Part shown: piece by piece, positions 1 through 64,000 of the stretch
Position numbering within the stretch: the stretch's first letter is position 1
Layout of the letters: every line of letters begins with the position of its first letter
Source: Candidatus Nanoarchaeia archaeon
GTDB taxonomy: Archaea > Nanobdellota > Nanobdellia > SCGC-AAA011-G17 > GW2011-AR17
Direction: 5' to 3'
Length of the DNA: 64,000 nt
NCBI GenBank assembly: GCA_028706745.1
Contig: JAQTVM010000007.1
Coordinates: 7,008-71,007, forward strand
Program-made: the position numbers and the translations under genes
The notes under the pieces: model-generated
The model's input: only the letters and a program-made list of their open reading frames with translations
What the model was told of the DNA's origin: nothing
The model's database searches: none

Positions 1-416
1 TGCTCCCTTGAATACTGCCGGTAAAGCTCAGGGTCAAACCCGTACAGGGCAATTGATTTTTTGTTTATTGATTTTGCCATTGTAATCGCGGCGGGCTCAA
101 AATCAGTCACAATTATGTCCGGATTGAACTTCTTTATCTCTTTCTTAAGCCTAAAAGTCGTGAAAAGCCACACAAACGGCAGCATATAATTGTTTGCAAT
201 GAAAGAGCCGAGCGTAAACCTCATTTCCCTGCCCGGCATCCTGTATCCTGATATCTTGATTGTCCTGTACTTGCCTTTAAAGTAATCTAAAGAACAGTCA
301 TAGCCTGCAATAAGAAACTTTGCTTCAGGCTCCTTCTTAAGTATTTCATCAATGACAGCGTGCACTCTTGTAGCGTCCCCGTATCCGATGCCTGTCACGA
401 AAAATAATATCCTCAC
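1..416 (-). CDS. glycosyltransferase, N-terminal part only (gene runs off window start; GTG start at 414-416)
   Basis: minus-strand translation from 416 reads (M)RILFFVTGIGYGDATRVHAVIDEILKKEPEAKFLIAGYD..., a GT-B-like N-terminal domain; directly abuts the stop of the upstream PIG-L gene (operon-like). Confidence 0.5.
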   Translation of the reverse strand, partial: MRILFFVTGIGYGDATRVHAVIDEILKKEPEAKFLIAGYDCSLDYFKGKYRTIKISGYRMPGREMRFTLGSFIANNYMLPFVWLFTTFRLKKEIKKFNPDIIVTDFEPAAITMAKSINKKSIALYGFDPELYRQYSRE

Positions 417-1058
417 TTATCTCACCTTGTAAAACTTCTCGGCATACTTGCAGCTGTTCTTGCTTCCGTAATATCTTGTCCTGAGCCAAACCGGAATCTT
501 CAAGGCAGAAAGCCACTGCCACTGGCTTGAAAACTGCTTTATGTACTGCATTTTCTTCTTATAATAAGGGGTGATATCGACATACATCACAGGCTTGTTT
601 TCCTTGATAATATTCCATACTTCAAACTCATAAACAGCATATTTTTTCCTTGAAGAATCAATTGCCTTAAGCACATTCCTGTTTACAGCCTGATGGTCAG
701 GATGCGGGTCAATCGAGGAAGTTACAAAAATTCTTTCAGGTACATATTCATTCAAAAGCTGTTTTATTTTATTCACCGCGTTTATCTTTTCAGCATCATC
801 CTTTACTTTTGTGTCGCGCATTCCCCAGAATATTGTCTTTGCAATCCCTATGCTCCTGCTTGCTTTTTCTGTCTCCTCCAGTCTCCTGTTTATGACTATG
901 TGCTCCTGAAAATGCGGATGGCTGCTTTCTCCGAAAGAGAATACCACCTTGATTACCTTAACACCTTCTGCAGCATACTTTGCAATTGCGCCGCCCATTC
1001 CGACTGCCTCATCATCAGAATGCGCGCAAAAAATCAGGATTGTTCTTTCTTTTGGCAT
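417..1058 (-). CDS. PIG-L/LmbE family N-acetylglucosaminyl deacetylase
   Basis: 213-aa ORF; N-terminal motif ILIFCAHSDDEAVGMGG (AHPDDE-like) and His-rich HPDH motif typical of LmbE/PIG-L. Confidence 0.8.
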   Translation of the reverse strand: MPKERTILIFCAHSDDEAVGMGGAIAKYAAEGVKVIKVVFSFGESSHPHFQEHIVINRRLEETEKASRSIGIAKTIFWGMRDTKVKDDAEKINAVNKIKQLLNEYVPERIFVTSSIDPHPDHQAVNRNVLKAIDSSRKKYAVYEFEVWNIIKENKPVMYVDITPYYKKKMQYIKQFSSQWQWLSALKIPVWLRTRYYGSKNSCKYAEKFYKVR

Positions 1059-1100
1059 GCAATAATAAACGAGTTTTATGTTTAAATAGATAACTGCAAC

Positions 1101-2087
1101 CTATGCCAGGATAATATCCTCGCAGCAATAGCCTTTTTTCTGCAATTCATCCCTTATCATGCCCTGCCTTACAATATCTTTCTCAAGAAGCTCTGCCCAA
1201 AGGCAGATATCCGCAAATATTGACGGAAACCCCTTTCTGCTTATTTCCGCAATAGTCGGACCAAGCGAATAAAAAAGAGGAGTAAGAATATCAGGCTCAA
1301 GCCTCTGCTTAAGGTAAAAGCAGGCTTCAATTGTCCTGTCAAGCCCTGCAAAAACAGGCTTCACTGAATTTTTCAGCTTTCTCTTTCTTAATGAAGATGC
1401 AGGCCAGCTATTATTGGCAAAGGAGCATATTGTTTTTATCTCAGCATTCCAGTAATTTGTCTTAAGCGTTTTTTTCAGGGATTCCTTTTCCCAGTTATCT
1501 ATTATGTAAGCGTGCATCTCATCAATAAACGTGTATTCGCATCTTGCCCTTAATTCATCATCAGAATAATTTATTTGCGCGCCATAACTGTCAATAAAAC
1601 AGCAGTTGCTTGAATAAAGCTGCCTGTTTGCATGAATCGCCTCGTGAGCGTATATTCCCTGTCCGCTTCCAAGCGTAAATCCGAATGCGGAATAATCAAG
1701 CTCACGCGGCCAATCCCCTAAAAAATACCCTGCAGGGACAAACATTCCGCAAGCCCACTTTTCCCATTCAAGCTTTTTCAAAAGCGTTTTCCATTTTTTC
1801 TCAGGCAGCACAATGCCGAAAAGAAAGCTCATTATTGCGTGCTTTCTTTCAAACGGCAGATAATTGCTCTCGATGTGCAGGGAAGAATAACCCGAAAAAT
1901 GCCCTGCTTTCAAAACTTTTTTTCCCTTGTACCTGTTCATTGCATCGGCAAACTCCTGAGAGAAATCCTTTGTCAGGGATAATTCGCGCGTGCGATTGAA
2001 CATTTTGCCATAAAGCTGAATAACATCATCCTTATGCTTAAGGTTTTGTTCAATGCAATTGAAAAGCCTTTCTTCAAGCGAAGGCAT
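1101..2087 (-). CDS. hypothetical HEXXH zincin-like protein (tandem paralog 1)
   Basis: 328-aa ORF containing HEAIH; C-terminal ~100 aa alignable by eye with the next ORF (…LRKRKLK…ILTPLFYSLGP…LQKKGYC…). Confidence 0.6.
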   Translation of the reverse strand: MPSLEERLFNCIEQNLKHKDDVIQLYGKMFNRTRELSLTKDFSQEFADAMNRYKGKKVLKAGHFSGYSSLHIESNYLPFERKHAIMSFLFGIVLPEKKWKTLLKKLEWEKWACGMFVPAGYFLGDWPRELDYSAFGFTLGSGQGIYAHEAIHANRQLYSSNCCFIDSYGAQINYSDDELRARCEYTFIDEMHAYIIDNWEKESLKKTLKTNYWNAEIKTICSFANNSWPASSLRKRKLKNSVKPVFAGLDRTIEACFYLKQRLEPDILTPLFYSLGPTIAEISRKGFPSIFADICLWAELLEKDIVRQGMIRDELQKKGYCCEDIILA

Positions 2088-2127
2088 ATAATTTATACGG
2101 GTTAAGCGTATATATACCTTTGCAGGG

Positions 2128-3111
2128 CTAGAACAACGGATTTTCAGGGCAGTAGCCTTTTTTCTGAAGCCTATCCCTTATTGCCGGAATGGATATTCTT
2201 TTTTGCGAAACACACCTTTCCCAAAGCAGGATATCTCCGAAAGGGGAATAGAATCTGCTGTTTTCAATGTCTTCTGAAGCGGGCCCTATTGAAAAAAGCA
2301 AGGGGGCAAGAATATCAGAAGGCAGCTGCTCTTTCAGCTTATAAGCAGAGATGACAGCACATCCAATTGTATTTTTAACAGGCTCAAGAATCTTTTCAAA
2401 CTGCTTTCTTTTTTCAGCTTTCTGCTCATCAGTAATCCCCCTGTAGATTCCTGAAAAAAAATCAAGCTTTGCCTCAAAATAATGCTCTTTTATTGCTTTT
2501 TCAACATTCTCTTTTTTAAAATCCTCGGCAATGAAGCAAAGTATTTCCTCAGTAAAAGAAATCTCTGCCAGTGACTGCCATCTTGAATCAGGATAATCCG
2601 CATCATAGTCAGGCACCAGCCTGTTTCTATAATCCGCAGTGTAAAATCTCCTGTCGCAGTGCATTGCCTCGTGCTTAAACCTGCCTTTCTCCTGCTCAAT
2701 TGCCAGCCCGAATTTGCTTAAGTATAAGCGGTTGTGGTAAAATCCCCTGAAGTTTGAAGGCGTAAAATACAGCCCGCCGTACCATTCCTTGCCGTCAACC
2801 TTGGGCATAAGCGCTGCAAATTTTTCCTTTGGAAGCTCAATGTCAAAAAGGAATGTTTTTATGCCGTGCCTCTGCTCATACTGCTGAACCTCTGTTTTTG
2901 CATGAAGAATTCTCATGCCTTCAAAATCAGACGGAAGAATGCCGTTTCTTTTTTCAGATATGTTAAGCGCAGTGGCAAGCTCATTCTCAAAGTGATTATG
3001 ATATGAATAGTCCCGCATGAAATCTATTGAATTGCCGTATTCCTCAATCACTTCGTCCCTGTGCTTAAGGTTAGCATCAAGGCAGTGCATAAGCTGCTCT
3101 TCAAGGCCCAT
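2128..3111 (-). CDS. hypothetical HEXXH zincin-like protein (tandem paralog 2)
   Basis: 327-aa ORF with HEAMH; N-terminus MGLEEQLMHCLDANLKHRDEV parallels MPSLEERLFNCIEQNLKHKDDV of paralog 1. Confidence 0.6.
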   Translation of the reverse strand: MGLEEQLMHCLDANLKHRDEVIEEYGNSIDFMRDYSYHNHFENELATALNISEKRNGILPSDFEGMRILHAKTEVQQYEQRHGIKTFLFDIELPKEKFAALMPKVDGKEWYGGLYFTPSNFRGFYHNRLYLSKFGLAIEQEKGRFKHEAMHCDRRFYTADYRNRLVPDYDADYPDSRWQSLAEISFTEEILCFIAEDFKKENVEKAIKEHYFEAKLDFFSGIYRGITDEQKAEKRKQFEKILEPVKNTIGCAVISAYKLKEQLPSDILAPLLFSIGPASEDIENSRFYSPFGDILLWERCVSQKRISIPAIRDRLQKKGYCPENPLF

Positions 3112-3161
3112 TTATAGAAAGGTAATGAATTAGAGAATATAAATGTTATTATAAAAAAAAA

Positions 3162-3446
3162 TTATTGCCCTTCAACTTTGGTTTCAAGGCCGCCTAAGGC
3201 AATATCTTTAAGCGCTTTTTGATTTGCGCACAAATTCTTAGAACTTTTGCCGGAAATATATCCACCTATAATCCCGGATGCAGCTGCAACAAATGCCCCT
3301 ACATAGTCCCTATTAGAAACGCACTCCAAAGCCAATACAGTGGAACCGCCAATTATCCCAAATCCGACAGCAAGATAAGTTACTGCAGAGTCAATGGCAT
3401 TGTCTATTTTATAAACCAATTTCATTTTTTCTTCATCCATTTTCAT
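3162..3446 (-). CDS. small membrane protein, glycine-zipper-like
   Basis: 94-aa ORF with two hydrophobic G-rich segments (GFGIIGG, GIIGGYISG). Confidence 0.4.
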   Translation of the reverse strand: MKMDEEKMKLVYKIDNAIDSAVTYLAVGFGIIGGSTVLALECVSNRDYVGAFVAAASGIIGGYISGKSSKNLCANQKALKDIALGGLETKVEGQ

Positions 3447-3451
3447 TCCCC

Positions 3452-4804
3452 CTAATAATATATCCTTTCCTCTATCGGCTCAAGTGGATAATCCTCGCCC
3501 CTTACCCTTCTGAAGGCAATAAGAAGCCCGACAATAATCAGGATTACAACAAGCCCTATGAAGATTATCTTAAGAGTGTCATCCTCAAGCGAAAAGAAGC
3601 TCTTCTTAACCTCAGGCTCTTCAACGCCGAGCGAAAGCGACAATTCCTTGTAAAGCTTGTCTCCGTTCATTACCCTTAGTGTAAACTGGCTGACCTTCAG
3701 CTCTGCATCTGACTTGGGCTTTGCATAAACATAAACATCCGCCTTCTGCCCGCCCTCGATTGTAAGGGTGCTTGGGTCAATCCTTATGTCAGCAAACAAT
3801 TGCGCGCCTGCCGCTGACAATGTAATGTCCCTTGATTCTGATGCGAGGTTTGAAATTGTAAGCTTGTATGCTGTTTCCCTGCCTATTGCAATGTGCTGAG
3901 ACATTGTGTCAAAAGCAAGCGTAAGCTCCTTTGAAGGGTCAACAGGCTTTGTTTCAATTACAGGAATCTGCGCTCCTTCTTCTTCTTCTTCAACAGCCTC
4001 TGCTTTTGCTTCAACGCCTCTTATGTTTATTGTTGTCCTGACAACCTGTGTATCGCGCTCGTTATTGTATGCAATTCCAACCTCAAGCTCGTATTCTCCT
4101 GAAGCTGCATCTTTTGGAATTGGAAGGTATAAAATTGCTGTCTCGCTGTCTTCCTCATCATCGCCCGGAATCTCGGTTTCAACAAGCTCTATCCACTCAA
4201 CATCATAAACCTTCAGCTTGTCAATTGCAGCAACAACCTTTACATTGTTCTCGTCCCTTGCGCCAATATTCTGAAGCCTTACCTTGACAGTCGCTGTCTG
4301 CCCTGCCTCAACATAAGGTGTTGGAACAACAACACCCTTTATTTCAAGAAGGTGTCTTGAAGGTATTACATTCAAGTTAAGCTGTGTCTCGACAGTAGGC
4401 TCGTTAGCGCTTACTACACGAATAGACAATTTGTAATCTCCTTCCTCCAAATCATTTGGAAGCTCAAGTTCAAGCGTTCTTTGGTATCTTGTCCCCGGAA
4501 TTCCGGGCCTGAGGGTAAACATGCCTGAAGAAACGCGGACATCTTCATCCCCTTCATATCCGCCGATTTCAGCCCAAATTTTTACATCGCATTCACTTGT
4601 AAGAGCTTCGTTTGTCAAAAGCTCAACGCTGATATCCAATGTTGTCCCTCTTTCAACAGAGATATAATCATTATATCCTGCGTTTGAAATGTCATTCACA
4701 GTTACATCGCTAATCCAGAAACCGGATGCGCTTGCTGATACTGCGAAAGCAGATACTATCGCGGCTAAACATAATACCATCATGGCTATTTTTGATTTAT
4801 TCAT
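3452..4804 (-). CDS. secreted cell-surface protein with C-terminal membrane anchor (CARDB/Ig-like repeats likely)
   Basis: 450 aa; N-terminal signal peptide MNKSKIAMMVLCLAAIVSAFAVSASA; acidic linker EEEEEG; C-terminal TM IIFIGLVVILIIVGLLIAF followed by RRVRGED. Confidence 0.7.
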   Translation of the reverse strand: MNKSKIAMMVLCLAAIVSAFAVSASASGFWISDVTVNDISNAGYNDYISVERGTTLDISVELLTNEALTSECDVKIWAEIGGYEGDEDVRVSSGMFTLRPGIPGTRYQRTLELELPNDLEEGDYKLSIRVVSANEPTVETQLNLNVIPSRHLLEIKGVVVPTPYVEAGQTATVKVRLQNIGARDENNVKVVAAIDKLKVYDVEWIELVETEIPGDDEEDSETAILYLPIPKDAASGEYELEVGIAYNNERDTQVVRTTINIRGVEAKAEAVEEEEEGAQIPVIETKPVDPSKELTLAFDTMSQHIAIGRETAYKLTISNLASESRDITLSAAGAQLFADIRIDPSTLTIEGGQKADVYVYAKPKSDAELKVSQFTLRVMNGDKLYKELSLSLGVEEPEVKKSFFSLEDDTLKIIFIGLVVILIIVGLLIAFRRVRGEDYPLEPIEERIYY

Positions 4805-4944
4805 TTTTTACCCCCTAAACCCTGTTTGGGGTTCCGAAACAATAGTGCTCGAAACTTATGTTTCGGCACCCCGAGACGTAGTCTCGATGGTTTCGATACC
4901 CGAATTATTGTTTTTAAGGAACTACGACTGGTTTATAAAGCTTT

Positions 4945-5823
4945 CTAAGCAGTAAGTTTCCCGTTGATAAGAATGGGCAGGCAGTAGCTTTTCCATATCT
5001 GTTTTCCGCCCAAATAAGGCAATAATGGGTGCTCTTTCATCAAAGCCCCCATATCGTGCTTATACTGCTTTGCAAGCATGAAACCTGCCAGCGAAGGGAG
5101 GCGGTAAAGTGTTTCCTTAACATCTTTCTGCCTTTCCTCTTTTGATTTGCCCGGCTGAAAATATGCTTTTGCGTTTATTGTTTCTTCAAGGCAAGGCATG
5201 AATTTGTTCAATTCTTTGCCCAAAAAATGGCTCTGCCCGAAGGGAGGAAAGAACTCATCCATTTCAACAGTAAAATTTTCTATTTCAAGGCATTTTAGGG
5301 CTGAATGAATCTTGTGTCCGAAATAGGATGAATATCCGTTAAAAGAGGCAACACTTTCTTTTTCAACTAAAATCTCATCATCTGCTACCTGCACAATGGA
5401 ATGCGTAACCTCCTCAGGCATTGCAAAAGGATACCACCAGTTGGACAAGGCCTGCCTGTTTAATGCAACCAGATTATAATACCGGCTGTAAGCGCCCATT
5501 GTTTCAATTTTCATAAACTCCACAAATAAGTCATTCTTGCATTCAGGGGAAATTCCTGAAGGCATTGATTTAAATCCTGCAAAAAATTTTGCCTTTCGAA
5601 GAATTGAAGAAAAGATTCCTTTTTTGCCGTCATAATTTATATTGAACACAGCCAAAGCAGGCTTTCCCCTTATATCCTGCCTTGAAAACAATTCAGAAAG
5701 AATTTCCCATTTTTCAGACATGTCCTCATACAATTCCTGTACTGATGCTGTCTTTATGTCCATAGGCGCAGAAATTGAATAAGCATATATAAATCTATTT
5801 CTTAAGCTCTGTAAATCCCTCAA
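4945..5823 (-). CDS. hypothetical protein
   Basis: 292-aa ORF with no recognised motif; overlaps the end of the upstream PIN gene by 29 nt (operon-like). Confidence 0.55.
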   Translation of the reverse strand: MRDLQSLRNRFIYAYSISAPMDIKTASVQELYEDMSEKWEILSELFSRQDIRGKPALAVFNINYDGKKGIFSSILRKAKFFAGFKSMPSGISPECKNDLFVEFMKIETMGAYSRYYNLVALNRQALSNWWYPFAMPEEVTHSIVQVADDEILVEKESVASFNGYSSYFGHKIHSALKCLEIENFTVEMDEFFPPFGQSHFLGKELNKFMPCLEETINAKAYFQPGKSKEERQKDVKETLYRLPSLAGFMLAKQYKHDMGALMKEHPLLPYLGGKQIWKSYCLPILINGKLTA

Positions 5824-6550
5824 GCTTCAGTATTGCGTCTATCTCTTCTGTTGATATTGCGCAGCCCCTTAATCTCAAGCCCCAGAGAACGCCGTCAAGA
5901 ACATTCAGCTTCGGGTCAGCAACATACTTTTCCTCTCCTGAAAGAGCATACCTGTCAAAAAGCCCCATTTCGTATGCAATCACGCCAAGCTCTGAAGAGC
6001 GAAGAACAGGAAGATTGTTTACCTTTTCCTGAAATTTTCTAAGGCTGTCCCTGTTTATTGTAATGGGGGTGTGGAGCTTTACCTCAAGCAGGTCGGCAAG
6101 CTTCTGCGGCTCTTCAATAAGCGTTCTTGTTGTCCTTTCATCAATGACAACTGCGTCAGAGTCAAGCAGCCTTGCCATTGCAATCGCGCCTAACTCCCCT
6201 AAATGCGCTATCTTTATATAATTGCCGCGCGCCATGAAAATTGAGTTTGCAGTTGCAGATAATTCGCTTATCTCCTTCTGCACTTCCTCGTTGTGGTCAA
6301 AGATTTCGATATTGTTTTTTGCAACCTCGGAAAGAACCTGCATTGCCTCCAGCTTGAATCTCTTGGACTGAAGGGGCGTGTCAATAATCTCTGCCTTTAC
6401 AGAGCCGGGAATATAAAAATGCCCCTTGAACTGTTTTTTCAGGTCGCCTATAACCCACAAAAGGCTGTTTGAGGCAAGGCTGATTATTGCGCTTGTGTCA
6501 AACACAAGGCTCCTGTCCCTTGCTTTTAATTTTACTTTCTTCTTTGCCAT
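5795..6550 (-). CDS. PIN-domain protein (DUF3368-like, putative toxin)
   Basis: 251 aa; N-terminal LVFDTSAIISL PIN signature; follows a UPF0175-like gene with a 2-nt gap. Confidence 0.65.
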   Translation of the reverse strand: MAKKKVKLKARDRSLVFDTSAIISLASNSLLWVIGDLKKQFKGHFYIPGSVKAEIIDTPLQSKRFKLEAMQVLSEVAKNNIEIFDHNEEVQKEISELSATANSIFMARGNYIKIAHLGELGAIAMARLLDSDAVVIDERTTRTLIEEPQKLADLLEVKLHTPITINRDSLRKFQEKVNNLPVLRSSELGVIAYEMGLFDRYALSGEEKYVADPKLNVLDGVLWGLRLRGCAISTEEIDAILKLEGFTELKK

Positions 6551-6552
6551 TC

Positions 6553-7242
6553 TTAATCCTGCATATTGAATATTTTTCTTGCAGCCGCAAGCCTGTCGCT
6601 TATCGGCTTTGTCAGCATTGGCATTTCGTCAACCAGCTTTGTCTGCCCGAGATAGTCCATAAGCTCCCACGGGCTTACTCCCATCAGCTCTGCAGCCCTG
6701 CCTACTGACAATCCGTGCGCATAAACAGCAAACCCTTTTTTTATTTTTGCCTTTTCTATCGCCTCTGTGACATAAGTGCCGAATGTTGCATCAATTTTTC
6801 CGATGCTTGCAAGAAGCTCTTTAAGTTCTGCAAGATAAATGTCAAGCTTTTCCTTTTCCAAGGCGGCCTTTGCTTCCTTTAGATTCCTTAAGGTTTCTGC
6901 CTTGAACCTTGTCCAGTCCTTGTCAGAACGTATTTTTTTCTTTTCAACAATCTTTGCAAGGGAGTATATTATGATTGCAACTGACACAGAATAAGAATCC
7001 TGGAATATGCCTGCATAATGAAGAGTGTAATCGCTTATTGACTTAAGCTTGTTTGAGTCAATTGCCGCAAAAGCGCCCTGGGCTTCCTCAAGGGATTCAA
7101 GCATTACTTTCTTTAAATCGCTGTCCAAAATATCAACCTCTTTGATTTTATTATGGCTGGAGATTATATAAGTCTTGCTATTGCCTGAAAATGCTCCGGC
7201 AATTACAAAGCTTTTTAACCTGACGCGGCATATCAAGCACAT
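6553..7242 (-). CDS. protein with C-terminal UPF0175-like HTH (putative antitoxin partner of PIN)
   Basis: 229 aa; C-terminal HGLSVGRAAELMGVSPWELMDYL resembles UPF0175 antitoxin HTH. Confidence 0.55.
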   Translation of the reverse strand: MCLICRVRLKSFVIAGAFSGNSKTYIISSHNKIKEVDILDSDLKKVMLESLEEAQGAFAAIDSNKLKSISDYTLHYAGIFQDSYSVSVAIIIYSLAKIVEKKKIRSDKDWTRFKAETLRNLKEAKAALEKEKLDIYLAELKELLASIGKIDATFGTYVTEAIEKAKIKKGFAVYAHGLSVGRAAELMGVSPWELMDYLGQTKLVDEMPMLTKPISDRLAAARKIFNMQD

Positions 7243-7827
7243 ATGGACATCTACATGTTTAACACAGGCGATAAGTACCGCCTTTATTACAATCCGCTGA
7301 AAACCATTGAAGCAAGAGTTATAGAAGAGCCAAAGAAATATGCGGATTTGGGAGACAGGGTTGAGGATGCGCTTAAGAAATTCGGAAAGCAGGTAAAGAT
7401 AGCATCAAAAAAAATCAACCTGAAAATAAGCAGGGGTAATTCAGGCATATTGTCTGAGGCGGCTTATGCAAAAAACGTAACATTGAATTATGCAGACACT
7501 CTTGACGAAGAATCTGCAAGGCATAGATTCGGCAGGATAGTGAAGAAAGAAACCATGAAAAGCTATGTTATTCTCGGGCTGGGAATTGCAAGCCTGATAG
7601 CAACATACATACCTCCCCTGCTGTTTGTGCCAATGACTTCCTGGATAATAGGCCCGATAATCGGATACCAGATAGCAATGAGAAAAAAATTAAAAAAAGG
7701 GCTGAAAGACATTTCATTTGCCCCGAATCCGGAAGTTTCAAAGCTGGAGAGGATAATCTCGGGGGAAAAAGGGCTCGGGCTGGCTAATTCTGACTTGATT
7801 GAGTACAGGCTTGCAAAAGACTTATAA
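7243..7827 (+). CDS. hypothetical membrane protein
   Basis: 194-aa ORF with a central hydrophobic stretch ILGLGIASLIATYIPPLLFVPMTSWIIGPIIGY. Confidence 0.5.
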   Translation: MDIYMFNTGDKYRLYYNPLKTIEARVIEEPKKYADLGDRVEDALKKFGKQVKIASKKINLKISRGNSGILSEAAYAKNVTLNYADTLDEESARHRFGRIVKKETMKSYVILGLGIASLIATYIPPLLFVPMTSWIIGPIIGYQIAMRKKLKKGLKDISFAPNPEVSKLERIISGEKGLGLANSDLIEYRLAKDL

Positions 7828-7860
7828 ATAAGCTTGGAATCCATTTAATGGGGGTAAAAA

Positions 7861-9003
7861 ATGAAAAAATGCGACATACATGTTCATTCTGAAGGTTCTG
7901 ACATGCTGATTGGAATAAATTTCACAAAGATGTGCGGAGTCAGGGAATGTTATTCAAGCCCTGAAGACATATACAATCTTGCCATTAGCAGAGGCATGGA
8001 CTATGTGACCATCACAGACCATAACAGGATTGACAAGTCAATTTATCTTGTTGAAAAGATTGACAAGAAAAAGTGCTTTACAGGCTGCGAATACACAGTA
8101 AGCTATCCTGAAACAGGGCACAAGCTTGATGTAGTATGCCTGGGGCACACTGAAAAACAGCACAATGACTTGCTGATGCTGAGGAAAACAGGGCTGAAAG
8201 AATTTTTAGCATATGTCCAAGAAAACAAGATACCGCATACCCTTGCACATCCTGCTTGGCCTGTTGAAAACAAGCCCAAGCTTTCTCATGAAGTTGTAAT
8301 TGAATGGATAAACATGTTTAATGTAATTGAAGTGATAAACGCGGACTTAGAGCGCGCAAATGACATTGCAAAAAGGCTTGTAAAGGCAAAAGGTTACAAA
8401 ACTATTGATGAAAAAGGCATGCGCATTTTAGGCACAACAGGCGGAAGCGATGCGCACATTCTCAGCGGGATAGCAAGGGGATACACTGTTGCTCCAAATG
8501 CAAGAAGCAAGGATGGGTTTCTTGAAGCTGTATTGAAAGGAGAGGTGTATGGAGAGGGGGAATACAGCTCGCTTGAATTATTCCACAGCCAGATACAAGA
8601 GGGAATTCACGCATTTGTAAGGCATGAATTTCAAAATATAAAACAAGAGGGGCTAAGGAACTATGCAAAAAAGAATCCTACAAAAGCAGCGTATATAACC
8701 CTGGTACCAATACTCCGGCACATTATTCCTGCAGCAATAGCCAGAAATCTTAAAACAAAGCTTGAAGAGCAGGCTTACTCACTTGAAAAAAAATGCATCG
8801 ATTCAATACTTAATAAGGAGTTCAAGGAAGAAATGATGGGAATATACCAAAGAATTTACGCAAGAAAGAGCGAGCTTGAGGAAAACATAAAAGCGCCCGG
8901 TTATTATCTGCCCCCATTAAGCGGCATATGGGCAACAGTAATAGAGAAAATAAGGGAGAAATGGGATTTGACAAACGCAGATTACAGCACAACCAATGAT
9001 TGA
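7861..9003 (+). CDS. PHP-domain metal-dependent phosphoesterase
   Basis: 380 aa; N-terminal CDIHVHSEGSD (PHP motif I) and further His/Asp motifs (TITDHN, GGSDAH). Confidence 0.75.
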   Translation: MKKCDIHVHSEGSDMLIGINFTKMCGVRECYSSPEDIYNLAISRGMDYVTITDHNRIDKSIYLVEKIDKKKCFTGCEYTVSYPETGHKLDVVCLGHTEKQHNDLLMLRKTGLKEFLAYVQENKIPHTLAHPAWPVENKPKLSHEVVIEWINMFNVIEVINADLERANDIAKRLVKAKGYKTIDEKGMRILGTTGGSDAHILSGIARGYTVAPNARSKDGFLEAVLKGEVYGEGEYSSLELFHSQIQEGIHAFVRHEFQNIKQEGLRNYAKKNPTKAAYITLVPILRHIIPAAIARNLKTKLEEQAYSLEKKCIDSILNKEFKEEMMGIYQRIYARKSELEENIKAPGYYLPPLSGIWATVIEKIREKWDLTNADYSTTND

Positions 9004-9580
9004 CAATAATGAGTTTGCGGAAATTAGAAAGGAATTAAAGCAGTCTGAAGAAAAAAGGGAAGACACAATAAGGAAATCAAGGGACATCATAATGCTTTCA
9101 AAGCAGATTATATATTCTGCGCAGAGAGGGGACTTGAATAAGGCTGAAGCGCTTTGCGCTGAGATAAAAAAGGCAGTTGCTCTGCTTCCGAAAGAATACT
9201 GCGGCACTGACATGGAAAGCGTTGCTGTGCAGGAATATGTTGAAGCTGTCTGCTTTTTTGAATTTGTGAAAAACAAGAAACTCATGACAAGAAAAGAGCT
9301 TTCTGCGGACACTGAGAATTATCTGCTTGGCTTGTGCGACTTGACAGGCGAGCTTGTAAGGCAGGCTGTTAATGCCGCAATCAACAAGAGATATGAAGAA
9401 GCGCTCCAGATAAAAGATTTTGTTTCTGAGATTTACGGCGAGTTTTTGCAGTTTGACTTGAGAGGCGGGCAGTTAAGGAACAAGGCTGACTCAATCAAGT
9501 GGAACCTGAAGAAGCTTGAGGACCTGGCTTTGGGAATTTCAATAAAATCTCCGATTGAGCTTCGTTCTGACAAGGATTAG
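8996..9580 (+). CDS. translin-family nucleic-acid-binding protein
   Basis: 194 aa; translin-like motif YLLGLCDLTGELVRQAVN; start overlaps the PHP gene stop by 8 nt. Confidence 0.65.
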   Translation: MIDNNEFAEIRKELKQSEEKREDTIRKSRDIIMLSKQIIYSAQRGDLNKAEALCAEIKKAVALLPKEYCGTDMESVAVQEYVEAVCFFEFVKNKKLMTRKELSADTENYLLGLCDLTGELVRQAVNAAINKRYEEALQIKDFVSEIYGEFLQFDLRGGQLRNKADSIKWNLKKLEDLALGISIKSPIELRSDKD

Positions 9581-10371
9581 AATTCCTGCACTTTCCTGTA
9601 AGGAATGTTGAGATTTGCCAATAATTCTTTAACAATTTCCTTGTGGGCTTTCAATCCTTTCCAGTCGAGCAATACAAATTCTATTTTTTCGACATTCTTT
9701 TCAAGCATTTGCCTGAGCATTGCTTCATCAAGATTAGGTAATTGGTATTCAGGGCACATCTGCCCTATTGCATATTCTGTCCTCAATAAGAATTTGTTGT
9801 ATTCTCTCGGATAATGAGGACCGCCGATTGCAATGACTGCCTTGCATTCTGCTATCGGCTTCTGCAGGACACTCATTATTGTTTTTGCTATGATTTCCCC
9901 TGCTTCCTTTATTCCCCACTCATTTATTGAAGAGCCGATTTCAATGAACATTGCGGGCTTTTCAAGAAGAGGACCGTGATGCACTGTCTCAAGAGTTATT
10001 TCATAGCCTTCCAATTCTTTCCCATTTTCATTCAGCTCCAAGAACATTGCTTTCAGCAAAGAAGCGGGAGCAATGCACAAAGTCTTGTCTTTGCCGCCCA
10101 TCTCCGCATTTCCAAAATTACCGGGAATATGCACTGACAATGATTTTGTGCCTGCCTTTGACTGGTGCTTTGTTGCGAATATGAGAATGTCTGCATTTAT
10201 TTCCTTGTCAATATTTTCGCAATAAATGGTTTCTTCTTCTGTTTCAAACAAAAGAATATTGCCTAAAGCGCGATGGTTTTCCTCTTCCTTAAAATCAAAC
10301 AGCCGGAGGAGGCATTCCCTTATATTCTTTCCCGCCTCGTCTTTCTTCGACGTGATTACTGCGTATTTCAT
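9577..10371 (-). CDS. dtdA: D-aminoacyl-tRNA deacylase, archaeal type
   Basis: 264 aa; VHHGPLLEKPAMFIEIGSS matches the archaeal DtdA signature. Confidence 0.75.
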   Translation of the reverse strand: MKYAVITSKKDEAGKNIRECLLRLFDFKEEENHRALGNILLFETEEETIYCENIDKEINADILIFATKHQSKAGTKSLSVHIPGNFGNAEMGGKDKTLCIAPASLLKAMFLELNENGKELEGYEITLETVHHGPLLEKPAMFIEIGSSINEWGIKEAGEIIAKTIMSVLQKPIAECKAVIAIGGPHYPREYNKFLLRTEYAIGQMCPEYQLPNLDEAMLRQMLEKNVEKIEFVLLDWKGLKAHKEIVKELLANLNIPYRKVQEF

Positions 10372-10388
10372 AAGAACACCTTAAAAAA

Positions 10389-10461
10389 TGGGCCCACCCA
10401 GAATCGAACTGGGGACATTCACCGTGTAAGGGTGACGTCATAACCGCTAGACCATGGGCCC
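10389..10461 (-). tRNA. tRNA-Val (anticodon TAC)
   Basis: minus-strand cloverleaf: acceptor GGGCCCA/TGGGCCC, D-arm GGTCTAGCGGTTATGAC, anticodon stem TCACC/GGTGA with loop CTTACAC, T-arm CCCCAGTTCGATTCTGGGT. Confidence 0.85.
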
Positions 10462-10658
10462 GATTGGTTTTGTTTAGAATTAAATCCTATTTAAAGCTAT
10501 CTAAGGAAAATTCCATGTTAACACTGCTCAGAGATGTCGCAAACTTTAAATATCATTTCGCACATAAAAATCAGAGCGCAAAAGAACCGCAAGGAACGAT
10601 TGCGCAAAAGTGGGAGGGCGTTCTTTGTTCCTGAGGGGCGTTCTCACCCATTTTTTTC

Positions 10659-10886
10659 TCAGTATAAATTCGCAGGATTCATGTCCAGAATAACTTCATT
10701 CTCGTCCAGCGAAGCAATAACACCTCTCAGGCTTCCGAAGGATGTGTTCATCTTCAGCATCATGCCTTGCTTAAGGACAATCCCGTTATGCTCAAACAAT
10801 ACTCGGGGGTATTTTTTCATGAAATTCTGCTTTGGATTAATGTAAGAATGATTTGCCTTTTCTTCCTCTTTTTCAGCAAAAGCCAT
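10659..10886 (-). CDS. hypothetical small protein
   Basis: 75-aa ORF 11 nt downstream of the TrmB gene on the same strand; no motif recognised. Confidence 0.3.
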   Translation of the reverse strand: MAFAEKEEEKANHSYINPKQNFMKKYPRVLFEHNGIVLKQGMMLKMNTSFGSLRGVIASLDENEVILDMNPANLY

Positions 10887-10896
10887 AATATTGCCC

Positions 10897-11721
10897 TCAG
10901 AGCTTTTTCAATGCCTTGTCAGCAGGCTCCATTTCCTTCCACGCAACCCCAAACATATTTGAAATCGCGCCTGCAAAGAAAGGCGAGTTTACCCACACGC
11001 CCGCATCATAATTGGGATGAATCTCAGCGTCATTCATCAGCATGAAAAGCACTTCCTTGTTGTCCACAACGCAGAACCTTGACTCCTGCCTGCTCGCGTG
11101 CCTTATTTCAGCAGAAGACATCAAGTTCTTTACAGCATCTGCTGATTCTTTTGTGACAGGCGCCGCTATCTTCACATCAACGCCCTTCTTGCTGAGCTCC
11201 TGAAGCAAAGGGGCAAAGTTTTCTGATTTTCTTGCAAGCCCTTTTGCGCTTGTAACCAAAACAACGCTTTTCTCGGCATTCTTCAGCATTGTTTCAATCT
11301 GCATATTCAGGTTGCCCCTTCCCTTTACCGAAGTTGAAAGGTCTGCAACATCAACAAACTGAACGCCGTTTTTGTAAAGGGAATCAAGCCCTTTTACCAT
11401 TTCAGCTCCCCTGCTGCTGTCAAGTTTCTTTGCATGCGTAGCAGCCTCAAGATGAACAAACTTCTTTACTCTTTCCACAACCTCCTTTGGCTGGACTGCA
11501 ATATATTTAATTGGTTTTCCTGTCTTAAGCGAGATAAATCCCTTTTTTTCAAGGCTTTCAAGAACATCATACGCCCTTGACCTGGGAACATTGCTTATTT
11601 CCGCAAGCTCGCCTGCAGTCGATATTCCCCTTGAAAGAAGAGCTGTCCACACTTTTGCCTCATATAGATTAAGCTTGAAAAAATGCCTTAAGTTGTTCAG
11701 AAAGTCCTTCTCAACGACCAA
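10897..11721 (-). CDS. TrmB-family transcriptional regulator with C-terminal effector-type domain
   Basis: 274 aa; N-terminal wHTH LYEAKVWTALLSRGISTAGELAEISNVPRSRAYDVLESLEKKGF; paralog of 27842-28627. Confidence 0.8.
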   Translation of the reverse strand: MVVEKDFLNNLRHFFKLNLYEAKVWTALLSRGISTAGELAEISNVPRSRAYDVLESLEKKGFISLKTGKPIKYIAVQPKEVVERVKKFVHLEAATHAKKLDSSRGAEMVKGLDSLYKNGVQFVDVADLSTSVKGRGNLNMQIETMLKNAEKSVVLVTSAKGLARKSENFAPLLQELSKKGVDVKIAAPVTKESADAVKNLMSSAEIRHASRQESRFCVVDNKEVLFMLMNDAEIHPNYDAGVWVNSPFFAGAISNMFGVAWKEMEPADKALKKL

Positions 11722-11834
11722 TTATACCACCTCTCCTCTTTGAATGATAGTGACGCACAGTTACTACTTATGTATTATTGCTTATTTTTTATTGGACTTT
11801 AAGATTTATAAAGCTTTGTGCAATATAATATGGT

Positions 11835-12488
11835 ATGGTGCTGCTGTGCTTTGACATGGATAATACGCTTTTGCGTTCAAACAAGGTTCACATAGAGGCA
11901 TTCAACCTGGCATTTGTAAAATTTGGATTAAAAAAAGTAAAGGCTGAAAAGCTTGTTGAGCATTTCGGAAAAGTGGGTATTCTTGTTGTAATGTCTGTGT
12001 ATCCTTTTTTGCAGGAAAAAGAGGCATTGAAAATACTTCACGAGCATAACAGGCTTGTTGTTAATAAGACTGCAAAGTATGCAAGACAGATTCCCGGCGC
12101 TGATAATGCATTGAAGAAACTGAAGAAAAACGGATTTAAATTGGCTTTATTGACAAACTGCTCGCACGCAGAAATTAAAGCTTTATTGAAGAACGCCAAG
12201 ATTGATGCAAGAGTGTTTGACCTCTTTGTCGGCTCTGATGACGTAAGGCACGGAAAGCCCTGGCCTGACGAGATACTGAAAGCAAAGGCAGTATTGCACG
12301 CTCACACAGTGTATATGGTTGGAGATTCTGTTTATGACGTGATGACAGGGAAGAGGGCGAAAGTGAAAACAATTTCTGTCTTGACAGGGGATTTCTCAAG
12401 AAGGCAGCTGCTTGAAGAGAAGCCGGATTACATTCTTAGGAGCGCTGCTGATGTGCCCAGGCTGATGGAAAAGATATATAAAAAATAA
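11835..12488 (+). CDS. HAD-superfamily hydrolase (phosphatase)
   Basis: 217 aa; motif I CFDMDNTLL near the N-terminus; HAD motif IV-like GDSVYD. Confidence 0.8.
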   Translation: MVLLCFDMDNTLLRSNKVHIEAFNLAFVKFGLKKVKAEKLVEHFGKVGILVVMSVYPFLQEKEALKILHEHNRLVVNKTAKYARQIPGADNALKKLKKNGFKLALLTNCSHAEIKALLKNAKIDARVFDLFVGSDDVRHGKPWPDEILKAKAVLHAHTVYMVGDSVYDVMTGKRAKVKTISVLTGDFSRRQLLEEKPDYILRSAADVPRLMEKIYKK

Positions 12489-12586
12489 AAAAATCATTCT
12501 TAACGCATAAAAACCGAAAATCTTACGGCGACGTCGGAAAAAAGAGTGATTTTCCGGACAAAAGTTTTTATATAAGTTCTGCATGA

Positions 12587-12916
12587 GTGTCCGTCATGAC
12601 AAAAAGAGGCACCAAAAGAAGTGATTGTTTGTTTAGATTAGTTCAAGCAATAGAGAAAAATTTATATAGTCAATTAGACTACATATTTGTAGCAATAACA
12701 GCTTCCCTTGTCTTTTTCAGAAGGATAGTTCCAAGCAGGCATTATCTTGAGGAACATCTTAAGGATGTGCCGTGGGACAAGGTGGTTGAGATTATATTCG
12801 CCACGAAAAATCCGAGAAAGAAAGGCAGCAAGTTTGAGATAGAATCAAACGGCTATTACGTGCTGTTTGAGGCAAAAAAGGGCATCATATATGTGATTAA
12901 TGCCAAAAAGGAATAA
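12587..12916 (+). CDS. hypothetical protein, DUF4258-like putative toxin
   Basis: 109 aa; C-terminal YYVLFEAKKGIIYVINA pattern reminiscent of DUF4258 toxins; weak. Confidence 0.4.
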   Translation: MSVMTKRGTKRSDCLFRLVQAIEKNLYSQLDYIFVAITASLVFFRRIVPSRHYLEEHLKDVPWDKVVEIIFATKNPRKKGSKFEIESNGYYVLFEAKKGIIYVINAKKE

Positions 12917-12918
12917 AA

Positions 12919-13239
12919 ATGGAATGCAAAAACTGTAAAACAAAATTAAAGGAAATCAAAGTTAAAGTCTATGGCGCTAAAAACAAGGTTCTAAGCTACC
13001 AGTGCCCTAAGTGCCATTATTTTGAGTTTGAGCCTGAATCCTCAAAAAAGGTTGTTGAGGAGTTGAGGGAAACTCCCTTGAAAATCAAGCAAAGCATAAT
13101 CAAGCTGTCGCAGGACAGGCTGGGAATTTATTTTAATGCAAATATCGTGCGAAGCCTTGGCTTAAAGAAAGGCGAAGAAGTTCTTTTGTCTGTTCCTGAC
13201 AAAAAGCATATACTTCTAGAATTGCAAAAGGAAAATTAG
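12919..13239 (+). CDS. zinc-ribbon plus AbrB/SpoVT-like small DNA-binding protein
   Basis: 106 aa; CxxC…CxxC (ECKNCK…CPKCH) then LGIYFNANIVRSLGLKKGEEV swapped-hairpin-like segment; 3 nt after the previous ORF. Confidence 0.45.
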   Translation: MECKNCKTKLKEIKVKVYGAKNKVLSYQCPKCHYFEFEPESSKKVVEELRETPLKIKQSIIKLSQDRLGIYFNANIVRSLGLKKGEEVLLSVPDKKHILLELQKEN

Positions 13240-13276
13240 AAATACTAAACTAAAAAAGAATAGATAAAATAAAAAA

Positions 13277-13558
13277 TCAGAAATCCCTGTCTTCATTCCT
13301 TACGAAGAAGATTCCGTTTTCTCCGCCCTGGCCCTGCTGCCACTGCGTGTATCTCTTCTTCACGTGCTTGACTTCAGTCAAGTCAAGGCCGACTCCCCTC
13401 TTTCTCTTTATTCTTGTAAAGAGCTTTGTCCCGTCCGGGTCCTGCTGCATAAACACCTTGTGCAGGAAATTGTATTCCTCTTCTGTGAAGAGCTTCGGAT
13501 TTTTTCTCATTTTTGCCTCCTTACTTCGCCTATCATTGAGCATCCCATTCTTTCGCAA
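13277..13558 (-). CDS. hypothetical basic protein
   Basis: 93-aa ORF with no motif. Confidence 0.35.
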   Translation of the reverse strand: MRKNGMLNDRRSKEAKMRKNPKLFTEEEYNFLHKVFMQQDPDGTKLFTRIKRKRGVGLDLTEVKHVKKRYTQWQQGQGGENGIFFVRNEDRDF

Positions 13559-13821
13559 AAGCTATTATTATCTATAAATAGTTCAATTGTTCCATCACTT
13601 TCTTTGCAAAAAACCACATCATTAAAATGATTATAATACTTTTCAGTGCAAGACTGATAAGGGAAAGACCCATAAGGCAAAGGACCATCTGCAAGCCATA
13701 TTAGTTCCATATGCCCGATAACAGGCAGCTGTTGCTCTGCTGGCTTTTGCTCATTTGTTTGATTGCAGCCAATGCCTGCAGCAAGCGCAAGCGCGACTAA
13801 ACCCTTTGTGATTTTATTCAT
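13507..13821 (-). CDS. putative lipoprotein
   Basis: signal peptide with lipobox MNKITKGLVALALAAGIGC from the internal Met; the track ORF 13507-13848 probably starts at 13821. Confidence 0.5.
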   Translation of the reverse strand: MNKITKGLVALALAAGIGCNQTNEQKPAEQQLPVIGHMELIWLADGPLPYGSFPYQSCTEKYYNHFNDVVFCKESDGTIELFIDNNSFCERMGCSMIGEVRRQK

Positions 13822-14125
13822 TTTGTTCTCCCCTATATTGGTTGTCAATCTTATAAGGCAAATTAAGGCTATAAGGACAAATTGCCATATTAGGAAGAAA
13901 TATTCCTTGTGTGTTCATGGCCCTACAGTTATTTTTATCCTTACCACAGAGATAAGGACACTTTACAATCAAAGAAATCATTGCGCCTCCAGTTAATTGG
14001 CGTGCCGTTACTTCAACAGGCACAGGCGAATCCAAACAAGGATTCTGTCTTCCGTCGCGTCCTTCGCATTCTATTTTAAAAACTTGTTCAACCATTCCTT
14101 CTAGCTTTTTATTTTTTCCTGCCAT
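13814..14125 (-). CDS. hypothetical Cys-rich small protein
   Basis: 103-aa ORF; strong SD GGGGGT 5 nt upstream of ATG on the minus strand; 7 Cys. Confidence 0.4.
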   Translation of the reverse strand: MAGKNKKLEGMVEQVFKIECEGRDGRQNPCLDSPVPVEVTARQLTGGAMISLIVKCPYLCGKDKNNCRAMNTQGIFLPNMAICPYSLNLPYKIDNQYRGEQNE

Positions 14126-14351
14126 TCGATTACCCCCGATGCCATTACGATACTACTTCGTTATGGTTATTACGTGTTGTTATTTAAGAGATACAACACC
14201 TATTTAAGCTTTACTGATGGCTGAAAACAAGGTTTATACAGCAAATAGGGGCAGTTTATGAAGAACCAAAGGTGTTGAACAGGATTTTCAAAAATCAAAA
14301 CAGGAAAAAGGCAGAAACATTTAAATAATACTTAGTCATACTTAGTATAAC

Positions 14352-14618
14352 ATGGAAGCAGTATGCATCAAGATGGATACCAGGATAATGGAAGAGATGG
14401 AATCCTGTATAGAAGAGGAAAATTATTCCACAAAGACAGAATTCATACGCGAGGCGATAAGGGAGAAGATTAAGGCGATAAAGAAAGAGCACGCGCTGAA
14501 AATGCTTGAGGCGAACCTTGGCGCTGCAAAAGTAAGGGTAAGCGATAAAAGGCACGCAGAGATTAGAGAGCAAGTTGGAAGGGAATACGCAAAAAAATAC
14601 GGCATAGAACTAGATTAA
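14352..14618 (+). CDS. ribbon-helix-helix (CopG/RHH) family protein
   Basis: 88 aa; KMDTRIMEEMESCIEEENYSTKTEFIREAIREKI is a typical RHH beta-alpha-alpha N-terminus. Confidence 0.6.
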   Translation: MEAVCIKMDTRIMEEMESCIEEENYSTKTEFIREAIREKIKAIKKEHALKMLEANLGAAKVRVSDKRHAEIREQVGREYAKKYGIELD

Positions 14619-15032
14619 CTCTTCGGGCTTTCTTGATTCCGCAATATCCGTTAGGAGCAAAAAATGCGCATCTCTTGTTACAATAATCGCATTATTATCT
14701 CTTGCAAGAATTGCATAAAGAGCATCGGCAAAAGAAACATTTTTGTTTTTCGCTACTGATTTTGCTTCCCGCGCCTGCACATTCGAAGGCTCAACGTGCA
14801 TTAAAATAACATCCATCCCGTTCAGGATTTTAAATATTAATATCACATTTTCAGGCTTGTAATCTTTTTCAAGCTCCGCAAGAACCATATCGCAGTAAAG
14901 TATAATGCCCCCTTCGCCTGCCGCCTTCCTGAAGAATTCCAGCGCCCACTCTCCTAACGGTCTAAAATTATCGCTCCTGTTCTCATAATAGTCCCTGTAG
15001 ACCAATGTGTCAACGAAGTATTTCTGCCCCAT
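14610..15032 (-). CDS. PIN-like domain protein
   Basis: 140 aa; convergent with the RHH gene, overlapping its end by 9 nt; acidic-residue pattern consistent with PIN; weak. Confidence 0.5.
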   Translation of the reverse strand: MGQKYFVDTLVYRDYYENRSDNFRPLGEWALEFFRKAAGEGGIILYCDMVLAELEKDYKPENVILIFKILNGMDVILMHVEPSNVQAREAKSVAKNKNVSFADALYAILARDNNAIIVTRDAHFLLLTDIAESRKPEELI

Positions 15033-15209
15033 TTTTTAATTCGGATGCATTATAATTTTCCCCTTAATAACACTATGCCTCGATTTTTTGAAAAATTTAC
15101 GGCAAGTCCGGAAATATGTAAAAAATAACCTAAAATCTGCATCTGTCCGCCATAAAAAAGCTTATATATTCACTTGATAACTAATTATGTATAGCAAAGA
15201 GGTGTTACT

Positions 15210-15611
15210 ATGGCAAAACGCTCGCAAGCAAAAGAAACTAACAAAGAGACTATCCCTGTTGAAGAGCATGAAAAACCAGACATGCCAAAATTAAAAGGCA
15301 ATGATGTAACCTTGTCAAAGATGGCAGAGGCGCTGGTTGAGACAAACATTGCATTGCAGCACAAGGTTGCTGATTTAATTCTTAACCTGAAAGACACAAA
15401 CAAGAGCATGAAGGAAATGGTCACCCTGTTCACAGAGGCAGGCGAGCATATAAAGAAGGGAAAATATGAGGACCCTCTGATTGTAAAGCTTGACGAGCTT
15501 CTTGACCAGAACAAGAACATTGCAAAGGGGCTTTTGCTTTTGGAAAAATTCGTGAGGGAAAAGCAGGCGCCAACAGGTTTCCAAAGGCCGTTCCAGAAGA
15601 CAGAGCTTTAG
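15210..15611 (+). CDS. hypothetical coiled-coil protein
   Basis: 133 aa, K/E-rich helical; upstream of the FlaI N-domain-like gene. Confidence 0.5.
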   Translation: MAKRSQAKETNKETIPVEEHEKPDMPKLKGNDVTLSKMAEALVETNIALQHKVADLILNLKDTNKSMKEMVTLFTEAGEHIKKGKYEDPLIVKLDELLDQNKNIAKGLLLLEKFVREKQAPTGFQRPFQKTEL

Positions 15612-15650
15612 GTGGCAATGTGGCTGATAGGCAAGTAGGCGGGTTTTAAA

Positions 15651-16622
15651 ATGCCTGAAACTAAATTTATTTTTGACAGGGCTGAGAAAGAAGCAAGGCA
15701 GACTGTTAAAGACATAATCTCAATTGTGCAAAAAAAACCCTATCCTGACCCGAACACGACAATTCTCGCGGGATTCATTCACGCACTGTTCCAGACAGGC
15801 TCAAAGATAAAGCAGGTTTCTCCTGCAGTGAAAGAGGAAGCGCCTTTAATGCCTTCATCATCTGTCATTCTTCAGAAAGGGCTGCCGCCTGCGCCGAAGT
15901 ATTCTGCGCCAAAGCCCATTCCAATGCCTGTTCCGGTACAGCCAATGGCAGTTCAGCCGGCTCCGGTTGTTCCTCAGACAGGGCTGCTTGCAAAAGAAAA
16001 TAATCTTCTTCCCCCAATGCCTGAAGCGCCTTCAGCTGTTTTCAAAAGAAGGGAATATTCAATAAATTCATTTGACAATCAGATTGGAATTGTTGTTGAC
16101 AAGGACAGCTCCGGAAAAATATTTTACGCAATCACAGAGCCGAAAGCAGACGAAGAAGTGCTGAAGCTCACAAAAGAATCAATTGAAAAGGACTTTGAAA
16201 AAGATTTCAAGATTCTTGACAACAAGGAAATGCTGGACAGGAAAATTGAAAAGGCGTGCAAGAAAAAGAATGCTGTCTTCACAGAAGATTATGCAAAAGC
16301 AGTGACTTATTTGCTGAAGAGGGACCTGCTCGGCTTCAGGAAAATTGATGCGCTGATGTATGACGCCTCTGTTTTGGCAATTTTCTGCGAAGGGATTAAC
16401 AAGCCTGTGCTTGTCGAGCTGAAAGACATCGGGAAAGTTCCAACGAACATAATATTCACTGAAGTTATTGACCTGAATGCCCTGCTGTACAAGATTGCAA
16501 GGGCGACAGGAGAAAAACTAAGCGACGAGAAGCCGATACTTGACACTGAATATCAGGGCTACAAGATACAGGCAGTGCTTGGCATTGGCGGAATGAGCTC
16601 AAAGCTTATAGTGAAGAAGTAG
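15651..16622 (+). CDS. FlaI/GspE-type secretion ATPase N-terminal-domain-only protein with Pro-rich linker
   Basis: 323 aa; YLLKRDLLGFRKIDALMYD…INKPVLVE…ILDTEYQGYKIQAVLG parallels the FlaI/ArlI N-domain up to the domain boundary; no Walker A, no ATPase domain follows. Confidence 0.65.
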   Translation: MPETKFIFDRAEKEARQTVKDIISIVQKKPYPDPNTTILAGFIHALFQTGSKIKQVSPAVKEEAPLMPSSSVILQKGLPPAPKYSAPKPIPMPVPVQPMAVQPAPVVPQTGLLAKENNLLPPMPEAPSAVFKRREYSINSFDNQIGIVVDKDSSGKIFYAITEPKADEEVLKLTKESIEKDFEKDFKILDNKEMLDRKIEKACKKKNAVFTEDYAKAVTYLLKRDLLGFRKIDALMYDASVLAIFCEGINKPVLVELKDIGKVPTNIIFTEVIDLNALLYKIARATGEKLSDEKPILDTEYQGYKIQAVLGIGGMSSKLIVKK

Positions 16623-16638
16623 TTAACTAAGGACTAAA

Positions 16639-16905
16639 ATGGATGAATCATACATTGAAATGAGGTGTTATGTGAAGTTTGCCCTTCACTTCGGATTTTC
16701 CGAGGAAGCCATCAAGAAAGAGTTGATAAAGGCAGGATGGCCATTGGATAAAGTGAATAAGGCAATAATGGAAGTCAAGGGAATAAAGCCTATGCAGAAA
16801 CCGGTTCAGCAGATTCAGGCAATGCCTCCGCCCCAGGCTCCGGCTGAGATTCCGCAGGAAGTTCAGATGCCGCAAGAGCCTCTTCCCCCGCCCGCCCCTC
16901 AGTGA
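16639..16905 (+). CDS. hypothetical protein with Pro/Gln-rich tail
   Basis: 88-aa ORF; tail overlaps the convergent ORF 16790-17131. Confidence 0.4.
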   Translation: MDESYIEMRCYVKFALHFGFSEEAIKKELIKAGWPLDKVNKAIMEVKGIKPMQKPVQQIQAMPPPQAPAEIPQEVQMPQEPLPPPAPQ

Positions 16906-17131
16906 TGTTTGTTTCTGTGATATTAACAGAGGAAATGCTTTCTGCAGGCTCTTTCATCTCTTCATTGAATATTGCTTTCATGTCATCAATGCTTCCGTAC
17001 ATGTAGAACAGACCTGCAATGAAAAGGATTACGATTATAATCCTGAAAGCCCATTTCGTCATTGTCTTCATAATGTAGAAGACAACAAGCCCTGCAATTA
17101 CTGCGAGTATTATCTTGTAAGTCATGTCCAT
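16790..17131 (-). CDS. hypothetical two-TM membrane protein with acidic tail
   Basis: 113 aa; two hydrophobic helices then a PE-rich tail; 3' end overlaps the convergent ORF. Confidence 0.4.
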   Translation of the reverse strand: MDMTYKIILAVIAGLVVFYIMKTMTKWAFRIIIVILFIAGLFYMYGSIDDMKAIFNEEMKEPAESISSVNITETNITEGRAGEEALAASELPAESQPEPGAEALPESAEPVSA

Positions 17132-17270
17132 ATTAAAGAATAGAATATGCTGGATTATATAAATCTAGCTGAAAAAGAGGATGCTGACGAAGAAGATTAT
17201 CATAACATTTATATATAATCCTCATGCTAAAGAAAGACTATGGTTCCCAGAGAACCAGGGGGTAAACAAT

Positions 17271-17615
17271 ATGGCAAAAGAAGTTCGTTATTTTGAGTGC
17301 GACTGCGGTGAAGGCATGCTGGAACAGATAGCAAAAACAGGCGTCAGAATGGGTTTGGAATGCGGTGCAGAGGCTGTAACAACAGACTACTATGAATGCA
17401 GCGGCTGCGCAAAGATTTTTGCGAGACGCGAATCAAGCATAGAATGCAGTCAAAGCACTTATAGTGGCTTTAGAGAATTTCATTCCCCATTAACAAGGCA
17501 GGAAATAATTGATTATGCCTCAACCTGCAGAGGAGAGATTGACGGAAGCGATATGATAAGAATAAGAGCCGAAAGAAAAGAAAGATATCTTAAAAAAGTA
17601 AAAGGCTTAAAATAA
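17271..17615 (+). CDS. hypothetical Cys-rich (zinc-ribbon-like) protein
   Basis: start placed at the internal ATG preceded by CCAGGGGGT SD; MAKEVRYFECDCGEG…CGAEA…CSGCAKIF. Confidence 0.5.
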   Translation: MAKEVRYFECDCGEGMLEQIAKTGVRMGLECGAEAVTTDYYECSGCAKIFARRESSIECSQSTYSGFREFHSPLTRQEIIDYASTCRGEIDGSDMIRIRAERKERYLKKVKGLK

Positions 17616-17689
17616 AACTTTTATTTTTCTTTTTTATATTCTTCAGGGTTTGGGGCTAATAACCAGCCATATGATAAAGAGAAGAGTTC

Positions 17690-17790
17690 CCCAACTGCCT
17701 TCCCTACCACCAGCCACCTACTACCCACTACGTTACTACCAACTACATACTACCAACTACTCACTACCAACCAAGTCCACCAGAACATAT
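17690..17790. repeat. CTAC(C/T)A-type imperfect microsatellite / low-complexity tract
   Basis: ccctaccaccagccacctactacccactacgttactaccaactacatactaccaactactcactaccaacc. Confidence 0.6.
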
Positions 17791-17817
17791 TTAAACAATA
17801 AACTCCTATATACATCC

Positions 17818-18006
17818 ATGGCAGACAAATCATTCGCAATACGCTTCAAGGTAGAGCAGGAAAACATCCAGACAGAGATGCACACGCAAAACGTGAGCCC
17901 GCAGGAAGCAATTGGATTATTGGAAATGGCAAAAAACCAGATTCTCGAGAACATCGCAAAGGGAAGAAAAGAGGTCTTTTCGAGCGTGATAAAGAATGAG
18001 CAGTGA
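17818..18006 (+). CDS. hypothetical small protein
   Basis: 62 aa, MADKSFAIRFKVEQ…; the track ORF 17650-18006 begins in a CTACCA low-complexity stretch, so the downstream ATG is more plausible; a TATA-like TCCTATATA lies just upstream. Confidence 0.35.
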   Translation: MADKSFAIRFKVEQENIQTEMHTQNVSPQEAIGLLEMAKNQILENIAKGRKEVFSSVIKNEQ

Positions 18007-18427
18007 GTGCGTTTTCTGCAGGATAATAAAGGGAGAAATACCCTGCGCAAAATTATACGAGAACAATGACATAATCGCGTTTCTTGACATAATGCCGGCA
18101 GTCAAGAAGGGAGGGCACACATTAGTCGTTCCAAAGAAGCATTACGAATTCATAACAGATATGCCTGACGAATTAATCGCAAAAGCAATGTCTGCCGCAA
18201 AAAGGATTGCGTGCGCGGTAATGAAGGAAGCTGACGGCGTCAATATCCTGCTGAACAACGGAAAGGCGGCAGGGCAGTATGTGCCTCACGTGCATTTCCA
18301 CATTGTGCCAAGGTACAAAGGAGATAAAATCGGATTAGCCCATTGGGAAGCCCTGAAATACCGCAAAGGCGAAATGGAAAAAGTGCAGGAAAGGATAAAA
18401 AAGCTCTTTGAAGAAGGCATCTGCTGA
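17996..18427 (+). CDS. HIT-family nucleotide hydrolase/transferase
   Basis: 143 aa; histidine triad HVHFHIVPR; N-terminal CVFCRI. Confidence 0.85.
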   Translation: MSSECVFCRIIKGEIPCAKLYENNDIIAFLDIMPAVKKGGHTLVVPKKHYEFITDMPDELIAKAMSAAKRIACAVMKEADGVNILLNNGKAAGQYVPHVHFHIVPRYKGDKIGLAHWEALKYRKGEMEKVQERIKKLFEEGIC

Positions 18428-18489
18428 AAAAGCTTAAGAAATCGCCCGAAGGCAAATATTTAAATATCCCCTTATCTAATTTAATACTA

Positions 18490-19944
18490 ATGAAGATAAA
18501 GACAATACTGGCATTTATGGCTGTTTTTGCCCTGATGGCGGCTTTTGCAAGCGCAAGGTTTGAAGATTTGGAAATAACAGGGCCGGGAATTGAGCAGGCA
18601 GCAGCAGGCTCAACAATTAAAGTTATTCTCACAATAAACAACAAGGGAAGCGATAACCTCATTCTTGGAGTTAGCAGGGACCCGTTTGCAACGCTTGAGT
18701 CAAGCTGGTTTGAATCGATAATGTTCAGCCCAAACACGTTCAAGCTTGACGGATTGGATTCAAGAGAGCTTGAAATAAGCATAAAATTCAAGAAAACAGT
18801 CCCGACTGACAGCACATACCAGACTGCAATAACATTCTACCAGCTGGACAAGCCCGAGCTAAAAAAAGATTTTAACCTGATGATAAGGGCTGTATCTCCT
18901 GAAAACATACTTAAGGCAAAGATAGAAGCAGACGAGATGGTAATGCCCGGCAAGAATTACAAGGCAAAAATCACAGTTGAAAACAACCTTAATGCTGTTC
19001 TCCCTGAGTCAGAGATTGTTGTTGCAAGCGAGCTTTTTGAGGAAAGAAGAAGCATAATCCTTACCCCCTGGCAGGAGAGGGCAGAAACATTTGAATTTCC
19101 AATCAAAGACAATGAAAAACCCGGAGCATACACTGCAAGCATCAGGGTTTATTATGACAAGCAGCTTGTGTCAAAAAAAGAAGTTGATTTCACAGTCACC
19201 ACTGTTTCAGACGTGGGCGGAGACGAGCAGATTGAGGAAGGTTTCCTATGGAAAAGAATCAGCGTGACAAGGCAGGGAAGCGGAAACACCCCCACTGAAA
19301 CAACATACAGAAAAACGCTCAGTTCATTTGAAAAATTGTTTGCATCATACAGCCCTGAGCCGACTGAAGATGAAGGCGACTCGCTTAAATGGGCGCTTAC
19401 TGTAAACCCGGGCACAACGCAGAAAGTCATAATCACAATCAATTACAGGCCGGCATTCTGGGCAGCGCTTGCAATAATAGCATTCACAGTGTTCGCGCTT
19501 TTTATATTCAGAAGGGGAGTTTCACTGAAAAAAGAGATTATTTCCCACAAGACAACGCACGACGGCTTTACAGAGATAAAGGCAAGAATCCACATAAAGA
19601 ATCATGACAAGAAGTATTTGCATGATGCAGTATTGATTGAAGTGCTGCCCCACCATATGCACCCAAAGATGGAGTTCTCAACTCTTCATCCGGAGGCGGT
19701 TGAAAAAGGAGAAAAGGGAATAAGGATAAGGTGGCACCTTGACAAGGTTGCAGGGCACGAGGAAAGAATCATAACTTACACTGTCCTTACAAAAATCGGG
19801 ATAATCGGCGACATTGAGATGCAGCCAACATTATTAAGATACAAGTCAAAGGAAGGAAAAGTGATAAGCGTTAAGTCAAACAAGGTTTCTTTTATTTCAG
19901 GGCACAAAGACATTGCGCCAAAGCACAAGATTGAGCATCTCTAA
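18490..19944 (+). CDS. secreted surface protein with TM anchor and C-terminal cytoplasmic domain
   Basis: 484 aa; signal peptide MKIKTILAFMAVFALMAAFASA; TM AFWAALAIIAFTVFALFIF followed by RRG. Confidence 0.7.
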   Translation: MKIKTILAFMAVFALMAAFASARFEDLEITGPGIEQAAAGSTIKVILTINNKGSDNLILGVSRDPFATLESSWFESIMFSPNTFKLDGLDSRELEISIKFKKTVPTDSTYQTAITFYQLDKPELKKDFNLMIRAVSPENILKAKIEADEMVMPGKNYKAKITVENNLNAVLPESEIVVASELFEERRSIILTPWQERAETFEFPIKDNEKPGAYTASIRVYYDKQLVSKKEVDFTVTTVSDVGGDEQIEEGFLWKRISVTRQGSGNTPTETTYRKTLSSFEKLFASYSPEPTEDEGDSLKWALTVNPGTTQKVIITINYRPAFWAALAIIAFTVFALFIFRRGVSLKKEIISHKTTHDGFTEIKARIHIKNHDKKYLHDAVLIEVLPHHMHPKMEFSTLHPEAVEKGEKGIRIRWHLDKVAGHEERIITYTVLTKIGIIGDIEMQPTLLRYKSKEGKVISVKSNKVSFISGHKDIAPKHKIEHL

Positions 19945-19954
19945 TAAAATATTC

Positions 19955-21058
19955 TTAATCCAGTAAGCAGTCGTATTTTCCCTCAAACAAGTCACTGTAA
20001 ATCCTGTTTCCGTGCTTGAACTCAGCTATTTCAACCATTGATGCGCCGCAGAAATAATTGAAGTTGGAGGATTTTTCCATTTTCTCTTTCGACTCATTCA
20101 TATCAAGGGCAAAAGGGTGATAAGCCCATAATTGCAGGTCCTGTCCAAAGCACCTGCAGAGCATTGCAAATGATTTAAGAGAACGGCGGTATCTTTCCAT
20201 GGAGGCGTATGCTGCAAGCTCCGTGTGCTGAGTTATTTCGTGCATTTTCATTATTTTTGCAGCAGCAGCGGTTGCAATGCCTTCTTCAAGAAAAGATACA
20301 TCCGTGGAAAATCCTGACTTGAATCGCATGTTATGAGTGTATTCGTGAAACACTATGGATACTGCGCTCGCGCTCCATTCAGGAGAAACATATATCTTGT
20401 CTGAAATATCAGGAGGAATTGCAAATCCGGCTGTATTTCTCAAACGCAGGTAAGAAGCAGCGAATGCAGCGGCTGAAAATGCAGCTGCAGGTATTGCGCC
20501 GGCCGCAGCTGATAATGCAATGCCGGCGCCTGCGGCAAGTGAAAAGCCCGAAACTATTGCACCTAGAACAAAAGCAGCGCCAATGACAGGCTTTACAAGC
20601 TCGTATGCAACCATTGGTTTTGATTCCATAACCTTAATCTCAGGCTCTTTCAAAAGAGAGATTCCTGTTAACTCATTGAAAAAAGGCTTTGCATTGGAAA
20701 GAATGCCTGCATATTCCTCTTTTGTTCTTACCATATAAGCCGGAAGAGAAGAATAAAGCATTCTTTCAAGGCGATTATAATTCTTCAATGTGCCTATTAA
20801 CGATTCCCCTGCGTTTTGGTAAGGCTCATTGTTTCTTGCTCCTGAAAGCAAGTATCCGGCATCATTGAACTCATCAAAAGCAAACCTTGCGAGATACTCG
20901 AGGTTATTTGGATTTTTAACAAAATTTTGCTTCAGAAGCTTTGCTTTTTTTTCGCATTCTTTCAGGCGCTTCTTAAGAGCCCTCAATTCCCCTTTTTCCA
21001 TGCAATAAGGTATTGATTCGGATATTATAAATGCTTCTAAAATTGCCATATTCCGCAA
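19955..21058 (-). CDS. membrane-associated HEXXH zincin-like protein
   Basis: 367 aa; poly-Ala/Gly TM region then IVFHEYTHNMRF (HEXXH). Confidence 0.6.
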   Translation of the reverse strand: MRNMAILEAFIISESIPYCMEKGELRALKKRLKECEKKAKLLKQNFVKNPNNLEYLARFAFDEFNDAGYLLSGARNNEPYQNAGESLIGTLKNYNRLERMLYSSLPAYMVRTKEEYAGILSNAKPFFNELTGISLLKEPEIKVMESKPMVAYELVKPVIGAAFVLGAIVSGFSLAAGAGIALSAAAGAIPAAAFSAAAFAASYLRLRNTAGFAIPPDISDKIYVSPEWSASAVSIVFHEYTHNMRFKSGFSTDVSFLEEGIATAAAAKIMKMHEITQHTELAAYASMERYRRSLKSFAMLCRCFGQDLQLWAYHPFALDMNESKEKMEKSSNFNYFCGASMVEIAEFKHGNRIYSDLFEGKYDCLLD

Positions 21059-21120
21059 TTATTTCCACAATAATCAATAAAAACCTATATAAATGGGTTG
21101 CTATTACAATAAACCATTAA

Positions 21121-21243
21121 CCCGCCTTAGCTCAGTGGTGGAGCACACGGCTGTAGAAAATGTGCGACAAGGCAATGATTGCCATGGATGATACACATTC
21201 AGCCGAACCCGTGAGGTCGCCGGTTCGAGTCCGGCAGGCGGGA
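21121..21243 (+). tRNA. tRNA-Tyr (anticodon GTA) with an ~50-nt anticodon-loop intron
   Basis: CCCGCCT acceptor with C1:G72 (archaeal Tyr identity), D-arm TAGCTCAGTGGTGGAGCA, anticodon stem CACGG…CCGTG with CTGTAG then inserted sequence before CCGTG, T-arm GCCGGTTCGAGTCCGGC, 3' AGGCGGGA. Confidence 0.7.
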
Positions 21244-21259
21244 TTCATTTTTATTTCTT

Positions 21260-22216
21260 TTAAATCATCTTTTCAATATTAGAAATCCTGTACGGAAGCC
21301 TTGCTGATTCCTGCTCAACAACCCTTGCGGCGTAATAAGAGCCTGCCTGAAGCATCCTTGTAATGCTGAATTCCTTTGCAAATCCGTATAAGAATCCTGC
21401 TGCAAACGCGTCCCCTGCGCCGTTTGTGTTCTTCACTTCAGAAACAGAGTAAGCAGCGCAAATTCCATTTCCCAAAAATCCTTTTGCCATTGCTCCTTTT
21501 GAGCCCATCTTTACAACAGCTGTCTTGCCGTCAGCAGCCAGCCTGTCCAATGCAAGATAAGGATTGTCAGCGCCTGTATAAGCCATTGCCTCTTCCTCGT
21601 TTGCAAACACAATGTCAACGTAATTCTCAAGCAAGTGCCTTATTCTTCTCTTGTGCCTTTGTATAAAAGTGACAGATGCAAGGTCAAAGCTGGTAATAAC
21701 CTTGTTCTTCCTTGCTATCTTCATTGCCCTCTTAACTGTCCAGTACATTGAATCCAATGCATAGGCGGTTGTGTGGAAAATGTCAGTGGAAGCTATCTGC
21801 CATTTGTCAAAATCCCAAGGCAATAATGAAGATGACTTGCCCATGTTCATTGCAAATGTCCTTTCCTTGTCATACGAAATTAATGTAAGGCATTTGCCTG
21901 TGGGTCCTTTTTTCGCATCAATATAAGGGATAACTCCTGCTTTCCTCAATTCTTCTGCATAATACTCTCCTGCCTCGTCATTTCCTGTTGAACCGATAAA
22001 CACAGCCTCCATTCCAAGGTTTGCAAACCCGTGGCAGACATTTGCGGCAGAGCCGCCCGGGCTTCTTGTTGCTTTCAATACTTCCTCAAAGAATCTCATC
22101 TGCTCTGCGCCAATTGAATTAAACTGCCCCTTGCTCAAGCCGTGAATGTGTATAAAATCGTCCTTTACTTCTGCTGTGTAATCCACAGGCGTGTTTTCAA
22201 GCGCTGTAAGCCTCAT
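21260..22216 (-). CDS. PfkB-family carbohydrate/nucleoside kinase (ribokinase-like)
   Basis: 318 aa; GG di-glycine region and C-terminal NTNGAGDAFAAGFLYG motif. Confidence 0.85.
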   Translation of the reverse strand: MRLTALENTPVDYTAEVKDDFIHIHGLSKGQFNSIGAEQMRFFEEVLKATRSPGGSAANVCHGFANLGMEAVFIGSTGNDEAGEYYAEELRKAGVIPYIDAKKGPTGKCLTLISYDKERTFAMNMGKSSSLLPWDFDKWQIASTDIFHTTAYALDSMYWTVKRAMKIARKNKVITSFDLASVTFIQRHKRRIRHLLENYVDIVFANEEEAMAYTGADNPYLALDRLAADGKTAVVKMGSKGAMAKGFLGNGICAAYSVSEVKNTNGAGDAFAAGFLYGFAKEFSITRMLQAGSYYAARVVEQESARLPYRISNIEKMI

Positions 22217-22228
22217 CTTGTTCCTCCC

Positions 22229-22495
22229 TTACGGCTCATACCTTCTTGCTGTCCATTCAGGAATATTTACAAATTTGGTGTAAATAGTCAAAATATTTTT
22301 GTCATCCCTGCAGTAAATTCTTTCTATATCCGCATTTACGAATTCGTGCTTTTCAAGAGTATTGCATCCTGCCGGAAGCTTTATGACCTGGTCTCCCTGC
22401 GGCGGAGGTTCCATCCTAAAAACAGGCTTTTCTTCCTCTTCGCATCCGATAGCTATTGCCGCCAATCCTGCCAATAAAACTGATTTTAATTTCAT
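22229..22495 (-). CDS. putative lipoprotein
   Basis: MKLKSVLLAGLAAIAIGCEEEEK signal with lipobox. Confidence 0.5.
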   Translation of the reverse strand: MKLKSVLLAGLAAIAIGCEEEEKPVFRMEPPPQGDQVIKLPAGCNTLEKHEFVNADIERIYCRDDKNILTIYTKFVNIPEWTARRYEP

Positions 22496-22599
22496 GATAT
22501 TGCCTCCATTATTGATAGGAGAAATCTTTTGGTAACTTATAAAGGTTTCTCCGAAATTTGCGAAATATAACCAAAGAACAAAGTGAACACGATTTTTTA

Positions 22600-22950
22600 T
22601 TACATCAATTTAAGCTTGCCTATGACTTCATCTATCTTCTCATCCTCATCAGGTCCTATTCCAAGGCAGGTTGTTGTCGGCTCATTGAAGAAAGTCCTTC
22701 CTGCATCCGTGATTAAAGCTGTTGTCATGCCTGAATCCTCTGCCATCTGCTTGTATTTGAAAAGCTCTTTTAGCCCTGACACCTTGAGCGCAATCTTGGT
22801 CATCCCTTCTGAACGCCATTTTGAAACAATTTTCCTGTCTGACTTCAATACTGCCTCTACAGACGCGTGCGCTGCCTGCACAGACATTTTTCCTTTGTCC
22901 ATTTTCAGGTCTTCACGTATAAGGATGGCTTGTTTCATATTATCCCTCAC
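22600..22950 (-). CDS. pth: peptidyl-tRNA hydrolase, archaeal Pth2 type
   Basis: 116 aa; MKQAILIREDLKMDKGKMSVQAAHASV…GLKELF…TCLGIGP typical of PTH2. Confidence 0.85.
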   Translation of the reverse strand: MRDNMKQAILIREDLKMDKGKMSVQAAHASVEAVLKSDRKIVSKWRSEGMTKIALKVSGLKELFKYKQMAEDSGMTTALITDAGRTFFNEPTTTCLGIGPDEDEKIDEVIGKLKLM

Positions 22951-23420
22951 TTTGCAAGATTCTCGAACACCTTGCGATACCTGCTTATTACATGCCCTGC
23001 ATAGAACAGAATATCAGAATCCACTCTCCCCTTTATCGCATATGCGCTTTTCGGCACTTTTCTTGTCATATTTCTTCTCCGGACTTTGAAACTTTTTTAA
23101 GCCTGCTGAAAATCCAATATTCTATTTCATCAAGCTCAGTAACTTCACCTTTTGCTATCTTAAAGGTAAAACTTTCTATGTCTTTATCAGTTGTTTTAAG
23201 CTTATATCTGTTTCGCTCAAGCAAAACCAGCACCGCTGCCAGAGCAGTCCTATCAAATAAGATGTTGTAAAGATATTTAAACCATTCTGCCCAATAGATG
23301 CATATGGAAAACAGGAAAGGCGAGATTATGCAGGTTGACAATCATAAGGAGCTTATACGCAGGAAAGGAGAATACAAAAAGCTGTGGAATTTACAGAAAG
23401 GAGGGTATATAAGATAAGGC

Positions 23421-23615
23421 TTATTTCTCAAATATAAACAGCTCTTCAACAGTGGATTTCAAGGCCACTGCAACATCATGAGCCAATTGAAGAGAGGGAT
23501 TGTATTTTCCTTTTTCAAGAAAAACAATTGTTTCCCTCCTGACTCCAACCTTCTTTGCAAGGTCTTCCTGCGTAAGATTGTGCCTTGCCCTGAATTCCTT
23601 GATTCTTGTTTTCAT
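23421..23615 (-). CDS. XRE/Cro-C1 family HTH transcriptional regulator
   Basis: 64 aa; [32 protein letters not shown]. Confidence 0.8.
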
Positions 23616-24040
23616 ATCTCTTTCCTGTTATAGTAAGCCCAGAATGCCAAAAACAGCAAAGCCATTCCGCCGACTGCAACGCCTGTTGCCTGGCTGACAT
23701 CCCTGAACTTGATTAAATCCTCTGAAAAAAAGCCAATTGCCAGCAGAAGGTAAAGAGAGACATAAAACGCTTTTGAGCTTGCTTTTTCAATCACTTTCCT
23801 GCTTCTTTCGTCATGGATTGGATAGCCCTCTTTAAGCGCCTTATTGTTTCTCCTGAAAGTGAAAATGGCAAGCCCAACTATGAAAATTGTGATTAGCAAT
23901 CCGACAATGCCTCCGGAAATATCGCCTTTCCTGAATATGGTTACTGCAAACAAAATGCCTGTTAAACTTACAAGCACGCATAATATCATAATTGCCAGCA
24001 TTCTTAGCTTGTCTATCTTGCGGTTTGTTTTTGGTTTCAT
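23612..24040 (-). CDS. membrane protein (DUF2178-like partner of the XRE regulator)
   Basis: 142 aa with four hydrophobic helices; stop overlaps the XRE gene start by 4 nt. Confidence 0.6.
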
Positions 24041-24293
24041 TTGTCCTCCTGTTGCTTATTTAGCATATTTTGTTATATTGATATAACTTTATGTTAGATA
24101 TAAATAACATTTAGTATATAAACCTTGCGGTTCGAATAACCCCAAGGTTAAGAACACAGAGACCAAATATTTCGGATTTCAAATGCTGAAAAAGCTTCTT
24201 TAAAGCATAGAAAACATACTCACTTCGTTCGAGGCTTTCTGCCCGCTTCGGCTCACAGAAAGCATTAAAAGACTAGCCTCCTTTTATTTATGT

Positions 24294-24761
24294 ATGAATG
24301 ACGAAGATTTCATGAGGCTTGCAATAGCAAAGACAAAAGAGGGCATTAAAAAATGCCAAACGCCGTTTGGCGCCTGCATTGTCAAGAAGGGCAGAGTAGT
24401 TGCCTGCGAACATAATGTTGTCTGGAAAGAGGGAAATCCTGTGATGCATGCAGAGGTTCACGCAATACGGCAGGCATGCAGGAAGCTGAAGACAATTGAC
24501 TTATCAGGATGTATCATTTATTCAACAACAGAGCCGTGCCCAATGTGCTATTCCGCAATACATTGGGCAAGAATAAAAAGAATCGTGTATGGCGCTTCTA
24601 TCGCAGATGCCAAAAAAGCAGGATTTAATGAGCTGGCCATTTCTAACAGCACAATGAAGAAAATTGGAAAAAACAAAATCAAGATAGAAAGCGGCTTGCT
24701 GAAGAAGGAATGCGTTGAATTGTTTAAAACCTGGAAGAAACATAAGGGAAAAGCGTATTGA
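24294..24761 (+). CDS. CMP/dCMP-type zinc deaminase (TadA/guanine deaminase-like)
   Basis: 155 aa; HAEVHAI and TEPCPMC zinc-binding motifs. Confidence 0.85.
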   Translation: MNDEDFMRLAIAKTKEGIKKCQTPFGACIVKKGRVVACEHNVVWKEGNPVMHAEVHAIRQACRKLKTIDLSGCIIYSTTEPCPMCYSAIHWARIKRIVYGASIADAKKAGFNELAISNSTMKKIGKNKIKIESGLLKKECVELFKTWKKHKGKAY

Positions 24762-24796
24762 TTAGATTTATAAATACAAAAAACAGATAGTAATAT

Positions 24797-25393
24797 ATGG
24801 ATTTCACAGCTCTTCTTGCATCTCCGTGGTACAACTGGCTGATACTCCCATTATTGATATTCTTCGCAAGAATACTTGATGTCAGCATTGGAACAATCAG
24901 GGTTATTTTCATTTCAAGGGGATTGAAGTTTCTGGCTCCAATGCTTGGTTTTTTTGAGGTATTGATATGGCTTTTGGCAATCAGGCAGGTGATGGCAAAT
25001 CTTTCAAGCCCGCTTTACTTCATTGCATACGCTGCAGGGTTTGCAACAGGCACATTTGTGGGCATTGTATTGGAGGACAAGATAAGCATTGGCAAGGTAA
25101 TAATCAGGATAATTGCAAGGGACCATGCAAAAGATTTAATCAAGGAGCTGCAAAAAAGGAATTACCATATAACAACATCAAATGCAAAAGGCTCTTATGG
25201 AAAAGTCAAGATAGTGTTTACCATAACACAAAGGCACAATATTCCCCGGGTGGCTGAAATAATAAATCAATTCCAGCCTCATGCGTTTTACTCCATTGAG
25301 GACATAAGGTACTCAAGCGATGTGGAAGCCAGCCTGCCGTGGTACAAGAAGATTTATCTGAACAGGTTCGGTTTCTTCAGAAAAGGGAAGTAA
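24797..25393 (+). CDS. DUF2179/YitT-like membrane protein
   Basis: 198 aa; three N-terminal TM helices then a conserved soluble domain. Confidence 0.6.
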   Translation: MDFTALLASPWYNWLILPLLIFFARILDVSIGTIRVIFISRGLKFLAPMLGFFEVLIWLLAIRQVMANLSSPLYFIAYAAGFATGTFVGIVLEDKISIGKVIIRIIARDHAKDLIKELQKRNYHITTSNAKGSYGKVKIVFTITQRHNIPRVAEIINQFQPHAFYSIEDIRYSSDVEASLPWYKKIYLNRFGFFRKGK

Positions 25394-25516
25394 TTTATTC
25401 CATTTGAAGAAAGAATTTTTGCAAAAAATCAACTGAAGGATTTCCGCCTTTATGGTGCGCCGCAGATGATTGCAATAAACCAAAAGCCTTATATATGATG
25501 GCATTTTATACATCAA

Positions 25517-26140
25517 TTGATGGTAAATAATACATCAATAACAAAAGCGGAATGCAATATAATCGCCTTTTTCTTAAGCAATATACAAAAAGAGTTTGGG
25601 ATAAGGGAGATTTCAAGGAATACGAAGACTGACTACAAAAACACATACTCAATAGTGCAAAAGCTGGTTAAGAAAGGCGTGCTGCTAAAACGAAGGCAGG
25701 CAAACCTTGATTTATGCTCTTTAAACTTAAAGGGAGATTTTGGGGAGATTTGCTTTGTTGAGGCAATGAGAGCAAGAATCTTTAGGGCAAAACACAGAAT
25801 GATAAATGAATTTTTCAATGCAGCCATGGAAAAAGCAAGGTATATGCATTACAGCATTGTTGTCTTCGGATCGTTTGCAAAAGGAAAGGAAACAAAAAGC
25901 TCGGACCTGGACATATTGGTGATAGCGCCTGAAAAAAGCGCCGCAGAAGAAATAGTCCGCATATTAAATGCAGAGTCTGTTACAATAGCGGCAGGAATTC
26001 ATGCAATGGCAATAAGCACATCTGACTTCATCTCAAACCTCGCAGACAAAAAGCCCAATGTCATAACCGAAGCATTTAAAAGCCATATTATTATTACAGG
26101 TGCTGAATCATTTTACAAGGGGGGAAAATTTGCCTTATGA
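25517..26140 (+). CDS. minimal nucleotidyltransferase (MNT) with N-terminal wHTH
   Basis: 207 aa; GSFAKGKETKSSDLDILVIAP (GS…D.D nucleotidyltransferase motif). Confidence 0.8.
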   Translation: MMVNNTSITKAECNIIAFFLSNIQKEFGIREISRNTKTDYKNTYSIVQKLVKKGVLLKRRQANLDLCSLNLKGDFGEICFVEAMRARIFRAKHRMINEFFNAAMEKARYMHYSIVVFGSFAKGKETKSSDLDILVIAPEKSAAEEIVRILNAESVTIAAGIHAMAISTSDFISNLADKKPNVITEAFKSHIIITGAESFYKGGKFAL

Positions 26141-26763
26141 AATTTGATGCGGATGAAGTGAAAAAAGCGGAAAATAATGTCGCACAATACTTAAAGGACG
26201 GGCTGCTGAAAAAAGATGCGGGAAATTCCCAATTTTCCGGATTTTACATGGAAAATGCAAAGAAGGCGCTGCTTATCGCCAGGCACCTTCAAAAGCTTTC
26301 AACAGAGGCAGAAACAAGAAAAAATAACGGATTCCCTGAAGGATTTGAATGCTTCTTGTGGGTGATTGTATTGTCGTATTACAGCATGTTTTATACTGCA
26401 AATGCCGCGCTGGCTAAAATAAAGATTAAGGTAGGAGATAAAATTGCGCATAAGGTAACGCAGGATGCGCTTGTTGTTTATTTCATCAAGAATAAAAAGC
26501 TCGCAAAATATCTGCTTGAAGATTATGAATCCACTAAAAATGAGGTGCTTTCCCTTATGGGGGTTAGTGAAGAGGAGCTGCTTAAGGAATTTCAGGTAAA
26601 AGCAGAGGCGCTTATTGCAACATTCGACTACCAGCGCAGGAAAAGAGGGGAATTCCAGTATGAAATTAAGATGCCTGCGAAAGAGAATATGGCAAATCTC
26701 GCACTGGAAAGGACTGAAAGATTTATTCAGGAAATGGCAAAAGCCATAGGCAGGATGAATTAA
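26137..26763 (+). CDS. HEPN-domain protein, partner of the upstream MNT
   Basis: 208 aa; 4-nt ATGA overlap with the MNT gene; paralog of 59600-60199 (YYSMFY…ALL motif shared). Confidence 0.65.
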   Translation: MKFDADEVKKAENNVAQYLKDGLLKKDAGNSQFSGFYMENAKKALLIARHLQKLSTEAETRKNNGFPEGFECFLWVIVLSYYSMFYTANAALAKIKIKVGDKIAHKVTQDALVVYFIKNKKLAKYLLEDYESTKNEVLSLMGVSEEELLKEFQVKAEALIATFDYQRRKRGEFQYEIKMPAKENMANLALERTERFIQEMAKAIGRMN

Positions 26764-27209
26764 TGACCACAATCGCAAAAGACACTCCTCTTGCTGAAAT
26801 CACGCTAAGAAAATACGAAAAGCTTTCCCCTGAATGCACAAGAAGGGAAATCGTGAGAAAGGTATGCCTTTCAATGGGGCTTTTGCAGCCGGGCGATTCA
26901 AGGGACATTGTTGTTGACGTATTGCAGGCAGTGATTGACAATAAAAAAGAGATGAGTTCTGAAGAGATTATAGAGAAGGCAATTGCGTTAAGGAAAGAAT
27001 CCAATCTGCCGATGAACGGCATTGCTTCTTCAAACATAAGAAGACAGATAAAAAGACTTAAAGACATTTACTTCATTGAAAAGGCAGGAGAAGGCTACAG
27101 GCTTACTGAGAATGAAGAATTAGTGTCAATATTCGAGCATAAGATACAAAAATTCATTCTTCCTTCAATAACTGAGAGGATTAAAGAGTATTTGAATGCG
27201 TTGAAGTAG
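26763..27209 (+). CDS. hypothetical winged-helix-like protein
   Basis: 148 aa; overlaps the previous stop by 1 nt. Confidence 0.45.
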   Translation: MTTIAKDTPLAEITLRKYEKLSPECTRREIVRKVCLSMGLLQPGDSRDIVVDVLQAVIDNKKEMSSEEIIEKAIALRKESNLPMNGIASSNIRRQIKRLKDIYFIEKAGEGYRLTENEELVSIFEHKIQKFILPSITERIKEYLNALK

Positions 27210-27218
27210 GCTGATTTT

Positions 27219-27740
27219 ATGCACAAGTCCATTTACGAACCTTCAGATGATTCTTACCTATTGGAAAAGCACGTGAATAAATACGCAAAAGGAAAAGTAT
27301 TGGAGGTAGGAACCGGCTCCGGCATTCTTGCAAAAGCGGCTTTTAAGAAAACAAAAGATGTTCTTGCTGTTGACATAAACCCTGAATCTGTGAAACACGT
27401 GAAATCACTTGGGATAAAAGCCATTTGCTCTGACTTGTTTGCAAATGTTGAAGGGAAGTTTGACTTGATTATTTTCAACCCGCCGTACCTGCCTTTTGAA
27501 AGGAAAGAAGACAGGGAAACCGCCTTGCAGGTGGCAGGCGGAAAAAAAGGGCACGAAATTATTAAAAAATTCCTGAAGCAGGCGAAGAAGCATCTGGAGA
27601 AAAACGGAAAAATACTTCTCCTGTTCAGCTCATTGTCAGGGGATATTGAGGGAATAATGGCAAAAGAGGAATATAAATTCAGGAAGATTGACGAGAAGCC
27701 GCTGTTCTTTGAAAAACTGCTTGTTTATGAGTTGAGATAA
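27219..27740 (+). CDS. class I SAM-dependent methyltransferase, HemK/Mtq2-like (N5-glutamine)
   Basis: 173 aa; VLEVGTGSG motif I and IIFNPPYLP (NPPY) motif IV. Confidence 0.8.
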   Translation: MHKSIYEPSDDSYLLEKHVNKYAKGKVLEVGTGSGILAKAAFKKTKDVLAVDINPESVKHVKSLGIKAICSDLFANVEGKFDLIIFNPPYLPFERKEDRETALQVAGGKKGHEIIKKFLKQAKKHLEKNGKILLLFSSLSGDIEGIMAKEEYKFRKIDEKPLFFEKLLVYELR

Positions 27741-27841
27741 ATTCCCTTTTCTTGTTTTGTAACCACTCTATAAATGACAAAAAACCGAAACCTTTATAAA
27801 GGAGCTGTTGATTATGCGTATCAACAAGAACTACATCGGAG

Positions 27842-28627
27842 TTGATAATAATGATAGTAAGCGAAGAATTTTTAGGAAAGGCACGCTCGGCATTTGACTT
27901 GAATGAGTACGAGATAAAAACCTGGACAGCCCTTCTCTCAAGAGGAGAGTCAACAGCAGGCGAATTAGCCGAGATAAGCACAGTGCCAAGATCAAGAGTT
28001 TATGATATTCTGGAAAGCTTGACTTCAAAGGGATATGTCTTAAAAAAGAACGCAACCCCGATAAGATACAAGACAGTAAGCCCCGAGGAAGCATTGAAGG
28101 CTGCAAAGAAAAATGCATTCAGGAATGCAGACACAAAGTCAGCAGAGCTTGAAAAGATAAAATCATCTGACGCATTCAGGGACCTTGACAAGTTTTACAA
28201 GCAGGGCTCTGAGCAGATAAAAACCGAAGTTGTCGGATTAATCAAGGGAAGAAAGAACCTGCACGCGCAGCTGAAGGCAATGGTTTCCGAAGCAAAGAAA
28301 ACAGTCGTGATTGTCTCAACTTCAAACGGGCTTGCAAGAAAGGGAAGAGTTTTGCAGGCTGAACTGAAAAAAGCAAAGGACAAGGGAGTTTCAGTTAAGG
28401 TTTTATCTTCAGCTGAATCACTGCCTGAAGAGCTGAAAGGCATGGCAGAGCTGAGAAAGCACAAGTCAAGCACAAGGTTCGTGATTGTTGATGACAAGGC
28501 AGTATTGTTCATGATGGATGATGACAAGGACGTGCACGAGGCATATGACACAGGCATCGTAGTCAATTCAGGCTTCTTTGCAAAGGGCTTTGAGCACCTG
28601 TTCAGCAACCACTGGGAAAAGATGTAA
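27842..28627 (+). CDS. TrmB-family transcriptional regulator (paralog of 10897-11721)
   Basis: 261 aa; EYEIKTWTALLSRGESTAGELAEISTVPRSRVYDILESL; C-terminal domain alignable with the other TrmB paralog. Confidence 0.8.
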   Translation: MIIMIVSEEFLGKARSAFDLNEYEIKTWTALLSRGESTAGELAEISTVPRSRVYDILESLTSKGYVLKKNATPIRYKTVSPEEALKAAKKNAFRNADTKSAELEKIKSSDAFRDLDKFYKQGSEQIKTEVVGLIKGRKNLHAQLKAMVSEAKKTVVIVSTSNGLARKGRVLQAELKKAKDKGVSVKVLSSAESLPEELKGMAELRKHKSSTRFVIVDDKAVLFMMDDDKDVHEAYDTGIVVNSGFFAKGFEHLFSNHWEKM

Positions 28628-28640
28628 GGGGAAAGGAAAA

Positions 28641-29024
28641 ATGAAAAGAAGCACATTGGCAGGAATTTTAATGGGGATTGGCGTCGCAGGCATGGCTCCG
28701 ACACTTATCGTGAGATCTATTGCTGAAACGGATGTATTGCAGCAGGCACAAGTATATCAAAGAGTGCAGCAGCTTGAAGAAGAGTTGGCAGAATGCAGAG
28801 ACAATAATTATATGGACAGCGAGAAGTGCACAATTATGCAAACTTCTTATAATTCGCTAATGGACGACACTAATACAAGCAAGGCATTATATGATTATGC
28901 AAAAGAAAATAGACGCAACGCGGATTTTAATGCGCTGCAGGAAATATTTGCCATACCGTTTTGGTTGGGCATTGGCTTGAGCATAAAACCAAAGAAAGAA
29001 GAAACCAAGGAAGAGAAGAAATAG
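28641..29024 (+). CDS. hypothetical secreted/membrane-anchored protein
   Basis: start at the internal ATG preceded by GAAAGG; MKRSTLAGILMGIGVAGMAPTLIVRS signal/TM; C-terminal TM then KKEETKEEKK. Confidence 0.45.
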   Translation: MKRSTLAGILMGIGVAGMAPTLIVRSIAETDVLQQAQVYQRVQQLEEELAECRDNNYMDSEKCTIMQTSYNSLMDDTNTSKALYDYAKENRRNADFNALQEIFAIPFWLGIGLSIKPKKEETKEEKK

Positions 29025-29149
29025 AAGCAGTAATTCTCTTTTGTTCTTATTTTTAATTTTATTGGCATTTTCGTTTTTAGCTTTCATATCTAGAATATCT
29101 AGAATCTCTTGGGATTAACGTTAAATAGCCTTATTATTGAAAAATTCGT

Positions 29150-29359
29150 ATGCAGCATCCAAAAGCACAAGGTTTAAATATGCACACTGATTTCAGTGTA
29201 GACATGGGAACATTAACTGTATCTGTGCCGGAAGAATTTCTTGAAGCAAAGAAGAAGTACCCGCACATAAACTGGAACGAAGTGCTGAAGCAGGGCATAC
29301 TGAAAAGGCTCAATGAGCTTAAGAAGTTCGAGGAGCTGAAAAGGAAGGGTGTAATCTAA
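29150..29359 (+). CDS. antitoxin-like small protein (paralog of the next ORF)
   Basis: shares the …INWNEV… motif with 29361-29663 (…VNWSEA…) and 46486-46707 (…INWSAV…). Confidence 0.45.
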   Translation: MQHPKAQGLNMHTDFSVDMGTLTVSVPEEFLEAKKKYPHINWNEVLKQGILKRLNELKKFEELKRKGVI

Positions 29360-29360
29360 G

Positions 29361-29663
29361 ATGCCAAGCGCAACACTTACAATGCAGGAGGATACTTTGG
29401 CAGAGCTGGAGGCATTCCCGTGGGTAAACTGGTCAGAGGCTGCAAGGGAGGAATTCATTAAAAAGCTGATTTTCGAGGAATACATGAAGACAGGAAAGCT
29501 CAGCAGGGAGCACGAGGAGTTCTGCGAAGAGATTGACTGGCACCCCGTGGACGAACTTCCGCTGAAGAAGGAATTCGTCGCAAAACTGCAAAAAACGATT
29601 AAAGGCCCGCACACGCCCCAAATGGACAAAGGCGAATTCATAAAGTGGCTTAACAAACTATGA
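29361..29663 (+). CDS. putative antitoxin of the RelE/ParE-like toxin
   Basis: 100 aa; 4-nt overlap with the downstream toxin gene. Confidence 0.5.
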   Translation: MPSATLTMQEDTLAELEAFPWVNWSEAAREEFIKKLIFEEYMKTGKLSREHEEFCEEIDWHPVDELPLKKEFVAKLQKTIKGPHTPQMDKGEFIKWLNKL

Positions 29664-29932
29664 GCCTAAAAGCAATTGTTTCTGAAGAGTTGGAATCAGC
29701 CCTGAAAACCCTCAAAAAGAAAGACAGGGCAATGTATAATGCGGTTGAAAAAAAGATGATACAGATAGTTTCAGGAGGCATGGAAAGCATCAGGCATTTT
29801 AAGAACCTTAAAGGAGGGCTGTCTGATTTCAAAAGAGTACACATAGGGCATTTTGTGCTTAAATTCCGTGTAGAACAAGAGAATGTAATCTTTGAATCAT
29901 TCGAGCACCACGACGACGCCTATGAGAAATAG
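29660..29932 (+). CDS. RelE/ParE-family type II toxin
   Basis: 90 aa; KRVHIGHFVLKFRVEQENVIFESFEHHDDAY resembles the RelE/ParE core. Confidence 0.65.
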   Translation: MSLKAIVSEELESALKTLKKKDRAMYNAVEKKMIQIVSGGMESIRHFKNLKGGLSDFKRVHIGHFVLKFRVEQENVIFESFEHHDDAYEK

Positions 29933-29950
29933 CCCTGAAGAAGTTTGAAT

Positions 29951-30589
29951 TTACCAAAATCTTCTCTTGTATAACTCTATCGTATCCCTCGTATCTTCGT
30001 CAAAATCCTGAAAATCAGAGCAGAAAACCTCCGGAAACATTATTGAAGAGGGTTTTTCAGAATGCCCTGCATAAAACATGTGCGCAATCTCGTGAATAAG
30101 AAGATATTGCGTGCAGTCGCCCCAAAAGGGATTTACCCTTACAATCCTTGCAACAAGATTTGAGTCAGCGTCGTTAATGCGCCCGTTGCTGTATGCCTTG
30201 TGCGTAAAGACAAGCTCAAAATCATCAGCATCTGAAATCCTGTCAGCAAGCGCCCCGCTTTCTGTCAATTCAGGAATTTCCACATTGCCCCTGCAGTATG
30301 GAACAAGATTAATGCCGAATTCTCCCCTATATTTTTCTTTTGCAAATTCAAAAGCTGCAAGTGATTCCCTTCTTTCATTTTCAGGTATCTCATTGCCGAA
30401 ATAAATCCCTATGCTTACATCCCTTATCTCATTCCTGTCAAACGGAAAATTAATGCCTGAGGCATTGCAGTAAACAGAGTTTGTCAGGATTTGATTGCCG
30501 TAATAAGAATTGTCAAATGCAAAAACACCGGCGGCAGCCATAGAACCGGCAAGAGCAATACAAAGCCCAAGCCTTGGTTTTTTAGCCAT
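29951..30589 (-). CDS. secreted zinc metallopeptidase (HEXXH…H)
   Basis: start at the internal Met MAKKPRLGLCIALAGSMAAAGVFA (signal peptide); LIHEIAHMFYAGH zinc motif. Confidence 0.65.
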   Translation of the reverse strand: MAKKPRLGLCIALAGSMAAAGVFAFDNSYYGNQILTNSVYCNASGINFPFDRNEIRDVSIGIYFGNEIPENERRESLAAFEFAKEKYRGEFGINLVPYCRGNVEIPELTESGALADRISDADDFELVFTHKAYSNGRINDADSNLVARIVRVNPFWGDCTQYLLIHEIAHMFYAGHSEKPSSIMFPEVFCSDFQDFDEDTRDTIELYKRRFW

Positions 30590-30707
30590 ACCTCTCAATG
30601 AGAGGTTATATCTGTGCAGTATATAAATATTTGTTAAAAAAGGGGCTGAATGCAAAAAGACAGCATAAGGCAAAAGGTATAAAAGCAAAGAAATGGCTTA
30701 AATTACC

Positions 30708-31355
30708 ATGGCATTGATAGCAGGCATTGATGAAGCCGGAAGAGGCCCTTGTGTTGGTCCGCTTGTGATATGCGCTTACATGATAAACGAGAAAGACATG
30801 GGGATTCTTGCAAACATAGGGGCAAAGGATTCAAAGCTTCTTTCTCCTGTAAAAAGGCAGAAGATGTTTGCCGAGCTGCAAAAAGCTGCAAAGGGCTATG
30901 AAATTATTGAGATTTCTCCTGCTGAAATTGATGAAGCAGTTGAAAGCGAAAATACCAACCTTAACTGGCTCGAGGCGCAGAAAGCAGCAATAATGCTTAA
31001 CAGGCTGAATCCTGACATTGCAATCATTGACTGCCCTTCCCCAAACTTAAAGGCATACAAGGAGTTTGTTTACACGTGCCTGAAAAAAAAGGATATGGAG
31101 CTGATTATAGAACACAAGGCTGAGAAGCATCTTCCTGTAGCTGCAGCAAGCATTCTTGCAAAGGTTACAAGAGACAAGAGAATTGAGGAAATAAAGCAGA
31201 AAATTGGATTGGATTTCGGCTCAGGCTATCCTGCTGACCCCCTGACAAAGGCATTCATAGAGAAGTATTGGAAGAATTATCCTGATATCATAAGAAAATC
31301 GTGGGGCACGTATAAGGCTGTTGCGAACAAGCAGAAAACTATCGGGGAGTTCTAG
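30708..31355 (+). CDS. rnhB: ribonuclease HII
   Basis: 215 aa; GIDEAGRGPCVGPLV N-terminal catalytic motif. Confidence 0.9.
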   Translation: MALIAGIDEAGRGPCVGPLVICAYMINEKDMGILANIGAKDSKLLSPVKRQKMFAELQKAAKGYEIIEISPAEIDEAVESENTNLNWLEAQKAAIMLNRLNPDIAIIDCPSPNLKAYKEFVYTCLKKKDMELIIEHKAEKHLPVAAASILAKVTRDKRIEEIKQKIGLDFGSGYPADPLTKAFIEKYWKNYPDIIRKSWGTYKAVANKQKTIGEF

Positions 31356-31864
31356 AATCCCCAGTGCCTTTGATAAGGTTTTTCCTTTATCTTGTTCTTT
31401 TCAGCTTCGTCGTATTTTCTTGCAAGCCTGTGAATCTCAGCCCTGTGCGCCAAGTAAGTGAAAGGTATTTCCTTCTTGTCTGTGCTTAATCCTTCTCCTC
31501 TTCTTACTGCCTTTTCCAAATCCTCATCGCTTTCAATAAGCATGCACGGCAAATAGATTCCCACTTCTTTTGCAGCAGCAAGCCTGTGGTGCCCGTTGTA
31601 GATAATATGAGAGCCTTTTTCCTTCAAATCCTCAGGCGCTTCCATAACAGGAACAAGAGGAACGTAAAACCATCCTTCCCCTACATCCTGGTTTGCCTTT
31701 GTAGGATGCCTTATAACCCTTACAGCTTCTTCAGCGTCCCTTAGAATCTCGTCTAATGAGCGGCTCATTGCCTTCTCTTCCCTCGCCCTTTTCAGCAGGG
31801 ACATTTCAGCTATTCCGTGCTCCCAAGGCAATACCAATTCCGGCTTTAAGACTAGCGGTTTCAT
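31352..31864 (-). CDS. ParB/sulfiredoxin-like nuclease-domain protein
   Basis: 170 aa; IIYNGHHRLAAAKEVG motif. Confidence 0.5.
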   Translation of the reverse strand: MKPLVLKPELVLPWEHGIAEMSLLKRAREEKAMSRSLDEILRDAEEAVRVIRHPTKANQDVGEGWFYVPLVPVMEAPEDLKEKGSHIIYNGHHRLAAAKEVGIYLPCMLIESDEDLEKAVRRGEGLSTDKKEIPFTYLAHRAEIHRLARKYDEAEKNKIKEKPYQRHWGF

Positions 31865-32040
31865 AGGGATTTTAGGCTATTTTCAGGTTTATAAATCTTT
31901 TGTAAGTTGTTATTTATTAGTGGTGTTTATAAAAGCGGAGAAAGCCAGCCTCCGGCATAAAAGAAATGCCTTCTTAGTTTTAGCATTAATAATTTCAAAA
32001 ATTAACCGAAACTCATAAATAGATGCTTCCTTGACATATT

Positions 32041-33534
32041 ATGATGAAAATTTTATTTATTTACCCGAAATACCCTGAAACCTTCTGGAGCTTCAGGCAT
32101 GCTTTGAAGTTTGTCGCCAAGAAATCAGCATTTCCACCCCTTGGAGCCCTGACAGTTGCCGCAATGCTGCCCGGAGAATGGGAAAAAAGGCTTGTTGACG
32201 AGAATGTATCAAAGCTGAAAGACAAGGATATTGAATGGGCTGACATGGTTTTCATAAGCGCAATGCTTGCGCAGGGAGAGAGGGCAAAGGAGATTATTCA
32301 AAGATGCAAGGAAAAAGCAAAAATAGTTGTTGCAGGCGGGCCTGCATTCACTTCACAGCCTGAAAAATTCGAAAATGTTGACCATTTTGTTTTGAATGAA
32401 GCTGAAACCACGCTCCCTATGTTTTTAGAAGATTTTGAGAATGGAAAGCTAAAACATATATACACTTCAGAGGAAAGGCCGGACATTTCAAAAACCCCGC
32501 TTCCCTTATGGGAGATTCTTAATTTCAAGAAATACTCCTCAATGGCAATCCAGTATTCAAGGGGGTGTCCTTTTAACTGCGAATTCTGCGACATAATAAT
32601 ACTGAACGGAAGAATTCCAAGGACAAAAACAGCAGAACAAATGGTGGGCGAGTTCCAGCATTTGTATGACGCAGGATGGCGCGGCTCAATATTTGTGGTG
32701 GATGATAATTTCATCGGCAATAAGGCGAATGTAAAACAGATGCTGCCTGAATTAATCCAATGGCAGCAGGCGCATAAATACCCTTTTATGCTTTTGACAG
32801 AGGCAAGCGTCAATCTGGCAGAAGACGAGGAGCTTATGCAGATGATGAGCAGGGCAAATTTCCACAAGGTTTTCCTCGGCATTGAAACGCCGGATTCTGA
32901 AAGCCTGAAGGAATGCGGCAAAGTCCAAAATACAAACAAAAACCTCGCTGAATCCGTAAGATTAATACACAACCACGGAATGCAGGTAATGGGCGGGTTT
33001 ATAGTCGGATTTGACAATGACAACGAGCTGATTTTTGACAGGCAGATAGGATTCATACAAAAGGCAGGCGTTGTAACTGCAATGATAGGGACATTGACTG
33101 CACTGCCTCACACACAATTATGGAACCGGCTGAAAACAGAAGGCAGGCTCAAGGGAGACAGCACAGGGGAAAACACAGAAGCAAGCGTGAACTTTGAGCC
33201 AAAGATGGGAAGGAAAAAGCTTGCAGAAGGCTACAAAAACCTTGTCCTGAAAGCATATTCATACAAGAATTATTACAAAAGAGTCAACACGTTTATCAAG
33301 GACTACAAGCCGACTGCTGTCTCGAGGCTTAAAAAGCAGGACATAAGGGCTTTTTTAATGAGCATTTGGAGAATAGGAATATTTTCAAAAGCAAGCCCGA
33401 GATACTGGAAACTTCTTATAAAAACAAGCATTACCAAAAGAAAGGCGGTTCCTGTTGCAGTGGAGCTTGCAATCTGCGGACTGCATTTCAGGAAGTTCGC
33501 AAAAAGGACTGCAAGGGCAGTGCAGAACATTTAG
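32041..33534 (+). CDS. B12-binding-domain radical SAM protein
   Basis: 497 aa; N-terminal cobalamin-binding-like domain; CPFNCEFC (CxxxCxxC) radical SAM cluster motif. Confidence 0.85.
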   Translation: MMKILFIYPKYPETFWSFRHALKFVAKKSAFPPLGALTVAAMLPGEWEKRLVDENVSKLKDKDIEWADMVFISAMLAQGERAKEIIQRCKEKAKIVVAGGPAFTSQPEKFENVDHFVLNEAETTLPMFLEDFENGKLKHIYTSEERPDISKTPLPLWEILNFKKYSSMAIQYSRGCPFNCEFCDIIILNGRIPRTKTAEQMVGEFQHLYDAGWRGSIFVVDDNFIGNKANVKQMLPELIQWQQAHKYPFMLLTEASVNLAEDEELMQMMSRANFHKVFLGIETPDSESLKECGKVQNTNKNLAESVRLIHNHGMQVMGGFIVGFDNDNELIFDRQIGFIQKAGVVTAMIGTLTALPHTQLWNRLKTEGRLKGDSTGENTEASVNFEPKMGRKKLAEGYKNLVLKAYSYKNYYKRVNTFIKDYKPTAVSRLKKQDIRAFLMSIWRIGIFSKASPRYWKLLIKTSITKRKAVPVAVELAICGLHFRKFAKRTARAVQNI

Positions 33535-33630
33535 TCACTGATGTTTCGCAAACGCAAAACTTTTAAATACTATCTTTCTCTACATATCATCTATAATCAG
33601 AGGTAAAAGGGGAGACAATAGCAATATAAT

Positions 33631-36600
33631 ATGCCTGCAATAAAAAAGCTGGTAATGAAAGGTTTTAAGTCTTTTGCAAAAAGGACAGAGCTCGACTTTA
33701 ACAGCAATTTTGCTGTTGTTTTGGGGCCCAACGGCTCGGGCAAATCAAATGTCACTGACGCAATCTGCTTTGCATTGGGCACAAGCTCTGCAAAAACATT
33801 AAGGGCTGAAAGCTCTGCAAAGCTCATCTACCACGGCGGCGAAAAAGGAAGCCCTGCAAAAGAGGCGGAAGTCAGCATTGTTTTTGCAAACGAGGGAAAG
33901 GCATTTCCGTTTGAAGGCGAGGAATTCACAGTATCAAGAATTCTTAAGCACAACGGGCAGAGCACTTACAAGCTTAACGGAAAAACAGTCACAAGACAGC
34001 AGATACTTGACCTGCTTGCAGCAGGGAGAATCAACCCCGACGGACATAACATAATTCTACAGGGCGAAATAACCCACTTCTCAGAGATGAGGCCAAATGA
34101 GAGAAGGCAGATTATAGAAGAGATAGCGGGAATTTCTGTTTACGAGGACAAGAAAACAAAAGCGCTTCTTGAATTGCAGCACGTGCAGGAAAAGCTGAAC
34201 GAAGCGGAAATAATTCTTGCAGAAAGGCAGAAGACGCTGAATGAATTAAAGGCAGACAGGGACTCTGCAATGCAATTCAGGGAAAAAGAGGATGTTCTCA
34301 CGAGAAACAAGGCAACAAGAGTCAGCCTGCAAATCAATGAGATGAACGAAAAAAAGGAAAAAGCAGAGAAATCAAAGGCAGGCATTCAAAAAGAAGTTGA
34401 CAAGCTCAAGCTCGACATTGAAGATATGAAGAAAGAGGTTGAGGCAAAGAAAGCAAGGATAAAAGAAATCATAAGCCACATTGAAGAAAGGTCAGGAGTT
34501 GAGCAGAAGGACATTTCAGGCAAGGTTGAAAATTCAAAGGGCGAAATCGCAAGAAAGCAGGCAAGGAAGGAGGTTTGCGAAGGAGAGGTTGGAAAACTCA
34601 CGCAGAGGAAGAAATCCCTTGAAAGCGAAATAAAGGCAATCGAAGGGCAGATAAAAGAGTTTGAGGGAAAAAAACAGCTTGCTGCAAACAGGATTGGAAT
34701 ATTTGATTCAGACGAAAAATCAATACAGCAGAAGATTGACGCCTGGAAAAAGAAGCACGGCGTTTCTGATGCAGAGGAATGCGGCAAAAGAATAGCAGAG
34801 ATAGAAGCGGAAGAAGAAGGGCTTAACAAAACCGCATTTGAACTGAACCAGAAAAAGATGGATGCGCAAAGGAAAAAGGAAGTTGCGCAGATTGAGCTTA
34901 ACGGAGTCAATGCAAAAATAAAGGAAATAGAGGATGAGATTCACAAGGACAAGGAAAAATTCGCGCAATTGAAATTGAAAAGGGAAGAATTCAAGAACGT
35001 AACGCAGAAGCTTGCAAAAGCCCTTAATGAAAATTCTGTTTTTGCGTCCCAGCTTGCAGATGCGAGAAAAGAATATGATGAAGAGAATGAAAAGCTTGCA
35101 AAACTGAAAGCGCGGGCAATAGGCATAAGGGAAAATGCAGCCGCGGATATTGCACTGCAGAAGATAAGGGAAGCAAAGATTGACGGAGTCATCGGGCTTG
35201 TCAGCGAATTGGGGACAGTAAGCTCAAAATATGCATTGGCTTTGGAAGTTGCCGCTGCGCAAAGGATGAAAAGCGTTGTTGTAAACACAGACTCTACAGC
35301 TGCAAAATGCATTTCTTATCTTAGAGAGAATAAATTGGGAATTGTCACTTTTTTGCCAATGAACAAGATACAGGAAGCGCTTGTTGAACAAGAAGCTGAG
35401 AAAGCTGCAAAAGAAAAAGGAGTCATAGGATTTGCAGCAAGCCTTGTTTCTTTTGAGCCAAAATACAAAAATATTTTCAGGTATGTGTTCGGCTCCACGC
35501 TGATTGTGGAGGACATGGCAACAGCGAGAAGAATAGGAATCGGAAGGGCAAGAATGGCCACTCTTGAAGGCGACATTGCAGAAAGAAGCGGGGCAATGAC
35601 AGGCGGATTCAGGATGAGAAAGACAGGCATGGGATTCAGGGAAAAAGAGCTTGAGCATGACCTGGAGAATTCAGAGAAAGACGCGGGAAGCCTTGTCCAG
35701 ATGGTTAACATGCTTGAGGAGAAAAAAACAAAAAATGAGGAGGAAATATCTCAGTTAAGGGAAAGAAAAGTGGCTTTGGAAACAGAGCTGAAGCTTGCAG
35801 GAGATTCTGAAGAAGTTTCATCTGACCTGAAAAAACTCAATGAGCAGAAAGACGGCTTTGAAAAGCAACTGCAGGAATTCCTGAAAGAGTTTGAGGAGTC
35901 AGGCAAGAGCCTTCTTGCAGTAAATGAATCTGTTGAAAAGCTGAAAACAGAAAAGAATGCATTAAGGGAAAAGGTTACAAAAGCCGGAAAGGCAAGCATG
36001 GAAGAGCTTTCTGCTTTGGAAGACGAGCTCAGGCTTGCAAAAGAAAACAAGATGAAAGAGCAGGGCGGCTCTGAAACTGTTGATATGCAGATAGGGATAC
36101 AAAAGCAGGAGCTTCAGAAGGTAAAAGATATCATAGGGCAGAATGAAAGAGCAAAAGAGGGATTCTACAGCGAGATAAAGCAGCTTGCAGAAGAGCTTTC
36201 AAAGGAAAAGGATTCTCTTAAAGAGCTTGAGTCAACTCAAAGAAAAGTTGCTTCAGAGTTCCAGAAGATGTTCAAGGAAAAAGATGAATTAAAGGACAAG
36301 GTTGCAGCCATTGAAGGAAGAATAATCGGAAAAGAGGAAAACCTCAGGCATAGGGAAGAGAAAGAAAACGAGTTTTCAGTCAAGATTGCAGAGATTTTAG
36401 GAGGCGTTGCAGGGCTTGAAAAAGAGTTTGAGCAGTATGCAAGCGTGCAGTTGAGAAGAGGGCTTACAATAGAGCAGCTGAATACAGAGGTTTCAGCCAT
36501 TGAAAGAGAGCTTAAGGCAATGGGAAATATCAATATGCGCGCCTTGGAAGTTTATGAGAAGGCAAACGAAGAATGCAAAAACCTGCTTGAAAAGCACGAA

Positions 36601-37116
36601 AAGCTCAAGCTTGAGAAGGAAGATGTGCTTAACATGATGCTGAGCATTGAAGAGAAGAAGAAAGGGGCTTTCATGGAGGTGTTTGACAAGCTGAAAGGCA
36701 ACTTCCAAAAGATATTCGCATCATTGTCAACAAAAGGCGAGGTTAATCTGGTAATCGAAAATGCAGAAAATCCTTTTGAAGGCGGAATTGACATAACAGT
36801 AAGGGTTGGGAGCAACAAGTTTGTTGATATCATAGGATTCTCAGGCGGAGAAAAAACCCTGGCTGCTTTGGCATTCCTGTTTGCAATACAGGAATTCAAT
36901 CCCGCCCCTTTCTATGTAATGGACGAGGTTGATGCAGCCCTTGATAAAATGAATTCAGACATGCTTTCAAGGCTTCTTGCAGCATATTCAGGCAAGTCAC
37001 AGTATATAGTCATTTCTCACAATGACGGAGTCATATCAGCCGCTGATTCTGTTTATGGCGTTTCTTTGCCAAAAGACGGACACGGCATGTCAAAAGTAGT
37101 AAGCCTTAAAATTTAA
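33631..37116 (+). CDS. smc: chromosome segregation protein SMC
   Basis: 1161 aa; N-terminal Walker A GPNGSGKSN, long coiled coils, hinge, C-terminal LSGGEKTLAALAFLFAI…YVMDEVDAALD. Confidence 0.9.
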   Translation: MPAIKKLVMKGFKSFAKRTELDFNSNFAVVLGPNGSGKSNVTDAICFALGTSSAKTLRAESSAKLIYHGGEKGSPAKEAEVSIVFANEGKAFPFEGEEFTVSRILKHNGQSTYKLNGKTVTRQQILDLLAAGRINPDGHNIILQGEITHFSEMRPNERRQIIEEIAGISVYEDKKTKALLELQHVQEKLNEAEIILAERQKTLNELKADRDSAMQFREKEDVLTRNKATRVSLQINEMNEKKEKAEKSKAGIQKEVDKLKLDIEDMKKEVEAKKARIKEIISHIEERSGVEQKDISGKVENSKGEIARKQARKEVCEGEVGKLTQRKKSLESEIKAIEGQIKEFEGKKQLAANRIGIFDSDEKSIQQKIDAWKKKHGVSDAEECGKRIAEIEAEEEGLNKTAFELNQKKMDAQRKKEVAQIELNGVNAKIKEIEDEIHKDKEKFAQLKLKREEFKNVTQKLAKALNENSVFASQLADARKEYDEENEKLAKLKARAIGIRENAAADIALQKIREAKIDGVIGLVSELGTVSSKYALALEVAAAQRMKSVVVNTDSTAAKCISYLRENKLGIVTFLPMNKIQEALVEQEAEKAAKEKGVIGFAASLVSFEPKYKNIFRYVFGSTLIVEDMATARRIGIGRARMATLEGDIAERSGAMTGGFRMRKTGMGFREKELEHDLENSEKDAGSLVQMVNMLEEKKTKNEEEISQLRERKVALETELKLAGDSEEVSSDLKKLNEQKDGFEKQLQEFLKEFEESGKSLLAVNESVEKLKTEKNALREKVTKAGKASMEELSALEDELRLAKENKMKEQGGSETVDMQIGIQKQELQKVKDIIGQNERAKEGFYSEIKQLAEELSKEKDSLKELESTQRKVASEFQKMFKEKDELKDKVAAIEGRIIGKEENLRHREEKENEFSVKIAEILGGVAGLEKEFEQYASVQLRRGLTIEQLNTEVSAIERELKAMGNINMRALEVYEKANEECKNLLEKHEKLKLEKEDVLNMMLSIEEKKKGAFMEVFDKLKGNFQKIFASLSTKGEVNLVIENAENPFEGGIDITVRVGSNKFVDIIGFSGGEKTLAALAFLFAIQEFNPAPFYVMDEVDAALDKMNSDMLSRLLAAYSGKSQYIVISHNDGVISAADSVYGVSLPKDGHGMSKVVSLKI

Positions 37117-37473
37117 GGGCTATACCCTGTTTAAATGCAAATATCTAAAAAAGTATATATTGCAACATATATCTTGAATCACAATAGTGTTTATATAGAA
37201 GTTATGCCTAATATACATTGCTCGAAAGAGCGGACGGGACAATTCGGTTGCCCTGGAAAGGGTGTGACCATACAAGCCTCTGTCAGGTGTTCAGCCATGT
37301 ACACGATGCCTGGACTATAACTCATCGTGGAACCCTGCACTTGTTAAGCTTCCTTATGGCGCGCAGAAGATAACCTTTAAAGCATTGCGGAAGGCTAAGT
37401 TCAGATCCGCAGAGGTGCTTGAGGCACTTTTGCACCGAGTCCAGCTGTCCATTTCTAACGAGGTGATAAACTA

Positions 37474-37599
37474 ATGGCTAAAAAGAAAGCTAAAGCTGCA
37501 AAATTCAAGGGAAGAAAGCCGAGCAAGAAAGGCAAGGCTTCAAAAGTAAAGAAGATTATAAAAGCCTTGAAAAGCCCAAAGAAAAAAAAGAAAAGATAA
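37474..37599 (+). CDS. 41-aa lysine-rich small basic protein (not in ORF track)
   Basis: GAGGTGA SD 7 nt upstream of ATG; MAKKKAKAAKFKGRKPSKKGKASKVKKIIKALKSPKKKKKR. Confidence 0.45.
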   Translation: MAKKKAKAAKFKGRKPSKKGKASKVKKIIKALKSPKKKKKR

Positions 37600-37621
37600 T
37601 TATTTTTCTTAATTTTTTATT

Positions 37622-38161
37622 CTACATTATTTTCACTAATATCAAAGCAATAGCGCAATATTTCAACAGCAGCCCCATAAAGCTGTATGCTAAAACTTTC
37701 TTAAGCTTATATCCGAGCATTCCTGCTATTAGCACAGCAATCGGAGAAGATAAGGGGGACAGGTTAAATAAAAATATTATTAATTCATTATATTTGTCAA
37801 TCTTTCTTTTTGTTTTCTTATACCTCTTTTCTCCGATAAGGCTTATAAGAATCTTGTCGCTGACAAAATACCCAATAAGGTAATCAATGGATTGGGCAGC
37901 TATGGCTGTCACTAATGCAAGAAAAATAAGCAGGGGGATATTGGTTCCAATGCCGACAAAATACATGAATAACAGCTCCACAGGCGACAATATGAAAAAA
38001 AGATATCCTAAAAAATGGACAATTACAAAGGAAATAATGCTTGGCTTGTACATTCCAATCCATGAGCCGGCAATTACAGCAGAAAGCATGTAAATTCCAA
38101 CTCCAAGCCCTATCAAAAGCGCAAGCATGCTTAGCTTTAGTTTATAGTTTCTAAATTGCAT
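37622..38161 (-). CDS. DedA/TVP38-like membrane protein
   Basis: start placed at the internal Met MQFRNYKLKL; multiple TM helices; …SIDYLIGY…RYKKTKRKIDKYNELIIFLFNLSP…. Confidence 0.55.
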   Translation of the reverse strand: MQFRNYKLKLSMLALLIGLGVGIYMLSAVIAGSWIGMYKPSIISFVIVHFLGYLFFILSPVELLFMYFVGIGTNIPLLIFLALVTAIAAQSIDYLIGYFVSDKILISLIGEKRYKKTKRKIDKYNELIIFLFNLSPLSSPIAVLIAGMLGYKLKKVLAYSFMGLLLKYCAIALILVKIM

Positions 38162-38233
38162 TTTATCACTTCTATTCCATAGGTTATAAGGGCAATATCT
38201 GCTTATAAGATTTATGCTGACGTTGTTATTCGC

Positions 38234-38330
38234 AGCGCAGAGTATTCTCACTTCGTTAGAAGTTCCACGCTACTCGTAGCGGAGAGTATTCTCACTTCGT
38301 TCGAAGCTCCACGCTATTCGTAGCGCAGAG
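38234..38330. repeat. ~44-bp tandem direct repeat x2 (AGAGTATTCTCACTTCGTT[A/C]GAAG[T/C]TCCACGCTA[C/T]TCGTAGCG), each unit ending in a 6-2-6 palindrome
   Basis: read directly; lies between the DedA-like gene start and the ABC permease stop. Confidence 0.7.
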
Positions 38331-39591
38331 CATCCACGGGCTTTAACCTTGAAGCCCTGAATGCAGGTATTGCACCGGCCACCATTCCTATTGCAACAGA
38401 AACCAATAAAGCGCCGATTATCAGTTCAGGCGTTACTGCAGCATTGCCCAAGAAACCCATTGCTCCTCCTCTGCCCGGCATTGAAGCGCCTGTGCCTGCC
38501 ATTGAGCTTATGAATCCGGAGCCAAACCATCCAAGAATAATCCCGCCAATGCCGCCGACAAAACCAATAAGCCCTGAATTAAAGAGGAATATCAGCATTA
38601 TGTCCCTGTTTTTTGAGCCGATTGCCTTCATTATGCCAATTTCCCTTGTTTTTTCCAAAACAGAAGTAAACATTGTGTTTGCAATGCCGATTGCCCCTAC
38701 AATAAGCGAAATGACTGCTATGGCGCCAAGGAACAATGTCATTGCGCTCATTGTCTCCTGCATTGTTTCCTGCATTGCCTTCATGGAGCTAACGCTGAAA
38801 TCCTTGTCTTTTTCCTTTAATATTCCCCTTGAAAGCATAAGCTTCCTGTTTATCTCATCAATAGTGGAATCTGTAAGCGAAACATCATTTACCTTAACTG
38901 TTATTGAATCAAGCTTTTTATCGCCTATGCCTTCGACAACTTCCCTTGCCATATCAATGGGCATATAAACATTAGAGCCTTCCTGAAGTATGCCAACAAC
39001 CTTAAAAGCCGTGCCTTCAATGATAACTTTTGAATTAAGAGGGATTCCGTCTTCAAAAATTGATTCCACTATTCTTCCGCCAAGAACAACTGAGAATGTG
39101 TCTGCTTTTGAAAGGAGCCTGCCTGAAGCAAGCTTGTCTGTTGTAATCTCTTTCCATACAGCAGTATCCACTCCCTGCACTGAAAGAGTTGAGCTTTTGC
39201 TTCCGTAAGTTACTGAAGCCCTGCCTGAGACAGTGCCCATTGCATATTTTACATTTGGAATTGCATTAATGACAAGCACGTCTGATTTTGTAAGATTTTT
39301 TGATTTTGAAGATGAAGCGCTCGAGCTTCCAAACCCGCCAGGTCCGCCTTCAGGCATACGGAATTCACCCATTCTGCCTGATGCCCGTGAAGCGCCGGGC
39401 GAGACAGTAAGAATGTCAGCCCCAAGGCTTCCCAGCCTGTCCTCAAGCTGCTGTTTTGCACCTTCGCTGATTGAAACAATTGAAACAACAGCGGCAACGC
39501 CGATGACTATGCCCAATATGGTAAGCCAGCTGCGAAGCTTGCTGTGAAACAATATGTTCAATGCAAGCGAAAGGGATTTCCTTATTTTCAT
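38314..39591 (-). CDS. ABC transporter permease, FtsX/MacB family
   Basis: 425 aa; N-terminal TM, large extracytoplasmic domain, C-terminal FtsX-like 3-TM bundle ending …RLKPVDALRYE. Confidence 0.85.
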   Translation of the reverse strand: MKIRKSLSLALNILFHSKLRSWLTILGIVIGVAAVVSIVSISEGAKQQLEDRLGSLGADILTVSPGASRASGRMGEFRMPEGGPGGFGSSSASSSKSKNLTKSDVLVINAIPNVKYAMGTVSGRASVTYGSKSSTLSVQGVDTAVWKEITTDKLASGRLLSKADTFSVVLGGRIVESIFEDGIPLNSKVIIEGTAFKVVGILQEGSNVYMPIDMAREVVEGIGDKKLDSITVKVNDVSLTDSTIDEINRKLMLSRGILKEKDKDFSVSSMKAMQETMQETMSAMTLFLGAIAVISLIVGAIGIANTMFTSVLEKTREIGIMKAIGSKNRDIMLIFLFNSGLIGFVGGIGGIILGWFGSGFISSMAGTGASMPGRGGAMGFLGNAAVTPELIIGALLVSVAIGMVAGAIPAFRASRLKPVDALRYE

Positions 39592-39600
39592 TTTAAGCCC

Positions 39601-40632
39601 TTATTTTTTTCTCTCCTTTGCCCAGTCAGGAACTTCAGAGGGAGAAACGTGCGCCTTCTTTCCCGCATACCTTTTTTTTGCAAAGAAAAACGCAGCAATA
39701 AGCCCTATAAGCAGAGCAGCGCCAGCCTGCCAGGTAAATAATGAAGACAATGAAAATGCGCTTTGAGCCTGCGTTGTTCTTCTTGCCCCTAAATTTCCAA
39801 AGCCTGTCATATTTATTGCGCCATTCATGTTCAAAGGCAGCGCAGTATTTATTACCCTTCTAACGCCAAGGCTGTCTGTGTAATAAATGTCAAACTTCAG
39901 CTCTTTCGCAGATTCCGCAGGCGCTTTTAAATTTTCAAAAGGCATCTGCTGAAAATCTCCTGTCCTGTTCTGCCTGCCCGTCTGCATTGCTTGTGAAATG
40001 CTGAACCCCACAACAGTGTAATCACCGCTTTCAAGATTTCCCACCATCTGCCCGTCAGTGCCTGTAACCCTGAAATTTTCCTGCTCAGGAATCCTTACAA
40101 CAACCGAGTTTGCAATGTTTTTCCCTGTGTTTGCAAGGGCAATTGTCACTTCTGTGCCGCTGACTTCCTGAATAAGCGCATCAAAGCTTGTTCTTGAGTC
40201 CTCCAGAGTAACATTAAAAAATTCAATATGGTATGAGCCTGTTGGCGAGGAAATGCCGTTTGCGCCATAATGGGCTTCAATGTCATATTCTCCTTCAAGC
40301 GCATCCTTGTCAACCCTCAACTTGTAAGGGACCATCCAGTTGCTGTTCTGATTTGAGATAAAGGTATTGCTTTCAAGAGTTTTCAGGGATTCATCGCCAT
40401 CCAAGGAAAAAGGATATGTTGGAATCAGCTTAATCCACACCCCTTTATCGCAGTTTGAGCCTGCAACTCCTGTCACCATAAATACAAGCTTTACATAGCT
40501 GTCAGGCATTCCGGGATAAGGGTCCTGGTTAAGCAGCGTTACGCTTGGACTGCAAGCAGCATCCCCTATGGCAGAAACCGCACCGGCAAAAGCCAATGCA
40601 AACAGCATTACTAATACTATTGTCTTATTCAT
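39601..40632 (-). CDS. secreted surface protein with C-terminal TM anchor, embedded in the ABC operon
   Basis: 343 aa; signal MNKTIVLVMLFALAFAGAVSA; C-terminal ALLIGLIAAFFFAKKRYAGKK. Confidence 0.65.
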   Translation of the reverse strand: MNKTIVLVMLFALAFAGAVSAIGDAACSPSVTLLNQDPYPGMPDSYVKLVFMVTGVAGSNCDKGVWIKLIPTYPFSLDGDESLKTLESNTFISNQNSNWMVPYKLRVDKDALEGEYDIEAHYGANGISSPTGSYHIEFFNVTLEDSRTSFDALIQEVSGTEVTIALANTGKNIANSVVVRIPEQENFRVTGTDGQMVGNLESGDYTVVGFSISQAMQTGRQNRTGDFQQMPFENLKAPAESAKELKFDIYYTDSLGVRRVINTALPLNMNGAINMTGFGNLGARRTTQAQSAFSLSSLFTWQAGAALLIGLIAAFFFAKKRYAGKKAHVSPSEVPDWAKERKK

Positions 40633-40636
40633 TTTT

Positions 40637-41332
40637 CTATCCTCCTCTCGATGTTTCTTTCTCTATCATACCGTCTTTCAGGTAAATGATTCTCTGTGCG
40701 CATTTAACAAGCTCTGTGTCGTGAGTGATAAGCACTACTGTCTTCCCGCCCTTGTGCATTCTTCCCAAAAAGTCAACTACAAATCTTCCTGTTTTTGAAT
40801 CCAGGTTGCCTGTAGGCTCGTCTGCAAGAATTACCTCCGGATCATTTGAAAGGGCTCTTGCAATTGCAACCCTCTGCTGCTGCCCTCCGCTAAGCTCATT
40901 CGGCTTGTGATGCAGCCTGTTGCCCAAATCAAGAAGCCCAAGAAGCCACTCTGCCCTTTTTCTTGCCTCTTTTTCAGAAACACCTATTACTTCCATCGGC
41001 AGCATCACGTTCTGCAATGCGCTTAATGTCGGAAGAAGATTGAACTGCTGGAATATAAATCCCACCTTTTTTCCGCGCAGGAATGCAAGAGAAGACTCGC
41101 GCATACTTGCTATGTTCTTCCCGTCAAGGTAAACAGAGCCCCACGAAGGCTTGTCAAGAGCGCCGACAATGTTCATCATTGTTGACTTTCCGCTTCCTGA
41201 AGGTCCTGTAATTGCAAGAAACTCCCCTCTTTGGATGTCAATGCTTATTGATTTCAAGACAACAAGAGGCCCTGCCTTGCCCATGTCATACTTTTTCCAG
41301 ACATTATCTATTTTTATTATGGGGTCTTTCAT
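40637..41332 (-). CDS. ABC transporter ATP-binding protein (MacB/LolD type)
   Basis: 231 aa; Walker [10 protein letters not shown], signature [15 protein letters not shown], Walker [12 protein letters not shown]. Confidence 0.9.
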
Positions 41333-41378
41333 TTCATATTCACCATTAAACCTTTAAGTCAAGCTGTTCCTTCGGCAT

Positions 41379-41795
41379 TTACAGGGCATCATCAGACGGC
41401 ATTCTTGGCATTCCATCCTGAAGCATCTGCTTTTTTTCCATTTGGCAAAGCAGCTTATCATCATTCATTTTACAAGTTGCAGTGATTTCCCCTCTCGGAG
41501 TTTGCATTAAACAGCTTTCTCCTTCTGATTTTCCAATGCAGGATTCGCTCATAAGCTTTTCCATTTCAACGGAACGCTCTCTCATCTCTGTTTCATTGAA
41601 ACCTGTCCTGTTAAATCCGCCCTGCCCTCTCATTGCTTCCCGCAATTCTTCTCTCGGATACATTCCCTTAAAATCATCTCTTTTTTGCGAACAACCGGAT
41701 ATAGACAGCAGGATTAGTATGATAAGAAAGATACCGCCTGCAATAATAGGCAGCGTCTGCAATATTGTTTTTTTTCTAACTGATTTCATTTGCAA
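41379..41795 (-). CDS. putative lipoprotein
   Basis: TM/signal LPIIAGGIFLIILILLSISGCS with lipobox. Confidence 0.5.
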   Translation of the reverse strand: MQMKSVRKKTILQTLPIIAGGIFLIILILLSISGCSQKRDDFKGMYPREELREAMRGQGGFNRTGFNETEMRERSVEMEKLMSESCIGKSEGESCLMQTPRGEITATCKMNDDKLLCQMEKKQMLQDGMPRMPSDDAL

Positions 41796-41870
41796 TTATA
41801 ATTGCCGAAATAGTTTATAAGCAGGGTGGACTGAAAATCCACCATGCTTAAAAGATTTAAATAGCAGATA

Positions 41871-42566
41871 ATGCTTATGATTGACATGATACCGCGCGGA
41901 ATGTTTGCTTCAAGCATGGGCATTGAGATGGTTTATTCTTTTATCATAATAGTCTGCAGCCTTATGATTTATTTCGGAACAAAGGAATTGTATGAACTGA
42001 GCTCTTACAAAGGCATCAAGTATTTCAGGCAGTCTTTCCTTTTCTTTGCCATAGCATATTTTTTCAGGTCATTCATAATGATGCTTTTGTTCCTGTTTGC
42101 AAGCCCGATGGTGCTTGACATATCGCCAAGGATTTTTGGCAGGATTACGCTGTTCCTGTTCATGTATTTCAGCGCAATGGCTGTATTTTATCTTGTTTAC
42201 AGCATAATGTGGAAGGAGTGGAGCAGGAAGAAATGGATTATGTATGTTATCCAAGGCACTGCGCTTTTTATCGGGCTTGTGAGCATGCAGTCAAGAGAGC
42301 CTGCTTTTCAGCTTTTGATAAATGTTTTCCTGCTTGCGTTTGCCGCTTTTGGCTTTTGCAGGGCTTACAGGGATTCCAAAAAAAAGAAACAGAAGCACGG
42401 GCTTTACTTTGCATACAGTCTCTTGCTTGTTTTCTGGATTTTAAATGTTCTCAGCGCCGTAATTCCCAGATTTCTTCAGCAGTACCATATGATAATCTAC
42501 CTTGCGTCAATATTCATATTTCTTATGATTCTTTACAGGGTTTTAAGAAGAGTGGGTCCTGAGTGA
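41871..42566 (+). CDS. hypothetical polytopic membrane protein
   Basis: 231 aa, ~7 hydrophobic helices. Confidence 0.55.
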   Translation: MLMIDMIPRGMFASSMGIEMVYSFIIIVCSLMIYFGTKELYELSSYKGIKYFRQSFLFFAIAYFFRSFIMMLLFLFASPMVLDISPRIFGRITLFLFMYFSAMAVFYLVYSIMWKEWSRKKWIMYVIQGTALFIGLVSMQSREPAFQLLINVFLLAFAAFGFCRAYRDSKKKKQKHGLYFAYSLLLVFWILNVLSAVIPRFLQQYHMIIYLASIFIFLMILYRVLRRVGPE

Positions 42567-42841
42567 GAATGGCAAAAAGGGGCAGGCTTGAGATAATCAG
42601 GGGGATTCTTGATACTATAAATGAAAGCCATAATTCAATAAAGATTACGCCTCTCTTAAGAAAAACAGGGCTTTCTTCAAGCAGGTTCAGAGAATATTAC
42701 AATGAGCTTCTTGCAAAAAGGCTTGTGATTGAATCAATTGACAAAAAAGGCGGAAAGCATGTCAGCCTATCTGAAAAAGGATTCAGGTTCCTCGAAAAAT
42801 ACAGGGTTATTGTTGATTTTATCGATGAGTTTGAGCTTTGA
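42563..42841 (+). CDS. winged-helix DNA-binding protein
   Basis: 92 aa; 4-nt overlap with the membrane protein gene. Confidence 0.55.
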   Translation: MRMAKRGRLEIIRGILDTINESHNSIKITPLLRKTGLSSSRFREYYNELLAKRLVIESIDKKGGKHVSLSEKGFRFLEKYRVIVDFIDEFEL

Positions 42842-42904
42842 TTGCCTTTGCGATAGTTGTTTTGCATAACAATAAAGCTTATTAATGACTACTTCATATA
42901 GAAT

Positions 42905-44551
42905 TTGATTTTAAAAAAAAGGTGTTATGATTTGGCGCAGACAAAACTTGTTGATGACAAAGGCGAAGTGAAGCAGGGCAGGATAATAGCTGACGAGCTT
43001 GCAACAAAGCAGAGGGAAATTTCTGTTTCAGAGTTCTTTTTGAAAAACAGGCACCTTCTCGGCTTTGACAATCCGAAGAAAGCGCTCCTTACTGCAGTGA
43101 AAGAGGCTGTTGACAATTCACTTGACGCCTGCGAAGAGGCAAAAATAGCGCCGGAGCTTAAGATAATTATAGAGAGTTCAGGAGAAGACAGATACAAGGT
43201 AATGATTGAGGACAACGGTCCGGGCATTGTAAAGGAGCAGGTTGGAAGGGTGTTTGGAAAACTTCTTTACGGAAGCAAGTTCCACAGATTAAAATGCTCA
43301 AGAGGACAGCAGGGAATCGGAATTTCCGCGGCTGCAATGTACGGACAGCTGACAACAGGAAAGCCCATTAAAATATGGACTAAAATTTCCCCGAAAAGGC
43401 CTGCAATGTATTTTGAGCTTTTCATTGACACAAGAAAAAACGAGCCGAACATCACAAAGCATGAAGATGCCGAATGGAACGAGAAAGAGCACGGAGTAAA
43501 GCTTGAGATTGAGCTTGAGGCAAAGTATGCAAAGGGAAAGCAGAGCGTTGATGATTACCTTAAGCAGGTTGCAATTGCAAACCCGCACTGCCATATTCTT
43601 TACATTAATCCTGAAAAAGAGATAATGGAATTCCCATCAGTTACAAAGCAGGCACCGAAAGAGCCTAAGGAAATCAAGCCGCACCCTTACGGAGTGGAGC
43701 TTGGAATGCTGATGAAGATGCTGAAAGACACGAAAGCAAGCAGGGTTTCAAGCTTTTTGCAGACAGAGTTCTGCAGGGTAAGCCCTGCCGTGTCAAAGGA
43801 AATATGCACAAAAGCAATGGTTGATGAGGGGATTAAACCAATGAAGGTTGAGCCCCATGAGGTTGAAGCATTATACAAGGCAATACAAGGCACAAAGATA
43901 ATGTCTCCGCCGACAGACTGCCTTGTGCCAATCGGCGAGGATGCTTTGGTAAAAGGGCTTAAGAAAGAGGTTGCTGCCGAGTTTTACACTGCAATCACAA
44001 GACCGCCCGCGGTTTACAGGGGCAATCCGTTCCAGATTGAGGTTGGGCTTGCTTTCGGCGGCTCGCTTGAAACAGATGAATTGGTAAAAGTAATGAGATT
44101 TGCAAACAGAGTTCCTTTATTGTACCAGCAGGGCGCGTGCGCAAGCTACGGCGCAACAGTCGGCACAATGTGGAGAAACTACGGATTAAGCCAAAGCAAG
44201 GGAGCTCTTCCGGCAGGACCTGCTTTGATTCTTGTCCATATGTCATCAGTATGGGTGCCTTTCACTTCAGAGGCAAAAGAGGCAATCGCATCATACCCGG
44301 AAATAATGCACGAAATGAAGCTTGCTTTGCAGGAAGTCGGAAGGCAGCTCGGGATTTACATAAGAAAGAACATACGCGCAAAAGAGCAGAAGGAAAGGGC
44401 AAGCCTTTTTGAGAATTACATACCGGAGCTTGCTGACTCGGTTGCAAGGCTTTCAGGCGAGAAGAAAACAGAGCTTATTGCATCACTGCAGAAAATGCTT
44501 AAGAAAAGCATGCCTGAAATTTTGCGAGAGGCGGCGGGAGAGCAGAAATGA
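42905..44551 (+). CDS. top6B: DNA topoisomerase VI subunit B
   Basis: GHKL ATPase motifs (KEAVDNSLDA, IEDNGPGI, GQQGIG), transducer domain; start uncertain (TTG at 42905 per track; alternative TTG at 42932 with AGGTG 7 nt upstream). Confidence 0.9.
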   Translation: MILKKRCYDLAQTKLVDDKGEVKQGRIIADELATKQREISVSEFFLKNRHLLGFDNPKKALLTAVKEAVDNSLDACEEAKIAPELKIIIESSGEDRYKVMIEDNGPGIVKEQVGRVFGKLLYGSKFHRLKCSRGQQGIGISAAAMYGQLTTGKPIKIWTKISPKRPAMYFELFIDTRKNEPNITKHEDAEWNEKEHGVKLEIELEAKYAKGKQSVDDYLKQVAIANPHCHILYINPEKEIMEFPSVTKQAPKEPKEIKPHPYGVELGMLMKMLKDTKASRVSSFLQTEFCRVSPAVSKEICTKAMVDEGIKPMKVEPHEVEALYKAIQGTKIMSPPTDCLVPIGEDALVKGLKKEVAAEFYTAITRPPAVYRGNPFQIEVGLAFGGSLETDELVKVMRFANRVPLLYQQGACASYGATVGTMWRNYGLSQSKGALPAGPALILVHMSSVWVPFTSEAKEAIASYPEIMHEMKLALQEVGRQLGIYIRKNIRAKEQKERASLFENYIPELADSVARLSGEKKTELIASLQKMLKKSMPEILREAAGEQK

Positions 44552-45624
44552 GCAGCCCAAAACAGGAGCTTCAGAAGCTCGGCAAAAAGATTGCAGATGA
44601 CATAAATAAAGGAAAAAATCCTTCAATAGACATTCCTGTAAGGGCATTGTCAAATATTGTGTATGACCAGAAGAAATGCACAATAAGCATGGGAAATGCA
44701 AAGGCAACAAGATATTTCTTCAATGTAGCCCATTCAAAGAAGTTCATGCAGACTGCAGAAGTTGCAGCAATAAGCAAGGACCTTGTGGATTTGGGCAAGC
44801 ACGCAAGCTTAAGGGATGTTTTTTACATGGCAAAAAGAACCATTCCAAATACAAAAGTAAACCTTGTTGACGAACAGAGTGAAACAGACAAGGCAATAGA
44901 GGACCTTGAGCTTGTGACTGAATGCGCAAGGGAGCAGCTTAACATAAATGCAAACAAGATGGGCTCTGTTGCAGGAAGAGTCATTGTTGAGGACCACGGA
45001 GACAAGATTGACTGGAGCAAGCTTGGCTCAGGCGGATGGTCAATACCCTCAAATGTCGAGGATGTGAAATTTCTCAAAAGCGATGCAAAGTATATCATAT
45101 ACATGGAAAAAGCAGCAGTTTGGGAGAGACTGCACGAGGACAAGTACTGGGAAAAACAGCACTGCATAATAATGTGCTCGCAGGGGCAGGCTACAAGGGG
45201 AATAAGAAGATTATTGCAAAGAATGCAGGATGAGCTGAAATTGCCTGTGTATGTCCTTACTGACTTTGACCCATGGGGAATTTACATTTATTCTGTCTTG
45301 AAGTACGGCTCAATAAGCTTGGCGCACATTACTGAAAAATTGTCTGTAGGCGGATGCAAGTTCCTTGGAATTACCGCAGATGACATCATAAAGTATGACC
45401 TGAAAAAGCATTTCATAAAGTTTGAGGAAAATGACGCCAAGAGGCTTGCCCAGATTACGAAGTACGACTGGTTCAAGGACAACAAGGCGTGGCAGAGGCA
45501 GTTCAAGATGATGAAGGAATTCAAGGCAAAAGCGGAAATCCAGGCAATGAGTGCCCGCGGGATTTCATTTATTTCTGAGAAGTACCTTCCTGACAAGATA
45601 AAGAATCAGGACTGGATTGAGTAA
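44548..45624 (+). CDS. top6A: DNA topoisomerase VI subunit A (Spo11-like)
   Basis: 358 aa; 4-nt overlap with top6B; winged-helix/5Y-CAP region and Toprim DxD (VLTDFDPWG). Confidence 0.9.
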   Translation: MSSPKQELQKLGKKIADDINKGKNPSIDIPVRALSNIVYDQKKCTISMGNAKATRYFFNVAHSKKFMQTAEVAAISKDLVDLGKHASLRDVFYMAKRTIPNTKVNLVDEQSETDKAIEDLELVTECAREQLNINANKMGSVAGRVIVEDHGDKIDWSKLGSGGWSIPSNVEDVKFLKSDAKYIIYMEKAAVWERLHEDKYWEKQHCIIMCSQGQATRGIRRLLQRMQDELKLPVYVLTDFDPWGIYIYSVLKYGSISLAHITEKLSVGGCKFLGITADDIIKYDLKKHFIKFEENDAKRLAQITKYDWFKDNKAWQRQFKMMKEFKAKAEIQAMSARGISFISEKYLPDKIKNQDWIE

Positions 45625-45681
45625 GGCTTATATAGAGGGAGTTTATCCTAATTTCTATCAGTTTATAGGGAGGAATTCAAA

Positions 45682-46248
45682 ATGGTAGTCGGACCGAGCG
45701 GGCTTGGAAGCAAGGCGTATGAAATATCATGCAAAGACAAGCAGGATGTTGCGCAAGTTTTGGAAGAGGAACTGGACAGGCTTCTTGCGGCAATAGGCAA
45801 GTGCAGTACTGAAACCCGTGACGGAATAAATGTGTATGACCCTGCAAAGCTCGTGTCAAAAAGGCTTCCGCACATACCCCGCATAGAAAAATTAGTTGAA
45901 GAGGTTTTTGAAAAAACACTGAAGGCAGAATATGAAAGAGCAGGGTGGCATGCCCAGTATAATGCCGCATCCACTAATAGCTATACAGCACAAATCATGA
46001 TTTATACGGATTTAAAACTGGCAAGACTAACACCAAAACAGTTCAACGAAAACAAAAACTTATTCTCTAAAGTAGGTCAAGCAAGAATAAGGGAAGCGCC
46101 GATGCAATTGAACTGGGATATGTTAAGAGATATAGACAGAATGGCTCCTAAAAGCGCAACGCACTATTTTGTCAACACAAATTCCGACGGCGAAATATGG
46201 GCTGATTATGACGGCGACGCCTTAGTAGACTATTACAGGAAGAAGTAA
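45682..46248 (+). CDS. hypothetical protein
   Basis: 188-aa ORF downstream of top6A, GGGAGG SD upstream. Confidence 0.55.
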   Translation: MVVGPSGLGSKAYEISCKDKQDVAQVLEEELDRLLAAIGKCSTETRDGINVYDPAKLVSKRLPHIPRIEKLVEEVFEKTLKAEYERAGWHAQYNAASTNSYTAQIMIYTDLKLARLTPKQFNENKNLFSKVGQARIREAPMQLNWDMLRDIDRMAPKSATHYFVNTNSDGEIWADYDGDALVDYYRKK

Positions 46249-46485
46249 GCTTTTTATTTTCTTATCCCTTTAAACCTATTAACTATTATTTGCTATTTTT
46301 CCTAAATATCTATAATATCTTGGGATTAGGCTTAAAAACTAACAAAGGTGCCTCTTTCTTAAATGGTTGCCATTGACTTTCCGATAGATTTTGTCACTGT
46401 GTTCCAAACCTCACGAAGCTGCGCTTCGAAAGGTTTAAATATATAAACGTATTACACGTAATATACGTAAATTACAGGAGGGTAA

Positions 46486-46707
46486 ATGGTAAGCATAACA
46501 CTGGCTGTGCCTGCAGAGATAAAGCAAGACATGGACAGCTTTCCGGAGATAAACTGGAGCGCAGTGGCAAGAGAGGCCATAACGCGCAAGATTGAAATGC
46601 TGAAGAAGTTTCAGGAGTTTTCAAGGAAAAGCGAAATTACGGAAGCAGAAGCCATGCAGCTTGGGAAGCAGGTAAGCGCAAAAACAATGAAGAAACACAA
46701 GGGCTAA
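46486..46707 (+). CDS. VapB-like antitoxin
   Basis: 73 aa; …EINWSAVAREAI… family shared with 29150/29361; AGGAGG SD. Confidence 0.55.
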   Translation: MVSITLAVPAEIKQDMDSFPEINWSAVAREAITRKIEMLKKFQEFSRKSEITEAEAMQLGKQVSAKTMKKHKG

Positions 46708-46711
46708 AAAA

Positions 46712-47113
46712 ATGAATCTGGTTGTTGACGCAAATATTCTTTTTTCCGCGCTTATAAAAGACAACCTGACAGCCCGCCTTCTTTTTGATGAAAGATTTAC
46801 ATTTTACACTCCTGAATATATATTAGAGGAGTTTGCAAGGCACGAAAAGGATATACTTGAAAAAACTCACCGCAGCAAACCTGACTTTATTGAGATAATG
46901 AAAATTCTGAAAGAGCTGATAATAGTTTTCCCTAAAGAATATTACAGGGAATTTATGGCAGAAGCTGAAAAAATATGCCCTGACAAAGATGACACAATGT
47001 ATTTTGCGCTTGCAATAAAACTGAAGTGCGGCATCTGGAGCAATGACAAGAAACTTAAAGAGCAGGAGAAAGTCAGGGTTTATTCGACGCAGGAAATTCT
47101 CCTCATTGCGTAA
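46712..47113 (+). CDS. PIN-domain ribonuclease (VapC-like toxin)
   Basis: 133 aa; N-terminal VVDANILFSALIKD PIN signature; 4 nt after the antitoxin. Confidence 0.75.
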   Translation: MNLVVDANILFSALIKDNLTARLLFDERFTFYTPEYILEEFARHEKDILEKTHRSKPDFIEIMKILKELIIVFPKEYYREFMAEAEKICPDKDDTMYFALAIKLKCGIWSNDKKLKEQEKVRVYSTQEILLIA

Positions 47114-47145
47114 AGGTTATATACCATTCCCCTTACTAATTCATT

Positions 47146-48279
47146 ATGAACGGAAATGTCCATATTGGAAAATTGTTCGGCATTAAGATAAACCTGCATT
47201 ACACATGGTTCCTTGTGTTCTTTTTGCTTGCGTGGGCTCTTTCCTCAGGATATTTTCCAGAAAGATTGCCTGGCAAAGAGGCTTATGTCTACGGCATATT
47301 AGGGGCTCTTGCATCACTGCTTCTTTTTGCGTCTGTCCTGCTACACGAATTAAGCCACAGCCTTGTTGCATTGAAGAACAAGATAAAGGTAAGCAGCATT
47401 ACCCTGTTTTTCTTTGGAGGCGTTGCGCAGGTAAATGAGGACAATTTTACCCCGAATAAAGAGCTGAAGGTTGCAATTGCAGGGCCCATTATGAGCTTAT
47501 TCCTTGGAGGATTGTTTTTTGCGCTTTCAAAATTTTCAGGAGTTTACATCGGGGCTGTTTTTGGATATTTGGCGTTTGTTAATCTTATCCTTGGCGGATT
47601 TAACCTCGTTCCGGGATTTCCATTGGACGGCGGACGGGTGCTAAGAGCGATATTATGGAAGAAGTGGGGCGACATAAACAGGGCAACCTATGTTGCTGCA
47701 GAAGGCGGCAAGATGTTTGCAATATTCCTCATTATAATAGGCGTATTAGGAATATTTTTCGGAAGAATTGACCTCTGGTACATACTGCTTGGATTATTCC
47801 TTTATTCAATCGCAAAAAACAGCTACAAGCAGACTGTTGTAAGCAACATTCTGAAAGAATCAAAAGTCAAGGAATACATGCAGACAAAGTACAAGGCGCT
47901 TGACGCTTCAATGCCTGTTTCAGGGTTTGATTTCAAGAAATTAATGAGCTATGACCAGTGGGTTTATCCTGTATTGTCAGGCAAGAAGGTTATCGGCGTT
48001 GCACTGCAGCAGCAGATTGAAAAAGCAAAGGCTGCTGACGGAACAAGGAAGATTCTTGAGGTCACAATACCCATCCACAAGATAAAATCAGTTTCTCCCG
48101 AGGACACCTGCATAAAAGCATATGAGCTTATGATTATGCAGAGGATTGAGTTATTGCCTGTAATTGCAAATGGCAAAGTGGCGGGCGTAATAAAGGCAGC
48201 CACGCTGAATGAGCTTTTCAGCATGGCGGCTGTGAAGGCAGACGCTGAAAACAAGGCAAAAAGAAAGATTAAGCAATAG
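47146..48279 (+). CDS. site-2 protease (M50) with C-terminal CBS domains
   Basis: 377 aa; HELSHS zinc motif in a TM helix, LDGG motif, tandem CBS-like C-terminus. Confidence 0.8.
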   Translation: MNGNVHIGKLFGIKINLHYTWFLVFFLLAWALSSGYFPERLPGKEAYVYGILGALASLLLFASVLLHELSHSLVALKNKIKVSSITLFFFGGVAQVNEDNFTPNKELKVAIAGPIMSLFLGGLFFALSKFSGVYIGAVFGYLAFVNLILGGFNLVPGFPLDGGRVLRAILWKKWGDINRATYVAAEGGKMFAIFLIIIGVLGIFFGRIDLWYILLGLFLYSIAKNSYKQTVVSNILKESKVKEYMQTKYKALDASMPVSGFDFKKLMSYDQWVYPVLSGKKVIGVALQQQIEKAKAADGTRKILEVTIPIHKIKSVSPEDTCIKAYELMIMQRIELLPVIANGKVAGVIKAATLNELFSMAAVKADAENKAKRKIKQ

Positions 48280-48317
48280 AAAAGCTTTTAAAAGAGGTGT
48301 CTTTATAATTTCTGAAT

Positions 48318-48390
48318 GCTCCGGTAGCTCAGTCGGTAGAGCGCACGGCTGTTAACCGTGCGGTCACAGGTTCGAGTCCTGTCCGGGGCG
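48318..48390 (+). tRNA. tRNA-Asn (anticodon GTT)
   Basis: GCTCCGG acceptor, D-arm TAGCTCAGTCGGTAGAGC, anticodon stem CACGG/CCGTG loop CTGTTAA, T-arm ACAGGTTCGAGTCCTGT. Confidence 0.85.
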
Positions 48391-48397
48391 TTTTAAT

Positions 48398-48492
48398 GGG
48401 CCTTTAGCTTAGCCTGGCTAGAGCACTCGACTGATATCAAGCATGGCTTGGAAGAAATCGAGAGGTCGCGGGTTCGAATCCCGTAGGGCCCA
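48398..48492 (+). tRNA. tRNA-Ile (anticodon GAT) with an ~20-nt anticodon-loop intron
   Basis: GGGCCTT acceptor, anticodon stem CTCGA…TCGAG with CTGATA then inserted sequence, T-arm GCGGGTTCGAATCCCGT, 3' AGGGCCCA. Confidence 0.7.
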
Positions 48493-48572
48493 TTTCTTAA
48501 TTTTAATTGCTTGAAATAAAAATAGAGATTAGCAAACAGGATAGCCCTGCGGGTATGAACGCAGTGAATACA

Positions 48573-48640
48573 CCCGTAGGGCCCATCAGGGGACTGCGGT
48601 CGCAAACATAGTGACTCCGACCGTAGGACCCATTTTTTTC
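48573..48640 (+). repeat. two tandem degenerate copies of the tRNA-Ile T-arm plus 3' acceptor half (…CCCGTAGGGCCCA / …CCGTAGGACCCA) ending in a T7 run
   Basis: exact 13-mer CCCGTAGGGCCCA of the tRNA-Ile 3' end recurs at 48573-48586 and a 2-mismatch version at 48621-48633; each is preceded by a T-stem-like complement. Confidence 0.5.
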
Positions 48641-48957
48641 GTCCTATATTCTGCAGTATACAAATGCTTTTAAAACAACAATCCATTCCTTACTTGAAAA
48701 AAGGTGTGAAAAGCCCGAACTATAAACCATGTATTCTAGAAAGGCAAGAACTAATCGAGCCAAAGAATACCCCCAAGTTTGGGCTCACAAATCCTTGAGG
48801 CGCGAAAAGCCCAGCCAGACCTGAGTCTCGCCATTGAAATGGAAAGAGGCAAAGAGCTTCGGCTCAATCAGTTTTGTTTGGGCTCGCAGGGCCATTATGG
48901 GCGCGCAGGAGTTTTAAGCATAATTCTTATAAAGAGATGAAAGATTACAAAAGTGCC

Positions 48958-49992
48958 ATGAAAACAGCAATATATTACAATAACAGTGATGTTAGAAACG
49001 AGGAAATGCCTGTTCCTGACATTTCAGATGATGAGATTCTTTTCAAGACAATAGCTTCAGGCATCTGCGGAAGCGACTTGATGGAATGGTACAGGATTAA
49101 GAAAGCGCCCTTAGTTTTGGGGCACGAGGTTGCGGGCATAGTTGAAAAAAAAGGAAAGAATGTTACTGATTTTGATGAAGGCGAGAAAGTTTTCGTGACG
49201 CATCACGTGCCTTGCGGCTCCTGCAAGTACTGTAAAAATGGCAATGACACTGCGTGCGACACTTTAAGAAAAACAAACTTCTATCCGGGCGGATTCTCTG
49301 AATACATCCGGATTCCTGCAATTAACATTGAAAAGGGGATGCTTAATCTCCCCTCAAACGTGGGATTTGAGGAAGGAACATTTATTGAGCCATTGGGATG
49401 TGCTGTAAGGGGGCAAAAGAGGCTGGGAATAAAACAGGATGATTCGCTTCTTGTAATGGGATGCGGGCCTGCAGGAATACTTCACATAAAACTGGCAAAG
49501 GCAAAAGGTGTAAAAAAAATAATGGCAACTGACATAAATCCTTACAGGATCCAATTGGCAAGGCTAAACAGCGCAATACCCATTCATGCGCTTGACGATG
49601 TGCATTCAATACTAAAATACAGGCTTAACGGAGAGCTTGCTGACAAGGTAATTGTATGCACAGGAGCCCTTCCTGCAGCAAAGCAGGCATTCAATTGCGT
49701 TGACAGGGGAGGAACTGTATTGTATTTTGCAGTTCCGCGCCCTGACGAGGATGTTGTTGCGCCTTTGAACGAATTCTGGAAAGACGAAAAGACGATTGCA
49801 TTTTCATACGGCGCAGGAATGCGAGACAATAAGGAAGCCTTGGAATTGATTGCCTCAGGCTCAGTTGACATAAGGGACATGATTACGCACAGGCTGCCTT
49901 TGGAAAAAGCAAAGGAAGGGTTCAGAATTGCTTCAAAAGAAATGGATGCAATGAAAGTCATATTTTACCCGCACGGAATTACAAAGGATTGA
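48958..49992 (+). CDS. zinc-dependent alcohol/threonine dehydrogenase family (MDR)
   Basis: GHEVAG catalytic-zinc motif, structural-zinc Cys cluster CGSCKYCKNGNDTAC, Rossmann GCGPAG; start chosen at the internal MKTAIYY (track ORF starts 48874). Confidence 0.8.
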   Translation: MKTAIYYNNSDVRNEEMPVPDISDDEILFKTIASGICGSDLMEWYRIKKAPLVLGHEVAGIVEKKGKNVTDFDEGEKVFVTHHVPCGSCKYCKNGNDTACDTLRKTNFYPGGFSEYIRIPAINIEKGMLNLPSNVGFEEGTFIEPLGCAVRGQKRLGIKQDDSLLVMGCGPAGILHIKLAKAKGVKKIMATDINPYRIQLARLNSAIPIHALDDVHSILKYRLNGELADKVIVCTGALPAAKQAFNCVDRGGTVLYFAVPRPDEDVVAPLNEFWKDEKTIAFSYGAGMRDNKEALELIASGSVDIRDMITHRLPLEKAKEGFRIASKEMDAMKVIFYPHGITKD

Positions 49993-50022
49993 CAAAAAGA
50001 AAGGAGAATACAGGAGGCTAAA

Positions 50023-50883
50023 ATGGAAACAAGGCAATGGTGGGCGAACATTGATGACATGTTTGGGTTTGCGGCAAGAGCTGCAAAAAAACATAAGGGA
50101 AACAGCATTACTGCAAGTTACCGCTCGCTGAATGACAAAAATTCAACAATAATCATTGAAGCTGACAGAAAGGGATTTGAAAAAGGCAGTTATGATTTTA
50201 TCTCATTTGAAACAGAATTTCCGTTTGGAAAAAAGGTTGATTCTGAAAAGCTGATAAGAAATGCGCTTGACAGCTTTGGAGGATATAATATTTATTTTTC
50301 AGCAAGCAAATTGCACAACAACGAAATAAAGGGGCTTGAAATGGAAATAAGGAAGGCAGACTGGATTGAATGCATCTTTCCTTACACTTCAGTTGCGCTT
50401 GACTGCTCAATTTCAGCAGACGGCGAAGTCACGAAAGATGATTTAAGGCATTACAAGGACATTGCGATGCTTCTTGGAGCAAGCGTGGAGCTTGGAGACA
50501 GTGAAACAGAGTTCAGCATAGCAGGGCAGATGAAAATCCCTTATGGAATGATTGCCTTTGATAGAGGAAAAATTTGGCAGCCTGTTGATGCTTTTAACGC
50601 AGCATACGGAAGAGGTATGGATGTTGAGATAAACTCTTGGAAAAAGGATACTGAGATATGCCTCAAGTTCGGAAAATACGGGCTTGAGAGAATTGCAGGA
50701 AGCATTTCAGCAAGGAAAAACCTTATTTTTGGCGTAAATAAGGGGCAAGCTGATGCAATGTACAGGCTTTTTTCAGGCGTAAGCGAGTTCTGCGCAAGGG
50801 AATGGATTGTTGAGCCGCATATTGAAAAAAAAGCAACTTATGAAACCCCTGAACCGAAATTAAAGATAAAGGTGAATGCATGA
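50023..50883 (+). CDS. hypothetical protein
   Basis: 286-aa ORF; 4-nt overlap with the downstream isomerase gene. Confidence 0.55.
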   Translation: METRQWWANIDDMFGFAARAAKKHKGNSITASYRSLNDKNSTIIIEADRKGFEKGSYDFISFETEFPFGKKVDSEKLIRNALDSFGGYNIYFSASKLHNNEIKGLEMEIRKADWIECIFPYTSVALDCSISADGEVTKDDLRHYKDIAMLLGASVELGDSETEFSIAGQMKIPYGMIAFDRGKIWQPVDAFNAAYGRGMDVEINSWKKDTEICLKFGKYGLERIAGSISARKNLIFGVNKGQADAMYRLFSGVSEFCAREWIVEPHIEKKATYETPEPKLKIKVNA

Positions 50884-51962
50884 ATGTAAAAATCAACGGC
50901 ATTAAAAAGCACTTCCGCACTGTTTGGATGAAAGGGAATAATGTGTTTATGATAAACCAGCCGTTATTGCCTCACAAATTCAAGATATTCAAGTGCAAGA
51001 CTTATCTTGACACTGTGGAAGCAATCAAGGATATGACTGTTCGGGGAGCAGGGGCTATTGGGGCAACTGCGGGTTATGCAATGTGCCAAGCTGCTCTGGA
51101 ATCAGCCAAACTGAGAAAGCCAATGAAATATCTTTTCAAGGCTGCAAACACAATAAAAGATTCGCGCCCAACTGCGCAGAACTTGTTTTATGCAGTTGAC
51201 AGGGTTTGCGATGCAATGCTCGGAAAAGAAACGCTTGAATCTGCTGTTGAGGCTGCTGTTCTTGAGGCAAACGCAATTGCTGACGATGATGCAGAAGCCT
51301 GCAAGAAGATTGGAGAGTTGGGGAATACGCTGTTGGGTTCCAAGGATTCTGTTTTAACGCACTGCAATGCAGGATGGCTTGCTTTTGTTGATTATGGTTC
51401 TGCTTTGTCTCCTGTGTACGCTGCAAAGGCAGCCGGAAAAAAGATTATTGTTTACTCTGACGAGACAAGACCCAGATTGCAGGGAGCTAATTTAACAGCT
51501 TGGGAATTGTTGAACGAAGGGATAGAGCATTACGTGATTCCTGACAACGCAGCAGGCGCTTTCATGAAAAACGGAAGAATAGGGATTGTAATTGTGGGCG
51601 CTGACAGGATTGCAAACAACGGGGACACTGCAAACAAGATAGGGACTTATGAGAAAGCAATCTGCGCAAGGGCTGCCGGAATTCCGTTTTATGTCGCTGC
51701 TCCGAGTTCAACATTTGATGTGAAATGTCGCAGTGGAAGGGACATCCCCATTGAATACAGAAGCGAGGATGAAGTTCATTGGGTTTATGGAATTACGGAA
51801 AAAAGAAGGAGAAGCAAAGTGCGAGTGACTCCTGAAGGCTCAAGAGCATTGAACCCTGCGTTTGACGTGACTCCTGCTGAGTATATTTCAGGTTTTATCA
51901 CGGAGAAAGGCATTATCTTCAACGAGAACAAGGGATTTGACTTTGAGAAGCTGTGGAAGTAA
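50880..51962 (+). CDS. eIF-2B alpha/beta/delta-like sugar-phosphate isomerase (ribose-1,5-bisphosphate or 5-methylthioribose-1-phosphate isomerase)
   Basis: 360 aa; VRGAGAIGATAGYAM… and …GADRIANNGDTANKIGTY typical of the eIF2B-related isomerase family. Confidence 0.75.
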   Translation: MNVKINGIKKHFRTVWMKGNNVFMINQPLLPHKFKIFKCKTYLDTVEAIKDMTVRGAGAIGATAGYAMCQAALESAKLRKPMKYLFKAANTIKDSRPTAQNLFYAVDRVCDAMLGKETLESAVEAAVLEANAIADDDAEACKKIGELGNTLLGSKDSVLTHCNAGWLAFVDYGSALSPVYAAKAAGKKIIVYSDETRPRLQGANLTAWELLNEGIEHYVIPDNAAGAFMKNGRIGIVIVGADRIANNGDTANKIGTYEKAICARAAGIPFYVAAPSSTFDVKCRSGRDIPIEYRSEDEVHWVYGITEKRRRSKVRVTPEGSRALNPAFDVTPAEYISGFITEKGIIFNENKGFDFEKLWK

Positions 51963-51963
51963 A

Positions 51964-52764
51964 ATGCAAAGAAGGGATTTTCTTAAAATACTTGGAATGG
52001 GGGCTGCTGCTTCATTAGTTCCTTCTGTGTTAAAAGCTGATGATAGAGACGAGAATAAAACAACGCCTTTGGAAGTTCCTGTCCTGATGTACCACGCAGT
52101 TGACAGGAAAGACAGCATTTATTCAAGAACTCCCGAGAGATTCAGGCAGGATTTGGAATGCCTTTATGAAAAAGGATACAAGCTGAGCACAATTGAAGAA
52201 TTGGTTAGCGGAAGCTTCAGCGCTGAAAAGCCTGTTGTAATCACATTTGATGATGCAAGGGGCTCGCAGTTCAGGCTGGAAGAAGAAGGGATTATTACCC
52301 ATAATTGCGCTGTGGGAATTATGGAAGATTTCTGCGGTTCCCATCCTGATTTTGGCAAGACAGCAATGTTTTATATTTCATTTTCAGCAAATGCCGCATT
52401 CGGGCAGAGAAACTCTGTTGAATACAAGCTTAACTGGCTTTTGGACAATGGATATGAAATCGGGAACCATACAATGAGGCACACCAATATGTCAAGGTGC
52501 AGTATTCAGGAATTCAGGGACACGATAACTGAATGCCAGGATAAGCTCGAGGATTACATTGGAGAAAGGATTTCGCTTGTAAAATCATTCTGCTTTCCGT
52601 ACTGCGCAGTCCCGTCTGATGAGAACAGATGGGAATTCCTGAGAAGTTATTTCACTTCTGCCACTATAGGCGGAGGAAGAAGCTATTGCAATGATGACTT
52701 GTTCAGGATTCCAAGGTACGGGATTGTCAGCTCCACAAGGATAGAACGGATAGCGGGATTATAA
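51964..52764 (+). CDS. polysaccharide deacetylase (CE4) with Tat signal
   Basis: MQRRDFLKILGMGAAASLVPSV twin-arginine signal; CE4 motifs VITFDDA and HTMRH. Confidence 0.75.
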   Translation: MQRRDFLKILGMGAAASLVPSVLKADDRDENKTTPLEVPVLMYHAVDRKDSIYSRTPERFRQDLECLYEKGYKLSTIEELVSGSFSAEKPVVITFDDARGSQFRLEEEGIITHNCAVGIMEDFCGSHPDFGKTAMFYISFSANAAFGQRNSVEYKLNWLLDNGYEIGNHTMRHTNMSRCSIQEFRDTITECQDKLEDYIGERISLVKSFCFPYCAVPSDENRWEFLRSYFTSATIGGGRSYCNDDLFRIPRYGIVSSTRIERIAGL

Positions 52765-52968
52765 AGCCAGCCTCCGGCGTTAATTCTCTTAATTTCAATT
52801 TATTAACCCTAATTCAGGATTTGGGACGTTTATCCGGACTATTGTTTCTTTTTGCAGAAGTTATGAAAAGTTTCCTGAATTTTTGAAGGATTTGCAAAAC
52901 AGCAGGCAAGGCTTAAAAAGGGCAGATTAAGTTATTGTCTTGACATTTTTAAAATAAGGGGTGATAAA

Positions 52969-53238
52969 ATGAAAAGGAAAATATCTTCAAAAGAATTTGA
53001 GATTCCGTGGTGGGACGACTGGTATAATGCGGACTGCATTGAAAGGCTCGAGCTTGTAAAAAAGCTGCTTATAACACGGGAGCTAACTGGCGCGTTTGTA
53101 AAGATGGGCATAAAGAAAAAATATGCTGAAACAGCTGCAGCGAGCAATGTAAACGGCTACTTTGAGGATTTTGAGAGCTATCTGGCAGAAAGGGAAAGGA
53201 TTGACGGACAAGGCAGAAAGAGGAGGCATAAAGCTTAA
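52969..53238 (+). CDS. hypothetical small protein
   Basis: 89-aa ORF with a GGGGTGA SD-like sequence upstream. Confidence 0.35.
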   Translation: MKRKISSKEFEIPWWDDWYNADCIERLELVKKLLITRELTGAFVKMGIKKKYAETAAASNVNGYFEDFESYLAERERIDGQGRKRRHKA

Positions 53239-53285
53239 ATACAACCTTGTTCCTCATTATTAACATATTGTTAATTTAAAGGAAC

Positions 53286-53774
53286 ATGAAAGGAATAAGC
53301 GGAAAGGAAATGGAAATCGTGTCGGAATTGGAATTCAAGAATCAGTACTTTTTTACCAGAGAGGAGATTAAAAGGCACTTTACAAGCGCAAATGAGATGA
53401 ATGTTTACCTTCACAGGATGCGGAAGAAAGGGAGGATAATAAAGCTGAACAAACATACGTATTACCTGATTCCTGTAAGGGCAATTGGCGGAAAGTGGTC
53501 AGAGCATCCATATGCCATTATAGATGAGATAATGGACGGCAAAGGATATTGCATTGCCGGCAAGGCCGCCGCTTATTACTGGAAGCACATGGAGCAAATC
53601 CCGTTCCAGTATGAGGTATTTAATACAAGAATGCAAAAAAAGATGGAAATTTTTCATGCCAAGATTAATTTTATAAAAAAAAGGAAGGAAAACCTGCCAA
53701 AAATTACAGAACGTGAAATTCGCGGGCACAGGTTCCTGATAGCAACAAAAGGAGAAAGCAGGAAATGGTCATAA
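53286..53774 (+). CDS. AbiEi-like putative antitoxin/regulator
   Basis: 162 aa directly upstream of, and overlapping, the AbiEii-like gene. Confidence 0.45.
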   Translation: MKGISGKEMEIVSELEFKNQYFFTREEIKRHFTSANEMNVYLHRMRKKGRIIKLNKHTYYLIPVRAIGGKWSEHPYAIIDEIMDGKGYCIAGKAAAYYWKHMEQIPFQYEVFNTRMQKKMEIFHAKINFIKKRKENLPKITEREIRGHRFLIATKGESRKWS

Positions 53775-54505
53775 CAATTGACGAGCTAACAATTATAGCA
53801 GGCAGTAAAGGGTTTGATATTGCAATAATCGAAAAAGATTATCTCCTCACTTACCTCCTTTACACAATCAAGGACGTTGAAGGGATATACTTTAAAGGCG
53901 GGACAGCGTTAAACAAGATATTCCTCAAGCACCAGAGAATTTCAGAAGACCTTGACTTTACATTATCAAGAAGCCTGCCTTCTGTTGAAAAAGACATAAG
54001 GGACAGGCTTAAAGGCACAATATTCAGCAACATAGAAGAAGGCAATAAAGTTGAAGGATTCACAAGACTCATTGTTCATTACAAACTGTTCCATGAGGCA
54101 GGCACAATATTCATTGACCTGAACGAAAGGGGAAAAATGCTTCTGAAACCTAAAAGATTCATGGTGCCTCATTTTTACGGCAGGCACATCCCTCGTTTTG
54201 AAGTAAGATGCATACATCAAAATGAGATAATTGCGGAAAAAGTAATGGCAGCCTGCCAGAGATACAAGCCAAGAGATTATTTTGACTTGTATTATATCAT
54301 CAAGCGCAATTTGCCGCTCTCAATCGGGCTTGTAAGGAAGAAATTCAGGGCAAATAATGAAAAGTTCAGCTCTTATCTGCTGTTCAAGAACACAAACAGG
54401 ATATTCAACAAATGGGAAGATGACTTGTCAAGCCTAACAAAAACACTGCCCTCTTTCAATAAAGTGATGCCTGTAATAAAAAAGAAAGTTAAGTACAGGG
54501 AGTAA
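53765..54505 (+). CDS. AbiEii/DUF1814-family nucleotidyltransferase toxin
   Basis: 246 aa; YFKGGTALNKIFLKHQRISEDLDF signature of the AbiEii nucleotidyltransferase family. Confidence 0.7.
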   Translation: MVITIDELTIIAGSKGFDIAIIEKDYLLTYLLYTIKDVEGIYFKGGTALNKIFLKHQRISEDLDFTLSRSLPSVEKDIRDRLKGTIFSNIEEGNKVEGFTRLIVHYKLFHEAGTIFIDLNERGKMLLKPKRFMVPHFYGRHIPRFEVRCIHQNEIIAEKVMAACQRYKPRDYFDLYYIIKRNLPLSIGLVRKKFRANNEKFSSYLLFKNTNRIFNKWEDDLSSLTKTLPSFNKVMPVIKKKVKYRE

Positions 54506-54546
54506 CCTTGTTATTAACAAAATGCTAAGATTGCTGTAACAGGGTA

Positions 54547-56694
54547 TCAGCTTACCTTGCTTCCCTCAGCAATGTCATTCTCCACTGTTAATAGCCCTAA
54601 CTTTTCATTCTCTGAAGCGGCTAGCAGCATTCCGTTGCTTTCAATGCCTCTCAGGACTACTGGTTGCAAGTTTGTTATGACTATAATCTTCTTTCCCAGA
54701 ATCTTTTCAATAGGATAATGCTTTCTTATGCCTGCGACAATCTGCCTTTCTTCCATGCATTTCCCGAAGTTGACTAATAAGACGACTAATTTGTCTGCGT
54801 TCGGATGAGGCTGTGCTTTCACGACTTTCCCGACTCTTATGTCCATTTTTGCGAATTCGTCATAGCTGACGTGGTTGCATGCAGGGCATGCTTTTAACTG
54901 CACTGACGCCGGTTCCTTGTGTTCTTTAGGATGTTCTTGTTTCATCTTATTTTCCTCCTTGTTCATCATGCTTCTTTCTTCAAGCGGATGTCCGCTTTGC
55001 TTGTCAATTGGCTTGACTTCCTTTGTTAATCGCTCTTTGAAGTATTCAGTGACTTTTGAAGTTTTTGTTTTAAGCTCTTCCATTTCCTTGTCTTCTAATT
55101 TATGGAAGAGAAGCTCTATTTTGTTTAATTTCTGGTTTGGCTTGACTTGCAGTTTATTTATTTTTTTCCAGTCCTTGTCTTTGGCGTTAAGCATCTTAAG
55201 TATTTTTTCTGAAGTTTGGGGCAGGAACGGCTGGACTAGCAAGGCTATCATTCTTGACATGTTTGCGCAGACGTACAAGACGTTCTTTGACTTTTCCGGC
55301 ACTTTCCACGGCTCGTTGTCCTGGAAATACTTGTTTGCCATTGCTGACAGTCTCATTGTTTCTTCCAAAGCGCTTCTTAACTCAACTCTTTCAAAGGCGG
55401 CTTTTATGACTTCTATTTGCTTTTCAACCTGCTTTAGGAAGGTTTTGTCTGCTTTTGTTAAAACTGCCTTGGGGACTTTGTTGCCGTATTTGCTTACTAT
55501 GAATGTCAGTGAGCGGTTGACGAAGTTCCCAAGATTGCCTACCAGCTCGTTGTTTATCTTGTCCTGGAAGTCTTTCCAGTAGAACTCAGTGTCTTTTGTC
55601 TCCGGTATGAGGAATGTCAGATAATATCTCCAGTAGTCAGGGCTTAAGCCGGTGGATGCAAGGTTTTCGCAGAAAACTCCCCATTTTTGGCTTTTTGAAA
55701 ACTTGCGCCCCTCAAAGTTAAGGTACTGCTGCCCGACTACATTATATGGCAGATTAAATTTTCCGTTAGCCATAATCATGGCCGGAAAAAATATTGTATG
55801 GAAAGGTATGTTATCCTTGCCCAGAAAATTATATATCCTTGCATTCTTGTCCTGCCAGAAGAGCTTCCACTTTGTCTTGTTCCACTCCTTTGTTGATGAA
55901 ATATAGCCAATCGGGGCATCAACCCAGACGTAATAGACTAAGTCTTCAAAGCCCTTAAACTGCACAGGCACTCCCCACTTGAGGTTTCTTGTAATGCACC
56001 TTGGCTTTAATCCCTCATTAATCCAGCCCAAAGCCAGGCTTCTTACCTGCTGCCTCCAGTGCTTGTTGCCTTTAATCCACTTCTCCAGCTTTGGAGAAAG
56101 CTTTTCAAAGTCCAGGAAGAGGTGCTTTTTTTCCCTGAATTCAATGTTTTTTGAATTGCAGATTGCACAGTAAGGGTTCTTCAGCTTTTCAGGGTCAAGC
56201 ATTGTGCTGCAGCTCTCGCACTGGTCGCCCCTTGCCTTATCGTATCCGCAGTTTGGGCAGGTTCCTTCTATGTAACGGTCGGAAAGTTGTCTCCTGCATT
56301 CGTTGCAGAAGGGCAGTGAAATGGTTTTTTCTATTATATAGCCATTCTTGTATATCTGGGCCATGAAGTCCTGGGTTGTCTTGTAGTGTATCGGCTTGCT
56401 TGTTCTTGAGAAGTTGTCATAGCTGATGTTAAACCAGTCGTATATACCCTTATGAAGCTTAAAGTAGAAGTCGCAGAGCTCCTTGGGGGTAATGCCATAC
56501 TTGCTTGCAGCTATTTCACTTGCTGTCCCGTGCTCGTCTGTGCCGCCAATGAAGACAGTTTGAAAGCCTTGTAATCTGCAGTATCTTGCGAAGATGTCAG
56601 CCGGCAGCTGAGAGCCCGCTATATGCCCCAGATGGGGAAGATTATTCGTATAGGGCAGTGCACATGTTATGAGACGCCTTTCCTTATTTTTCAT
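54547..56694 (-). CDS. metG: methionyl-tRNA synthetase with C-terminal tRNA-binding (EMAP/Trbp111-like) domain
   Basis: 715 aa; HIGH motif PYTNNLPHLGH, KMSKS motif KFSKS, zinc knuckles CPNC…CESC, C-terminal OB-fold tRNA-binding domain. Confidence 0.9.
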   Translation of the reverse strand: MKNKERRLITCALPYTNNLPHLGHIAGSQLPADIFARYCRLQGFQTVFIGGTDEHGTASEIAASKYGITPKELCDFYFKLHKGIYDWFNISYDNFSRTSKPIHYKTTQDFMAQIYKNGYIIEKTISLPFCNECRRQLSDRYIEGTCPNCGYDKARGDQCESCSTMLDPEKLKNPYCAICNSKNIEFREKKHLFLDFEKLSPKLEKWIKGNKHWRQQVRSLALGWINEGLKPRCITRNLKWGVPVQFKGFEDLVYYVWVDAPIGYISSTKEWNKTKWKLFWQDKNARIYNFLGKDNIPFHTIFFPAMIMANGKFNLPYNVVGQQYLNFEGRKFSKSQKWGVFCENLASTGLSPDYWRYYLTFLIPETKDTEFYWKDFQDKINNELVGNLGNFVNRSLTFIVSKYGNKVPKAVLTKADKTFLKQVEKQIEVIKAAFERVELRSALEETMRLSAMANKYFQDNEPWKVPEKSKNVLYVCANMSRMIALLVQPFLPQTSEKILKMLNAKDKDWKKINKLQVKPNQKLNKIELLFHKLEDKEMEELKTKTSKVTEYFKERLTKEVKPIDKQSGHPLEERSMMNKEENKMKQEHPKEHKEPASVQLKACPACNHVSYDEFAKMDIRVGKVVKAQPHPNADKLVVLLVNFGKCMEERQIVAGIRKHYPIEKILGKKIIVITNLQPVVLRGIESNGMLLAASENEKLGLLTVENDIAEGSKVS
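56375..56446. repeat. 72-nt core shared 71/72 with 59200-59271 (inside metG codons ~84-107)
   Basis: direct comparison of the two metG 5' copies: flanks ~75-80% identical with many synonymous differences, core essentially identical. Confidence 0.7.
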
Positions 56695-56783
56695 AGGAAT
56701 ATAAAATGCTGATTGTGTTTATATTCTTTGCGCAGAGAATAAGTGCAATCCAAATACATTGCCCTAGGCTGCACACCAAGGCA

Positions 56784-56795
56784 TATATTTATATA
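56784..56795 (+). promoter_or_regulatory. TATA-like element in the divergent metG / radical-SAM intergenic region
   Basis: TATATTTATATA about 58 nt upstream of the rSAM ATG; GGGGAGTGA SD 7 nt before ATG. Confidence 0.3.
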
Positions 56796-56852
56796 GAAAT
56801 GAGATATTAGCATATAAGAATTAATTAGTTTCAAATAGGGGAGTGATTAAAG

Positions 56853-58199
56853 ATGGGATACTTGGCCTTGCCAAAAAACTGTAAAATTGCCGGCACAAAA
56901 TCGCATATTATGATACATAATATCAAGACAAACGAAACAATTAGGATTTACCCGGAATTATACGATTTTATCAGAAAAGCGCAGCACAGGAATATTCAAA
57001 AAATAGATGAATTGGCTTCAGGCGCGAATATCAGCAAGGCACTGCAATTCCTGTTTAAAGAAAAGGGCTTATGCCTGTCAGAGCAGGAATATGCCTTCCC
57101 TGAATTAAAAGAAGGGGTGTATCTCAAGGAAGCAATGATAGAGATAACAGGGCATTGCAATCTTGCCTGCAGGCACTGCTATATGGTGGACTACCAGAAG
57201 TATGAATTATCTAAAGAAGAAATGTACGACATCATAGACCAGCTGCATAAAATGGGCGCTACAGGCATGGCATTGTCAGGTGGCGAGCCCCTGACGCATC
57301 CTTATTTTGATGATATTGTCAATTATGCCATACTTAAGGGGATAAGGGTAGGCGAGATATACACAAACGGGACGCTAATCTCAAAAAAGTTTGACATATT
57401 AAAGAAGATAGCTGATAATTTCGGCAGAATAGAGGTTTATGTCAGCCTTGACGGAATAGGGAAAACGCACGATTCTTTCCGCGGGCAGCCCGGGGCATTT
57501 GAAAAGACAATAGAAGGGATAAAGCTCCTGAAAAAATTAGGGGTTCAGATTAATATAACGTCCACGCTGTCAAGGCATAATATAGGGGAAATATTCGAAT
57601 TCTATGAGTTTGTCAAAACGCTAGGCATTTATAACTGGCACGTATCCCAGCCTTTCGGCATTGGCAGATGGACAACCATAGAAGAGGACATGCGCATCAG
57701 CCCAGGCGAGGAATGCGGCATATATATTGAGATAATAAAACGCTATCTGCGCGACAAGCCTGAAATGCACATTAACTTTTCGGAATTTTTTAACAGCATA
57801 ATCCTTGAGAAAGGGCTCCGCTTTTTTTCATGCGACAGCCATGTCTGCCCGTATGCCAGGAACAGGTGCGGCATCAAGCCCAACAAGGACATAACATGGT
57901 GCACTTCACTTAATGAGCAGATTGTCGGGAACCTAGGCAATAACAGCCTGTCAGGGATTTGGAATTCGGAAAGCATGCGCAAAATGAAGGACTTAAAAGT
58001 TGAAAATCTCAAATCCTGCAAGAACTGCAGGTACATGCACATCTGCGGAGGCGGCTGCCGCGTTTATTCCCAGCTGTACAACAAGGACGTCCTAAGCGAA
58101 GATCCAAGAAAATGCTTTTTTGTAAGGGAATTTTATGCAAAAGTGGTGCCAATGCTACCCAAAGATTTAAAAGCTAGCATTCTTAATAAGGTAGAATAA
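56853..58199 (+). CDS. radical SAM/SPASM-domain peptide-modifying enzyme with N-terminal RRE-like extension
   Basis: 448 aa; CNLACRHC (Cx3Cx2C); C-terminal SPASM Cys motifs (CDSHVCPY…C…CKNCRYMHICGGGCR); ~95-aa N-terminal domain before the rSAM core. Confidence 0.85.
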   Translation: MGYLALPKNCKIAGTKSHIMIHNIKTNETIRIYPELYDFIRKAQHRNIQKIDELASGANISKALQFLFKEKGLCLSEQEYAFPELKEGVYLKEAMIEITGHCNLACRHCYMVDYQKYELSKEEMYDIIDQLHKMGATGMALSGGEPLTHPYFDDIVNYAILKGIRVGEIYTNGTLISKKFDILKKIADNFGRIEVYVSLDGIGKTHDSFRGQPGAFEKTIEGIKLLKKLGVQINITSTLSRHNIGEIFEFYEFVKTLGIYNWHVSQPFGIGRWTTIEEDMRISPGEECGIYIEIIKRYLRDKPEMHINFSEFFNSIILEKGLRFFSCDSHVCPYARNRCGIKPNKDITWCTSLNEQIVGNLGNNSLSGIWNSESMRKMKDLKVENLKSCKNCRYMHICGGGCRVYSQLYNKDVLSEDPRKCFFVREFYAKVVPMLPKDLKASILNKVE

Positions 58200-58211
58200 G
58201 GAGGTTATGAA

Positions 58212-58355
58212 ATGAAAGCCAACAAGAAGACAGAAAAGAAAGTAGCCAAGGACGCAGCTGAAGTTCCGGAAGAAAAAGAGGAAAAGCTTGCGGAAAAAGA
58301 GGAAATGCTGCCGACATTGAAAGGCTCCATGAACTCTTACAACGCGAATTGCTAG
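58212..58355 (+). CDS. 47-aa putative RiPP precursor peptide (not in ORF track)
   Basis: AAGGAGG SD then ATG 12 nt after the rSAM stop; MKANKKTEKKVAKDAAEVPEEKEEKLAEKEEMLPTLKGSMNSYNANC, a K/E-rich leader-like region followed by a short C-terminal core ending in Cys. Confidence 0.5.
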   Translation: MKANKKTEKKVAKDAAEVPEEKEEKLAEKEEMLPTLKGSMNSYNANC

Positions 58356-58356
58356 A

Positions 58357-59067
58357 ATGTGCACATTTGGCATCAAGCTAACTGATAAAAGAAGGTATAT
58401 TTTTAAGAACTTAGATGTTCATAAAGTTATTTTCAGCTATTCTTTGCCTATAATAGACAAGAATGTATTGAAATTCTACATCCCGGGAAAAAATGGCATC
58501 TGGACAGGCATAAACCGGAAAGGCCTGCTTATCCAGACTGCAGAGCATACTGGCAATTTAATCTCAAAATGCAAGATTAACACATGGCCTATTTTTGAAA
58601 GAATGCTTGAGCATTGCAATGATACATATTCAGGTTTGGCATTTCTTATGAGCCGGTTTAAAGAGGCCAAAATGGACCTGCCTGGAAGCATCCTGCTGTC
58701 TGACAGGAATACGTCCATCATAGCAGAGTACTATCCCTCTGTATGGGGCATTAAAATAATAGATGATTGTGATGCAAGAGCAGGGATTTTTGGAGTATTA
58801 ACATCCTTCAATAAAAAGCCCAAGCCTGACAGGGCGCATCTTGCTGTCCGATTAATGTCCAAAATAAAAGATAAAAATGCAGTTGACAGCTTAAAGGCAT
58901 TATGCAGAAAGCATAACATGAAGAATTCTATTTGCCGGCATAAAGGTCCTAATACCAATGGTTCTATCATAATGGATATTTCAGAAAAAGCTGCAATAAT
59001 ACATTATGTTCTTAACAGCCATCCCTGTAAATCTGAGTATAAAAGAATAGTATTTGAATTATACTAG
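58357..59067 (+). CDS. Ntn-hydrolase (C45/choloylglycine-hydrolase-like) with N-terminal Cys nucleophile
   Basis: 236 aa beginning MCTFG… (Cys2 exposed after Met removal, as in Ntn acyl/peptide hydrolases); starts 1 nt after the peptide stop. Confidence 0.55.
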   Translation: MCTFGIKLTDKRRYIFKNLDVHKVIFSYSLPIIDKNVLKFYIPGKNGIWTGINRKGLLIQTAEHTGNLISKCKINTWPIFERMLEHCNDTYSGLAFLMSRFKEAKMDLPGSILLSDRNTSIIAEYYPSVWGIKIIDDCDARAGIFGVLTSFNKKPKPDRAHLAVRLMSKIKDKNAVDSLKALCRKHNMKNSICRHKGPNTNGSIIMDISEKAAIIHYVLNSHPCKSEYKRIVFELY

Positions 59068-59516
59068 TTATTGCAGTTGGGGCAGGTTCCTTCTATGTAC
59101 CTGTCTGATAACTGCCTTTTGCATTCATTGCAGAAGGGAAGGGAGATGCTTTTTTCTATTATATAGCCGTTTTTGTGTATTTTTGCTATTACTTCCTGTG
59201 TTGTCTTGTAGTGTATTGGCTTGCTTGTTCTTGAGAAGTTGTCATAGCTGATGTTAAACCAGTCGTATATATCTTTATGTATCTTGTAGTAGAAATCACA
59301 TAATTCTCTGGGAGTAATGCCGTATTTCTGCGCAGCTATCTCGCTTGCAGTGCCATGCTCATCTGTTCCGCCTATGAAGATGGTTTGATATCCTTGCAGT
59401 CTGTTGTATCTGGCGAAGATGTCAGCTGGGAGATGAGAGCCTACGATGTTTCCTAAGTGTGGTACGTTGTTAGTGTAAGGAAGTGCGGATGTGATTAATC
59501 TTCTTTCCTTAGTCAT
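59064..59516 (-). pseudogene. 5'-terminal 150-codon duplicate of metG (truncated MetRS fragment)
   Basis: MTKERRLITSALPYTNNVPHLGN… about 80% identical to MetRS aa 1-148, ends TCPNCNN*, abutting the convergent hydrolase stop. Confidence 0.7.
59200..59271. repeat. second copy of the 72-nt metG core (see 56375-56446)
   Basis: 71/72 identity. Confidence 0.7.
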
Positions 59517-59599
59517 AAGTGTAGGAAAGAGAGAATAGAGTTTATAAGGTTTATTGGTGGGTTGGGAAAGCCACAGGGCTTGCAGCCCTGAACCCGCCG

Positions 59600-60199
59600 T
59601 TAGCTTTTCTTCAGCATCAGCTCTTTAACCAATGTCAAAAATTCCCTTGCTCTTTTCTCTGATGTTTCTGCCTTTGATTTTATTGCTATCATTCCCATCT
59701 CATATGTGAAATCCCTTCTCTTTCCCATTTCCAGCCTTACTGATTCTATGCTGTTTCTTGCCTCTTCTTCAGCTGTCCTTAAAAGTTCTGACGATTCCCT
59801 TTCGGCAATGCTGTACTGCTCAAGAATGTGCTTTGTGAGCTTCTTGTCGCAGTCAAGAAAATAATACACCAATGCGTGGCAAGTTAATGCGTGGATTCCG
59901 TAATCTGTCTTGATTTTATGGTTATATGCTGCAAGCAATGCTGTTGCTGCATAGAACATTGAATAATATCCTGTGTTAATTGCCCACATGTAGGATTCAT
60001 ATGCCTGCGGAAGATTCAGGAGTTTCTTTGCTTCGCTGCTTTTTGAAAGTTTTATCAATGCAGAGCAGGTTTGCAGCGAAGATTCTGATTTGCTGAGAAA
60101 GAATTCTGCAAATCCGGATTCGGGCTTTACTATTGCGCCTTTCTGGATGAGCCCTGTAATAACTGCCCTTGATTTTTTTATATCCTTGTCTGTCATCAT
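59600..60199 (-). CDS. HEPN-domain protein (paralog of 26137-26763)
   Basis: 199 aa; GYYSMFYAATALLAAYNHKIKTDYGIHALTCHALVYYF parallels the first HEPN. Confidence 0.6.
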   Translation of the reverse strand: MMTDKDIKKSRAVITGLIQKGAIVKPESGFAEFFLSKSESSLQTCSALIKLSKSSEAKKLLNLPQAYESYMWAINTGYYSMFYAATALLAAYNHKIKTDYGIHALTCHALVYYFLDCDKKLTKHILEQYSIAERESSELLRTAEEEARNSIESVRLEMGKRRDFTYEMGMIAIKSKAETSEKRAREFLTLVKELMLKKS

Positions 60200-60786
60200 T
60201 TTGCCATCAGCCTGCAGTAATCCTCAAAGCCTGCAAGAATTATGTGATTGCCTTCAAGCTCATTCACCACGTTCAATCCTTTCTTTTGCCTCATTTCATT
60301 GAAGCTTTCCTCCGAGACTGAACTTATGTGCGTGTTGTATGACAGTGTGCTTAAAGCTGAGTTTGCTTCCTGCTCTGTTTCTTCGGGGTTTTTGGAAACA
60401 AGAAGTATGTCAATGTCGCTGTCTTTTGTTGCTTTTCCTTTTGCATGGCTTCCGAAGAGGATTGCTGTGCAGAATGAAGTGCTTATCTTTTCAAGCTCTT
60501 TTGCAACGAGCTGTATCTTATTGCTGTTTTTGATGAAATCTCTTGTTCTGAGGCTTTCCACGTATGCGTAAAGCGCTGTGTCTGTTTGCAGGTTTATGCT
60601 GCATATGCTGCTGTTGCCCTGCTTTGCTATTGAGAGGATATTTTCTTTTTGCATCTTAATCGCCTCCTCGTAGGCCTGCCTGTAGTTTATTTTTGCGTTT
60701 TTTGAAAGCGCTCTTATTGTATGCGTTTCTTTCGGGCTTGCGAGCATTGTCTTCAGGATTGATATTCTTGAGTTTGTTATTACCAT
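60196..60786 (-). CDS. minimal nucleotidyltransferase with N-terminal wHTH (paralog of 25517-26140)
   Basis: 196 aa; FGSHAKGKATKDSDIDILLVS; 4-nt overlap with the downstream HEPN gene. Confidence 0.8.
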   Translation of the reverse strand: MVITNSRISILKTMLASPKETHTIRALSKNAKINYRQAYEEAIKMQKENILSIAKQGNSSICSINLQTDTALYAYVESLRTRDFIKNSNKIQLVAKELEKISTSFCTAILFGSHAKGKATKDSDIDILLVSKNPEETEQEANSALSTLSYNTHISSVSEESFNEMRQKKGLNVVNELEGNHIILAGFEDYCRLMAK

Positions 60787-61213
60787 TTGTAATAGTATTA
60801 TTACTTTTAGGAATATATAAGCCTTTCGCTCTTTTGCGTTTCTTCTTTATTCCTGTCTCGGCCATTTGCCTTATTATTTCCCTGCTGTATCCGCCTGTAA
60901 GCTCGCCTATGAATTCCTCCGCAGTTATTACCTCTGTTTGCCCCTGTTCCATAAATATCACCTCAATGAAGGCTGAATCTAGTTTGCTATATAAGCCGTG
61001 CGCGTGTGTTTGACGAGTGGCAAGTCGTATGCATATTTCCGGTTAGTGTATGCAGATTTTCAAAGAATTGTTTATTCTTCCGGATTATTCTCGGAGAGAA
61101 ATCCCTGTTTTTTATAGAATTTTTGGAAACCACTTGACACGCGTTCGTGGCAAGTGGAAGGAGGTTGGGGAACTAAGATTGGTTATTAGCTTTCCTTTCT
61201 GCCCAAGCCCGCT

Positions 61214-61861
61214 TTAAGCTCTTGCCAGTGCAATCTCTTTCATGGGGTTTGCAAACGGCGTTTCCGGTGAAATATCCTCAAATCCCATATTCGTGAATCT
61301 TGAATGCAATTCCTGCATTGCCTTTGGCCTTGAATTTGCAGCTTTTTCCATGTCGCACAAAAGGCTGTAAGTGACAAGGCTTTCATTAAAACCCCTGTAA
61401 CCCTTCTTGCTTATGCATCTCTTGCACATGCTGATAAGCCTCAATGCTGACTTCCTGCTGTTTGACAATAGGAGAAAAGCCCTTTTCAAAAGCGCATCAA
61501 ATTCGCTTAAATCCGCTTCTGTTACGCATTTGAGCATGAAATATCCCCTGCCTGCTGTCATTACCTCAAAACCCGGCAGGAAATCGTTTATTGTCTGCTG
61601 CAATTCATCAGGGCTTACTTTTCCAGTAACTTTTATCTCGTCATAGCCGAGCTGGTATGCCTTTATGAGCTTCTCCTTGCTGTATTCCACTGATAATGCC
61701 CTGTCTTCAGGCTTAAGGTTTCCGGCGGTGATTACTACCCTTCCAATGTCCTCACTCATGTCAATCTCCTGACCTTTTTCCAGACCGTGATTCTTTACCC
61801 ATCCAGCAGGCAAAGAAATGACGTATGTCTTCCCGCCCATGAGCATTATGCTTCGTTTCAT
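61214..61861 (-). CDS. AbrB/MazE/SpoVT-type swapped-hairpin regulator with uncharacterised C-terminal domain
   Basis: start at the internal Met with GGGAGA SD; MKRSIMLMGGKTYVISLPAGWVKNHGLEKGQEIDM is an AbrB-like N-terminus. Confidence 0.55.
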   Translation of the reverse strand: MKRSIMLMGGKTYVISLPAGWVKNHGLEKGQEIDMSEDIGRVVITAGNLKPEDRALSVEYSKEKLIKAYQLGYDEIKVTGKVSPDELQQTINDFLPGFEVMTAGRGYFMLKCVTEADLSEFDALLKRAFLLLSNSRKSALRLISMCKRCISKKGYRGFNESLVTYSLLCDMEKAANSRPKAMQELHSRFTNMGFEDISPETPFANPMKEIALARA

Positions 61862-61885
61862 GTTTGTTCTCCCGAGGTATAGAAC

Positions 61886-61902
61886 CTCTAGATGTTCTAG
61901 AG
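61886..61902. promoter_or_regulatory. perfect 7-3-7 palindrome CTCTAGA-TGT-TCTAGAG upstream of the AbrB-like gene
   Basis: seen directly about 25 nt upstream of the start at 61861. Confidence 0.35.
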
Positions 61903-61962
61903 TTGGGGCGGGAAGTATATATTTAAAGGTAAGTTGTAGCAATGAATACTACACAAGAATGG

Positions 61963-62691
61963 CTATTTGGGAACTTTGGCTATTCTCCAAAGGAGATTAA
62001 AATAAGTTCTGTAAGAATCTGCTACATCTTTATCAACAATCTGAATAACTTTTGGGTTTTCTGCCCATATTATCAATGCAACTTCATCGCCGCAGATATG
62101 TGTTGCTACGAGAGATTCGACTTCGATAGGGGCATACTTTGCTTGTGTGTAAGGTAAGCTATTTAGATATTTAATCCTCTCTTTCGCATTAAAATTATAT
62201 ATATGCTTCATTACAACTTTCTGTTTGATCCTAATTTTATGAAAATTCATAATAAAATATTTTGCCATTTCTGGAGCCACTTTTGGGACGCCATAAACTA
62301 AGATCTCATCATTATGCTTCAAAAGCCCATAGAGTATCTTTGGTATTGCATTAATACCCTCAAATATATTTGCAAAGCTTCTTCTTTTTGCCATATCAAA
62401 CCTAGAGTTAAGGCAGGGTAATATGCTCTTTAACTTTAATTCTTTTTCTTTCCAAAAAAGTTCAAGGAATGCCGGATTAGATGCTTGGTAAATCTTTGTA
62501 TCATCTGTTGAAATAACAGATACGATTCCTTTTTCCATGAGTTTTTGTAAAGAATCATATATGTTGGGTCTGTGTATCTTGCATTTTTTGGATATTCCAA
62601 CTACAGATGAAGACCCTATCTCCAATAAGGCTATATAAACCTTAGCTTCGTTTAATGTCATTCCTAAATCCATTAATATATGCTCTTCCAT
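61963..62691 (-). CDS. TrmB-family transcriptional regulator
   Basis: 242 aa; LNEAKVYIALLEIGSSSVVGISKKCKIHRPNIYDSLQKLMEKGIV. Confidence 0.75.
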   Translation of the reverse strand: MEEHILMDLGMTLNEAKVYIALLEIGSSSVVGISKKCKIHRPNIYDSLQKLMEKGIVSVISTDDTKIYQASNPAFLELFWKEKELKLKSILPCLNSRFDMAKRRSFANIFEGINAIPKILYGLLKHNDEILVYGVPKVAPEMAKYFIMNFHKIRIKQKVVMKHIYNFNAKERIKYLNSLPYTQAKYAPIEVESLVATHICGDEVALIIWAENPKVIQIVDKDVADSYRTYFNLLWRIAKVPK

Positions 62692-63989
62692 ATCTCGTAT
62701 TCTCCTTTTAAATCTCTTACTACTTCATCACAAGACATATATCTTTTACTGACATCTTCTTCTACACATTTTGATAGTATCCGGCTTATCTGTTTTGATA
62801 GCCTTTGTTCAATATCTCTTGCAGAACATCCTTTTACAGAGTAATAAGGTGCATTTGTCAATATCTCAAAAGCAACAGCACCCGCTGAATAAATGTCAGA
62901 ACTGACTGTTGTGTTGCTTCCTACTGCTTCTGGTGCTGTATATCCTGGAGGACCACTAAATCCTTTGTCGTTTGCATTTTTACTTTTCGCTAATGAAAAA
63001 TCAATAATCTTCAATTCAAAACCACCGAAAGGAGGATTCCTATAGCCCAATAAGATGTTCTCAGGCTTTATGTCTCTATGAATTAGGTCATTCCTATGAA
63101 TATATGATACCCCATTAAATAGTTCATAAACACGCCATAACCTCATTTCCATCGACTCTTCTAGTATCTCCGCAAATCCGCGCGGGGCATATTCCATTAC
63201 CAAAAATCCTTCTTTGTCGATATTAACCAAGAAATCCTTTACCCCGATTATATTTTGATAAAACATGCTTTTAAGTATATTAGCTTCCTTTTCCAGAAGT
63301 TTTATGTTTCTTGATTTTTTTACAGCAACTATCTCTCCTGTAATGACGTCTTCGGCTTGATATATATCTCCGTGTGCACCAGCGCCCAATTTCCTACATA
63401 AGAGATAGGGATTTAAATGGCAAATAGAATCGGGAGAAATAACTTTCTCTTCTTTTTCAATTTTTTCTTTTGCCGGCAATAATCTTATATCTTCTTTTTG
63501 CTCGAAACCAGATAATGTAAGCTGTGCATCGTCCAACACATCCCCTGAGAATCCTGCTTCATGCAAGGAATCTAATATAGACTTATACCCCTCTTTGAAT
63601 AATGCAATCTCTTCTTTAGATAAATCTATGCTCGGATTTAAAATAACCCGTGCTCGCCTTTCTTTAATCTGTATGGGTAACCCAATAAATAAACCGCCAA
63701 AATAAGCAGAACTGGTTACTGTTTTTCCCTCTTCAGAGATAGAATCTATTACATCTAATATTGCGTCAACAGTTGTTCTTGTTGTAGAAATTCCCCCATC
63801 AATTTGCCTTTTTGCATAATCTGATACTTCTTCCCTCAATTCCCTATATCTATTTATAACAAATTGGGCTTCTTTTCCTTTAATCCGCAACTTACTTATC
63901 AAAGGGAAAGCAGATTCGTTATGAGGTCCGATAGAATAATATCCTGTTATGTCTTCTAAATCAACGATATCGCCCATCTCTTCGTACAA
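62673..63989 (-). CDS. eukaryotic-like (Hanks-type) Ser/Thr protein kinase with N-terminal uncharacterised domain
   Basis: 438 aa; G-loop GAGAHGDIY, VAVK, catalytic loop HRDIKPENILL, DFS (DFG-variant), TAPE; overlaps the TrmB gene start by 19 nt. Confidence 0.8.
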   Translation of the reverse strand: MYEEMGDIVDLEDITGYYSIGPHNESAFPLISKLRIKGKEAQFVINRYRELREEVSDYAKRQIDGGISTTRTTVDAILDVIDSISEEGKTVTSSAYFGGLFIGLPIQIKERRARVILNPSIDLSKEEIALFKEGYKSILDSLHEAGFSGDVLDDAQLTLSGFEQKEDIRLLPAKEKIEKEEKVISPDSICHLNPYLLCRKLGAGAHGDIYQAEDVITGEIVAVKKSRNIKLLEKEANILKSMFYQNIIGVKDFLVNIDKEGFLVMEYAPRGFAEILEESMEMRLWRVYELFNGVSYIHRNDLIHRDIKPENILLGYRNPPFGGFELKIIDFSLAKSKNANDKGFSGPPGYTAPEAVGSNTTVSSDIYSAGAVAFEILTNAPYYSVKGCSARDIEQRLSKQISRILSKCVEEDVSKRYMSCDEVVRDLKGEYEIWKSIY

Positions 63990-64000
63990 ATCCTGGATTA

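What the first reader, a model, noticed from the sequence alone, without database searches (positions are those of the whole stretch)
1101..3111. Tandem paralogous HEXXH proteins next to a PIG-L deacetylase, with a third HEXXH relative at 19955-21058
Two adjacent ~327-aa ORFs share N- and C-terminal blocks and a central HEA[IM]H motif. A membrane-associated protein further along (19955-21058) carries HEYTH after a poly-Ala/Gly TM segment. None of the three matches a metallopeptidase family I can name from sequence alone. Tandem duplication of a zincin-like gene suggests diversifying function, for example substrate or immunity specificity.
Basis: seen in the sequence. Interest (0 to 1): 0.55.

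Follow-up and report, generated by a model that had tools for sequence, protein, structure and literature searches.

The report
Orphan HExxH protein pair in DPANN archaeon
Two neighbouring genes of a tiny symbiotic archaeon encode old, diverged copies of an undescribed protein family, found so far only in named DPANN archaea, that carries the metal-binding signature of zinc proteases, matches no known family or solved structure, and is repeatedly kept as tandem arrays of 2 to 8 copies.

Summary
The two tandem ORFs are real paralogues: 1101-2087 and 2128-3111, minus strand, 328 and 327 aa, 31% identity, E 6e-60. Both carry HEA[IM]H. The "third relative" at 19955-21058 also has HEXXH but is not homologous. 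It looks like a separate MA-clan-type gluzincin candidate (HEYTH-x16-EEG).

The A/B family is very small: 68 cluster representatives among 1.84 billion proteins. Every named member is a DPANN archaeon. It has no Pfam, NCBIfam, PHROGs or PDB-sequence match. A confident AlphaFold model (pLDDT 90.6) has no significant Foldseek match in PDB or BFVD.

HExxH lies at the start of a helix that follows a three-strand unit. The next helix holds two conserved Glu (+32 and +38). 51 of 65 aligned members keep HExxH. One single clade lost both His together.

The family recurs as co-oriented tandem arrays of 2, 3, 6 and about 8 old copies, all with the motif intact. Twice it overlaps a known peptidase gene (M29, TldD/PmbA).

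The parts
1101..2087 (-). Gene A, 328 aa. Soluble HExxH protein, identical to NCBI PHO02_03045 'hypothetical protein', Candidatus Nanoarchaeia archaeon.
   Evidence: ORF. 100% match to P0001. No TM segment (max Kyte-Doolittle 19-residue mean 0.92). AF2 model pLDDT 90.6, pTM 0.89.
2128..3111 (-). Gene B, 327 aa. Paralogue of A, identical to NCBI PHO02_03050.
   Evidence: ORF. 31% identity to A, E 6e-60. 100% match to P0010. Belongs to a separate B clade in the NJ tree.
1632..1646 (-). HEAIH of A (H148, E149, H152): putative two metal ligands plus the catalytic base.
   Evidence: Translation checked. Invariant in alignment A1. H/E/H kept in 51/58/51 of 65 sequences in A2. Lies in helix 145-158, directly after strand 137-141.
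1518..1538 (-). E184 ... E190 of A, on the helix that follows (176-196): candidate third metal ligand and partner residue.
   Evidence: Translation checked. Both invariant in A1. E184 is kept in 55 of 65. E190 is E in 52 and D in 10 of 65.
2659..2673 (-). HEAMH of B (H147, E148, H151).
2545..2565 (-). E183 ... E189 of B, equivalent to E184 and E190 of A.
2043..2045 (-). N15 of A: the most conserved residue of the whole family (62 of 65), kept even in the His-less clade.
   Evidence: The model has an isolated beta-bridge residue at 16 and another at 159, so N15 may sit at the C-terminal end of the HExxH helix (inference).
2109..2116 (-). TATATATA element 22-29 nt upstream of A's ATG: possible archaeal TATA box, so A may have its own leaderless transcript.
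   Evidence: Sequence read. Function is inferred only.
3137..3143 (-). TTTATAT element 26-32 nt upstream of B's ATG: possible archaeal TATA box.
   Evidence: Sequence read. Function is inferred only.
417..1058 (-). PIG-L family deacetylase, a syntenic neighbour. The next gene (glycosyltransferase, begins about 415 and runs off the left edge) starts right at its stop codon.
   Evidence: Pfam PF02585, E 1.7e-23. GT N-terminus read. Order B-A-PIG-L-GT is conserved in L001, L002 and L005; L003/L004 keep the order with an extra copy and a 101-aa gene inserted.
19955..21058 (-). Protein C: a separate membrane-associated HEXXH protein, NOT homologous to A/B. HEYTH at 20333-20347, then EEG 16 residues on (20279-20287).
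   Evidence: Its family has only 3 proteins. All three weakly hit DUF2268 or PF10023 'Aminopep' across the HEXXH region (E 0.06-0.16).

Best explanation
A and B are two anciently separated paralogues of an undescribed family of soluble proteins of about 320 aa, known so far only from DPANN archaea.

Proposed mechanism (inferred):
- The conserved core is a small three-strand unit, then a helix that starts with HExxH, then a helix with conserved Glu. This forms a gluzincin-type mononuclear metal site.
- H148 and H152 bind Zn2+.
- E149 activates the water.
- E184 is the third ligand. It is the less tolerant of the two Glu while the His are present, and the more freely lost once they are gone.
- E190 and Y158 support the site.
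- The strand just before the helix (137-141) pairs with a peptide substrate.

Proposed role (inferred):
- The proteins are cytosolic metallohydrolases, most likely peptidases acting on oligopeptides or proteins.
- The family is repeatedly kept as co-oriented, often overlapping tandem arrays of old, divergent but catalytically intact copies. A and B are the two-copy case.
- The copies therefore probably differ in substrate specificity, or assemble as hetero-oligomers.

Shown here: paralogy, motif conservation, secondary-structure order, tandem arrays, restricted distribution and absence of known homologues.
Inferred: metal binding, the identity of the third ligand and peptidase activity.
For: Paralogy and age:
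- A and B share 31% identity, E 6e-60.
- Each has its own orthologue clade. The three-copy locus L003 has members on both sides of the split, so the duplication predates that split.

Motif:
- H148, E149, H152, E184 and E190 are invariant in 21 close sequences.
- They are kept in 51, 58, 51, 55 and 52 (+10 D) of 65 sequences that are only 14-25% identical to A across the more distant members.
- All 13-14 members without the His form one clade. In it both His are replaced together, E190 becomes D and E184 decays. These residues therefore behave as one functional unit.

Structure:
- The AF2 model has pLDDT 90.6.
- Element order is strand 91-94, helix 96-106, strand 114-117, strand 137-141, helix 145-158 (HExxH), helix 176-196 (E184, E190).
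- This is the order of the minimal zincin scaffold: a three-stranded sheet, an N-terminal subdomain with HEXXH and a C-terminal subdomain with the third ligand, as defined in PMC3890501.

Arrays:
- 2 copies in the window, L001, L002 and L005. 3 in L003/L004. 6 in L015, five of them overlapping by 8 nt. About 8 in L016.
- Copies within an array are 29-49% identical and all keep HExxH and both Glu.

A/B divergence:
- 13 of 23 residues fixed differently in the A and B clades fall in residues 91-189, around the site (p = 0.008).

Gene context:
- An M29 aminopeptidase gene overlaps the start of B's orthologue in L001-L004.
- A PmbA/TldD gene overlaps the start of P0040 in L017.
- A proteasome beta-subunit gene is adjacent in L010/L011.

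Prior:
- About half of all HExxH occurrences lie in known zincin domains (abstract of PMC3650047).
Against: - No profile search links the family to any zincin or any other family. Pfam on all 65 members gave only scattered single hits (best zincin hit MPTase-PolyVal, E 0.009, in 1 of 65, which is within expectation for 65 searches). NCBIfam and PHROGs gave nothing. PDB sequences gave nothing with either family profile.
- Foldseek with the full model found nothing significant in PDB (best E 0.54) or BFVD (best E 0.67). The core-only model also found nothing (best E 3.6). Zincins appear only in the noise: BlaR1 E 6.2, CapP E 7.4, SprT-like E 2.4, FtsH E 4.3.
- No coordinates were available, so it was never checked that E184 or E190 lies near the two His.
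- The Glu-helix motif (E-x4-[DEN]-E) is not one of the classical gluzincin signatures (ExxxD, NExxSD, EG).
- A whole clade works without the His, and N15 is more conserved than HExxH, so the fold has some function independent of the metal site.
- Gene context is not conserved across the family.
Confidence: 0.5

Rival explanations
1. It is a metal-dependent enzyme but not a peptidase. For example, it could be an amidase or deacylase acting on a glycan, lipid or nucleotide-linked substrate, working with the neighbouring PIG-L deacetylase and glycosyltransferase in cell-envelope biogenesis.
For: - The order S-layer-like protein, (M29), B, A, PIG-L, GT, 268-aa protein, methyltransferase is conserved in all close relatives.
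- The HExxH + Glu chemistry would serve any amide hydrolysis.
- No peptidase family matches.
Against: - Distant family members have no PIG-L or GT nearby.
- In the window A, B and PIG-L each have their own AT-rich upstream element, while PIG-L abuts the GT.
- The only overlapping (translationally coupled) partners seen are peptidase genes: M29 and PmbA/TldD.
Confidence: 0.15
2. It is mainly a non-catalytic binding or scaffold protein, for example an adaptor or chaperone. The HExxH holds a structural metal or is a relic, and paralogue arrays diversify binding partners rather than substrates.
For: - One clade, including a Woesearchaeota protein, lost both His yet keeps N15, K105, F122, G136 and the C-terminal LTPLLFSxGPT and KGY motifs.
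- N15 (62 of 65) is more conserved than HExxH.
- The fold is mostly helical with no enzyme match.
Against: - Outside that one clade, HExxH, including the non-ligand Glu that serves only catalysis in zincins, is kept through very deep divergence.
- It is kept in every copy of every array examined.
- Loss of catalytic residues in a subclade is common in real enzyme families. For example, 80 of about 500 mini-zincin homologues lack the motif (PMC3890501).
Confidence: 0.15
3. A and B, and the longer arrays, are subunits of one obligate hetero-oligomeric peptidase rather than independent enzymes of different specificity.
For: - The A/B pair is retained together in at least six contigs.
- Array genes overlap by 4-8 nt, which implies co-translation.
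- A recent survey reports an archaeal 'dark' zincin whose metal site is completed across a dimer interface (PMC13607799).
- From general knowledge, TldD/PmbA is a precedent for paralogous peptidase subunits.
Against: - Copy number varies (1, 2, 3, 6, about 8), which does not fit a fixed stoichiometry.
- Many lineages have a single copy.
- A and B appear to have separate promoter-like elements.
Confidence: 0.12
4. The HExxH is a chance motif with no functional meaning.
For: - The expected chance frequency is about 1-3% per protein.
- No homology to zincins was detected.
Against: - The motif is kept at the same alignment column in 51 of 65 proteins that are 14-25% identical to A across the more distant members, together with two Glu on the next helix.
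- It was lost only once, as a block.
Confidence: 0.02

Closest known systems
Minimal gluzincins / mini-zincins (MEROPS M95 proabylysin-projannalysin; DUF1025 mini-zincin, PDB 3E11, 4JIU)
   Same: - HEXXH sits at the start of a helix preceded by a small three-stranded sheet.
- The third ligand is expected on the next helix.
- Both are prokaryotic, soluble and of unproven activity.
- Some homologues have lost the motif (PMC3890501).
   Different: - A and B are three times larger, with about 85 N-terminal and about 130 C-terminal helical residues that carry their own conserved motifs.
- There is no sequence or Foldseek similarity.
- The Glu-helix motif is E-x4-[DEN]-E, not the known signatures.
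M48/M56 gluzincins (HtpX, Ste24, BlaR1) and IrrE/ImmA-like zincins (CapP)
   Same: - HExxH plus a downstream Glu tens of residues away.
- BlaR1 (8exp_A, TMq 0.36, E 6.2) and CapP (7t5t, E 7.4) were the only enzymes of related chemistry in the Foldseek noise list for the core model.
   Different: - Those hits are not significant.
- A and B have no TM segments.
- There is no Pfam match to M48, M56 or M78.
TldD/PmbA (M103) paralogue pairs
   Same: - Cytosolic metallopeptidase built from paralogous proteins encoded side by side (general knowledge).
- A PmbA/TldD gene directly overlaps a family member in L017.
   Different: - Different fold and motif (HExxxH, in one subunit only).
- No homology.
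- Here every copy keeps the motif.
Clostridial neurotoxin light chain / NleD-type effector zincins (M27, M91)
   Same: - From memory only: the extended motif HELIHxxxxLY of BoNT/A has the same spacing as the family consensus HE[AL][LI]Hx4[LF]Y. In BoNT the third ligand Glu lies about 35 residues on, against +32 here.
- Those families also diversify as effector paralogues.
   Different: - There is no detectable sequence or structural similarity. All PDB sequences, including BoNT, were searched with the family profile, as were all PDB chains by Foldseek.
- No secretion signal is present.
- The resemblance is a lead, not a test.
DUF2268 / PF10023 'Aminopep' / Peptidase_MA-like gluzincins (relevant to protein C only)
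   Same: - C has HEYTH-x16-EEG, which resembles the HEXXH-x18-E(G) signature of M1-type gluzincins (general knowledge).
- All three members of its family give weak hits to these Pfam models over exactly that region.
   Different: - The hits are below threshold (E 0.06-0.16).
- C has a Gly/Ala-rich hydrophobic region.
- It is unrelated to A/B.

Membership tests
Zincin metallopeptidases (MEROPS clan MA) | HEXXH motif located on an alpha-helix (the active-site helix) | tested here: met
   HEAIH 148-152 lies in predicted helix 145-158. It is invariant in A1 and kept in 51 of 65 sequences in A2.
Zincin metallopeptidases (MEROPS clan MA) | Third metal ligand (Glu, His or Asp) C-terminal to HEXXH, in the C-terminal subdomain and facing the two His | tested here: inconclusive
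   Conserved E184 (+32) and E190 (+38) lie on the next long helix. They co-vary with loss of the His. No coordinates were available to measure proximity.
Zincin metallopeptidases (MEROPS clan MA) | Zincin fold: mixed beta-sheet of at least 3 strands plus backing and active-site helices, with structural similarity to known zincins | tested here: inconclusive
Zincin metallopeptidases (MEROPS clan MA) | Sequence or profile similarity to at least one clan-MA family | tested here: not met
   Pfam on 65 + 10 members, NCBIfam, PHROGs and PDB sequences with profiles A1 and A2 gave nothing above noise. As a positive control, the same Pfam search finds M50 at 2.7e-22 in this window.
Zincin metallopeptidases (MEROPS clan MA) | Zinc binding and peptide-bond hydrolysis | not testable with these tools
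   This needs biochemistry.
Classical gluzincin subclan MA(E) signatures | Glu-helix motif such as ExxxD / NExxSD / (N/E)EG | tested here: not met
   The family consensus is E-x4-[DENS]-E-[IL]-x-A-[YF]. There is no ExxxD or EG.
   BLASTP gives E 0.19 on an irrelevant patch. hhalign of A2 against C gives probability 0.4%. The A2 HMM finds only A and B in the six-frame ORFs of the window.
DUF2268 / Peptidase_MA-like (protein C only) | Pfam match above the gathering score | tested here: inconclusive
   E 0.06-0.16 and 12-13 bits against cut-offs of 23.6-25, but recurrent in all three homologues over the HEXXH-EEG region.
PIG-L (neighbouring gene 417-1058) | Pfam PF02585 match above the gathering score | tested here: met
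   84 bits against a cut-off of 28.2, E 1.7e-23.

The most novel reading that the evidence does not exclude
The family is a new metallohydrolase fold, or a zincin core so remodelled that it is unrecognisable, confined to DPANN archaea. Its tandem arrays of 2-8 divergent, catalytically intact copies would be a specificity battery used at the symbiont-host or symbiont-virus interface, for example proteases that process scavenged host proteins or disable host or viral factors. Members of the L016 clade carry a disordered N-terminal extension with conserved QP[KR]LF[DE] and PLYLE motifs, which could be a targeting or docking signal.
Probability: 0.12. Interest if true: 0.8.

Novelty: new variant of a known kind. 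Interest (0 to 1): 0.5.

Why it matters
DPANN archaea have very small genomes and depend on hosts for building blocks. Even so, several lineages keep between two and about eight old copies of this protein side by side. That level of investment suggests an important, lineage-specific function.

If the proteins are zinc peptidases, this would add a new family, and possibly a new structural variant, to the zincin superfamily. It would also point to how these symbionts digest or manipulate proteins.

The family is also a clean example of confident "structural dark matter": pLDDT 90 with no Foldseek neighbour in the PDB. It has a testable active-site hypothesis in H148, E149, H152 and E184.

Tried and rejected
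Fold searches:
- I re-predicted only the putative catalytic core (A residues 84-224, pLDDT 75.7), hoping for a cleaner Foldseek hit to zincins. Nothing significant was found.
- Foldseek against BFVD found nothing significant.

Sequence and profile searches:
- Scanning every one of the 65 members, plus 10 array copies, against Pfam for a recurrent weak zincin hit found none.
- I tested whether the conserved 292-aa neighbour (4945-5823) is a hidden family member. It is not (hhalign probability 0.1%).
- I tested whether C is a family member. It is not.
- I looked for the syntenic M29 aminopeptidase elsewhere in the window. It is absent.
The scan with A1 returned only 3 close loci, so taxonomy rests on the few named proteins.
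- Cluster look-ups for 30 distant members gave names for only a few: Woesearchaeota, Aenigmarchaeota or plain 'hypothetical protein'.

Literature:
- Searches for a prior description found none.
- The archaeal dark-matter zincin in PMC13607799 (UPI00355F993C) could not be compared because no sequence or supplement is held.

Rejected ideas:
- A functional operon A-PIG-L. The link is not family-wide and the genes have separate upstream elements.
- A recent amplification. Array copies are only 29-49% identical.
Full report
**Observation**

The region holds two same-strand ORFs. A is 1101-2087 (-), 328 aa. B is 2128-3111 (-), 327 aa. They are separated by 40 nt. They align over their whole length at 31% identity and 54% positives, E 6e-60. 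HEAIH is at A148-152 (window 1632-1646) and HEAMH at B147-151 (2659-2673); the translations were checked. The next gene downstream, 417-1058 (-), is a PIG-L family protein (Pfam E 1.7e-23).

The ORF at 19955-21058 (-) does contain HEYTH (20333-20347) after a Gly/Ala-rich hydrophobic stretch. However, it is not related to A/B. BLASTP finds nothing. The 65-member family profile aligns to it with 0.4% probability. An HMM of the family finds only A and B in the window.

A bare HExxH is expected by chance in about 1-3% of such proteins. The window contains five HExxH ORFs: A, B, C, a bona fide M50 site-2 protease and a sub-threshold matrixin-like protein. The motif alone means little, so conservation has to carry the argument.

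**Source and family**

A and B are identical to PHO02_03045 and PHO02_03050, hypothetical proteins of a Candidatus Nanoarchaeia MAG (72-kb contig). The word-indexed search of 5.8 billion proteins returned only 9 and 12 relatives, all Nanoarchaeota or Nanoarchaeia. An exhaustive HMMER search with the 21-sequence alignment A1 against 1.84 billion cluster representatives found only 68 proteins at E <= 0.001 (48 at <= 1e-10). The few that carry organism names are Woesearchaeota and Aenigmarchaeota. All named members are therefore DPANN archaea. The unnamed ones sit among archaeal housekeeping genes.

No member matches any curated family:
- Pfam on A, B and then on all 65 aligned members plus 10 further array copies.
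- NCBIfam.
- PHROGs.
- PDB sequences, searched with single sequences and with both profiles.

The single best zincin hit is MPTase-PolyVal, E 0.009, in 1 of 65 members. That is within expectation for 65 searches. The same Pfam search does recognise real zincins in this window (M50, 2.7e-22), so the negative result is informative.

**Conservation**

In A1 the invariant residues include H148, E149, H152, E184 and E190, together with N15, L16, N51, F90, K105, F122 and Y212.

In the 65-sequence alignment A2 the more distant members are only 14-25% identical to A. Retention there is as follows:

| Residue | Kept (of 65) |
|---|---|
| H148 | 51 |
| E149 | 58 |
| H152 | 51 |
| Y158 | 54 |
| E184 | 55 |
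| E190 | 52 E + 10 D |
| N15 | 62 |
| G136 | 62 |

The 13-14 sequences lacking the His replace both at once ([FY]-E-x-L-[YQ]). They change E190 to D and partly lose E184. They form a single clade in an NJ tree. H148, H152 and the two Glu therefore behave as one functional unit that was discarded once. This is what is expected of a metal site, and such losses occur in real zincin families (PMC3890501).

**Structure**

AlphaFold2 on A1 gave a confident model of A (pLDDT 90.6, pTM 0.89). It is mainly helical with three short strands. The order around the motif is:
- strand 91-94
- helix 96-106
- strand 114-117
- strand 137-141
- helix 145-158 (HExxH at its start)
- helix 176-196 (E184, E190)

This is the order of the minimal zincin scaffold as described in PMC3890501: a three-stranded sheet, an N-terminal subdomain bearing HEXXH and a C-terminal subdomain bearing the third ligand.

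Fold membership could nevertheless not be demonstrated:
- Foldseek of the full model against the PDB gave no match better than E 0.54.
- Against BFVD the best was E 0.67.
- A separately predicted core (residues 84-224, pLDDT 75.7) gave a best E of 3.6.
- Zincins occur only in the noise lists: BlaR1 (TMq 0.36), CapP, an SprT-like protein and FtsH.
- The tools return no coordinates, so the proximity of E184 or E190 to the His pair was not measured.

**Paralogy and arrays**

The A and B clades are distinct, each with its own orthologues. Both genes are present side by side in at least six contigs. A more distant Nanoarchaeota lineage (L003/L004) has three tandem copies. Two of them fall on the B side and one on the A side of the tree, so the A/B split is older than that divergence.

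Two unrelated contigs show larger arrays:
- L015 (a 231-kb NCBI contig) has five copies that overlap each other by 8 nt, plus a sixth copy 2.6 kb upstream.
- L016, an 8.2-kb contig, consists of about eight copies in a row, one of them split.

Within arrays the copies are 29-49% identical, and every intact copy keeps HExxH and both Glu. These are therefore old, maintained, catalytically intact paralogues, not recent amplifications. Other lineages have a single copy.

Between the A and B clades, 23 positions are fixed differently. 13 of them lie within residues 91-189, the strands, the HExxH helix, the following loop and the Glu helix. About 7 would be expected (binomial p = 0.008). This pattern fits divergence of the substrate-binding surroundings.

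**Context**

In the close relatives the gene order is: Translin, PHP..., PIN-like, 270-aa protein, S-layer-like protein, M29 aminopeptidase, B, A, PIG-L, glycosyltransferase, 268-aa protein, methyltransferase.
- The M29 gene overlaps the start of B by 4 nt in L001-L004.
- M29 is missing from L005 and from the whole window. In the window a 94-aa two-TM ORF occupies that slot.
- PIG-L is followed immediately by the glycosyltransferase, which starts at PIG-L's stop.
- A, B and PIG-L are each preceded by an AT-rich TATA-like element about 22-32 nt upstream of the ATG (function inferred).

Distant members have no PIG-L or GT nearby.
- P0040 starts on the last base of a PmbA/TldD peptidase gene.
- P0041 lies next to a proteasome beta-subunit gene.
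- Other members sit among unrelated housekeeping genes.

The PIG-L adjacency is therefore lineage-specific synteny. The only recurrent tight coupling is to peptidase genes, which is weak but independent support for a role in proteolysis. A and B have no signal peptide or TM segment (maximum 19-residue hydropathy below 1), so they are presumably cytosolic.

**Interpretation**

The most likely reading (about 0.5) is a new, DPANN-restricted family of gluzincin-like metallohydrolases, probably peptidases.
- H148 and H152 would be the metal ligands and E149 the general base.
- E184 is the more likely third ligand. It decays once the His are lost, whereas E190 only softens to Asp, which suggests a structural role for E190.
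- Y158 would be a helper residue.
- Tandem paralogues would provide different specificities or form hetero-oligomers.

The rivals are:
- A non-peptidase hydrolase tied to the PIG-L/GT genes (0.15).
- A mainly non-catalytic binding protein (0.15). The His-less clade and the super-conserved N15 show that the fold has a metal-independent role.
- An obligate hetero-oligomer (0.12, overlapping with the main reading).
- A chance motif (0.02).

**Protein C**

C belongs to a three-member family. Its HEYTH is followed 16 residues later by EEG. All three members hit DUF2268 or PF10023 weakly over that region. It is best regarded as a separate, membrane-associated MA-clan-type gluzincin candidate.

**Comparison with known systems and novelty**

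The family works most like the minimal gluzincins, or like M48/M56-type enzymes, in its proposed chemistry. It meets only the motif-level criteria of clan MA. Profile similarity was tested and not met. Fold similarity and third-ligand geometry are inconclusive. I therefore do not file it as a member of any MEROPS family.

An extended-motif resemblance to BoNT and NleD (HELIHxxxxLY) is recalled from memory. It is not backed by any search, because all PDB sequences and chains were covered.

No paper in the library describes the family. One 2026 survey mentions an archaeal dark-matter zincin completed across a dimer (PMC13607799), but its identity with this family could not be checked.

I rate the finding a new variant of a known kind, with interest about 0.5. 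It is a well-defined orphan family with a clear, testable active-site hypothesis and an unusual tendency to form paralogue arrays in genome-reduced symbionts. It has no demonstrated activity and an unresolved fold assignment.

Noticed in passing
window 29954-30697 (-): A 248-aa ORF with HEIAHMFYAGH followed by SSIMFP, which resembles a metzincin HExxHxxxxxH motif plus a Met-turn. Pfam Peptidase_M10 (matrixin) scores E 0.0018, below the cut-off.
   Followed up: partly
window 47140-48276 (+): A bona fide site-2-protease-type zincin (Peptidase_M50, 2.7e-22) with a CBS domain. It served as a positive control showing that Pfam does detect zincins in this genome.
   Followed up: partly
window 48397-48493 (+): ARAGORN reports a 97-nt 'tRNA-???' with an odd anticodon call, 5 nt after tRNA-Asn. 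It may be an intron-containing archaeal tRNA.
   Followed up: no
window 3162-3446 (-): A 94-aa ORF with two hydrophobic segments and no family match. It occupies the slot where close relatives (L001-L004) have an M29 aminopeptidase gene overlapping the start of B. No M29 gene exists anywhere in the 64-kb window.
   Followed up: partly
L016:1-8225: An 8.2-kb metagenome contig consisting almost entirely of about eight tandem copies of the family, one of them split into two ORFs. The copies are 40-49% identical. They carry disordered N-terminal extensions with conserved QP[KR]LF[DE] and PLYLE[YF] motifs, absent from A and B.
   Followed up: partly
L015:1410-9696: Six family copies in a 231-kb archaeal contig. 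Five are in a row and each overlaps the next by 8 nt. Identity is 29-44%, and all have an intact HExxH.
   Followed up: partly
L017:6397-8975: Family member P0040 starts on the last base of a 534-aa PmbA/TldD-family peptidase gene. This is a second independent case of translational coupling to a peptidase, after M29.
   Followed up: partly
proteins P0048-P0055, P0060, P0062, P0067, P0070, P0074, P0085 (e.g. L006:7001-8011): One monophyletic clade, including a Woesearchaeota protein, has replaced both His of HExxH ([FY]ExL[YQ]) and changed E190 to D. It keeps N15, K105, F122, G136 and the C-terminal motifs. These are probably pseudo-enzymes or repurposed proteins.
   Followed up: partly
window 3452-4804 (-) and 18490-19944 (+): Two large proteins with a signal-peptide-like N-terminus and a TM segment towards the C-terminus; the first has weak Ig-like/CARDB-type Pfam hits, the second none. 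They are probably S-layer or surface proteins. The first is part of the conserved synteny block upstream of B.
   Followed up: no
window 4945-5823 (-): A 292-aa protein (TTG start in the ORF list) with no family match. It is conserved at 56% identity in L001 as part of the same synteny block and overlaps the end of the PIN-like gene at 5795-6550. It is not related to the A/B family (hhalign probability 0.1%).
   Followed up: partly
window 2040-2045 and 1611-1616 (A residues 15-16 and 158-159): In the AF2 model the only isolated beta-bridge residues are 16 and 159. If they pair with each other, the most conserved residue of the family (N15) sits against the C-terminal end of the HExxH helix, next to Y158.
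   Followed up: no

Follow-up and report, generated by a model that had tools for sequence, protein, structure and literature searches.

The locus described here raises a simple question: why does an archaeal chromosome encode the N-terminal domain of a filament-type secretion ATPase in a gene that ends before any ATPase domain begins? The gene lies in what we call the window, that is, the whole 64,000-nucleotide stretch of DNA that was analysed. The original prediction, made from the letters of the window alone, had described the gene as a free-standing FlaI/GspE-type N-domain preceded by a Pro-rich spacer, and had offered two explanations for it: a regulatory or decoy subunit, or the remnant of a degraded pilus locus. 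The focal protein can be divided into three parts, which are laid out in the window as follows.

15651-16622, plus strand: focal ORF, 323 aa, with an ATG start.
15651-15812, plus strand: N-module, residues 1-54, two helices (from alignments and AlphaFold2).
15813-16037, plus strand: Pro-rich linker, residues 55-129, predicted to be disordered (pLDDT below 50).
16038-16622, plus strand: complete FlaI/GspE2-type N-terminal domain, residues 130-323, together with the stop codon.

The third part can be identified by sequence, by profile and by predicted structure. In a phmmer search against PDB sequences, the secretion ATPase GspE of A. fulgidus (2OAP, 511 aa) was matched at E=3.3e-16, with query residues 130-311 aligned to residues 28-214 of the 2OAP chain, which is its N-terminal domain only; in that alignment, the focal 'PILDTEY.QGYKIQAVLG' pairs with 'PIVDATLPDGSRLQATFG', and 'ILDTEY.QGYKIQAVLG' with 'IVDATLPDGSRLQATFG'. 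The NCBIfam FlaI model NF058587 was matched at E=9e-13, over profile positions 85-217 of 527 only. An AlphaFold2 model of the focal protein, built on 24 homologs, reached a pLDDT of about 90 across residues 130-323, and Foldseek aligned this model to 2OAP (E=1.4e-12, 201 columns) and to FlaI of S. acidocaldarius (4II7/4IHQ; E about 1e-10, about 200 columns). The homology to the N-domains of these two proteins thus extends to sequence and fold over about 195 residues: they have in common a three-stranded sheet, a helical bundle and a PAS-like alpha/beta subdomain, as well as the core motifs Y..xEP, YY..RD..G.G, D, C.G and TN..F. A more distant match is the N-domain of the Tad pilus ATPase CpaF/TadA (9E24/8RKD; Foldseek E about 1e-8, 156 columns, 15% identity), which has the same PAS-like N2-type subdomain and is itself a full ATPase. 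The comparison of a predicted structure with the FlaI N-domain, which had been proposed as a check, therefore bears out the claim of a free-standing domain of this type, placed at residues 130-323. The Pro-rich spacer is equally real: Pro makes up 25% of residues 55-129, against 2-7% of the flanking segments.

Where the protein ends is as informative as what it contains. When it is aligned with full-length enzymes, its last element is the strand equivalent to 'FTIRKF', the final piece of the N-domain, and its end falls immediately before the 'R.EP.TP..LI' linker that leads to the ATPase domain, so that the similarity does run right to the domain boundary, as had been claimed. We found no trace of the missing domain beyond that point. 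Pfam gave no match on the focal protein, T2SSE (PF00437) in particular being absent; in a tblastn search of the 64 kb with 11 full-length FlaI/GspE2-type ATPases, the N-domains aligned to 15963-16631 and no C-terminal domain aligned anywhere; an HMM of the ATPase C-terminal domain had 0 matches in the window and 33 related loci; and all three reading frames are closed by stop codons within 16620-16632. The statement that no ATPase domain follows downstream thus holds for the whole window. PilT-like ATPases, to which the full-length relatives belong, are recognised by an N2-type PAS-like N-domain homologous to FlaI/GspE2, by a RecA-like C-terminal domain (with Walker A, an atypical Walker B, an Asp box and a His box), by two invariant arginine fingers, and by a platform (FlaJ/TadC), pilins and a prepilin peptidase encoded alongside. 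The focal protein has the first of these and none of the others. In the full-length clade, Walker A follows the pattern G.T..GK[ST] and reads GGTASGKT. The focal domain is a true homolog of the FlaI/GspE2 N-domain, yet the protein has none of the catalytic features that define the ATPase family.

This architecture is shared by a large family. A word-index search returned 25 homologs of 300-368 aa (and among them one 243-aa partial), with 99-100% query coverage and 34-100% identity, and one protein from a Candidatus Nanoarchaeia MAG (P0001) is 100% identical to the window protein. A profile search returned 1433 matches at E below 1e-3. Counting a protein as stand-alone if its domain match reaches within 12 residues of the C-terminus, we found 111 stand-alone proteins among the best 150 representatives of 50%-identity clusters, next to 24 full-length ATPases and 15 fragments or other proteins; the question whether N-domain-only ORFs are conserved in relatives, which the original prediction had put forward as a check, can therefore be answered with a strong yes. 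More than 130 divergent members, from independent assemblies, terminate at the same position. When the shared domain was used to build a neighbour-joining tree, one split set all 25 full-length ATPases apart from 137 of the 138 stand-alone proteins, and the lone exception (P0105) is probably a contig-end fragment of a 661-aa ATPase. This single split points to one ancient origin of the family rather than to recurrent truncation. The focal gene also evolves under purifying selection, with a dN/dS of 0.12-0.17 against three orthologs of 59-75% identity, dS being saturated in these comparisons. Every named match comes from a Nanoarchaeota, Woesearchaeota, Nanoarchaeia or unclassified 'archaeon' MAG, and the family, judged on this named subset of matches, is apparently confined to DPANN archaea. 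The nearest full-length ATPases have mixed archaeal sources (Thermoprotei, Euryarchaeota and Nanoarchaeota, some carrying the name 'FlaI' in JGI annotation), and Nanoarchaeota do contain a full-length relative (P0182). A viral or mobile origin was rejected, with no relatives found among IMG/VR contigs and none in BFVD.

The two segments ahead of the domain belong to the family as well. The N-module is defined by the family-specific motif 'KFIFDR...KKPYPD...LAxFIHALFQ', with an invariant F6 in the alignments, and its helices are modelled at residues 3-28 and 34-50 with a pLDDT of 60-80. It was found in 122 of the 143 stand-alone proteins collected and in 0 full-length ATPases. The linker varies between about 50 and 250 aa across the family and carries two conserved motifs, 'LPxxP(x)Y' (residues 78-84) and 'LLPxxP' (about 118-125). 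With its end at the 'FTIRKF'-equivalent strand, its N-module and its low-complexity linker, the window protein shows all the features that mark the stand-alone family. The longer members (P0027, P0116, P0144, P0168) were also inspected for a fusion to the upstream hairpin protein described below, and none was found; their extra length is low-complexity linker.

The gene does not stand alone on the chromosome either. Around it, the window carries the following features.

15162-15169, plus strand: TTATATAT box after an A-run, about 45 nt ahead of the first cassette gene, read from the sequence.
15200-15204, plus strand: AGGTG, a Shine-Dalgarno-like motif ahead of the hairpin gene.
15210-15611, plus strand: partner gene 1, a helical-hairpin protein of 133 aa, directly upstream of the focal gene.
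16639-16905, plus strand: partner gene 2, an 88-aa 'GW'-domain protein, directly after the focal gene.
16790-17131, minus strand: convergent membrane protein of 113 aa with two predicted TM helices, overlapping the GW-domain gene by 116 nt.

We compared the window with 33 related loci (together about 28 distinct ones). The hairpin gene lies directly upstream of the focal homolog, on the same strand and with a length of 104-148 aa, in all 29 loci that have upstream DNA, and among these are clades whose identity to the window protein is only 29-31%. Its family comprises 53 proteins of 80-148 aa, all from DPANN MAGs, and is more conserved than the focal protein. The predicted layout is a disordered N-tail (1-30), a helix (32-82), a 'KGKYEDP' loop, a second helix (89-119) and a disordered 'F.PRPFQK' tail, with the helices modelled by AlphaFold2 at a pLDDT above 90. 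Neither Pfam, the PDB nor Foldseek gave an informative match for it, and its candidacy as a prefoldin relative was rejected (hhalign probability 0.1%). In the GW-domain protein the conserved domain, about 45 aa long and with the pattern 'IEMRCY.KY.L..G....I...LI..GW', is joined to a Pro-rich tail; Pfam gave no match. Beyond the FlaI-like domain, no informative match came up for any of the three proteins. A homolog is encoded downstream of the focal gene in about 18 loci and is absent in four deep clades. In two loci (L014 and L015) the GW domain is fused behind a predicted N-terminal two-TM hairpin, so that in some lineages the third component carries a membrane anchor. The TTATATAT box is, by its sequence, a putative archaeal promoter of the cassette operon.

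The two short ORFs that the original prediction had seen downstream, one Pro-rich and one membrane-bound, are both real. The former is the GW-domain gene, a conserved member of the cassette; this role, and the hairpin partner upstream, had gone unnoticed. The membrane ORF is the convergent two-TM protein, which has a conserved 'MTKW.FR' loop and an acidic tail rich in N-x-T/S sequons. It adjoins the cassette in 11 loci, all of them in the clade of the window, and its membership of the cassette is uncertain. We considered whether it is homologous to the two-TM part of the fused L014 and L015 products, and rejected this since the charge distribution implies opposite topologies.

Taken together, these observations lead us to favour, with moderate confidence, the reading that the focal ORF is a functional and ancient ATPase-less paralog of the FlaI/GspE2 N-domain, which was co-opted as a module for protein interaction without catalysis. 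That the gene always adjoins a small helical partner gene suggests a function that probably has nothing to do with ATP hydrolysis. In terms of mechanism, the hairpin, the stand-alone protein and the GW-domain protein would assemble into a complex, in which the helices of the hairpin and of the N-module probably form a bundle and short linear docking sites may be provided by the linker motifs 'LPxxP' and 'LLPxxP'. The two-TM version of the third protein could hold this complex at the membrane in some lineages, and the complex would work as a scaffold or adaptor and not as part of an ATP-driven motor. A more specific and much more tentative picture is that of a hitherto unrecognised three-protein, membrane-proximal DPANN complex, a pilus motor minus its engine, that has taken on a new role, for instance in the envelope, in host contact or with the thermosome or, alternatively, has become a dedicated brake on the filament machines by which these episymbionts attach to hosts.

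A regulatory role of this latter kind deserves to be weighed in its own right, as it was the first of the two explanations originally offered. According to it, the N-domain would act in trans: it would bind either a full-length FlaI/PilB-like ATPase, at its C-terminal domain, or the FlaJ/TadC platform, and would thereby block, cap or recruit the motor, with the hairpin and the small protein as co-regulators. In PilT-like ATPases, about 1,600 A2 of surface is buried where the N2 domain of one subunit meets the C-terminal domain of the next (PMC5424180), so that a free N-domain comes with a ready-made binding mode. The core motifs of the domain (Y..xEP, YY..RD, D238 and C246-x-G248) are kept, full-length relatives are present in Nanoarchaeota, and type IV filament systems are encoded by DPANN archaea (preprint 10.64898/2026.04.22.720090). 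The residues by which such a domain speaks to its motor, on the other hand, have been relaxed. In PilB, R271 and R286, located at the end of N2D (residues 181-288), act as sensors of the gamma-phosphate, and conservation of the two arginines is complete among PilT-like ATPases (McCallum 2017, PMC5424180). At the first of these finger positions, we found R in 25 of 25 full-length ATPases versus 54 of 137 stand-alone proteins (39%), and at the second in 25 of 25 versus 21 of 137 (15%); in the window protein, K305 occupies the first position, and the second falls on V321 or on K322 according to the alignment used. A column comparison gave the same picture for other residues: the E, D and S of 'IEDISCDG', the His of 'V.H' and the 'LP' ahead of DGSR are 88-100% conserved in the ATPases versus 0-13% in the stand-alone family, and the Gly of 'RGS', conserved in the ATPases, is deleted in the stand-alone family. 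What both groups keep is the structural core (Y159, E163, P164, Y220, R224, D238, C246, G248, N266 and P295). We read this sequence pattern as that of a family which appears to have lost its coupling to the nucleotide and to the C-terminal domain and to have retained the fold. As a basic residue at the C-terminal strand is retained in 136 of the 137 stand-alone members, some ATPase-like contact might survive.

The genomic surroundings speak against a motor nearby. No ATPase C-terminal domain was found within 5-10 kb of the focal homolog in the 33 loci, and none of T2SSF, T2SSE or peptidase A24 in the annotated neighbourhoods of 9 loci. In the window, about 59 ORFs were scanned with Pfam, among them every non-shadow ORF of at least 150 aa, and neither a platform protein nor a prepilin peptidase nor a secretion ATPase came up; small pilins could be missed by such a scan. 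Otherwise the window is ordinary archaeal chromosome, with TopoVI A/B, SMC, MetRS, RNase HII, an IF-2B-family protein, a D-aminoacyl-tRNA deacylase and toxin-antitoxin pairs. Instead of filament genes, the family has an obligate partner gene of its own. The relaxed coupling residues argue less strongly against canonical docking on an ATPase than against a split enzyme, and with the rest of the evidence in view we consider a trans regulator or decoy rather unlikely.

The neighbourhoods suggest yet another role, in which the hairpin and the stand-alone domain would act as a proteostasis cofactor together with the thermosome, the group II chaperonin. Of about 15 distinct loci whose upstream DNA reaches far enough, 8 have a thermosome gene 0.1-3.5 kb upstream, and these 8 span clades of only 29-42% identity to the window protein; in three of them (L013, L017 and L033) it is directly adjacent and on the same strand, and in L015 a prefoldin gene lies near the cassette. 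Such a linkage may nevertheless be simply inherited gene order, given that several of the loci have wider synteny in common. Moreover, the 64-kb window lacks a thermosome gene, the neighbours in L001 and L016 are RNA polymerase and RNase J, and the hairpin shows no similarity to prefoldin. We therefore regard a chaperonin cofactor as improbable.

That the protein terminates exactly at the inter-domain boundary might suggest a split ATPase, whose C-terminal domain is encoded elsewhere in the genome and whose halves reassemble. Such an enzyme would need its arginine fingers, and it is precisely these that the family has not conserved, along with the E-D-x-S and His motifs. The N-module and the long tether are extras unrelated to ATPases, none of the 33 loci encodes a C-terminal domain, and the 2026 census reports no evidence for fission of archaeal filament ATPases (10.64898/2026.04.22.720090), so a split enzyme seems very improbable. 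Finally, a pseudogene, be it the remnant of a degraded pilus locus or a full-length ATPase broken by a frameshift or assembly error, would account for the missing ATPase domain and for nothing else, and can practically be dismissed: we found no relaxed selection, no lineage-restricted truncation and no residual ATPase sequence behind the three-frame stops, and the low dN/dS, the ATPase-less architecture with its own N-module and common end in more than 130 divergent proteins, the conserved operon partners and the single split in the tree show that the ORF is no remnant.

How does such a protein compare with known systems? Relative to GspE2 and FlaI, the focal family lacks both the RecA-like ATPase domain and the linker to it, is relaxed at both arginine fingers, the E-D-x-S motif and the conserved His, and adds the two-helix N-module and the Pro-rich tether; its genomic context differs too, with a hairpin partner in place of pilin, platform or peptidase genes, none of which was found in the window. 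An analogy, and no more than that, may be drawn with FlaH/ArlH, a KaiC-like and non-hydrolysing partner of FlaI that retains nucleotide binding and is encoded in the archaellum operon. Both would be degenerate NTPase relatives acting as structural or regulatory partners, although the fold of FlaH is unrelated to that of the focal domain. Closer in kind is arCOG05558 of Pyrobaculum and Thermoproteus, reported as an 'ATPase lacking the C-terminal domain' within a filament-type locus (Makarova et al. 2016, PMC4858521). Here, too, an archaeal filament ATPase has been cut short and has gained a small N-terminal domain. By its description, however, arCOG05558 is set apart from the focal family: its gene stays in a filament-type locus and its N-domain is Cys-rich, whereas the focal family keeps only the ATPase N-domain, carries a different N-module, and occurs in DPANN MAGs and outside filament loci.

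We found no description of the focal family in the 2016 (PMC4858521) and 2026 (10.64898/2026.04.22.720090) censuses of archaeal filament systems, nor through further full-text search, and the stand-alone family and its partner are thus apparently undescribed. According to the 2026 census, nothing indicates that archaeal filament ATPases have undergone fission or fusion (10.64898/2026.04.22.720090); the focal family offers a clear case of domain fission and exaptation among them. It is also a large family, whose named members belong to the DPANN archaea, organisms with a largely unknown cell biology, and it forms a well-defined module of two or three genes for which there is no Pfam family. A more practical implication concerns annotation. 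Claims of a pilus or archaellum ATPase in DPANN genomes could rest on a protein that has no engine, as one member of the family already bears the automatic label 'COG0630 / K07332 (FlaI)'.

One aspect of the cassette's genomic context is its proximity, in related loci, to the thermosome (Cpn60_TCP1). A thermosome gene lies 0.1-3.5 kb 5' of the hairpin gene, the first gene of the cassette, in 8 of the ~15 distinct related loci with enough upstream DNA (L002, L013, L015, L017, L026, L029, L031 and L033). These loci are drawn from deeply diverged clades, and in L013, L017 and L033 the thermosome gene adjoins the cassette on the same strand; the 64-kb window itself contains no thermosome gene. Such proximity could reflect functional linkage or inherited synteny.

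Within the window, the cassette is flanked by other genes:
14352-14618, +, ribbon-helix-helix protein, immediately upstream of the cassette
14610-15032, -, PIN-domain protein, immediately upstream of the cassette
17996-19944, HIT-family hydrolase and, after it, a secreted protein of ~480 aa, downstream of the cassette

The secreted protein resembles CARDB or S-layer proteins, and the pair that it forms with the hydrolase shows synteny with positions 13479-15392 of L004, a related locus where the pair also lies downstream of the cassette. The two upstream genes (14352-15032) are convergent, a layout unusual for a toxin-antitoxin pair.

The 3' end of the cassette has a convergent arrangement of its own: its last gene, the 'GW'-domain gene (16639-16905, +), overlaps a gene on the opposite strand (16790-17131, -) by 116 nt (16790-16905), such that the Pro-rich tail of the former's product and the acidic tail of the latter's, a two-TM protein in which N-x-T/S sequons are abundant, are encoded antisense to each other. 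Since both gene families are kept in related loci, both tails may be real.

The resemblance of the ATPase-less family to FlaI, the archaellum motor ATPase, carries a risk for annotation. Its member P0176, from the Tara Oceans 0.1-0.22 um fraction (gene at 6001-6885 of L015), is automatically annotated as 'COG0630 K07332' (FlaI). Such labels on ATPase-less proteins could falsely suggest archaella or pili in metabolic reconstructions of DPANN archaea.

Elsewhere, the window encodes:
10897-11721, 27842-28627 and 61963-62691, three TrmB-family regulators
25517-26140 and 60196-60786, two paralogs of ~200 aa, each bearing a Pol-beta-type nucleotidyltransferase domain
53765-54502, AbiEii-type nucleotidyltransferase toxin
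54547-56694, -, full-length methionyl-tRNA synthetase (MetRS)
59064-59516, -, 150-aa ORF, an N-terminal MetRS fragment
62673-63989, eukaryote-like Ser/Thr protein kinase, reaching the end of the window

Each Pol-beta-type paralog is adjoined by an uncharacterised ~200-aa ORF, with which it could form a minimal nucleotidyltransferase toxin-antitoxin-like pair. The 150-aa ORF, 2.4 kb from the full-length MetRS and 86% identical to it across 146 aa, ends just past the CPNC zinc knuckle; it appears to be either a recent partial duplication or a pseudogene. It is the second lone N-terminal piece in the window, besides the cassette's FlaI/GspE-type N-domain-only gene.

Follow-up and report, generated by a model that had tools for sequence, protein, structure and literature searches.

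Downstream of tRNA-Ile(GAU) in the window, the whole 64,000-nucleotide stretch of archaeal DNA that was analysed, lie two consecutive hairpin modules, A and B, each of which ends in a copy of the 3' end of that tRNA. They belong to a small repeat family whose members are seen nowhere but directly behind tRNAs with the 3' end ...CCGTAGGGCCCA. The best explanation, which we put forward tentatively and at somewhat less than an even chance, is that the two copies behind the tRNA are hairpin modules in tandem that mimic a tRNA, from a recombination-prone family that would act in cis on the tRNA transcript. Judged by the way close relatives gain, lose and swap the modules, the site is a local hotspot of recombination and not just a collection of decayed integration scars. 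As to function, we infer that the modules are probably co-transcribed tRNA-like structures for processing or termination. The features of the locus are the following, in coordinates of the window.

48281-48293, + strand: putative promoter of the tRNA-Asn/tRNA-Ile unit, AAAAGCTTTTAAAA, assigned by consensus and position only
48318-48390, + strand: tRNA-Asn(GUU) (Rfam tRNA, 71.2 bits; ARAGORN)
48398-48492, + strand: tRNA-Ile(GAU) (Rfam tRNA, 57.6 bits; 21-nt insert in the anticodon loop), with exon 1 at 48398-48436, a canonical 37/38 intron of 20 nt at 48437-48456 and exon 2 at 48457-48492
48480-48492, + strand: core repeat copy 0, positions 61-73 of tRNA-Ile, CCCGTAGGGCCCA
48493-48543, + strand: spacer D1, the first ~30 nt of which are homologous to the native tRNA-Ile 3' flank of hairpin-less relatives
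48544-48585, + strand: hairpin module A, with 5' strand (48544-48554), apical part (48555-48571), 3' strand (48572-48582) and unpaired CCA (48583-48585), ending in core copy 1 (48573-48585)
48586-48588, + strand: TCA linker from core copy 1 to hairpin B; the junction CCCA-TCA-GGG is also found in L003, L021 and L026
48589-48632, + strand: hairpin module B, ending in core copy 2 (48620-48632, two mismatches)
48633-48639, + strand: T7 run that closes the array, resembling the archaeal oligo-T terminator signal, a role predicted from its sequence
48645-48675, + strand: promoter region of the next RNA gene, TATATTCTGCAG...GCTTTTAAAA, present in every syntenic locus and forming the right-hand anchor of the variable segment

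The putative promoter of the tRNA-Asn/tRNA-Ile unit is kept in all syntenic loci. Its TATA 8-mer ends 24 nt upstream of tRNA-Asn; at tRNA-Val, at tRNA-Tyr and at the ncRNA further downstream the spacing is likewise 24-27 nt. The intron limits of tRNA-Ile(GAU), a gene that is mis-called when ARAGORN is used alone, were set against an intron-less orthologue in L002. The 13-mer CCCGTAGGGCCCA at the end of this tRNA occurs exactly at 48480-48492 and 48573-48585, and ACCGTAGGACCCA, which differs from it at two positions, lies at 48620-48632 and is followed by the T7 run. Both recurrences had been noticed in a sequence-only reading of the window, with coordinates off by one. Allowing up to two mismatches, the 13-mer has four matches in the 64-kb window against 0.48 expected, a number reached in 1 of 100 shuffles, and three of the four fall inside 153 nt. 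By arithmetic, ~1e-6 occurrences of an exact 13-mer repeat within 100 nt are expected. A and B together are detected as a tandem repeat with a 40-nt unit, a period of 47 and 70% identity. No copies of their own ends were found downstream of the tRNAs for Val, Tyr and Asn in the window.

In each module the 3' end of tRNA-Ile is present twice, first inverted and then, after an irregular apical extension, in direct orientation as the 12-13-nt core. A forms an 11-bp stem (GCCCTGCGGGT/ACCCGTAGGGC; -21.0 kcal/mol, z -3.9, 0 of 200 shuffles as good) in a helix register that leaves CCA unpaired. The stem of B has 9 bp, then a tandem G.A/A.G, then 3 bp (-23.1 kcal/mol, z -4.4). The T-stem-like complements GCGGGT/ACCCGT and CGGTCG/CGACCG, which the sequence-only reading had pointed out, are real, and the pairing extends beyond them. 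In B, GGG, the tandem G.A/A.G and CU make up an acceptor-like stem, UCG extends a T-stem-like GCGG, the apical part is 15 nt long and a discriminator-like A is present. This fold mirrors the acceptor stem of tRNA-Ile at G1-G3/C70-C72 and U7-A66, with the discriminator A, and its T-stem at G49.U65, C50-G64, G51-C63 and G52-C62; the tandem G.A/A.G of the window's B falls at 4-5:68-69. In the B module of L003 the paired strands are GGGACCU/AGGGCCC, with A.G as the single mismatch, and GCGG/CCGU, after which an A follows. The predicted fold thus shows B as a minihelix, with acceptor stem and T-stem stacked, but without D-arm, anticodon arm and T-loop. A reproduces these stems as well, in its own register.

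The T-loop is the part of the T-arm that was not copied. The consensus UUCRANY is not present in the modules, in which the tRNA-Ile T-loop TTCGAAT is replaced by unrelated apical parts of 15-17 nt, AUGAACGCAGUGAAUAC and CAAACAUAGUGACUC. What is shared with the tRNA are 12-13 nt and a T-stem strand of 4-6 nt, the contiguous identity being 13 nt in A and 11 of 13 in B. The earlier description of the copies as T-arm copies therefore holds for the T-stem strand and the acceptor 3' end, but not for the T-loop. Enzymes acting on tRNAs often contact the T-loop, and its absence counts against a model in which the modules are processing signals. B folds better on the + strand than on the - strand (-23.1 vs -16.2 kcal/mol), and B types in general favour the + strand. 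A-type modules fold about equally on both strands, so that an RNA-level role of A is no more than possible. Also counting against the cis-acting model, A lacks a conserved promoter at the set spacing of the other RNA genes.

Other structural identities were considered and rejected. K-turn/K-loop, C/D-box and H/ACA interpretations of the apical GA motifs were found on inspection to be unfit in bulge and strand order, and a K-turn-type reading of the tandem G.A is also opposed by a third module variant, X, which has G-C pairs in its place. Read as the decayed remains of intron and 3' exon, B shows no significant similarity to them (z 0.1-1.9), and a comparison of the A-B block with a whole tRNA gave nothing significant upstream of the A core, beyond the core itself. 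An Rfam search at E<=10 over 48200-49000 returned only the two tRNAs as real hits and others at chance level.

It is highly unlikely, in our view, that the modules are trans-acting small-RNA genes whose products would be free minihelix RNAs (CCA-tailed or charged), enzyme decoys or tRNA halves of a split gene. Such products would account for the acceptor and T-stem mimicry, including G1-G3:C70-C72 and A73, and for the unpaired CCA at the end of A; minihelices are known as substrates of archaeal tRNA enzymes, and in the window A is preceded, at a distance of 20-23 nt, by an AT-rich stretch that is TATA-like. However, this stretch is not conserved in L005 and L004 and is off the 24-27-nt spacing, B and X abut tRNA-Ile directly, and the hairpins are left unscored by the Rfam tRNA model at E<=10. 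The split-tRNA version, which the sequence-only reading had offered as its alternative, fails on anatomy: there is no anticodon-stem strand, variable region, T-loop, complementary leader or 5'-half partner.

We built a covariance model of the family (R1). In the 64-kb window it scores A with 66 bits and B with 57.1 bits, and the next independent match, the hairpins' own reverse strand aside, reaches 10.5 bits. Among the loci of relatives, L003, L004, L005, L006, L021 and L026 each give a single module match, always directly behind tRNA-Ile. Stem changes between A and B are compensatory (G-C to U-A and U-A to C-G, or the reverse), and in X the G.A/A.G is turned into G-C/G-C. Paired cells make up 73.8% of the alignment in register, as compared with 28-38% when the partners are slid by 1-3 columns, and the covariation score is 0.170 vs 0.091 in shuffles (1 of 500), a value that comes from only six sequences of three types. 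Template switching in DNA palindromes can also yield concerted stem changes of this kind. Conservation as one structured ncRNA with compensatory changes had been named beforehand as the observation that would contradict integration scars; compensatory changes are what we find, but in separable modules and not in a single ncRNA. The orthologues of A are 41/42 (L004) and 38/42 (L005) identical to it, while the neighbouring protease has only 74% amino acid identity between the window and L004 genomes and the spacer beside A can be aligned between window and L004 only with gaps. The B orthologues of L003 and L026 are 35/44 identical to the window's B, and that of L021 carries a 50-nt insert in its apical loop, so that the length of the hairpin centre varies from 15 to 65 nt (65 in L021).

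Relatives were gathered via homologue look-ups; a protease-based synteny scan of GTDB genomes gave none. Their syntenic loci contain 0, 1 or 2 modules, always right behind tRNA-Ile and with boundaries at the 12-13-nt repeat. The close relatives L001, L002, L008 and L013 lack modules altogether, and on this sequence comparison the modules are dispensable. In L003, L021 and L026 the tRNA-TCA-B junction is the same as the window's A-TCA-B junction. In L004, A ends in GGACCCA, the core variant of the window's B, and native flank follows. L004 is also the only locus in which the duplication of spacer and native flank is directly visible, with flank on either side of A; an ancestral array such as we propose below implies this duplication, and its restriction to L004 counts against that model. 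Within an array the terminal core is always the most degenerate (GGACCCA, AAGGCTCA or GGGTCCA). The first ~30 nt of the spacer in front of A resemble native flank: in alignments judged against composition-preserving shuffles, D1 of the window matches the flank of L013 with z 3.8, D1 of L004 matches the same flank with z 5.4, and D1 of the window and of L005 are identical at 41 of 51 positions (z 11.8). In the window as in L005, ~50 nt separate the tRNA from the hairpin block, which has no core at its left junction.

An exchange of alleles is suggested by L003 and L004, two strains with ~99.9% identity in the flanks. Upstream of the variable segment the two differ at 2 positions in ~1377 nt, and downstream they are 100% identical. 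In between, they differ in intron and module type and, over the 60 nt that follow the core, by ~6 SNPs, and identity resumes at the promoter region TATATTCTGCAG...GCTTTTAAAA that corresponds to 48645-48675. Other changes also meet at the tRNA end. L006 and L021 have a 252-aa ORF directly behind the repeat, a second and divergent tRNA-Ile is present in L006, and in L010 foreign DNA that includes a DUF2080 'transposon-encoded' gene abuts the tRNA end. The tRNA-Ile 3' end had been proposed as an integration hotspot, and a comparison of syntenic regions for elements beside it had been suggested. This proposal is borne out in part: the 3' side of tRNA-Ile is a hotspot of rearrangement and insertion (0-2 modules, ORF, second tRNA-Ile, foreign DNA, strain swap), and an ORF and foreign DNA do occupy the junction in relatives, but no integrase was found in the loci.

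These observations can be joined into a model of local recombination. Every module ends in the core of the tRNA, and recombination between cores can therefore duplicate, delete or reshuffle modules; we propose that this is how the modules are gained, lost and rearranged. The window has the fullest array, tRNA-flank-A-B, although which state is ancestral is deduced from the comparison, and core-to-core deletions of such an array would give the states of the relatives: B only, A only with a B-type core, or none. Whole alleles would be exchanged between strains by homologous recombination, with the tRNA exons and the downstream promoter as anchors. At the RNA level, the modules would be transcribed within the tRNA-Asn/tRNA-Ile unit. 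They might then act in cis like the Haloferax t-elements, as a structure for tRNase Z and the CCA-adding enzyme; they might punctuate or terminate the tRNA transcript, with the T7 after B; and they might also cap the 5' end of the downstream RNA. In favour of co-transcription, B and X abut tRNA-Ile in L003, L006, L021 and L026 and there is no T-run between them, and the ORF that comes next in L006 and L021 has no promoter-like box at the usual spacing. In L004 and L005, A sits behind runs of T5/T6, and read-through into A should therefore stop. On the 3' side, B of the window is followed directly by T7, and its loop is above the limit of a simple terminator scan, which left B uncalled. A is followed by TCA and B, and the last modules of relatives by TTCTTAC, TATATAT or an ORF.

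A functionless origin of the same structures has to be weighed against this model of cis-acting, recombining modules. The tRNA 3' end and its flank would have been duplicated in tandem, and template switching or slippage would then have produced quasi-palindromes as a neutral by-product. The flank on both sides of A in L004, the easy loss of modules in many relatives, the degeneracy of the terminal core of each array and the lack of strand asymmetry in A-type modules are what one would expect from such a process. We nevertheless consider it decidedly unlikely, given that A is 41/42 identical where the spacer has diverged beyond gap-free alignment, that the apical motif AAC..AGTGA is common to A and B despite the remodelled stem, and that a B-like hairpin is found in L023, a distant marine archaeon. 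Moreover, the block upstream of the core in A has no detectable tRNA likeness, and simple duplication therefore leaves its 5' strand and loop unexplained.

In L023, at least four near-identical tandem units of 94 nt lie behind tRNA-Lys(CUU), the last 29 nt of which are the same as those of tRNA-Ile. The L023 hairpin resembles B outside the core (z 3.1-3.5; 3-10 of 2000 shuffles), a modest likeness and one of several comparisons, and it is confined to the hairpin part, as the whole 93-94-nt unit of the window does not match L023 significantly (z 1-2.2). Taken at the level of sequence, a B-like hairpin behind a different tRNA points to mobility over a purely local origin. The ORFs of L023 look housekeeping-like by eye.

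The sequence-only reading had seen in the copies the scars of repeated integration and excision at a tRNA attachment site. In its fuller form, elements would have integrated site-specifically and repeatedly at tRNAs ending in CCGTAGGGCCCA, duplicating the core each time and leaving tiny attP-proximal hairpin remnants that could be amplified or deleted at the cores. We regard this as possible but rather doubtful. Each unit is delimited by direct repeats of the tRNA end, presence and copy number are polymorphic even between near-identical strains, and cargo-like ORFs, the second tRNA-Ile and the DUF2080 DNA lie exactly at the core (L006, L021, L010). The tandem units of L023, B-like outside the core, fit as well, with the caveat that the likeness is modest and one of several comparisons, and partial tRNA copies from successive integrations are an established paradigm (PMC9897764; bioRxiv 10.1101/2020.12.28.424599).

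An att scar is a contiguous tRNA 3' block, typically ~40 bp long and including the T-loop. Occupied and empty sites are both found here, but not a block of ~40 bp, an integrase or its remnants, or foreign DNA between the copies: the tRNA and A are separated by a 51-nt spacer whose first ~30 nt are native-like (z 3.8-5.4), and A and B by 3 nt. The identity block, 12-13 nt plus the 4-6-nt T-stem strand, compares with ~40-44 bp in documented archaeal cases and skips the T-loop. Every copy is paired with an inverted copy, compensatory changes are seen among A, B and X, and A is 41/42 identical between genomes whose proteases are 74% identical. In addition, units of 47-94 bp are too small for double-stranded circles, and in the window and L005 the left junction has no core. 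Pfam detected neither an integrase nor a transposase in 66 ORFs across the 64-kb window, every ORF of at least 150 aa included, and the precomputed Pfam lists of loci L001-L013 show none; no tyrosine or serine integrase, transposase or Cas1 was found in the scanned window ORFs or in the loci. The sole recombinase-like signal is a marginal Resolvase-domain match in a TrmB-like ORF 37 kb away. Comparisons with mobile DNA gave nothing of relevance: a 22-mer of the tRNA end matched in IMG/VR only one bacteriophage tRNA cluster, which is irrelevant, the fixed-length hairpin pattern CTGCGG..AAC..AGTGA..CCGTA had 0 matches there, and 48493-48640 had no blastn match among phages and plasmids. In GTDB representatives the same pattern hit only the L004 contig, besides four chance bacterial matches.

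The 252-aa ORF bears on the integration reading and on a further one. It has no Pfam or PHROG match, and in L006 and L021 no promoter-like box stands at the usual 24-27 nt before it. That the hairpin travels with this ORF was rejected, as 21 homologues lie in unrelated contexts without tRNA or hairpin; elsewhere the homologues are ordinary chromosomal genes, which also weakens the case for cargo. The hairpins could in principle be single-strand DNA recombination sites like the attC sites of integrons, which when folded would imitate the tRNA end in its double-stranded form and serve to insert promoter-less cassettes behind a strongly transcribed tRNA operon. Their imperfect pairing, conserved stem ends and variable centre (15 to 65 nt) would suit this, as would the promoter-less ORF directly behind the hairpin in L006 and L021, and integrons have been reported from Archaea (PMC9668308). 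We give this very little credence: the hairpins have no RYYYAAC/GTTRRRY boxes, no IntI-like gene is found in window or loci, and the one cassette family has homologues elsewhere without hairpins.

Finally, the family might be a previously undescribed miniature module that goes with, or targets, tRNA genes ending in ...CCGTAGGGCCCA, given its occurrence behind tRNA-Ile in this Nanoarchaeia lineage and, in at least four tandem units, behind tRNA-Lys in a marine archaeon. It would be either a mobile mini-element specific for tRNA ends or a naturally encoded, expressed minihelix by which promoter-less genes are carried on a tRNA operon. This is unlikely as we judge it. The fold would then copy the minihelix because the machinery that propagates or processes the module reads that shape.

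The tRNA ends repeated here are conserved hairpins that imitate the half of a tRNA read by end-processing enzymes, and not passive debris, and the stretch that begins at the intron of the tRNA and runs to the final repeat appears swapped between otherwise identical strains. The 3' ends of tRNAs are classic landing sites of mobile DNA, and to our knowledge almost nothing is known about tRNA-end integration in DPANN archaea. If mobile, the modules would be a new miniature element specific for tRNA ends. For annotation, the locus warns against taking a partial tRNA match downstream of a tRNA as a sure sign of a prophage or island.

Among known systems, split tRNA genes resemble the array in that a partial tRNA 3' sequence is encoded separately in a nanoarchaeal-type genome. 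The 3' half in Nanoarchaeum equitans covers positions 38-73 and has an intact T-arm and a leader complementary to the 5'-half gene; here there is no 38-73 span, T-arm or complementary leader, and an intact tRNA-Ile adjoins. In Pyrococcus yayanosii, PYG1 is flanked by 44-bp repeats, a case of displaced partial tRNA copies at an integration hotspot (PMC9897764), and successive integrations of Prochlorococcus tycheposons leave partial tRNAs and remnants (bioRxiv 10.1101/2020.12.28.424599). Our locus shares with them an intact tRNA that is followed by direct repeats of its 3' end, several of them in a row, as well as strain variation and, in relatives, accessory genes at the junction. It differs in the 12-13-nt repeat, the skipped T-loop, the lack of an integrase or element body and the units of 47-94 nt, and moreover in that each copy is one half of a hairpin with an inverted copy, a hairpin in which stem changes are compensatory and which is better conserved than its flanks. 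With integron attC sites and CALINs, reported in Archaea (PMC9668308), it has in common imperfect hairpins that bound a row of small units behind a fixed site, and a promoter-less ORF follows in two relatives, but there is no R/L box consensus, integron integrase or multi-cassette array.

A structural parallel to B is the RNA minihelix. It consists of an acceptor stem on a T-arm and is the minimal substrate of aminoacyl-tRNA synthetases, the CCA-adding enzyme, RNase P and tRNase Z; the AlaRS of N. equitans is reportedly one example. Like a minihelix, B has a 7-bp acceptor-like stem continuous with a T-stem and a discriminator base; unlike it, B has a loop other than a T-loop and a mismatch at position 4:69. 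The minihelices that we know of were made in the laboratory or proposed as evolutionary hypotheses, and none is a repeat in a genome. Should the modules work as tRNA mimics, they would provide natural cases of a structure that has long been a model of primitive tRNA. The closest model for a possible function of the hairpins are the t-elements of Haloferax volcanii (Hoelzle et al., 2008, 2012), described as tRNA-like, cis-acting signals for cleavage by tRNase Z and RNase P (PMC4326828), which are likewise short tRNA-like structures beside stable-RNA genes. In contrast to t-elements, the modules have no T-loop or cloverleaf, are copies of the end of the neighbouring tRNA, occur in tandem and can be dispensed with among close relatives. 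As functional mimics, they would be a DPANN counterpart of the haloarchaeal t-elements.

The tRNA-Ile(GAU) gene of the window is followed by two tandem hairpin modules, A and B, each of which ends in a copy of the last 12-13 nt of the tRNA (the core). The window is from an uncultured DPANN archaeon, and the site-2 protease beside the modules is 100% identical to a protein recorded for a Candidatus Nanoarchaeia archaeon. The locus is organised as follows:

47146-48279, site-2 protease; upstream of it topoisomerase VI B/A and a PIN toxin-antitoxin pair
48318-48390, tRNA-Asn, with a promoter in front
48398-48492, tRNA-Ile(GAU), with a canonical 20-nt intron at 48437-48456
between tRNA-Ile and hairpin A, a 51-nt spacer
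48544-48585, hairpin A, then a TCA linker
48589-48632, hairpin B, with T7 directly behind
3' of T7, a second promoter, a structured RNA without Rfam match and an alcohol dehydrogenase gene

The intron limits were set by comparison with the intron-less orthologue in the relative L002; ARAGORN puts the intron in the wrong place. The core CCCGTAGGGCCCA occurs without mismatch at 48480-92 and 48573-85, and 48620-32 carries a variant, ACCGTAGGACCCA; across the window there are four matches with at most two mismatches, compared to 0.48 expected. The recurrence of this 13-mer downstream of tRNA-Ile, reported in the sequence-only reading, is therefore real, with coordinates that had to be shifted by one base, and the T7 behind the last copy is present as described. 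The T-stem complements are also there, yet each copy is more than the partner of a short complement: it forms the entire 3' strand of a stable hairpin. Copies of this kind were not found downstream of the other tRNAs of the window, and when six modules were combined into a covariance model, it detected no additional ones, neither across the 64-kb window nor at other places in the comparison loci.

The 116-nt region folds with -46.8 kcal/mol (z -3.9), hairpin A alone with -21.0 (z -3.9) and hairpin B alone with -23.1 (z -4.4). In B the 5' strand GGGGACU-GCGG pairs with CCGU-AGGACCC, followed by an A; in its orthologue in the relative L003, GGGACCU-GCGG stands against CCGU-AGGGCCC-A. This pairing rebuilds the acceptor stem of tRNA-Ile (7 bp, GGGCCUU/AGGGCCC) in a stack with the T-stem, plus the discriminator: a 'minihelix' without D-arm, anticodon arm and T-loop. 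The register of hairpin A leaves CCA unpaired. In Rfam, the hairpins match neither tRNA nor any other family. The alternative that they are tRNA halves, or pseudogenes, is rejected: the modules have no significant similarity to the remaining tRNA or to its intron.

Syntenic loci were found through homologues of the protease (53-81% amino-acid identity), and further loci by a metagenome scan with the last 29 nt of the tRNA. Behind tRNA-Ile they show the following states:

L001, L002, L008, L013: no module
L003, L026: B only; its junction to the tRNA, CCCA|TCA|GGG, is that between A and B in the window
L021: B with a 50-nt insert in the apical loop, then a 252-aa ORF
L004: spacer and A only; the core of A is GGACCCA, as in B of the window, and native flank follows
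L005: spacer and A only, core degenerate
L006, L007: a third variant, X, with B-like 5' strand, A-like apex and the tandem G.A pairs turned into G-C; behind it a frameshifted version of L021's ORF, then a second, divergent, intron-less tRNA-Ile
L010: at the tRNA end, DNA of foreign origin that contains a DUF2080 'transposon-encoded' gene; synteny lost

The original interpretation is thus supported in part, namely in that the 3' side of tRNA-Ile is a hotspot: module states, ORFs and foreign DNA all vary among relatives. The second tRNA-Ile(GAU) (L006 4631-4704, also in L007 and L024) has A1-U72 and C33; it lies at the right end of the insert with the two ORFs, immediately before the downstream promoter that is conserved. 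A reverse-transcriptase gene (RVT_1 + HTH_40, 432-630 aa) lies divergently beside the protease in three lineages (L002 1134-2432, L006 614-2293 and L010 549-2441, all on the minus strand), in the place taken by topoisomerase VI in the window; its occurrence does not correlate with that of the hairpins.

The stem is kept in A, B and X through double changes (G-C<->U-A, U-A<->C-G, G.A/A.G to G-C/G-C). In a sample of six sequences of only three types, 73.8% of cells pair, compared to 28-38% with the partners slid, and the covariation score is 0.170 versus 0.091 in shuffles. The window and L004 share 41 of the 42 nt of hairpin A, although their proteases are 74% identical and the adjacent spacers can be aligned only with gaps; in L005, A (38/42) is little better conserved than the spacer (41/51). 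B types prefer to fold as the plus strand, A-type modules fold equally on both. Template switching can make palindromes 'co-vary'. All in all, structural constraint on the hairpins is likely.

All unit boundaries fall at the end of the core. We infer an ancestral array tRNA - flank - A - B - flank, from which core-to-core deletion would yield every observed state. Over its first ~30 nt, the spacer before A is homologous to native flank sequence from relatives that have no hairpins (z 3.8-5.4), and in L004 native flank lies on both sides of A, which argues for local duplication and against an insertion of foreign DNA. L003 and L004 have identical proteases; upstream, 2 of ~1377 nt differ, and downstream the two agree throughout. 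What separates them, namely the intron type, the type of module and SNPs in the flank, is found from the first intron base to ~60 nt past the last core. Whole alleles of this short segment are therefore swapped between lineages, with anchors in the tRNA exons, which do not vary, and in the promoter conserved further downstream. Intron types (none, two of 20-22 nt, one of 42 nt) and module types assort independently. The introns are all at the canonical 37/38 site, and the two 20-22-nt types are unrelated (window, L002-L006, L008, L010, L013, L021, L026).

Integration scars, the first explanation proposed for the tRNA-end copies, are rejected in their simple att form. The block of identity with the tRNA is short and leaves out the T-loop, a scan of 66 ORFs across the window and the loci themselves yielded no integrase, viral, phage and plasmid collections (including IMG/VR) gave no counterpart of the hairpin region, and homologues of the 'cargo' ORF of L021 and L006 are ordinary chromosomal genes without hairpins. 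An integron is likewise rejected, as the hairpins have no attC boxes and IntI was not found. A mobile or integrative origin of the modules, which refines the original idea, is a possibility we consider somewhat less likely than the processing role described below. L023 is a marine archaeal contig whose tRNA-Lys(CUU) has its last 29 nt in common with tRNA-Ile and adjoins genes for ArgRS, Pth2 and NrdR, an ordinary chromosomal context. At least four near-identical 94-nt tandem units follow this tRNA (4331-4707), each ending in TTCCGTAGGGCCCA, the last 12 nt of tRNA-Lys, and the contig stops inside the array. Outside the core, their hairpin resembles B (GTCG.AAAC..TAG..TGACT; z 3.1-3.5; 3-10/2000 shuffles), a single example and one among several comparisons; entire units show no significant similarity to those of the window. 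Nothing else hints as clearly that the module may go with the sequence of the tRNA end and not with the locus, which would imply some mobility.

The structured RNA (48700-48900, plus strand; promoter 48667-48675; no Rfam match) occurs in every syntenic locus as one or two modules: module 1 (~48703-48789, GGTGTGAAAAGCCC...GGGCTCACA) only in the window, L001, L005 and L008, module 2 (~48797-48888) in all. RNAalifold on seven sequences gives 25 pairs, three with compensatory changes, and some relatives carry a long apical-loop insert. Variable structured modules of 80-200 nt, absent from the window, precede tRNA-Asn in its leader (L003 3957-4030, L004, L005, L026) or lie between both tRNAs (L008 4236-4361, L010 3883-4004); they have in common a GCGGGC...GCCCGC hairpin, then ...TGAT..., and a final small hairpin abutting the tRNA 5' end, and could be co-transcribed small RNAs. 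Double-hairpin inserts of ~50 nt with common CCGAAAAC...GTTTTCGA, between tRNA-Asn and tRNA-Ile in L026 (~2176-2226) and in the apical loop of hairpin B in L021 (reverse strand), resemble members of a small family of palindromic, MITE-like insertions in these genomes. Four RNA genes have a TATA box that can be recognised (tRNA-Val, 10462-10500; tRNA-Tyr, 21050-21120; tRNA-Asn, 48281-48317; structured RNA, 48660-48702), and in each of them the 8-mer ends 24-27 nt upstream of the mature 5' end, which suggests that tRNAs are transcribed near-leaderless, as has been described for Nanoarchaeum; the long tRNA-Asn leaders of relatives argue that 5' processing still exists. tRNA-Tyr(GUA) (21121-21243) has a 51-nt intron (21155-21205) containing GGATGATA ... 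TCAGCC, motifs that could be C/D-box-like. Finally, a 150-aa N-terminal MetRS fragment (59064-59516, minus strand) lies ~2.4 kb from full-length MetRS (54547-56694, minus strand), with a radical-SAM/SPASM gene and one further gene in between; it looks like a partial gene duplication from insertion next to metG.

We tentatively read A, B and X as tRNA-mimicking hairpin modules with a cis processing role; being bounded by the tRNA's own 3' end, they are recombinationally unstable. In L003, L006, L021 and L026 there is no T-run between tRNA-Ile and the module, and in L006 and L021 no promoter at the 24-27-nt spacing of RNA genes precedes the following ORF; the module and, in these two loci, the ORF are therefore very probably co-transcribed with the tRNAs. 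Haloarchaeal t-elements are cut by tRNase Z and RNase P (PMC4326828). By analogy, the module might be a second recognisable site for tRNA 3'-end enzymes, which would separate the tRNAs from the RNA downstream and leave the latter a stable 5' hairpin; in the window, B and T7 would close the transcription unit just ahead of the next promoter. For A, two things weaken the processing role: in L004 and L005 this hairpin has T5/T6 runs upstream, and no conserved promoter goes with it. Neutral, trans-acting or attC-like readings take up the weight that the processing role and a mobile or integrative origin leave. That the modules are tRNA-end-specific minihelices, either mobile or expressed, seems unlikely.

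Partial tRNA copies left by integrations are well known (PMC9897764; tycheposons, bioRxiv 10.1101/2020.12.28.424599). The modules resemble them in their tandem repeats, strain polymorphism and nearby accessory genes, but differ in hairpin architecture, small size, conservation and the absence of an element. Since the modules have no T-loop and their processing role is one that we infer, we do not assign them to t-elements or to laboratory minihelices, which are their closest functional and closest structural analogues, respectively.
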